Shown here in pieces: positions 1 through 13,218 of a DNA stretch of 13,218 nt. The position numbers and the translations under genes are program-made. This DNA comes from a virus (taxonomy: Duplodnaviria > Heunggongvirae > Uroviricota > Caudoviricetes). The DNA is taken from IMG/VR virus record IMGVR_UViG_2693429582_000029; one strand, 5' to 3'. The notes under the pieces are model-generated. The model had not been told where the DNA came from. It did not search any database and saw only the letters and a list, made by a program, of their open reading frames with translations. Numbering within the stretch: the first letter of the stretch is position 1; each line of letters starts with the position of its first letter.

Positions 1-6494: not shown

Positions 6495-6543
6495 TGGAGA
6501 AACCAACCGACCTTGCAGGGTCGATATGATGAGGAGCAGCAAA

Positions 6544-6906
6544 ATGGCTAGCGAACGCAGTACCAACGTGCAGGAATTTATCGTAGAACTGGACGGCGGC
6601 GTATTTGAAACTAAACTCGGCGCAGTTCTCAGTGAAGTCGCTTCCGGTGTGATGAACACGAAAAACAAAGGTAAAGTCTCGGTCAATCTGGACATCGAAC
6701 CGTTTGATGAGAACCGTGTGAAAATCAAACACAAACTCTCATATGTTCGCCCGACTAACCGCGGGAAAATTTCTGAAGAAGACACCACCGAAACGCCGAT
6801 GTATGTCAATCGCGGTGGTCGCCTGACTATTCTGCAGGAAGACCAGGGACAGTTACTGACTCTTGCCGGTGAACCTGACGGAAAACTCCGTGCAGCAGGT
6901 CGTTAA
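6544..6906 (+). CDS. yfdP: YfdP-like prophage protein (120 aa), first gene of the early-left operon
   Basis: ATG at 6544 with RBS GAGGAG 7 nt upstream. The longer six-frame ORF (from a TTG at 6313) would run through the leader hairpins and is rejected. Symbol assigned by length and position relative to the yfdQ/yfdR-like genes, as in CPS-53, from memory. Confidence 0.65.
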   Translation: MASERSTNVQEFIVELDGGVFETKLGAVLSEVASGVMNTKNKGKVSVNLDIEPFDENRVKIKHKLSYVRPTNRGKISEEDTTETPMYVNRGGRLTILQEDQGQLLTLAGEPDGKLRAAGR

Positions 6907-6971
6907 TATCGTTTTTAATAAACTGATTATTTATCTCATCACTGAATATCTTTATATAGTGAGGACTTATT

Positions 6972-7796
6972 ATGTCTCAGAACTTAGACGCAACCGCAAT
7001 TAATCAAATCCATGCTCTTATTTCTGCTCAGGGTGTTAATGAAATTATCAGTAAGATTGGTGCCGATGCCGTGGCATTGCCTGAGAATTTCCGCATTCAT
7101 GATCTGGAAAAATTTAATTTAAATCGCTTCCGTTTCCGTGGTGCGCTTTCCACTGCCAGTATTGATGATTTTACCCGTTATTCTAAAGATCTTGCAGATG
7201 AAGGCACCCGCTGCTTTATCGATGCCGATAATATGCGAGCCGTCAGTGTGCTTAACCTGGGTACTATTGATGAACCAGGTCACGCAGATAACACCGCCAC
7301 TCTCAAACTGAAAAAGACAGCACCGTTCTCTGCCCTGTTGTCTGTTAACGGCGAGCGTAACTCCCAGAAGTCACTGGCAGAATGGATTGAAGACTGGGCC
7401 GACTACCTTGTGGGCTTTGATGCTAATGGTGACACCATTCAGGCAACAAAAGCGGCTGCGGCAGTCCGTAAAATAACGATTGAAGCAAACCAGACCGCTG
7501 ATTTTGAAGATAATGACTTCAGCGGCAAACGCTCCCTGATGGAATCTGTCGAAGCGAAGACCAAAGACATTATGCCAGTGGCATTTGAATTTAAATGCGT
7601 TCCGTTTGAAGGCCTGAAAGAACGTCCGTTTAAATTACGCCTCAGCATTATCACTGGCGATCGTCCTGTACTGGTTCTGCGCATTATTCAGCTGGAAGCA
7701 GTGCAGGAAGAAATGGCTAACGAATTTCGTGATCTGCTTGTTGAGAAATTCAAAGACAGCAAAGTAGAAACCTTTATTGGTACTTTTACCGCCTGA
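6972..7796 (+). CDS. yfdQ: YfdQ-like prophage protein (DUF2303-type), 274 aa
   Basis: Clean ATG at 6972 with GAGGA 7 nt upstream; uninterrupted 274-codon frame with non-biased composition. The length matches E. coli K-12 YfdQ as I recall it. Confidence 0.75.
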
Positions 7797-7808
7797 TTTC
7801 CTTACTGC

Positions 7809-7830
7809 AAATGCCCCTGCGGGGGCATTT
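7809..7830 (+). terminator. Candidate stem-loop terminator/attenuator between the yfdQ-like and yfdR-like genes
   Basis: AAATGCCCC / GGGGCATTT perfect 9 bp stem with loop TGCG, 13 nt after the yfdQ-like stop. The U-tract is short, so confidence is low. Confidence 0.35.
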
Positions 7831-7923
7831 ATGGAAACATAATTGACTCAATAATCGCCTGATGGCGAGGGTTTTCTTTAACCAAAATTCTGCGCGGTGC
7901 AGCGCATATACGTGGAGAACAAA

Positions 7924-8460
7924 ATGTCATTTATTAAAACTTTTTCCGGGAAGCATTTTTATTATGACAAGATAAATAAAGACGACATCGTGATTAACGA
8001 TATCGCGGTTTCCCTTTCAAATATCTGTCGCTTTGCAGGACATCTTTCACACTTCTACAGTGTCGCCCAGCATGCAGTGCTTTGCAGCCAACTGGTGCCG
8101 CAGGAATTTGCTTTTGAAGCGTTAATGCATGATGCAACAGAAACGTATTGCCAGGACATCCCCGCACCACTGAAACGACTTCTTCCTGACTATAAACGGA
8201 TGGAAGAAAAAATAGACGCCGTAATCCGTGAGAAATACGGGTTACCTCCTGTTATGAGCACGCCAGTGAAATATGCCGATCTCATTATGCTGGCAACCGA
8301 ACGCCGCGATCTCGGACTTGATGATGGCTCTTTCTGGCCTGTATTGGAAGGTATCCCGGCAACAGAGATGTTCAAAGTTATTCCACTGTCTCCAGGTCAT
8401 GCCTACGGGATGTTTATGGAACGTTTTAACGAGTTATCGGAGTTACGCAAATGCGCATGA
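7924..8460 (+). CDS. yfdR: HD-domain phosphohydrolase (YfdR-like 5'-nucleotidase family)
   Basis: 178 aa from the ATG at 7924 (RBS GGAGA); the track ORF starts at a GTG at 7897. Contains H...HD metal-binding motifs (SVAQHAV; LMHDATE) typical of HD-domain hydrolases. Length equals K-12 YfdR. Confidence 0.8.
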   Translation: MSFIKTFSGKHFYYDKINKDDIVINDIAVSLSNICRFAGHLSHFYSVAQHAVLCSQLVPQEFAFEALMHDATETYCQDIPAPLKRLLPDYKRMEEKIDAVIREKYGLPPVMSTPVKYADLIMLATERRDLGLDDGSFWPVLEGIPATEMFKVIPLSPGHAYGMFMERFNELSELRKCA

Positions 8461-8813
8461 ATGTTTTCGAAATGGAAGGGTTTCTTCGCGGGAAATGTGT
8501 ACCGCGAGATCTGAAAGTGAACGAAACAAATGCTGAGTACCTAGTACGTAAATTCGACGCGCTTGAAGCTAAATGTGCGGCACTGGAAAACAAAATAATA
8601 CCAGTGTCAGCTGAATTGCCACCTGCAAATGAAAGTGTTCTGTTATTTGATGCTAACGGAGAAGGCTGGCTGATTGGCTGGCGTTCTCTCTGGTACACCT
8701 GGGGACAAAAGGAAACCGGAGAATGGCAGTGGACATTTCAGGTCGGGGATCTTGAAAACGTCAATATCACTCACTGGGCAGTAATACCAAAGGCACCGGA
8801 GGCAGGGGCATAA
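8451..8813 (+). CDS. yfdS: YfdS-like prophage protein (120 aa)
   Basis: ATG at 8451 overlaps the end of the yfdR-like gene; an alternative ATG at 8457 forms an ATGA overlap. The stop overlaps the next start as TAATG. Confidence 0.65.
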   Translation: MRMNVFEMEGFLRGKCVPRDLKVNETNAEYLVRKFDALEAKCAALENKIIPVSAELPPANESVLLFDANGEGWLIGWRSLWYTWGQKETGEWQWTFQVGDLENVNITHWAVIPKAPEAGA

Positions 8814-9433
8814 TGACCACATTTACCGACAAAGAACTGATTAAAGAAATCAAAGAGCGCATAGGCAGTCTGGATGTGCGAGACAATATTGAGCGCCGTG
8901 CTTATGAAATTGCTTTGGTATCGCTGGAAGCAGAACCGGTGGCATGGCTGCATTCAGACAATGGCTTAGGTATTCCGGCAATAACACGGAGTAAAAACAT
9001 TGCTGACAGTTGGTTATCAAAGGGCTGGTATGTTCAGCCGCTATATATAGCCAAGCCAGTGCCGATGGTGCCAGATGTTCGTCCGTCTTTAAATAATGGC
9101 ATAGTCGGTTTTGATGAAGGCTGGAACGCCTGCCGCGCCGCCATGCTTCATGGTGCCGAACCTGTAAGCCAGACTTACAAGTTGAACGAGCTGTCGGGCA
9201 ACTCTCTGGTAACTCCGGATGGTTGGATAAGCTGTAGTGAGCGAATGCCGGACGATAAACAGTATGTTTGGTGTTGGGGTAAGTCTTACGGCTGGACTGA
9301 GTGCGATACCTTCGAAGGGTATTACGATTGGTCGAGAAACAAATGGTGGGCAGTTACTGACGATGGGGAAGAACCGGCATCGAAAGTAACCCACTGGATG
9401 CCGCTACCGGAGCCACCGCAGGAGGTGAAGTAA
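8813..9433 (+). CDS. DUF551-domain phage protein (YfdT-like)
   Basis: 206 aa; C-terminal WISCSERMPDD...THWMPLPEPP matches the DUF551 signature common in enterobacterial phages. TAATG overlaps at both ends. Confidence 0.7.
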   Translation: MTTFTDKELIKEIKERIGSLDVRDNIERRAYEIALVSLEAEPVAWLHSDNGLGIPAITRSKNIADSWLSKGWYVQPLYIAKPVPMVPDVRPSLNNGIVGFDEGWNACRAAMLHGAEPVSQTYKLNELSGNSLVTPDGWISCSERMPDDKQYVWCWGKSYGWTECDTFEGYYDWSRNKWWAVTDDGEEPASKVTHWMPLPEPPQEVK

Positions 9434-9627
9434 TGAACAACTTAATGACAACTAAACAAGTCGCCGACTTCTGTGGCGTTTCAGTATCGACCGTTCTTCG
9501 CTGGAACAGCGTAAACAGGAGAACTGGCCAGAAATACAGGCCAGACTTTCCAGATCCTGATATTAAATCATGCCCAAATAAATGGGCATCACGCAAGATT
9601 TACAAATTTGCGGGAGTTATTGAGTAA
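9433..9627 (+). CDS. Excisionase-like small HTH DNA-binding protein (Xis/AlpA/TorI class)
   Basis: 64 aa; TTKQVADFCGVSVSTVLRWN is the helix-turn-helix of excisionase-type proteins. GGAGG RBS 7 nt upstream. Last gene of the operon, facing the integrase. Confidence 0.6.
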   Translation: MNNLMTTKQVADFCGVSVSTVLRWNSVNRRTGQKYRPDFPDPDIKSCPNKWASRKIYKFAGVIE

Positions 9628-9734
9628 CGAGCATTAGCTCAGATGAGAGTTGGTACACCTATGGCACAGAGCTAAACCTGATCTGTTATATTCGCTCTGT
9701 GCCGGAAGTATGCCATATTTATTACATACAGTTG

Positions 9735-11867
9735 TCAATCTTTAAGACTAATTGTGATTGCATCTGGAAATCCAATTTGGCTATAGCACATAGTTTCGGT
9801 TATGAATAATTTTCTATCGATAAAATCAAGTACATCTTTTTTCGTGAGCCCCGTTAACATCGTCAATTTGTTAATTACATAATCATACCAATCATGGTGA
9901 AGCATGTTTATATACATGTTAATATCAACTGCATCTTTCCTCCATGAATTATTCGGTATCAAATCTTCAGATAAAAATCCTCTTATTAAATCGCTTGCAT
10001 AGGACATCCTAAGAAAAACAGAAAGAAAAATCCTTACATTAACATGTGTAAAATTTGTAGATAGCGTCGAAGGAAACTCGTAAAACCGGTAGATCAACCG
10101 ACTTACAAACACAGCAGAGTCTATCGCATTTACTGGCAGTAATGTTCCGATGACACTTAATGCACCACTTATAACGAAGCCATTAGCAACAGAGGCATGA
10201 GAACCGCTTAGGGCAGATGTTAAACATGCACTCAGAATTACGATAGGAGGAATTCTTGCTATTTTTCTCAAACTCCAAGTGTCCACTTTATCCTCACCTA
10301 TTATTAACCATCCATGACTCCCATTGCCATCATGGTTTCCATGACAATCCATAACAAGAATATGACCTTGATATTGATTTAGAGCATCAATAAACTCAGC
10401 TTTCGATCTAACATCAATAATCTCGCAATCAAGATCTGGCATCTGTTTTTTAAATATCTCAATTGCGTTCTCTAATATGAACTTTAAGTGATCATCAGGC
10501 TCAAAAGAACGTATAACTAAAACCTTTCTCAACTCAGATGCTTTTACTAAAACGCGCGGAAAAGCAGAGGCGCTCTGTAGAAGAACGTTACCAGGCGTAG
10601 CATTTATTCTTGATATCTCATGACTGAACATTATAGGTATGTTATTAAACCTAATCCAATCCAATGGTACATCACAAACAAAGGACAAATCGCTATAGTT
10701 TTTACTTATATATGTTCTCAACTTGCAACCAAGGGCTCTTCGAATAACAGTATTGAATGCTTTAGATTTAGTGATGAATGCTTCACTATTTATCCCAGAA
10801 GAAGTTGCAAGATCTTCAAGATTTTTCAAATAATTGGAGTAATGATTTATTGCATTTGGCAATCTTATTGCTGGGATTTTTTTATTTATGCTAAATAAAG
10901 TAATCGCAGCTGTTGTTAATCGCATTTCAGCGCGTCTTAGTGAGGTGAGGTAACGGAAAGCAGGACTTTTAAAAAGTTCTTTTCTATCTGAATTTATATC
11001 AAGTCTAATTCCAGAATAGCCAGGATTCCTCAACACTCCATCAATAAGGAATTTTTTCTCAATTGTGGATAAATTTTCCGTTATTAACTCATAAAAGTCA
11101 TTATTTTTATCATATAAAAAAGAGTGCATACCCGGAGCAAAAAGTAAGACTTCCGTTGGAAGTGGTATATCTAATTCCTTTAAACATTCGGTGTATGCAT
11201 CAACGCTATGAAGTATTATTTCTATAAACTCTCTTTTGCTACTACCATCTTTAATTCTTTTTGGTGGAGATAGCATATAGCCAAGTGATTCAATTAACAA
11301 CTCATTGGGTAGTGTTGAATTGTTAAGCGTCGATCTCCAAGGTGATTTATTAAATAAAGCCCCTCTTCGCTTCAACTTCGTTGATATTTTCTTTTCACTG
11401 TGATTTTTTCTTATTTTATCCTCAATGAATTTCAACCGAGAGAAGAGCACCTTATCAAATGAGTATATACTATTAATCTTATTAAGTGGTTGATCAGCGC
11501 GTTTAGAATTGCAACAAATTATAGGTGGTATAGCAAAATGTTTTTTTAAAGCACAAACATACGAAAAATCTTCTTTAGCACAAAAAATTAAGCAAAATGG
11601 CGTTTGATAAATATTTGGTATTTTTTCAAGATTTTCTTTAGATATTAAAAAAATAGGATTTAGCCCGCTTAGAGTAGGCTGAAAGTTATCATTTTCATTG
11701 ACAAAAATCTCACTAATTTCTTTTGGTGTTTTGGCCAATAAAAAAAGAATGTTGGATATCTCTGGGTTGAGGAGGCCAGTATCGAAACCTTGGATTATGG
11801 TTTGTTCCCCAGTAGTAGGCATGATTACAACTTTAAGTATCGCCCCGTGTTCCTGTAACAGTTCCAT
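9735..11867 (-). CDS. Large (~710 aa) protein with a C-terminal caspase-like CHAT protease domain and an uncharacterised ~430 aa N-terminal region; candidate defence/abortive-infection effector
   Basis: Uninterrupted 2.1 kb frame in very AT-rich DNA. First ATG at 11867 with an AGGA RBS; the six-frame ORF extends to a TTG at 11924. Caspase/CHAT catalytic signature: HILVMDCHGNHDGNGSHG (His codons at 10341-10343 and 10314-10316) followed about 30 residues later by PPIVILSACLTSA (Cys codon 10224-10226). Confidence 0.85.
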   Translation of the reverse strand: MELLQEHGAILKVVIMPTTGEQTIIQGFDTGLLNPEISNILFLLAKTPKEISEIFVNENDNFQPTLSGLNPIFLISKENLEKIPNIYQTPFCLIFCAKEDFSYVCALKKHFAIPPIICCNSKRADQPLNKINSIYSFDKVLFSRLKFIEDKIRKNHSEKKISTKLKRRGALFNKSPWRSTLNNSTLPNELLIESLGYMLSPPKRIKDGSSKREFIEIILHSVDAYTECLKELDIPLPTEVLLFAPGMHSFLYDKNNDFYELITENLSTIEKKFLIDGVLRNPGYSGIRLDINSDRKELFKSPAFRYLTSLRRAEMRLTTAAITLFSINKKIPAIRLPNAINHYSNYLKNLEDLATSSGINSEAFITKSKAFNTVIRRALGCKLRTYISKNYSDLSFVCDVPLDWIRFNNIPIMFSHEISRINATPGNVLLQSASAFPRVLVKASELRKVLVIRSFEPDDHLKFILENAIEIFKKQMPDLDCEIIDVRSKAEFIDALNQYQGHILVMDCHGNHDGNGSHGWLIIGEDKVDTWSLRKIARIPPIVILSACLTSALSGSHASVANGFVISGALSVIGTLLPVNAIDSAVFVSRLIYRFYEFPSTLSTNFTHVNVRIFLSVFLRMSYASDLIRGFLSEDLIPNNSWRKDAVDINMYINMLHHDWYDYVINKLTMLTGLTKKDVLDFIDRKLFITETMCYSQIGFPDAITISLKD

Positions 11868-11950
11868 CAAAAATCCTAATAAACAAATAAAAATGTTATA
11901 ATCAAAAACTGCAAGGATTAGCAAGCAATTCTTACAGTTTTAAGAAGGGG

Positions 11951-11976
11951 ATTATACCGCAATATGCATAATTGCG
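11951..11976 (-). promoter_or_regulatory. Candidate regulated promoter for the CHAT gene: perfect -10 TATAAT abutted by a palindrome
   Basis: Minus-strand TATAAT at 11956..11951, ~85 nt upstream of the ATG. Immediately upstream lies CGCAAT-N7-ATTGCG (11958-11976), where a -35 element would be expected. The nearest -35-like TTGCAT (11990..11985) is 28 nt away, too far for a standard sigma70 spacer. Confidence 0.35.
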
Positions 11977-12000
11977 TTCTGCCTATGCAAAATGTCAGTT

Positions 12001-13218
12001 CTAGTCTGAACAAGTACAAGTAACTATCGATTCAACCCTCTCCCACCACGCCTGGTAAGCTTTACGCTGTTCTTCTAAATAATCGCTCTTGTCATAAACC
12101 TGCCATACCCCTGGCAGTTTATGACCGAGCATTATTTCTGCAATATGAGGCGCAGTAAGATCAGAAAAGTTTGTTCGTGCTGTTCGTCTCAAATCATGAA
12201 GAGACCAATGAGGGAATTGATACCCCAAACGCCGCCATGCGTACTGCATTAAATTGTAAGGCAGCGACTGCAATGATGTCCGTCCAACGGGCTCCCTGCT
12301 TCCTTCCTTAGTAAAAAGCATATCGGAACCATTGTTCATAGAGATAACGTACTTTATAAGCTCTTCAACCGGTTCAATAATGGGGCGCTTTAGCGGTTCG
12401 CCTGTTATATCCCCTGTCTTATGTCGTTCTGGCGGTACAGTCCATACCTTATTTATGAAATCAAAATCATCCACCCTAGCAGTAATTAGCTCCGAACTAC
12501 GGCAACCAAAATGCAGTAATAGTTTAATGAAGGCCCGGTATTTGGGAACCATTCTAGAGCCATCGATCGCAGCATAAAGAATTTTAATTTCATCGTGTGT
12601 CAGAAACCGTTTCTTCTGACCTTTACGGATATCCATATCTTTACCCGTGATATCCGACAGCGGGCGAGTTTCAATAAGCTTTCTCTTATACGCCCAGACA
12701 TGGGCCTGCTTTGCGTTAATTAGCAATCGGTCTGCTATTGCTGGAGTCTTAGTGCTAAGAGGCTCCAAGACTTCTAACCAATCATGCAATGTAGCTGCAT
12801 CGTGAGGGATATTCCCGATTTTAGAGAACAGGTGCAGCTCAAACGAGCGGAGTATCTGTTCAGAACCCTTTTTATTTTTTACACAATATGCTTCATACCA
12901 GGCACGGATCACAGACTCTACCGTCATGGCTTCAGTAGCTTTTCGTTTTTCAGCCTGCTTGACCAATCGTGGATTACGGTTTGACTCGAGTTCACCACGG
13001 AGACGGATAACTTCTTCTCTGGCCTCTTTTAATCCAGTTGCCGGGTAAGTTCCGATATCAAGACGCTCACCTTTCCCTGCCCATTGATAACGATATTGGA
13101 ACACTACGCGACCTTTCGGTGATACTCTGACAGACAGACCATCACGATCGGATTTAACCAAAACCTTATCACGTTCCTTTCCAACGACTGAACGCAACCA
13201 CGCATCAGACAGCGCCAT
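12001..13218 (-). CDS. int: P4-type tyrosine site-specific integrase
   Basis: 405 aa, with the ATG exactly at the window's last three bases. N-terminal arm-binding region (MALSDAWLRSVVGKERDKVLVKSDRDGLSVRVSPKGRVVFQYRYQW); C-terminal catalytic motifs HDLRRTARTNF (H-x-x-R) and LGHKLPGVWQVYDKSDY (catalytic Tyr). Confidence 0.9.
   Translation of the reverse strand: MALSDAWLRSVVGKERDKVLVKSDRDGLSVRVSPKGRVVFQYRYQWAGKGERLDIGTYPATGLKEAREEVIRLRGELESNRNPRLVKQAEKRKATEAMTVESVIRAWYEAYCVKNKKGSEQILRSFELHLFSKIGNIPHDAATLHDWLEVLEPLSTKTPAIADRLLINAKQAHVWAYKRKLIETRPLSDITGKDMDIRKGQKKRFLTHDEIKILYAAIDGSRMVPKYRAFIKLLLHFGCRSSELITARVDDFDFINKVWTVPPERHKTGDITGEPLKRPIIEPVEELIKYVISMNNGSDMLFTKEGSREPVGRTSLQSLPYNLMQYAWRRLGYQFPHWSLHDLRRTARTNFSDLTAPHIAEIMLGHKLPGVWQVYDKSDYLEEQRKAYQAWWERVESIVTCTCSD

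Follow-up and report, generated by a model that had tools for sequence, protein, structure and literature searches.

A yfdPQRS early-left operon beneath a CI/Cro control region and a structured leader in a lambdoid prophage of Escherichia coli

We find that positions 6544-9433 of a 13,218-nucleotide stretch of viral DNA (the window) probably represent the early-left (PL) operon of a lambdoid prophage of the cdtI/Ayreon/mEp460 type, with genes orthologous to those of CPS-53, which would be kept shut by CI and would likely act as a brake on replication initiation upon induction. The intact cI/cro-leader-yfdPQRS arrangement is already known: despite the novelty implied for it in the first-pass annotation, it occurs in cultured phages, and Ayreon, cdtI, mEp460 and the PhiR phages already offer an identical arrangement in which to study how the YfdR/DnaA module is naturally regulated. 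The sole fresh lead at the locus is its unannotated, strongly structured RNA leader.

The operon and its control region

The plus-strand open reading frames of the interval, together with the gene that follows them, are as follows.

6544..6906, plus strand: yfdP, 120 aa; 92.5% identical to K-12 YfdP; phrog_204; homologues with PF27127
6972..7796, plus strand: yfdQ, 274 aa; DUF2303; 98.9% identical to K-12 YfdQ
7924..8460, plus strand: yfdR, 178 aa; HD-domain 5'-deoxynucleotidase by annotation; 97.8% identical to K-12 YfdR; phrog_318
8451..8813, plus strand: yfdS, 120 aa; weak DUF551 similarity; 99.2% identical to K-12 YfdS; starts inside the end of yfdR
8813..9433, plus strand: DUF551 gene with a YfdT-like N-terminus, 206 aa; Pfam DUF551 9.1e-18; TAATG overlap with yfdS
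9433..9627, plus strand: excisionase-like HTH gene, 64 aa; phrog_1553 excisionase, 9.4e-36

The last of these closes the operon and shares a TAATG overlap with the DUF551 gene before it; as stop and start codons overlap, the genes concerned are probably translationally coupled. The first four products have the lengths originally given for them, and their assignment to the CPS-53 (KpLE1) cluster is borne out by full-length BLASTP identities of 92.5-99.2% to the K-12-type proteins. Gene order from yfdP to yfdS is the same in both elements, and the DNA at 6544-8937 (2.4 kb) is 95.6% identical to K-12. The two diverge at the fifth gene, which in CPS-53 encodes the 101-aa YfdT and is followed by torI, whereas here a 206-aa DUF551 protein is followed by a different excisionase; of this protein, only residues 1-42 match YfdT (88% identity), the remainder being DUF551. 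K-12 has also suffered a deletion corresponding to window positions 2208-6524, which removed the O-like N-terminus, Rha, C4/isrK, cII, cro, cI and all of the leader except the 19 nt directly upstream of yfdP, and work in K-12 therefore had to use multicopy expression.

The first-pass annotation had placed a repressor, operators and a leader directly upstream of the operon, in contrast to K-12, and we indeed find cI, cro, operator-like repeats and a leader of 660 nt at that position.

4791..5051, minus strand: cro-like repressor gene, 86 aa; Pfam HTH_3 5.8e-10; helix-turn-helix protein in RefSeq; divergent from cI
5052..5148, unstranded: OR-like intergenic region; three operator-like sites spaced 24 bp apart, 5066-5080, 5090-5104 (palindrome CGCAAATATTTTGCG) and 5114-5128
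5149..5841, plus strand: cI repressor, 230 aa; Pfam Peptidase_S24 6.5e-19, HTH_3 1.1e-10
5862..5885, plus strand: intrinsic terminator after cI, AGCCACC-CGAA-GGTGGCT followed by TTTTC; dG -11.8, z -4.2
5897..5935, unstranded: OL-like operators TTGCACATCTCGCAA (5897-5911) and TCGCATGATGCGCAA (5921-5935), spaced 24 bp apart

CI is LexA-like, with an N-terminal HTH and a C-terminal S24 domain in which the Ala99-Gly100 cleavage site and the Ser144/Lys181 dyad are intact, and cI, cro, the operator-like sites and the operon are all uninterrupted. The operator-like sites share a TTGC-N7-GCAA consensus that is loose, and over the whole window the pattern is not above chance (11 occurrences against 9.9); they are recognized by their clustering and 24-bp phasing in both control regions, three at OR and two at OL, rather than by their window-wide count. 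The putative PL is located at the OL-like region 5897-5935, where a consensus scan of the plus strand (5880-5990) gave no 9/12 sigma-70 match and manual inspection for the PL -35 and -10 elements found poor hexamers only. In a lysogen, CI would hold PL shut and the yfd genes would be silent; RecA-stimulated self-cleavage of CI would then let PL fire, with the transcript passing through the leader into yfdP-yfdQ and on into yfdR-yfdS-DUF551-xis.

The same cI/cro, leader and yfdPQRS are present at 96-97% DNA identity in cultured, plaque-forming phages, among them Ayreon, cdtI, mEp460, 2H10, PhiR40_1/47_1/55_1 and Stx2c-converting phages, so that the immunity region appears to be one that works in viable phages. 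These share the order cI/cro, long leader, yfdP-yfdQ-yfdR-yfdS(-DUF551-xis), and Ayreon also has the 729-aa gene that lies downstream here. Some of these phages have a different cI allele, or additional genes downstream of yfdS. In the more distant LLS, ST64B and SfV, the 5' module of the leader is a different one, and what they have in common with the window leader is limited to module C and the P6-like part (described below). The yfdP/Q/R genes have also been described as a common element of lambdoid early-left operons (PMC12315714).

The structured leader and possible read-through

The 660-nt leader before yfdP is unannotated, untranslated and highly structured, and it is the least understood part of the locus. 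It contains three modules, and terminator-like hairpins are found both within it and further into the operon.

5990..6243, plus strand: leader module A, a structured RNA of ~250 nt with helices H1, P2, P4, P5 and P6
6225..6358, plus strand: leader module B, homologous to the dicF-dicB spacer of K-12 Qin and to the PL leader upstream of kil in a Rac-like phage
6360..6406, plus strand: terminator-like hairpin, GGCGGUACCAG...CUGGUACCGC then UCUUUUUA; dG -21.2, z -4.8
6402..6500, plus strand: leader module C, a ~25-bp stem around a junction with the invariant 27-nt motif GACGGGCUCAUWACCCAAUCCAYCCGG; dG -49.2, z -6.5
7809..7880, plus strand: pair of terminator-like hairpins separating yfdQ from yfdR, AAUGCCCC-UGC-GGGGCAUU and UCGCC-UGAU-GGCGA followed by GGGUUUUCUUU

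For module A, the 39 pairs of the model are 94.9% paired (0/500 shuffles; slid controls 30-43%), 13 of them with compensatory changes, and the G·U pairs are consistent with the operon strand only. Because the 5' half alone folds no better than shuffles (z +1.7), support for this module comes from covariation and not from folding energy. Its 135 instances fall into three phage contexts (lambdoid, P1-like and epsilon15-like), which the covariation-supported structures of the leader span. In P1 and P7 the module occupies the stretch between tRNA-Ile and ban, immediately after the tRNA. In epsilon15-like phages it abuts tRNA-Arg, whose first bases are the conserved GUGG at the 3' end of the module, such that RNase P would be expected to release module A. 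Module C is likewise conserved, with 22 distinct combinations of its arms retaining 14-17 of 17 pairs; a YfdP homologue follows 110-137 nt downstream in 107 of 136 instances, and the pattern GGCGG..CCGC..TTTTT precedes the module in 88 of 150.

Known RNA families did not account for these structures: across the whole window, Rfam 15 scored only C4 and isrK, both outside the leader, and with lax filters it returned nothing meaningful for 5860-6560 at E<=10. A tRNA gene was considered for module A, which abuts tRNAs in other phages, though ARAGORN gave no tRNA anywhere in the window. The leader was also considered as protein-coding sequence, but the small open reading frames annotated there vary from phage to phage and fall on either strand, RefSeq calls none, and a PHROG search with the in-frame upstream leader reading frame was empty; given the compensatory changes, we prefer to read it as RNA. 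Literature searches with the module A core sequences found no paper, and those on a non-coding RNA at P1 ban/trnI and on yfdP found nothing relevant.

As terminator-like hairpins lie in the leader and in the yfdQ-yfdR spacer, release of CI alone may not suffice for expression of yfdR through xis. In the phage lambda PL-nutL-N operon, which is also CI-controlled, xis-terminal and interrupted by internal terminators, N is encoded first after PL; here, Pfam and PHROGs searches of the operon products and the leader reading frame gave no N homologue, exo, bet and gam are missing, yfdP comes first, and a 660-nt structured leader stands in place of the short nutL. Structured modules followed by terminator-like hairpins, with no N homologue, suggest RNA-based antitermination or processing. 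The leader is a chain of conserved RNA modules outside Rfam, and we tentatively propose that, far from being a passive untranslated region, it would govern yfdPQRS-xis, either as a new RNA-based system of antitermination or processing or, for module A, as a new stable phage RNA.

A more specific form of this idea, in which the operon is gated by CI together with N-independent, RNA-based antitermination or processing, is possible, though we lean against it. Modules A and B, which precede the leader hairpin, or module C, immediately before yfdP, would then modify RNA polymerase or the transcript and allow read-through of the leader hairpin and the two spacer hairpins to yfdR-xis. Consistent with such gating are the compensatory base changes and strand-specific G·U pairs of modules absent from Rfam, the linkage of module C to yfdP, and the position of the spacer hairpins, which matches the site at which the Ayreon depositors annotate a terminator. 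A precedent is put of HK022, a lambdoid phage without N in which a structured RNA closely follows PL, and the authors of a 2025 study raised a put-type RNA for the yfd-type phage LLS (PMC12315714). However, HK022 has two similar put elements, putL and putR, each ~70 nt long and built of two stem-loops (PMC9378689), whereas the modules here are far larger (100-250 nt) and differently built, and we found no second copy of any part of the leader downstream of PR or elsewhere in the window. Module A also has tRNA genes as neighbors in P1 and in epsilon15-like phages, a placement explained at least as well by a stable RNA released by processing. If the leader RNAs do control read-through, they would constitute the real switch for host-replication-interfering genes and a new class of regulatory RNAs in phages.

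Probable functions of the Yfd proteins

The HD-domain motifs reported in the first-pass annotation are present in YfdR, which keeps the H...HD...D metal-binding residues (H50, H69-D70, E73, D78 and D119). Profile searches supported an HD assignment in part, with similarity to YfbR-type HD proteins that is local (residues 41-104) but scores that fall below curated cut-offs for Pfam YfbR-like (24.1 against 25.9 bits), HD_3 (16.3 against 22.5 bits) and NCBIfam PRK03826 (20.5 against 122 bits). Over its whole length, YfdR matches Atu1052 (PDB 2gz4) at E=2e-13, and it belongs to phrog_318 (2.6e-109). YfdR shares metal-binding residues with the YfbR-type 5'-deoxynucleotidases and represents a distinct phage-borne subfamily. 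A dNMP 5'-nucleotidase role for YfdR is the existing annotation in both RefSeq and PHROGs, where it is named 5'-deoxynucleotidase, and the K-12 protein has reportedly been assayed for dNMP phosphatase activity.

YfdQ scores 309.5 bits against Pfam PF10065 (DUF2303; gathering score 26.6), and a homologue has been solved under the name "YfdQ Protein" in an entry containing 36 chains (PDB 9o7m). Fold searches with models of YfdQ and YfdP found no informative relatives, NCBIfam holds no family for YfdP, YfdQ or YfdS, and PADLOC gave no match to the Yfd proteins.

The literature statements of the first-pass annotation proved correct: K-12 YfdR binds domain I of DnaA, in competition with DiaA and DnaB, and multicopy yfdQ-R-(S/T) inhibits initiation, YfdS sufficing in the absence of YfdT (Noguchi & Katayama 2016, PMC4776307). 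Transferring these findings to proteins that are 98-99% identical, YfdR of the prophage would bind DnaA domain I and compete with DiaA and DnaB and, along with YfdQ and either YfdS or YfdT, would depress initiation at oriC. The net effect on induction would likely be a brake on initiation of the host chromosome combined with altered dNMP pools during replication and excision of the phage.

It is also conceivable, if rather doubtful, that the DnaA/initiation effect is a side effect of overexpression and that YfdP, YfdQ, YfdR and YfdS have their natural job elsewhere, for example in dephosphorylating dNMPs for phage replication pools, in counter-defence, or in a DNA transaction involving a large YfdQ oligomer. 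Deletion of yfdQRST has no replication phenotype, the effect on initiation being seen in multicopy or overexpression only, initiation in vitro is not inhibited by purified YfdR on its own, and a possible artefact is conceded in the study itself (PMC4776307); the nucleotidase annotation of YfdR and the 36-chain YfdQ entry point in the same direction. Also in line with another function, phages without a Rec module have the yfd cluster in its place (PMC12315714). Against these observations, binding of YfdR to DnaA hinges on a specific residue, Phe46 (PMC4776307), the fold and PADLOC searches lend no support to the alternatives, and the Genome Research authors dispute a role in recombination, as phages whose Rec module is complete also carry the cluster (PMC12315714). 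We considered a recombinase role for YfdQ or YfdP and found it unsupported by that argument and by our fold searches.

The surrounding prophage

The prophage occupies a site between prfC and yjjG in an O103-like strain of E. coli, and the window differs by 1 nt in 13,218 from the corresponding locus of strain ML775, which is annotated in RefSeq. Elsewhere, the ML775 prophage carries IS3 and IS66 insertions, its portal, tail-fibre and tail L genes are frameshifted, and a gp10-like gene is truncated, so that the term "intact" in the first-pass annotation fits no more than the immunity region and the operon, the rest being decayed. That this decay extends to the switch, leaving a dead remnant whose yfd genes are permanently silent or served by host-controlled promoters as in K-12, is improbable given the uninterrupted control region and operon, their near-identity to plaque-forming phages, and the intact catalytic and cleavage residues of CI. 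CI-controlled expression of the operon upon induction remains our preferred reading, although a decayed prophage such as that of ML775 may not allow a productive cycle. Finally, a neighboring gene encodes BovA of the Borvo defence system, with a full-length PADLOC match (800 bits, 5.3e-241) and a Pfam CHAT domain.

The yfd operon and its immunity region

Across 6544-9433 we found open reading frames with the coordinates and lengths that the first-pass annotation had reported for yfdP, yfdQ, yfdR and yfdS. Its assignment of these genes to CPS-53 (KpLE1), the defective prophage remnant of E. coli K-12, held on pairwise alignment: full-length BLASTP matches to the proteins of a K-12-type CPS-53 locus showed high identity for YfdP (92.5%), YfdQ (98.9%), YfdR (97.8%) and YfdS (99.2%), and window 6525-8937 is 95.6% identical to K-12 at the DNA level. 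The genes around the switch, and a fifth gene that closes the interval, are as follows.

4791-5051, minus strand, cro, divergent from cI
5066, 5090 and 5114, putative TTGC-N7-GCAA-like operators in the 97-bp cI-cro intergenic region
5149-5841, plus strand, cI, with HTH and S24 domains (Ala99-Gly100, Ser144, Lys181)
5862-5885, plus strand, cI terminator, 3' of cI
5897 and 5921, putative TTGC-N7-GCAA-like operators past the cI terminator
8813-9433, plus strand, fifth gene, 206 aa, with a YfdT-like N-terminus and a C-terminal DUF551

Only residues 1-42 of the fifth gene product match YfdT (88%); the gene is a mosaic of the YfdT N-terminus, an unrelated middle and DUF551, a domain to which YfdS also shows a weak match. 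Stop and start codons overlap at yfdR/yfdS, yfdS/DUF551 and DUF551/xis, the signature of a putatively co-translated operon.

All five operator-like sites lie in a 24-bp phase; the pattern is loose and its count across the window is at chance level, so that support comes from clustering and phasing. No PL (early-left promoter) hexamers could be placed in a plus-strand promoter scan of 5880-5990. As had been proposed, the immunity region and leader retained here are lost from K-12, by a deletion corresponding to window 2208-6524 that keeps just 19 nt 5' of yfdP. The K-12 deletion (5350-5982 of our CPS-53 locus, L002) is exactly placeable: the last homologous window base is 2207, within the O-like gene, and homology returns at 6525, 19 nt ahead of the yfdP ATG.

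The HD-domain assignment of YfdR stood at the level of residues, with H50, H69-D70, E73, D78 and D119 all present; its scores against YfbR-type profiles are just under the curated cut-offs. YfdR matches the solved HD protein Atu1052 (PDB 2gz4, E=2e-13) and is annotated in PHROGs and RefSeq as a deoxyribonucleoside 5'-monophosphate phosphatase. YfdQ clearly belongs to the DUF2303 family (309 bits) and has a homologue of solved structure, PDB 9o7m ("YfdQ Protein", E=1.5e-44), whose 36 chains imply a very large homo-oligomer; a literature search found no publication behind this entry. Fold searches of a PDB set without 9o7m gave no informative relatives for the AF2 models of YfdQ (pLDDT 76.5) or YfdP (69.2), and PADLOC returned no match to the Yfd proteins.

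The connection to DnaA named in the first-pass annotation agrees with published work, in which multicopy yfdQ and yfdR together with yfdS or yfdT suppressed hda-185 and inhibited initiation, yfdP being dispensable (Noguchi and Katayama 2016, PMC4776307). In that study YfdR bound by way of DnaA Phe46 and showed moderate competition with DiaA and DnaB; by itself, the purified protein caused no in vitro inhibition, deletion gave no phenotype, and the authors allowed for an overexpression artefact.

Observation and interpretation were correct, yet the module is already known and widespread in phages. Among 5,426 complete E. coli genomes, 3,964 contain a match to the interval, and in 1,574 a match spans 80% or more of its length. 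Cultured phages (PhiR40_1, PhiR47_1, PhiR55_1, phiSTEC1575-Stx2k, mEp460, 1720a-02, Stx2c phages, Ayreon, cdtI and 2H10) carry the entire cI/cro-leader-yfd arrangement with 96-97% identity, so the finding is not new.

A structured leader between cI and yfdP

The unexplained part that deserves follow-up is the structured leader, module A above all. RefSeq annotates nothing within 5842-6543, and the small ORFs called there by phage depositors are inconsistent among phages. By BLASTN, the leader resolves into a mosaic of segments that are conserved and carry no annotation.

About 5990-6243, plus strand, module A, a structured RNA of ~250 nt with strong covariation, single copy in the window
About 6225-6358, plus strand, module B, homologous to the K-12 Qin dicF-dicB spacer and a Rac-like phage leader
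6360-6400, plus strand, terminator-like hairpin (-21.2 kcal/mol) followed by U5, ending in UCUUUUUA
6402-6500, plus strand, module C, ~100 nt, a three-way junction (-49.2 kcal/mol, z -6.5)

A six-helix model of module A, from an 11-sequence alignment, pairs 94.9% of cells and includes 13 pairs with compensatory double changes; 0 of 500 shuffles reached any of these measures, and slid controls paired at 30-43%. For the 4-bp P4 stem alone there are seven Watson-Crick versions, with a conserved YUNACCA loop above them, and G·U pairs are consistent with the operon strand only. Rfam 15 gave no match, and a literal sequence search of the literature found nothing. Since one variant, on an IMG/VR contig (L096), has ~90 nt inserted at the apex of P6, including two T-arm-like GGTTCRATTC motifs, and others have the entire apex swapped, P6 tolerates large insertions.

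Module B is ~89% identical to the untranslated dicF-dicB spacer of K-12 Qin (L009 2990-3130), and its homologue in the Rac-like phage belongs to the leader that precedes kil. Among lambdoid early-left operons, module B is a conserved non-coding element. The long stem of module C varies in a compensatory manner, with 14-17 of 17 pairs kept in 22 arm combinations, around a junction bearing an invariant 27-nt motif, GACGGGCUCAUWACCCAAUCCAYCCGG. The core of this motif, GCUCAUAAC, loosely resembles boxA. A YfdP homologue lies 110-137 nt 3' of module C in 107 of 136 instances, and the module also occurs in SfV, ST64B and LLS, where cI-yfdP gaps are 630-1070 nt. Two further terminator-like hairpins lie in the yfdQ-yfdR spacer, where the depositors of Ayreon likewise annotated a terminator.

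Possible roles of module A

Module A occurs in three contexts: ~70 lambdoid PL leaders, 5' of yfdP/Q/R and behind several different cI alleles; P1/P7-like phages, immediately 3' of tRNA-Ile(CAU) and 5' of ban; and epsilon15-like phages such as phiV10, where its conserved 3' GUGG starts the acceptor stem of tRNA-Arg(UCU). Diverged copies were found in Citrobacter, Kluyvera, Erwinia dacicola, Pseudescherichia and E. whittamii genomes. Found beside tRNA genes in phages that are not related to each other, module A may be a processed RNA, possibly one that acts in trans. That it precedes terminators in a phage lacking N suggests that it may take part in cis-acting antitermination. A canonical put pair (the putL/putR antiterminator RNAs of HK022) is ruled out, because the window has no second copy of any leader part downstream of PR, the early-right promoter.

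The surrounding prophage

The window differs by one base across its 13,218 nt from E. coli O103 strain ML775 (NZ_CP193495.1), where it forms the right-hand end of a ~54 kb lambdoid prophage between prfC and yjjG. This prophage is decayed: window 1-260 lies inside an IS3 element that interrupts a KilA-N gene, an IS66 element is inserted elsewhere, and the portal, tail L and tail-fibre genes carry frameshifts (L138, ML775 4478000-4520400). Its cargo includes NleG-type effector genes and sodC, and it is probably a defective, effector-carrying element.

The left operon is on the plus strand, starting at cI. The right (PR) operon, on the minus strand, holds cro, a cII/YmfL-like gene, DUF4222, isrK and C4 RNAs, a Rha antirepressor, an O-like replication gene, and PerC/YfdN-like, Dam methylase/YfdM-like, LexA-like and RusA genes. 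The far end of the window is taken up by a 729-aa gene of low GC content and by the integrase, each encoded on the minus strand.

3702-3890, minus strand, tandem isrK (63.7 bits) and C4 antisense RNA (82.8 bits)
9735-11924, minus strand, BovA-type gene, 729 aa, CHAT domain, GC 33-37%, between xis and int

The isrK/C4 tandem lies upstream of the Rha-family antirepressor, and the arrangement is an antirepressor control module of the P1/Gifsy-1 type. The CHAT gene is a full-length BovA of the Borvo anti-phage defence (PADLOC, 800 bits), and phage Ayreon carries this 729-aa gene too, in the identical place, downstream of its yfd module.

Follow-up and report, generated by a model that had tools for sequence, protein, structure and literature searches.

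An AT-rich single-gene cassette encoding the CHAT-protease protein BovA (Borvo) in a xis-int cargo slot of a cdtI-like lambdoid prophage of Escherichia coli

The window analysed here is the whole 13,218-nt stretch of the virus record IMGVR_UViG_2693429582_000029. It corresponded to positions 4520102-4533319 of the E. coli O103 strain ML775 chromosome (NZ_CP193495.1), with one base different (position 8543). The window covered one end of a lambdoid prophage of the cdtI type, the end with the immunity, early and integration regions, lying beside yjjG. The coordinates of the features are listed in Table 1. The final gene in the left conserved flank was the excisionase gene xis; besides its PHROG assignment it had a weak match to HTH_17/MerR, and its counterpart in phage cdtI (orf34) was annotated as excisionase. 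The xis gene was 92–100% identical across all related prophages regardless of the cargo beside it. The right conserved flank was formed by the integrase gene int, the last prophage gene before yjjG, whose product carried the Phage_integrase, Arm-DNA-bind_3 and Phage_int_M domains (catalytic, arm-binding and central, respectively). The 3' ends of xis and int were convergent, and the cargo slot lay between them.

The gene in the slot was bovA. Phage cdtI (orf33) and phage Ayreon (gene 0028) encoded a protein 99.3% identical to BovA, and shared with the window the int-gene-xis arrangement (orf32-34 in cdtI) as well as the neighbouring genes DUF551, YfdS, YfdR and YfdQ. In both phage records the protein was annotated as hypothetical and a defence role was not named. 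The ML775 prophage differed from cdtI and Ayreon elsewhere, for example by an IS3 element within its KilA-N gene. The phage cdtI sequence, with bovA in it, dates from 2007.

Table 1. Coordinates of the features in and around the xis-int slot of the window
Feature	Position	Strand	Basis
xis (excisionase, 64 aa), left conserved flank	9433..9627	+	PHROG 1553, E=9.4e-36
Imperfect inverted repeat, core GGCACAGAGC ... GCTCTGTGCC, left slot junction	9651..9715	.	25-nt arms, 76% complementary
Variable cassette, AT-rich island proper, ~2.26 kb	9706..11967	.	Comparison with related prophages
bovA (Borvo), CHAT-protease defence protein, 710 aa	9735..11867	-	PADLOC, Pfam, RefSeq, model
Cys548 codon (LSAC motif), predicted catalytic cysteine	10224..10226	-	Invariant in 32 homologues
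His509 codon (DCHG motif), predicted catalytic histidine	10341..10343	-	Invariant in 32 homologues
bovA upstream region, cassette-specific	11868..11967	-	Sequence read directly
int (tyrosine integrase, 405 aa), right conserved flank	12001..13218	-	Pfam

The region between xis and int had been described in the initial annotation as a sharp AT-rich island on the basis of hand counts, and the computed profile bore this out. The G+C content of positions 9628-12000 was 34.3%, while that of the remainder of the window was 48.5% (base counts, chi-square p=5e-36). The G+C fraction was 0.28–0.42 in all 300-nt windows across 9601-12000 and 0.43–0.57 in most others; for 60-nt lines, the mean was 0.343 inside the island and 0.485 outside (Mann-Whitney p=2e-17). 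The two hand counts quoted earlier (15/60 at 11041-11100 and 21/60 at 10321-10380) were exact, and the low G+C was bounded by xis on one side and by int on the other, as proposed, with one gene inside.

At the level of genes, bovA had a G+C content of 34.1% and a GC3 of 27.6%, and the 17 remaining genes of the window ranged from 42.1% (the cI-like repressor) to 55.6%, with 42.6% for xis and 45.1% for int. Codon usage was shifted as well. Codons ending in A or T made up 74% of bovA and 54% of the rest, and both ATA (52 versus 9 per 1000 codons) and AGA (25 versus 6) were commoner in bovA. The compositional shift thus touches synonymous choice and protein composition alike.

Shorter G+C dips, to 0.37–0.41, were also seen in the window at 5551-6000 and 6901-7200. 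Dips of this sort would fit a reading in which the island is just normal regional variation within a mosaic prophage, without special meaning. However, the dip between xis and int was 2.3 kb long, matched the homology breakpoints described below within tens of bases, and was the global minimum at its size, since the 2373-nt window of lowest G+C in the whole stretch started at 9661. Given also the two p values above, a chance fluctuation has practically no probability, being already refuted by the computed profile together with the breakpoints.

Searches with defence-system profiles identified the gene. The PADLOC BovA profile PDLC03831, which is 720 positions long, aligned from position 3 to 715 with residues 4-709 (E=5.5e-241, 800 bits). 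The Pfam CHAT family PF12770 gave a partial domain match at residues 488-592, with 26.5 bits against a gathering cut-off of 24. RefSeq contained an identical 710-aa CDS, named only 'CHAT domain-containing protein', and NCBIfam had no model for BovA. These matches identify the gene as Borvo, a known system that current defence-finding profiles recognise. The initial annotation had correctly called a CHAT gene, but it had missed the identity of this gene as the experimentally described Borvo defence system.

The start codon was preceded by AGGA 6 nt ahead of the ATG at 11867. An in-frame TTG further upstream, at 11924, would add 19 residues. The ATG was taken as the start because it is the one used in RefSeq and agrees with the family alignment, in which M1 was nearly invariant. 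This alignment comprised 32 homologues, down to 31% identity. The cassette (~9706-11967) held a single long ORF and no partner gene, and the genes next to the BovA homologues of Pantoea and Serratia were different, which argues against a conserved partner. The protein resembled the Borvo family in its full-length profile match, its length (~710–720 aa in the family), its C-terminal CHAT protease with an intact His/Cys dyad, its single-gene organisation without a partner and its E. coli origin. No difference was detectable at the family level, at which the likeness to the tested Borvo of E. coli 403116 is drawn from the family profile.

The AlphaFold model of BovA, built on the homologue alignment, was confident, with a pLDDT of 87 and a pTM of 0.88. 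A Foldseek search of the PDB with this model showed that the significant matches were all CHAT proteases: Csx29 (E=3e-8), separase, DdvA and SAVED-CHAT. One of these fold matches, DdvA, is an anti-sigma factor. Searching the PDB by sequence yielded neither a solved Borvo structure nor a relative. The nearest solved fold was thus that of Csx29, the TPR-CHAT protein of the type III-E CRISPR Craspase, with ~388 aligned columns and the same caspase-like His/Cys protease. However, the sequence identity of Csx29 to BovA was only 11–13%, with a TM-score of ~0.3, and the activation of BovA is not RNA-guided. No Cas7-11/gRAMP, Csx30 or CRISPR array was present in the RefSeq annotation within or around the window. 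Membership in a Craspase system was rejected because of the absence of the associated genes and the limited likeness in fold.

The bovA upstream region was absent from prophages with other cargo, and therefore belongs to the cassette. It contained a perfect TATAAT at 11956-11951 and an AT-rich hairpin at 11905-11941. A consensus scan upstream of bovA detected no full sigma-70 promoter, the TATAAT lacking a matching -35 element. Promoter-like sites in the scan were fewer than in shuffled sequence, so no promoter is claimed. A scan after the bovA stop codon detected no canonical terminator. The gene may be transcribed from a private promoter of the cassette or by read-through from int.

The edges of the island were located by comparison with related prophages. 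Homology to prophages with other cargo ended at 9629-9710, past the xis stop codon, and resumed at 11968-12018, around the int stop codon, the right-hand resumption lying ~35 nt past that codon. The imperfect inverted repeat stood directly downstream of xis. Its hairpin core was kept in most prophages with different cargo, and the similarity among these prophages dropped right after it. In the terminator scan, the repeat was not a canonical intrinsic terminator. The equivalent slot in L001 had a G+C content of 33.9%.

The contents of the slot were compared across loci found by means of the integrase gene, 9 in E. coli and 78 on IMG/VR contigs. The slot held different cargo in related prophages, as the initial annotation had suggested it might: there were 20 different types, 19 in the 78 IMG/VR loci and 1 more from the E. 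coli genomes. Seven of the 20 types matched PADLOC systems, either named or candidate, over all or nearly all of their length (Borvo, DSR1, dGTPase, dCTP deaminase, AbiU, PDC-S59 and a Septu-like PDC-M01A/B pair). Three had nuclease-type domains (Mrr with a HEPN N-terminal domain, an 870-aa HNH protein and a DUF4365 protein), and one, a 239-aa protein, was HEPN-like on weak evidence. The other nine had no family match in Pfam, PADLOC or, where searched, NCBIfam, and NCBIfam had no model for any unnamed cassette. The G+C content was 31–38% in 17 of the 20 cassettes; the exceptions were DSR1 (51%) and two short cassettes (42–43%). O-antigen modification genes of the gtr type had earlier been offered as an example of such cargo. 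This example failed, as none of the slot cassette proteins searched matched a glycosyltransferase or GtrA family, and the nameable cargo was anti-phage defence.

With 7 of 20 types being named or candidate defence systems, the slot appears to behave as a prophage defence hotspot similar to those of P2 and P4. The defence hotspots of P2 prophages and P4 satellites (Rousset et al., 2022, PMC9122126) likewise have conserved phage flanks around a short slot with many alternative cargo sets, mostly of 1–2 genes, which include many known defence systems and many unknowns. They differ from the present case in that the slot described here belongs to a lambdoid cdtI-like family and lies between xis and int at the prophage end. 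In the open-access literature, no description of an int-xis defence hotspot of lambdoid phages was found, only P2/P4 work and general reviews; a preprint on E. coli defence islands made no mention of yjjG, prfC or Borvo. The Borvo gene itself is already known, and recognising this slot as a defence hotspot adds modestly to that.

The cassette also resembles the classical moron of Hendrix and Juhala: it is a gene of atypical composition added between conserved phage genes, dispensable for the phage life cycle and with a plausible benefit to the lysogen. In contrast to the classical moron, the flanking genes were never directly adjacent in the sampled relatives: no empty slot was found among the 78 IMG/VR and 9 E. 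coli loci, and the shortest slot was 1082 nt.

The distribution of the island was investigated in 5426 complete E. coli genomes. The integrase was present at ≥95% identity in 700 of them, and the Borvo island in 32, all of them chromosomal and all at ≥99.5% identity. In the six carriers inspected, Borvo was in every case in the same slot beside yjjG. The cassette was 99.5–100% identical among the carriers (99.1–100% with the two intergenic edges included), while the yfdR-DUF551 flank was 93–95% identical in four of the six, and int was 97.9–100% identical. The gene was broken by a 1-nt deletion in the O121 lineage and by IS600 in one strain, so bovA is not always maintained. Carriage by 32 of ~700 genomes with the integrase, together with at least 19 other cassettes at the same slot, agreed with the earlier view of the gene as accessory cargo and not phage backbone.

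Outside E. coli, the BovA homologue of Pantoea agglomerans (68% identity), which is cargo of a conjugative element, had a G+C content of 36% within flanks of 54–58%, and that of Serratia fonticola (61% identity), which adjoins Gabija-like genes, had 35% within flanks of ~43%. Such persistence of AT-richness at 61–68% identity would also be expected if bovA were an old, vertically inherited prophage gene whose low G+C reflects constraints on function or regulation, such as H-NS silencing, and the lack of an empty slot in the viral contigs fits the same reading. It is opposed by the patchy carriage of the gene and by the 20 unrelated cassettes at the same junctions. In addition, the cassette was more conserved than its flanks, whereas vertical co-inheritance would predict the reverse. 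Vertical inheritance is accordingly considered improbable and was rejected.

The island had initially been called a recently acquired moron because of its low G+C. As a description of exchangeable cargo this stands, but low G+C does not serve as evidence of recency: the Pantoea and Serratia homologues are as AT-rich, and so are 17 of the 20 cassettes. On these comparisons, the pool of mobile cargo is persistently AT-rich, and with the BovA family staying at ~35% in flanks of 43–58%, low G+C should not be read as an acquisition date. A recent spread is instead indicated by the nearly identical cassette inside the less conserved flanks. From this mosaic identity we infer that cassettes are exchanged by recombination in the flanks, which fits the contrast among the carriers. 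The Borvo cassette would then be one of at least 20 alternatives, swapped between related prophages through the conserved xis and int sequences.

Borvo is reportedly a single-gene defence system from the work of Millman and colleagues in 2022. As the word 'Borvo' was absent from the main text of the Millman preprint, the phenotype is cited here from the preprint of Stokar-Avihail et al., which concerns the Borvo of another E. coli strain, 403116. [quoted passage not shown]

Taken with the composition, gene identity and slot comparisons given above, the island is most probably (about 85%) a self-contained single-gene cassette for BovA, the Borvo abortive-infection protein, in the xis-int cargo slot of a cdtI-like lambdoid prophage. 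The lysogen would express BovA from the upstream region of the cassette or via int read-through. On infection by a phage with its own family-A DNA polymerase, the polymerase or its activity would turn on the CHAT protease of BovA, and the activated C-terminal caspase-like domain would act through the His509/Cys548 dyad. Cutting of one or more cellular targets may then lead to growth arrest or cell death before the invader finishes its cycle, and sister lysogens and their prophage would thereby be protected. Having no DNA polymerase gene, the carrier phage should leave its own BovA untriggered. In phage cdtI, no DNA polymerase occurs among the 60 annotated genes, and the carrier phage is therefore probably compatible with a polymerase-triggered suicide system. 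That active temperate phages without a DNA polymerase of their own carry Borvo offers a simple and testable reason for the compatibility of carrier and system.

As an alternative to an anti-phage system, the CHAT protein was considered as a moron for virulence or host fitness, for example a protease effector. Phages of the cdtI family are known to carry virulence cargo, cdtI itself encoding cdtABC, cif and an NleH-like gene at other places in its genome, and several Borvo carriers belong to pathogenic serotypes, for example O103, O121 and O145. However, the full-length profile match places the protein in a family with a published abortive-infection, anti-phage phenotype, and nothing in the profile, fold and domain searches hinted at a secretion signal or an effector domain. 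All other nameable cassettes of the slot were defence systems or nucleases, and Gabija-like genes adjoin BovA homologues. Considering the Borvo profile, the lack of effector hints and the defence-type cassettes of the same slot, the reading as a virulence effector was rejected as very improbable.

With its fixed junctions and ~20 cassettes, about half of them unnamed, the xis-int slot is a compact hunting ground for new defence genes, and its unnamed cassettes are a lead of moderate interest. One cassette (L086) encoded an uncharacterised protein with several long hydrophobic stretches.

Directly past the imperfect inverted repeat at the left junction of the slot between xis and int, the similarity among the prophages broke off. 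The repeat itself was kept in most related prophages, independent of the cargo, and may represent either the terminator of the xis operon or a preferred crossover point. As a canonical intrinsic terminator, it did not qualify.

Among the IMG/VR loci, the commonest slot cassette was DSR1, which was present in 16 loci (representative, L047). A profile search showed that the DSR1 protein covered its PADLOC profile end to end. With a G+C content of 51%, this cassette was the sole clear exception to the AT-rich cargo of the slot. Within the window, two shorter dips in G+C content (0.37-0.41) were also found; both were far smaller than the Borvo island, the segment that carries bovA.

Features of the window and of the representative DSR1 locus
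Feature	Location	Description
IS3-family element	window 1-259 (L001:4137-6259; L001, ML775 locus)	interrupts KilA-N gene
G+C dip	window 5551-6000	cI-like repressor and the spacer downstream of it
G+C dip	window 6901-7200	yfdP-yfdQ spacer
Imperfect inverted repeat	window 9651-9715	core GGCACAGAGC / GCTCTGTGCC around a loop of roughly 20 nt; directly 3' of xis
DSR1 cassette	L047	slot of about 4.2 kb; 1275-aa SIR2 protein

In the E. coli O121 lineage (strain RM8352, locus L015:2108-4239), the Borvo gene was broken by a 1-nt deletion, which left an N-terminal fragment of 260 aa and a CHAT fragment of 396 aa. In the O121 strain GTVSS-020 (hit H35), an IS600 insertion was found in addition to this deletion. 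Decay of the Borvo system is therefore under way in one pathogenic lineage, O121.

Homologues of BovA were also found outside prophages, in Pantoea agglomerans and Serratia fonticola (loci L098:8001-10136 and L099:4201-10130). The P. agglomerans homologue lay amid conjugative-transfer genes (TraU, TraC) and adjoined an HATPase_c_3 protein, and the S. fonticola homologue directly followed a Gabija-like gene pair (OLD/TOPRIM ATPase and UvrD helicase).

Because of the IS3-family insertion at the window's left edge, the ML775 prophage contains at least one disrupted gene. Comparison of the window with the ML775 record (NZ_CP193495.1) revealed only one difference, at position 8543 (A in the window, G in the record), which is a third-codon position of the yfdS-like gene.

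Follow-up and report, generated by a model that had tools for sequence, protein, structure and literature searches.

Sequence comparison identifies an AT-rich int-xis cargo gene of a lambdoid Escherichia coli prophage as bovA of the Borvo defence system

Introduction

Borvo is an anti-phage system that, expressed from its native upstream region, defends E. coli MG1655 against phages (Millman et al. 2022). The preprint supplementary tables of that study list it as SG178 'Borvo', verified, with a 2569-bp insert, the description 'CHAT protease', the protein BovA, IMG gene 2646127138 and a length of 710 aa (Table S2), and contain the entry 'Escherichia coli 403116 ... BovA ... Verified' (Table S22). 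The trigger was reported in 2022-23: Borvo is an abortive-infection system set off by the phage-encoded DNA polymerase (Stokar-Avihail et al., 10.1101/2022.08.27.505566). The wild-type polymerase of SECphi4 is toxic only in Borvo-containing cells, and the phages T5, SECphi4 and SECphi18 escape by missense mutations of their DNA polymerase that fall within the 3'-5' proofreading cleft; the authors leave both direct and indirect sensing of the polymerase possible (10.1101/2022.08.27.505566). Later papers list Borvo simply as a CHAT-protease system with a poorly understood mechanism, and a search of the 2025-2026 literature on Borvo did not find a mechanistic or structural paper.

The window analysed here is a stretch of 13,218 nucleotides of viral DNA (Caudoviricetes; IMG/VR record IMGVR_UViG_2693429582_000029). 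An earlier note, made from the letters of the window, had singled out one gene of this stretch as a candidate undescribed anti-phage system, consisting of a single protease of the CHAT type. The present analysis compares this gene, its product and its surroundings with Borvo and with other proteases of related fold.

Results

Gene and Genomic Setting

The gene is located at positions 9735..11867 on the minus strand and encodes 710 amino acids plus the stop codon. The open reading frame, its translation, the PADLOC BovA match and RefSeq all point to this coding sequence, which makes up the entire Borvo system. In the list of reading frames, the ORF (9735..11924, minus strand) opens at a TTG; the first ATG, at 11867, gives the 710-aa product beginning with MELLQEHG. 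RefSeq has the same coordinates for WP_044722728.1 ('CHAT domain-containing protein') in an E. coli genome that is 100% identical. The GC content is 0.341, vs. 0.451 for int and 0.491 for window positions 1..9432. Chance is far exceeded, because this 2.1-kb frame stays open at 34% GC and its product is conserved, at 30-85% identity, among 33 further proteins. The ORF list, the GC content of 0.34 and the RefSeq coordinates thus confirm the earlier description of a 2.1-kb AT-rich ORF on the int strand, situated between a xis-like gene and int.

Upstream of bovA, and in the same orientation, lies the prophage tyrosine integrase gene (12001..13218, minus strand; Pfam Phage_integrase, Arm-DNA-bind_3 and Phage_int_M; RefSeq WP_001218283.1). 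In the 100%-identical E. coli genome, this integrase abuts the host gene yjjG. The other neighbour is a 64-aa excisionase-like ORF (9433..9627, plus strand) with sub-threshold HTH_17, MerR and HTH_23 matches, which falls inside the 2569-bp Borvo clone; an identical counterpart in phage cdtI (orf34) is annotated 'excisionase'. Both neighbours named in the earlier note are present, but the xis-like ORF runs convergently with bovA, on the other strand.

The 133 nt between the int stop codon and the bovA start (11868..12000, minus strand; GC 0.31) are presumed to be the native bovA promoter region. The 2569-bp fragment of Millman et al., which the supplementary tables describe as expressed 'under native promoter', has the identical sequence at its 5' end. 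A sigma-70 consensus scan of these 133 nt found no promoter, and a terminator scan 3' of bovA gave nothing convincing.

The remaining window represents a lambdoid early region: a cI-like S24 repressor, a cro-like HTH protein, a cII-like protein, YfdQ, YfdR and DUF551 proteins, a Dam-like methylase and RusA are encoded. A PADLOC scan of ten other ORFs of the window returned the phage Dam-like methyltransferase as its sole match. The gene stands alone in this setting: its neighbours are int, the xis-like ORF and the DUF551 gene, none of which is a defence gene.

Identity with the Published Borvo Clone

The earlier note recognised no named defence system in this gene and took it to be undescribed. 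This cannot be maintained, as the product is BovA of Borvo. Running PADLOC on the locus, as had been suggested, yielded a full-length match to the BovA profile (PDLC03831; E 5.5e-241, 800.1 bits), in which residues 4-709 are aligned with positions 3-715 of the 720 of the profile; furthermore, the protein is near-identical to the verified one of SG178.

The comparison with SG178 makes use of the preprint supplementary tables and spans the first 399 nt of the insert and the first 399 of the 710 residues. Over these 399 nt, the insert is 100% identical to window positions 12001..11603 (minus strand); hence, the first base of the published clone is the last one of the int stop codon. By its length, the 2569-bp clone would end at window position 9433, the start codon of the xis-like ORF. 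At the protein level, 398 of the 399 residues are identical, the sole difference being a leucine at position 126 of the verified BovA and a glutamine (Q126) in the window protein. The tight clustering of the E. coli sequences suggests that the match extends over the C-terminal 311 aa, where one to three more conservative differences, for example I503/V and I613/L, are probably present. Together, the comparisons identify the gene as bovA from the same E. coli prophage locus as the type Borvo clone, and not merely as a member of the family. The 'single gene' status of Borvo presupposes that the antisense xis-like ORF included in the clone lacks expression signals of its own there.

CHAT Protease Region

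Pfam CHAT (PF12770) matches residues 488-592 (10092..10406, minus strand) with an E-value of 5.5e-6 and 26.5 bits, vs. a gathering cut-off of 24, and is the sole Pfam match in BovA at E<=10. An AlphaFold2 model of BovA, based on a 33-sequence alignment (pLDDT 84.7, pTM 0.85), displays a caspase-like fold, and the separase/Csx29-like CHAT protease region extends over residues ~393-710 (9738..10691, minus strand). The proposal of a CHAT protease in the C-terminal third is borne out by both results; the lack of a significant CHAT or caspase-fold hit, which had been named as an argument against it, was not observed, the fold being present in the model.

In the structural comparison, Csx29 (7y9x_B: 13.7; 296) and SAVED-CHAT (8tl0: 12.7; 196) are the best matches of BovA. 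The corresponding pairs of values are 10.7-12.1 and about 290-305 for separases, 11.1 and 278 for the CHAT anti-sigma protein DdvA, and 9.5-10.3 and 265-274 for gingipains; caspases, metacaspases, legumain and clostripain give 7.5-8.4 and about 150-170. The protein has the caspase-hemoglobinase fold of clan CD. A sequence search of the PDB with the family profile retrieved no BovA structure, only a marginal Csx29 match near the strand of the cysteine (E 0.0097).

The motifs are located as the earlier note had them: DCHG at residues 507-510, GSHG at 516-519 and IVILSAC at 542-548. Invariant in 33/33 family members are D507, C508, H509, G510, L545, S546, A547 and C548, and the family alignment shows the same for H512, G514 and T550. 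The codon of H509 (10341..10343, minus strand), in the DCHG motif, specifies the probable catalytic histidine, which follows the beta-strand 503-508 in the model. That of C548 (10224..10226, minus strand), in ILSAC, specifies the probable catalytic cysteine, at the end of strand 542-549; its segment aligns with 'VILGAC' of Csx29 8d9h. A conserved His-Gly and a conserved Cys at the C-terminal ends of adjacent strands are characteristic of clan CD, and this arrangement is found in H509-G510 and C548. Since both residues are invariant in the whole family and sited at strand ends, the modelled protein most likely has H509/C548 as its catalytic dyad.

Of the two codons previously proposed for mutagenesis, 10224-10226 is well chosen, as it encodes the invariant C548, but 10314-10316 is not: it corresponds to H518 of the GSHG motif (10314..10316, minus strand), the candidate histidine of the earlier note, in a poorly conserved column. 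Only seven of the 33 sequences have a histidine there, the others having N (15), P (7), S (2), G (1) or T (1), and in the model H518 is part of a low-confidence loop (residues 511-520, pLDDT 56). A mutant with H518 changed to alanine would probably be uninformative.

Membership of described CHAT systems was also considered. Type III-E Craspase was rejected: the Csx29 match is below its cut-off, TPR is absent, and neither the window nor 26 kb of the matching genome contains cas genes. The same holds for CBASS of the SAVED-CHAT kind, with CHAT as the sole Pfam domain at the threshold given above and no cyclase among the neighbours, and for the gasdermin systems, no such domain being found in BovA or its neighbours.

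N-Terminal Region and the Q126 Allele

The N-terminal region, residues 1-392 (10692..11867, minus strand), is the presumed sensor or regulatory part. Its ~390 residues appear to form a CheY/flavodoxin-like alpha/beta domain followed by a stretch without a counterpart among solved structures, and the region presumably serves as a sensor or gate. The remark that the first ~430 aa resemble nothing known was essentially correct, given that Pfam recognises only CHAT in the protein and that the later part lacks a solved-structure counterpart.

In the family alignment, the codon of residue 126 (CAA, 11490..11492, minus strand) is specific to the allele of the window, as opposed to the L126 of the verified Borvo protein. 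Position 126 is L, I, V or A in all 32 other aligned family members, and Q only in the window protein. As this position is otherwise hydrophobic, the activity of the window allele is not guaranteed; judged from the alignment, Q126 may be neutral, weakening or altering in specificity. The published function is that of the near-identical L126 allele. Public data contain the exact window protein (WP_044722728.1) on 67 contigs, and a 508-member cluster at 90% includes full-length E. coli alleles that are 3-6 residues away from it. Other alleles are broken: in O121 strains, bovA is frameshifted into pieces of 260 aa and 396 aa, and in one E. coli strain it is interrupted by IS600.

Distribution and Other Cargo of the int-xis Slot

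At a nucleotide identity of >=99%, bovA is present in 32/5426 complete E. coli genomes, and it is chromosomal every time. Phage cdtI, which is inducible, and phage Ayreon carry the int-bovA-xis module at 99% identity; in cdtI, bovA is orf33 ('hypothetical protein'). The protein also corresponds to PHROG 34827, a group of unknown function. The 33 more distant homologues (30-85% identity) belong to Pantoea, Dickeya, Proteus and Serratia or were recovered from metagenomes. That of Pantoea is a stand-alone cargo gene between the tra genes of a conjugative element, and one on a metagenome contig adjoins a gene for an SMC/AAA_23 protein (SMC-like ATPase). The neighbours are unrelated in both cases. 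Such settings are in keeping with a defence gene that is mobile and sufficient by itself.

In Stx2c-converting phages, which have the same integrase (96%) and xis-like ORF (92%), the space between these two is taken up by an ORF of 517 aa on the other strand. This protein, probably membrane-anchored, has no match in Pfam or PADLOC, its sole match being phrog_13820, of unknown function. The presence of an unrelated protein at the same place thus marks the int-xis slot as a site of cargo exchange, at which at least one of the occupants is uncharacterised. That the 517-aa Stx2c occupant of this exchange site is an undescribed defence gene is a tentative suggestion, which is conceivable but rather doubtful.

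Discussion

The best overall explanation, to which we assign a probability of about 0.93, is that bovA is the sole component of Borvo, carried as AT-rich cargo between int and xis of a lambdoid prophage and acting through a protease mechanism, for which the following steps are proposed. The N-terminal region would sense the phage DNA polymerase or something that the polymerase produces. Sensing would release the C-terminal H509/C548 protease, and the freed protease would cleave a target, leading to growth arrest of the infected cell. A carrier prophage that has no annotated DNA polymerase of its own would leave Borvo untriggered, and polymerase-encoding lytic phages would trigger it. The annotation of phage cdtI lists 60 CDS, none of them for a DNA polymerase; a bovA-bearing prophage would therefore not set off the system.

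The one alternative that accepts the gene as bovA and questions its activity is that the window allele is functionally impaired, or of changed specificity, through L126Q, and perhaps decaying as in other E. coli lineages. The glutamine against L, I, V or A in 32/32 other sequences speaks for this, and the O121 frameshifts and the IS600 insertion show that bovA is dispensable and often lost. On the other hand, the frame is intact with all other invariant residues kept, its occurrence on 67 contigs indicates a circulating allele, and one substitution at the surface or in an edge strand is frequently without effect. Impairment is accordingly regarded as improbable. A role outside defence has also been weighed, in which bovA would be a 'moron' of the prophage, its protease being of use to the phage or to host virulence, for example by processing a phage or host regulator or by acting together with cdt/cif cargo. 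The carriers are indeed toxin-converting (phage cdtI has genes for CDT, Cif and an NleH-like effector as well), and bovA adjoins the lysogeny control genes int and xis. Yet the near-identical clone protects MG1655 outside any prophage context, with a toxicity that depends on the trigger; homologues are also found in non-prophage settings (conjugative elements and neighbourhoods resembling defence islands), and BovA has neither a signal peptide nor a match to a secretion-associated domain. The moron function is thus very unlikely.

The same functional clone bears on the idea that BovA is only the protease arm of a multi-component CHAT system (Craspase, CBASS SAVED-CHAT or gasdermin-activating) with its partners encoded elsewhere: the gene works alone in the published clone. 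Csx29 and SAVED-CHAT, the closest structures, and a weak NCBIfam Csx29 match (E 0.01) speak for such an arm, but the latter reaches only 14.7 bits vs. a 300-bit cut-off, and no TPR, SAVED, gasdermin or cyclase domain is found in BovA or its neighbours. Hardly any weight is left for missing partners.

The system itself is already known: in 2022 it received its name, was cloned from the locus seen here and was shown to protect E. coli. The earlier note had proposed to introduce the gene, together with its own upstream DNA, into E. coli and to challenge the cells with a panel of coliphages; such an experiment is reported in the supplementary tables of Millman et al. (2022). The note's picture of a single-protein CHAT-protease factor for abortive infection, carried as prophage cargo beside int, agrees with the published Borvo work on the near-identical allele. 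The questions of the substrate and of the mode of sensing belong to Borvo generally and are not newly exposed by the window. What the analysis contributes is the natural setting of the type Borvo gene: it occupies the int-xis slot in lambdoid prophages of the cdtI kind, which have no DNA polymerase of their own. This is in line with a suicide system that senses the polymerase and leaves its carrier unharmed. Furthermore, H509/C548, and not H518, is now indicated as the dyad to mutate; a natural L126Q allele is flagged, as are frameshifted or IS-disrupted alleles in pathogenic E. coli lineages; and a different, uncharacterised cargo is pointed out in the same slot of Stx2c phages.

Comparison with Known Systems

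With Borvo SG178, the gene shares the length of 710 aa, the arrangement in which 133 nt of upstream DNA separate the int stop codon from the gene, and, over the 399 nt covered by the tables, the upstream and 5' DNA. Within the part compared, L126 replaced by Q126 is the difference, and nothing differs categorically.

The other related proteases are more distant. BovA differs from Csx29/TPR-CHAT of type III-E in lacking TPR repeats as well as a Cas7-11 partner and Csx30/31 substrate genes; Craspase is triggered by crRNA-target RNA, whereas the trigger of BovA is a phage DNA polymerase. Compared with separase, to which the sequence identity is 10-12%, BovA lacks the helical ARM/TPR solenoid and a securin-like partner. 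CBASS SAVED-CHAT (Cap4-like) differs by its SAVED sensor and its neighbouring CD-NTase, neither of which accompanies BovA; the N-terminus of the latter has a CheY/flavodoxin-like domain instead. Lit, a zinc metalloprotease encoded by the e14 prophage, has EF-Tu as its substrate and responds to the Gol peptide of T4. It has been likened to such systems in a preprint (10.1101/2024.10.26.620412). Lit and BovA are alike in being prophage-encoded lone proteases that abort infection when a specific phage protein appears, but BovA is a Cys/His protease of clan CD with a different fold and is triggered by the DNA polymerase.

Variation and Decay of bovA

The bovA allele of the window, which encodes the CHAT protease of the single-gene Borvo system, carries a glutamine at codon 126 (CAA, Q126; 11490-11492, minus strand). 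When aligned with the verified Borvo protein, BovA of E. coli 403116, and with its homologues, this residue is a leucine in the former and L, I, V or A in all of the other aligned BovA homologues (32/32); Q126 is a non-conservative substitution. E. coli O121 strains (RM8352, locus L006, 1501-3632; also match H5, O121 GTVSS-020) have a bovA that lacks one base, at 2132 nt, and its annotation falls into two fragments of 260 and 396 aa. In one strain, the gene is interrupted by IS600. Borvo is undergoing decay in some pathogenic lineages.

The Integrase-Excisionase Slot

The cargo site between integrase and excisionase-like gene (9628..12000 in the window) is occupied differently in Stx2c-converting phages. 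These phages share the integrase (96% nucleotide identity) and the xis-like ORF (92%) with the window, but the slot is filled by cargo other than bovA: an ORF of 517 aa on the opposite strand (locus L008, LC727876.1, 722-2275, plus strand). Its N-terminus is hydrophobic. No match was obtained in Pfam or PADLOC, and the sole hit is phrog_13820 (E = 1e-39), a PHROG annotated as unknown function. The slot is a hotspot of cargo exchange, and this ORF may be a defence or exclusion gene that is as yet uncharacterised.

The 64-aa xis-like ORF itself (9433-9627, plus strand), whose start codon is overlapped by the end of the DUF551 gene, is unannotated in the 100%-identical RefSeq genome of E. coli and labelled 'excisionase' in the inducible phage cdtI. 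The published Borvo clone contains this ORF entirely, in antisense.

Other Genes of the Window

A phage Dam-like N6-adenine methyltransferase (988-1674, minus strand) strongly matches the PADLOC Type II MTase models (E = 1e-158). No cognate restriction enzyme was found near it; the prophage probably uses this orphan methylase against restriction. For the mechanically called 382-aa ORF at 3102-4250 (minus strand), the start-site annotations disagree between records: in the identical genome, RefSeq places two overlapping genes on this DNA, one for a Rha family regulator of 296 aa and a DUF4222 gene of 59 aa, whereas its phage cdtI counterpart, orf44 (1149 nt), is annotated at full length.

Borvo and Its Carrier Phage

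Phage cdtI (locus L007, NC_009514.1), which carries bovA, also encodes cdtABC, cif and an NleH-like effector. Among the annotations of its whole genome, no DNA polymerase is present; the phage could therefore carry a suicide system triggered by phage DNA polymerase, as described for Borvo, without conflict.

What the first reader, a model, noticed from the sequence alone, without database searches (positions are those of the whole stretch)
11940..12000. Perfect TATAAT with a palindrome in place of the -35 upstream of the CHAT gene
The minus-strand TATAAT (11956..11951) is preceded by CGCAAT-ATGCATA-ATTGCG (11958-11976), and the only -35-like hexamer TTGCAT is 28 nt away. This layout suggests a promoter that is repressed or activator-dependent, possibly extended -10 or operator-occluded, rather than constitutive, as would suit a toxic effector. 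The palindrome arms CGCAA/TTGCG use the same pentamer as the immunity-region operators, so prophage-repressor control is conceivable.
Basis: inference. Interest (0 to 1): 0.4.

Follow-up and report, generated by a model that had tools for sequence, protein, structure and literature searches.

The report
Ordinary promoter region of Borvo defence gene
The TATAAT box and the small palindrome are really there, but they lie in the 133-bp upstream region of a known anti-phage gene (Borvo/bovA) carried as cargo by a prophage; that exact region already works in a strain lacking this prophage, and nothing indicates that the palindrome is a repressor site.

Summary
Observation confirmed. On the minus strand there is TATAAT at 11956..11951, CGCAAT-N7-ATTGCG at 11958-11976, no usable -35 and no TGn.

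The "CHAT gene" (9735-11867, minus) is BovA, the single-gene Borvo defence system (PADLOC E 5.5e-241). It is an AT-rich cargo cassette in the int-xis slot of a cdtI-like lambdoid prophage.

The published, verified Borvo construct (E. coli 403116, listed as "native" promoter) starts at window base 12001. Its first 399 nt are identical to the window. It protects E. coli MG1655, so no factor of this prophage is needed for expression.

The palindrome does not behave like an operator:
- Its upstream arm is missing and TATAAT reads TACAAA or TAAAAA in the two sister cassettes (83-85% protein identity).
- It straddles the cassette/int-flank junction.
- It is unique in the whole cdtI genome.
- The spacer is identical, or differs by one SNP outside the palindrome, in prophages with an unrelated (e14-type) immunity module.
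- The window's putative operators are ATTGC-N7-GCAAT, the opposite half-site orientation.

The best-conserved non-coding block contains a proximal TTGCTA-18-TATAAC candidate. A weak terminator-like hairpin lies between the two -10 elements.

Most likely reading: weak, factor-independent expression of a cargo gene. Which -10 is used is unresolved. Low interest.

The parts
11868..12000 (-). int-bovA spacer (133 bp): the native regulatory region of the Borvo cassette
   Evidence: It lies between the int stop (12001-12003) and the bovA ATG (11867). It is 100% identical to the 5' end of the verified Borvo construct SG178, which starts at 12001. It is identical, or differs by one SNP, in cdtI, five E. 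coli chromosomes, 10 viral contigs and 4 metagenome contigs.
11951..11956 (-). distal perfect -10 hexamer TATAAT (the finding)
   Evidence: It has no -35 (0-2 of 6 matches) and no TGn. It is followed by CCCC, and the expected start window 11946..11942 contains only pyrimidines. The homologous sequence is TACAAA in L009 and TAAAAA in L010.
11958..11976 (.). inverted repeat CGCAAT-N7-ATTGCG (the finding), at -14 to -32 relative to the start predicted from the distal -10
   Evidence: The upstream arm (11971-11976) falls in a 7-nt gap in L009 and L010. The other arm reads ACTGCG or ATAGGG there. Homology to the L009 cassette ends at 11969 and int-flank homology ends at about 11985, so the repeat spans the junction. 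It is unique in the cdtI genome. As RNA it folds at -6.4 kcal/mol, z -1.5, with no U-run.
11985..11990 (-). TTGCAT, the '-35-like' hexamer 28 nt upstream
   Evidence: It lies in the sequence shared with the int flank of phage 2H10 (homology reaches 11985). It is too far from the -10 to act as a -35.
11900..11941 (-). terminator-like hairpin (arms 11941..11927 and 11919..11905) followed by U5 (11904..11900), lying between the distal -10 and the ATG
   Evidence: -12.4 kcal/mol with the A/U tracts, z -4.3, 0 of 200 shuffles as stable. The core stem alone is only -7.0 kcal/mol. The 5' arm (CTGTAAG versus TCAAAAT) and the U-run (TTTTT versus TTATG) are specific to this lineage. The tool's terminator scan missed it. 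A natural SNP at 11928 weakens the top of the stem.
11907..11930 (-). best-conserved non-coding block AATTGCTTGCTAATCCTTGCAGTT; contains the -35 candidate TTGCTA (11924..11919)
   Evidence: The hairpin 3' arm is 87-93% identical, and the loop segment 71-86% identical, to L009 and L010. Coding sequence is 87-90% identical, while the palindrome's upstream arm scores 0 of 6.
11895..11900 (-). proximal -10 candidate TATAAC, 18 nt downstream of TTGCTA; predicted start near A11888, giving a 21-nt leader
   Evidence: The -35, the 18-nt spacing and TATAA are kept in L009 and L010 (TATAAA there). Weakness: the last hexamer position is not T in any lineage.
11874..11877 (-). Shine-Dalgarno AGGA, 6 nt before the ATG at 11867
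   Evidence: All close homologues (54-85% protein identity) whose 5' end was read start at MEL(L/I)Q/K, which supports ATG 11867 as the start. RefSeq annotates the same start.
9735..11867 (-). bovA (Borvo defence system; CHAT protease), 710 aa
   Evidence: PADLOC BovA E 5.5e-241 over the full length. Pfam CHAT 26.5 bits. 99.5% DNA identity to the E. coli 403116 locus that supplied the verified system. GC is 0.28-0.40 against 0.43-0.52 in the flanks.
12001..13218 (-). tyrosine integrase, upstream of bovA and in the same orientation
   Evidence: Pfam Arm-DNA-bind_3, Phage_int_M and Phage_integrase. Shared at 95-97% identity with phages that carry other cargo in place of bovA.
5065..5129 (.). comparator: cI/cro operator region with putative operators ATTGC-N7-GCAAT at 5065-5081 and 5113-5129 (also 5896-5912 and 5920-5936 downstream of cI)
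   Evidence: The operators were inferred by me from repeated dyads spaced 24 or 48 bp apart; they have not been tested.

Best explanation
The 133-bp int-bovA spacer is the self-contained expression region of a Borvo (BovA, CHAT-protease) defence cassette. The cassette sits as AT-rich cargo in the variable int-xis slot of a cdtI-like lambdoid prophage.

bovA is most likely transcribed at a low, essentially constitutive level by host sigma-70 RNA polymerase from weak promoter(s) inside this spacer. No prophage-encoded activator or repressor is involved. There are two candidate start regions:
- the distal perfect TATAAT (11956..11951), which has no -35 and is specific to this lineage;
- the proximal TTGCTA-18-TATAAC (11924..11895), whose -35 lies in the best-conserved non-coding block.
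I cannot tell which dominates.

The CGCAAT-N7-ATTGCG palindrome is a lineage-specific inverted repeat lying across the junction between the cassette and the int flank. It is not an operator of the resident CI repressor.

Shown here: the identity of the gene, the cassette boundaries, identity of the spacer to the functional published construct, non-conservation of the palindrome, and independence from immunity type. Inferred: which -10 is used, and that expression is constitutive.
For: 1. The gene is BovA. It is inserted relative to phages with the same int and xis, which carry other cargo. Its GC content is atypical for the region.
2. [quoted passage not shown] It begins at window base 12001, is identical over the 399 nt shown, and is 2569 nt long, which corresponds to window 9433-12001. 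It is listed as 'native' promoter in E. coli MG1655 and gives defence there. It was also used under its native promoter in BW25113.
3. The two sister cassettes (85% and 83% protein identity, in unrelated genomic contexts) lack the upstream palindrome arm and read TACAAA or TAAAAA in place of TATAAT. They keep TTGCTA or TTGCAA, 18 nt, then TATAA.
4. The spacer is identical in two prophage copies with an unrelated immunity module (cdtI twice as L001/L055, and L024) and differs by one SNP outside the palindrome in two more (L026, L027). Window 4826-5977 has no homology in L024, L026 and L027. The repressors share only 38% identity over 39 aa of the S24 domain.
5. The operator matrix gives 8.0 bits in the spacer against 14.7-18.7 for the four sites it was built from.
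6. There is no second copy of the palindrome in the cdtI genome.
7. No Rfam family matches the spacer.
Against: - No transcription start data exist for this locus in anything I could search.
- Read-through from the pSG1 vector into the insert cannot be excluded, so 'the native promoter is active' is the authors' design assumption rather than a measured fact.
- On a crude hexamer score, neither candidate on the bovA strand exceeds what occurs roughly every 100-200 nt in the window.
- The composite of a perfect -10 with an abutting perfect inverted repeat is rare in shuffles (0.2%, post hoc).
- All three derived features (perfect TATAAT, palindrome, hairpin) arose together in this lineage, which could reflect selection after insertion next to int.
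- Invariance of the palindrome across all copies carries no information either way, because the whole region is at least 97% identical.
- Only two sister lineages were available for comparison.
Confidence: 0.6

Rival explanations
1. The hairpin is the int terminator or an insulator, the distal TATAAT is a silent chance match, and bovA is transcribed only from the proximal TTGCTA-18-TATAAC promoter that overlaps the hairpin's 3' arm.
For: - The hairpin with U5 is far more stable than shuffles (z -4.3). It lies 60-100 nt after the int stop, upstream of the proximal -10.
- The proximal -35 and spacing are conserved in sister cassettes and the distal -10 is not.
- The distal -10 has no -35 and no TGn, has a C-rich discriminator, and has only pyrimidines at the expected start. 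The proximal candidate has an A at the expected start.
- TATAAT arises by chance in 15% of shuffles of this spacer.
Against: - The proximal -10 lacks the near-invariant T at its last position in every lineage (TATAAC or TATAAA).
- The hairpin's core stem is only -7.0 kcal/mol, which is weak for an intrinsic terminator.
- A common natural SNP weakens the stem further.
- The hairpin is absent from the sister cassettes.
Confidence: 0.22
2. The palindrome is a genuine operator for some regulator other than the resident CI (a host transcription factor or another phage protein). Sitting at -14 to -32, it would occlude the distal promoter, so Borvo expression would be conditional.
For: - Geometry: the dyad centre is at about -23 relative to the predicted start, which is typical for repressors.
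- The composite is rare in shuffles.
- It is invariant in all copies of this lineage.
Against: - It is not conserved in sister cassettes.
- It spans a recombination junction.
- It is a single copy in the phage genome.
- I could recall no E. coli factor with a GCAAT-N7-ATTGC site. PurR and CytR-type sites have contiguous half-sites (from memory).
- The construct functions in K-12 without any inducer.
- Six-bp inverted repeats are common.
Confidence: 0.1
3. One reading: the prophage CI-type repressor binds the palindrome and keeps the CHAT gene off in the lysogen.
For: The pentamers CGCAA and TTGCG occur in the cI/cro and post-cI operator regions. One dyad there (CGCAAA-N3-TTTGCG, 5090-5104) has the same arm orientation as the palindrome.
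Against: - The four clearest putative operators are ATTGC-N7-GCAAT, the opposite half-site order. The one dyad in the same orientation has a spacer 4 bp shorter.
- The matrix score in the spacer is 8.0 bits against 14.7-18.7 for the training sites.
- The spacer is unchanged, or differs by one SNP outside the palindrome, in prophages whose repressor, cro and operators are unrelated.
- The pentamer is only mildly enriched in the window, 33 against about 24 expected.
- A defence gene that is silenced in the lysogen would have no function there.
Confidence: 0.03

Closest known systems
Borvo defence system (BovA), construct SG178 from E. coli 403116 (Millman et al. 2022 preprint 10.1101/2022.05.11.491447; Stokar-Avihail et al. 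preprint 10.1101/2022.08.27.505566)
   Same: Same gene and same upstream spacer. The first 399 nt of the construct are identical to window 11603-12001, and the source locus is 99.5% identical over 9433-12001. It is listed as 'native' promoter in MG1655.
   Different: Nothing material differs. Neither preprint text I searched (for 'Borvo', 'native promoter', 'upstream', 'CHAT') describes the promoter, transcription start, palindrome or hairpin, so the promoter anatomy itself appears to be unmapped.
Phage 'morons': autonomously expressed cargo genes of lambdoid prophages (concept of Hendrix and colleagues, from memory)
   Same: An extra gene of atypical GC content, inserted between conserved neighbours (int and xis), carrying its own short upstream region. 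The slot holds different cargo in related phages.
   Different: A clear flanking terminator was not demonstrated. The 10-bp inverted repeat downstream (9663-9672 / 9694-9703) has no U-run. Autonomous transcription is inferred, not measured.
Lambdoid CI/Cro operator sites
   Same: A short dyad-symmetric sequence overlapping the core promoter region, sharing a pentamer with the putative operators of this phage.
   Different: The half-site orientation or spacing is wrong, the matrix score is low, there is a single copy, and it does not co-vary with immunity type.
-10-only promoters in AT-rich, horizontally acquired DNA of E. coli (established knowledge, from memory)
   Same: A perfect or near-perfect -10 without a -35, in 69% A+T DNA. 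There is also an overlapping -10-like element on the opposite strand (TGtTATAAT at 11894-11902, + strand).
   Different: Whether either hexamer fires has not been tested here.

Membership tests
Canonical sigma-70 promoter (distal candidate) | -10 hexamer close to TATAAT | tested here: met
   6 of 6 at 11956..11951.
Canonical sigma-70 promoter (distal candidate) | -35 hexamer close to TTGACA at 16-18 nt spacing | tested here: not met
   0-2 of 6 at spacings 16-18. The tool's scan gives no hit. The candidate is not among the six top-scoring candidates on the bovA strand in the combined score.
Extended -10 promoter | TGn immediately upstream of the -10 | tested here: not met
   The sequence is CGG-TATAAT; only the G is present.
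Any promoter | Mapped transcription start | not testable with these tools
   No 5'-end data for this locus were found in four Borvo-related keyword searches or the five papers opened.
Operator of the resident CI repressor | Sequence match to the phage's own operators | tested here: not met
   A matrix built from 4 putative operators gives a best score of 8.0 bits in the spacer against 14.7-18.7 for those same sites. The half-site order is reversed. The operators themselves were inferred, not tested.
Operator of the resident CI repressor | Co-variation with immunity type | tested here: not met
   The spacer is identical in cdtI and L024, and differs by one SNP outside the palindrome in L026 and L027. 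All of these carry the unrelated ymfK/ymfT immunity module.
Functional cis-regulatory dyad (any regulator) | Conservation in orthologous upstream regions | tested here: not met
   One arm is absent and the other is mutated in L009 and L010. Only two informative lineages were available.
Functional cis-regulatory dyad (any regulator) | Specific protein binding | not testable with these tools
   Requires EMSA, footprinting or DNA pull-down.
Class II activator site or MerR-type promoter | Dyad centred near -41.5, or a dyad inside a 19-20-bp spacer between recognisable -35 and -10 hexamers | tested here: not met
   The dyad centre is at about -23. Hexamers at 19-20 nt spacing match TTGACA at no more than 2 of 6 positions (criteria from memory).
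Intrinsic terminator (hairpin 11941..11905) | Stable G+C-rich stem followed by a U-run | tested here: inconclusive
   A U5 run is present and the hairpin's z-score is -4.3. The core stem is only -7.0 kcal/mol with 3 G-C pairs. The tool's scan missed it, and it is not conserved in L009 or L010.
Borvo defence system | Full-length match to BovA with a CHAT domain | tested here: met
   PADLOC 800 bits over residues 4-709. Pfam CHAT is above its cut-off. 99.5% DNA identity to the verified source locus.
Phage moron | Insertion between conserved neighbours, atypical composition, own promoter and terminator | tested here: inconclusive
   Insertion and atypical composition are met. An own promoter is supported only indirectly by the published construct. 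A terminator was not shown.

The most novel reading that the evidence does not exclude
After the Borvo cassette was captured next to int, losing the part of its original upstream region beyond about -100, this lineage may have evolved a new regulatory unit. That unit would be a perfect -10 overlapped by a dyad operator for an unidentified host or phage regulator, followed by a hairpin/U-run attenuator. Borvo dosage would then be conditionally controlled rather than constitutive.
Probability: 0.07. Interest if true: 0.35.

Novelty: new member of a known kind. Interest (0 to 1): 0.12.

Why it matters
It matters little beyond annotation. It identifies the window's 'CHAT gene' as the experimentally verified Borvo system. 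It also shows that the exact 133-bp spacer under discussion is the 'native promoter' fragment already used in published defence assays.

For anyone studying Borvo dosage or engineering the system, three points are practical:
- Two candidate -10 elements flank a weak terminator-like hairpin.
- The palindrome is unlikely to be regulatory.
- The promoter has apparently never been mapped.

The result gives no support to the idea that prophage repressors control their defence cargo at this locus.

Tried and rejected
- **Tool promoter/terminator scan of 11600-12400:** no site in the spacer. It is too strict to see either candidate or the hairpin.
- **Rfam:** no match in the spacer at E<=1, and two unrelated hits elsewhere at gathering threshold.
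- **The palindrome as an int terminator:** rejected. It folds at -6.4 kcal/mol with z -1.5 and has no U-run.
- **Known E. coli sites checked by eye and from memory:** LexA (CTGT-N8-ACAG), CRP, PurR/CytR (contiguous half-sites), RcsAB, MerR-type and class II activator geometry. None fits. These are recollections, not database tests.
- **Comparative depth:**
  - All 32 E. coli complete genomes with the cassette are at least 99% identical.
  - The genome-contig scan returned only homologues of 32-35% identity.
  - Viral and metagenome pattern scans returned only the same two lineages plus one previously seen at 69% identity.
  - Upstream regions of homologues at 73% protein identity or below do not align reliably beyond about 50 nt.
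  - An apparent shared 'GCATAYTG...TATAAT' with the 69% lineage did not hold up in the alignment.
- **Cargo genes in the same slot of the Stx2c phage and phage 2H10:** no Pfam or PADLOC match.
- **First literature search** (Borvo OR BovA, word-start) was swamped by unrelated words.
- **Full SG178 insert sequence:** the stored table cell is cut at 399 nt. The 3' end at 9433 is therefore inferred from the stated length. Identity over the full span was checked against the source strain's viral contig instead.

Full report
**1. What is in the sequence**

- On the minus strand, TATAAT lies at 11956..11951.
- One base upstream lies CGCAAT-TATGCAT-ATTGCG, which is + strand 11958-11976.
- TTGCAT lies at 11990..11985, 28 nt from the hexamer.
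- Hexamers at 16-18 nt spacing match TTGACA at 0-2 of 6 positions.
- The bases before the hexamer are CGG, so this is not an extended -10.
- The tool's sigma-70 scan finds nothing in the spacer.
- Downstream of the hexamer come CCCC and then only pyrimidines across the expected start window (11946..11942). Both features are unfavourable for initiation (established promoter knowledge, from memory).

**2. Comparison with chance**

- Perfect 6-bp-arm inverted repeats with spacers of 0-10 nt occur at 4.7 per kb in the window. 37% of shuffles of the 133-nt spacer contain at least one.
- TATAAT on the bovA strand appears in 15% of dinucleotide shuffles of this 69% A+T spacer.
- TATAAT is not enriched in the window as a whole: 4 observed against 6.6 expected. 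Two of the four copies lie in this spacer, one on each strand.
- The composite of TATAAT with an abutting inverted repeat occurs in 0.2% of shuffles. It was defined after the fact, so that figure overstates its significance.

**3. Context**

The window is the early region of a lambdoid prophage. It is 99% identical over 9400-13218 to phage cdtI and 98.7% identical to phage Ayreon. The layout is as follows:

| Feature | Coordinates | Strand |
|---|---|---|
| cro-like gene | 4791-5051 | - |
| S24 repressor | 5149-5841 | + |
| Leftward operon (yfdP/Q/R/S-like, DUF551, excisionase-like) | to 9627 | + |
| "CHAT gene" | 9735-11867 | - |
| Integrase | 12001-13218 | - |

The CHAT gene is BovA, the single protein of the Borvo defence system. 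The PADLOC match is E 5.5e-241 over the full length, and Pfam CHAT scores above its cut-off. Its GC content is 0.28-0.40, against 0.43-0.52 in the flanks.

Phages with the same int and xis (2H10, and Stx1a/Stx2c phages) carry different, unannotatable cargo in this slot. Homology to them stops at about 11985-12013 on the int side and at 9663-9710 on the xis side.

Only 32 of 5,426 complete E. coli genomes carry the cassette. About 700 carry the int flank. bovA with its roughly 100-160-bp upstream region is therefore a mobile cargo unit. The TATAAT and most of the palindrome belong to that unit.

**4. Published experimental evidence on this exact DNA**

The supplementary table of the Millman et al. 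preprint gives the insert of the verified Borvo construct SG178, from E. coli 403116. The insert begins GAACTGACATTTTGCATAGGCAGAACGCAATTATGCATATTGCGGTATAAT...

The 399 nt shown match window 11603-12001 exactly. The stated length of 2569 nt places the other end at 9433. The source strain's prophage contig is 99.5% identical to the window over that span.

The preprint states that inserts spanned the genes and the intergenic spaces so as to include native promoters. The follow-up preprint lists this strain as 'native' promoter in E. coli MG1655. It also reports that:
- Borvo defends by abortive infection;
- phages escape through mutations in their DNA polymerase;
- Borvo-containing cells become toxic only when that polymerase is co-expressed.

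A 2026 paper used the same plasmid under its native promoter in BW25113.

The 133-bp spacer plus gene is therefore sufficient for function in a K-12 host, which to my knowledge has no cdtI-like prophage. This argues against dependence on a prophage-encoded activator. It also removes the premise that the product is toxic unless repressed. One caveat remains: read-through from the vector was not excluded by anything I could read.

**5. Is the palindrome an operator of the resident repressor?**

The cI/cro intergenic region and the region downstream of cI contain four clear dyads of the form ATTGC-N7-GCAAT. They lie at 5065-5081, 5113-5129, 5896-5912 and 5920-5936, with centres 24 or 48 bp apart. 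These are putative operators that I inferred; they have not been tested.

The palindrome in the finding is GCAAT-N7-ATTGC, which is the opposite half-site order. A matrix built from the four dyads scores 8.0 bits at best in the spacer. The four training sites score 14.7-18.7 bits, and several non-operator sites score higher than the spacer. One dyad at 5090-5104 (CGCAAA-N3-TTTGCG) has the same orientation as the palindrome, but its spacer is 4 bp shorter.

More decisive is the comparison across prophages. In cdtI itself and in three E. coli chromosomes (L024, L026, L027), window 4826-5977 is replaced by an unrelated e14-type ymfT/ymfK module. That interval holds cro, the operators and the repressor. 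The replacement module's operator regions look GTAC-based. Its repressor shares only 38% identity over 39 aa of the protease domain with the window's repressor. Despite this, the int-bovA spacer is identical in cdtI and L024. In L026 and L027 it differs by one SNP at 11928, outside the palindrome.

The palindrome is also the only copy in the 47-kb cdtI genome.

**6. Is the palindrome conserved with the gene?**

BovA homologues at 85% (L009) and 83% (L010) protein identity sit in unrelated contexts. L009 lies in an AlpA/YfjJ-type island, and L010 lies near an HTH gene. They share about 163 nt of upstream sequence with each other and about 100 nt with the window. The alignment shows the following.

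| Element in the window | L009 (85%) | L010 (83%) |
|---|---|---|
| Upstream palindrome arm CGCAAT(T) | 7-nt gap | 7-nt gap |
| Other palindrome arm ATTGCG | ACTGCG | ATAGGG |
| TATAAT | TACAAA | TAAAAA |

The T at the last position of the window's hexamer results from a 7-nt length difference relative to both sisters.

Homology to the L009 cassette ends at 11969. Homology to the int flank fades between 11985 and about 11976. The palindrome therefore straddles the recombination junction.

Pattern scans of the viral and metagenome collections found only these same lineages. More distant upstream regions do not align reliably.

**7. What is conserved instead**

The best-conserved non-coding block is AATTGCTTGCTAATCCTTGCAGTT (11930..11907). 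Its downstream part, the hairpin's 3' arm, is 87-93% identical to the sisters; the loop segment is 71-86%. Coding sequence is 87-90% identical.

This block contains TTGCTA (11924..11919). Exactly 18 nt downstream in all three lineages lies TATAA: TATAAC at 11900..11895 in the window, and TATAAA in the sisters. This proximal candidate has an A at the expected start (about 11888) and would give a 21-nt leader containing the AGGA ribosome-binding site. Its weakness is the lack of the near-invariant T at the last position of the -10.

On a crude hexamer score, no candidate on the bovA strand exceeds about 5.9. That level is reached roughly every 100-200 nt in the window.

**8. The hairpin between the two -10 elements**

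The sequence AAAACUGUAAGAAUU-GCUUGCU-AAUCCUUGCAGUUUU followed by U (11941..11900) folds at -12.4 kcal/mol. Its z-score is -4.3, and none of 200 shuffles is as stable.

Its 5' arm and its U-run are specific to this lineage. The core stem alone is only -7.0 kcal/mol, and a common natural SNP at 11928 weakens it to -5.3.

It could be any of three things:
- a weak terminator or insulator for int transcripts;
- an attenuator for transcripts from the distal -10;
- a 5'-terminal stabilising stem for those transcripts.

The data do not discriminate among these.

**9. Conclusion**

Its interpretation as a repressed or activator-dependent promoter under prophage-repressor control is not supported.

The most economical account is a cargo (moron) gene with weak, factor-independent sigma-70 expression from its own spacer, and a junction-derived inverted repeat with no demonstrated function. 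My estimates, which are judgements rather than computed values, are:
- about 55% that the distal TATAAT fires detectably;
- about 45% that the proximal candidate fires detectably;
- about 80% that at least one of them does;
- about 10% that the palindrome binds some regulator;
- about 3% that this regulator is the resident CI.

The locus is a known system in a known kind of genomic slot. Only the promoter mapping is missing.

Noticed in passing
window 11894-11902 (+ strand): TGtTATAAT is a perfect extended -10 on the strand antisense to bovA, overlapping the proximal TATAAC. It is the highest-scoring promoter-like element in the spacer (7.6; 73 of 26,374 window positions reach 7 or more). A transcript from it would run through the hairpin towards int in antisense. 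The sister cassettes have TATACT at the same place.
   Followed up: partly
window 3702-3789 and 3814-3890 (- strand): Rfam finds C4 antisense RNA (82.8 bits) and isrK (63.7 bits) inside the mechanical 382-aa ORF 3102-4250. In related prophages RefSeq annotates the corresponding gene as a Rha-family regulator; in some copies the call is shorter and a DUF4222 gene precedes it. This suggests a P1/P7-style c4/antirepressor module, and a real coding region that may be shorter than the ORF.
   Followed up: no
window 4826-5977, compared with L024, L026, L027 and L055: Otherwise 91-99% identical prophages carry one of two unrelated immunity modules. One is an XRE-S24 repressor (230 aa) with an 86-aa Cro. 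The other is e14-type YmfK (224 aa) with YmfT. The swap has sharp boundaries at about 4826 and 5977.
   Followed up: partly
window 5090-5104: The dyad CGCAAA-TAT-TTTGCG lies exactly midway (24 bp centre to centre) between the two ATTGC-N7-GCAAT dyads of the cI/cro region, but has the opposite half-site arrangement. It may be a site for a different protein, such as Cro or a CII-like factor.
   Followed up: no
window 9581-9597 and 9619-9635: Two sequences at the 3' end of, and just after, the excisionase-like gene score 12.9 and 13.0 bits with the putative operator matrix. These are the best scores outside the four training sites. The matrix rests on only four sites, so they may be chance.
   Followed up: no
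window 9663-9672 / 9694-9703: A perfect 10-bp inverted repeat (GGCACAGAGC ... GCTCTGTGCC, 21-nt loop) lies between the convergent 3' ends of xis and bovA, with no U-run on either strand. It sits at the xis-side boundary of the cargo slot, where homology to phage 2H10 ends at 9663.
   Followed up: no
window 5842-6543: About 700 nt separate the repressor gene from the first gene RefSeq annotates in the leftward operon. That gene is the YfdP family gene at 4095-4457 in L023, which converts to window 6544-6906 by my arithmetic. The stretch begins with a GC-rich stem plus T-run right after the repressor gene and with the putative left operators. The mechanical ORFs in it are probably not genes.
   Followed up: no
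L020 (Serratia), L014/L022 (L014 is Pantoea), L012 and L017 (prophage tail ends): More distant bovA homologues sit next to other defence-like genes, or at other prophage cargo positions. L020 lies beside an OLD-family ATPase plus UvrD helicase pair resembling Gabija. L014 and L022 lie beside a large HATPase_c_3 protein. L012 and L017 lie beside tail-fibre or tail-spike genes.
   Followed up: no
L016 (Dickeya fangzhongdai) about 2960-3000: The annotated 671-aa BovA homologue appears truncated at its 5' end by a frameshift. MELLQEQG is readable in another frame just upstream of the annotated start.
   Followed up: no
beyond window 13218 (from L023-L027): In the five E. coli chromosomes examined, the prophage sits with int next to yjjG, with a 69-bp pseudogene fragment between them. 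It is not next to a tRNA gene.
   Followed up: no
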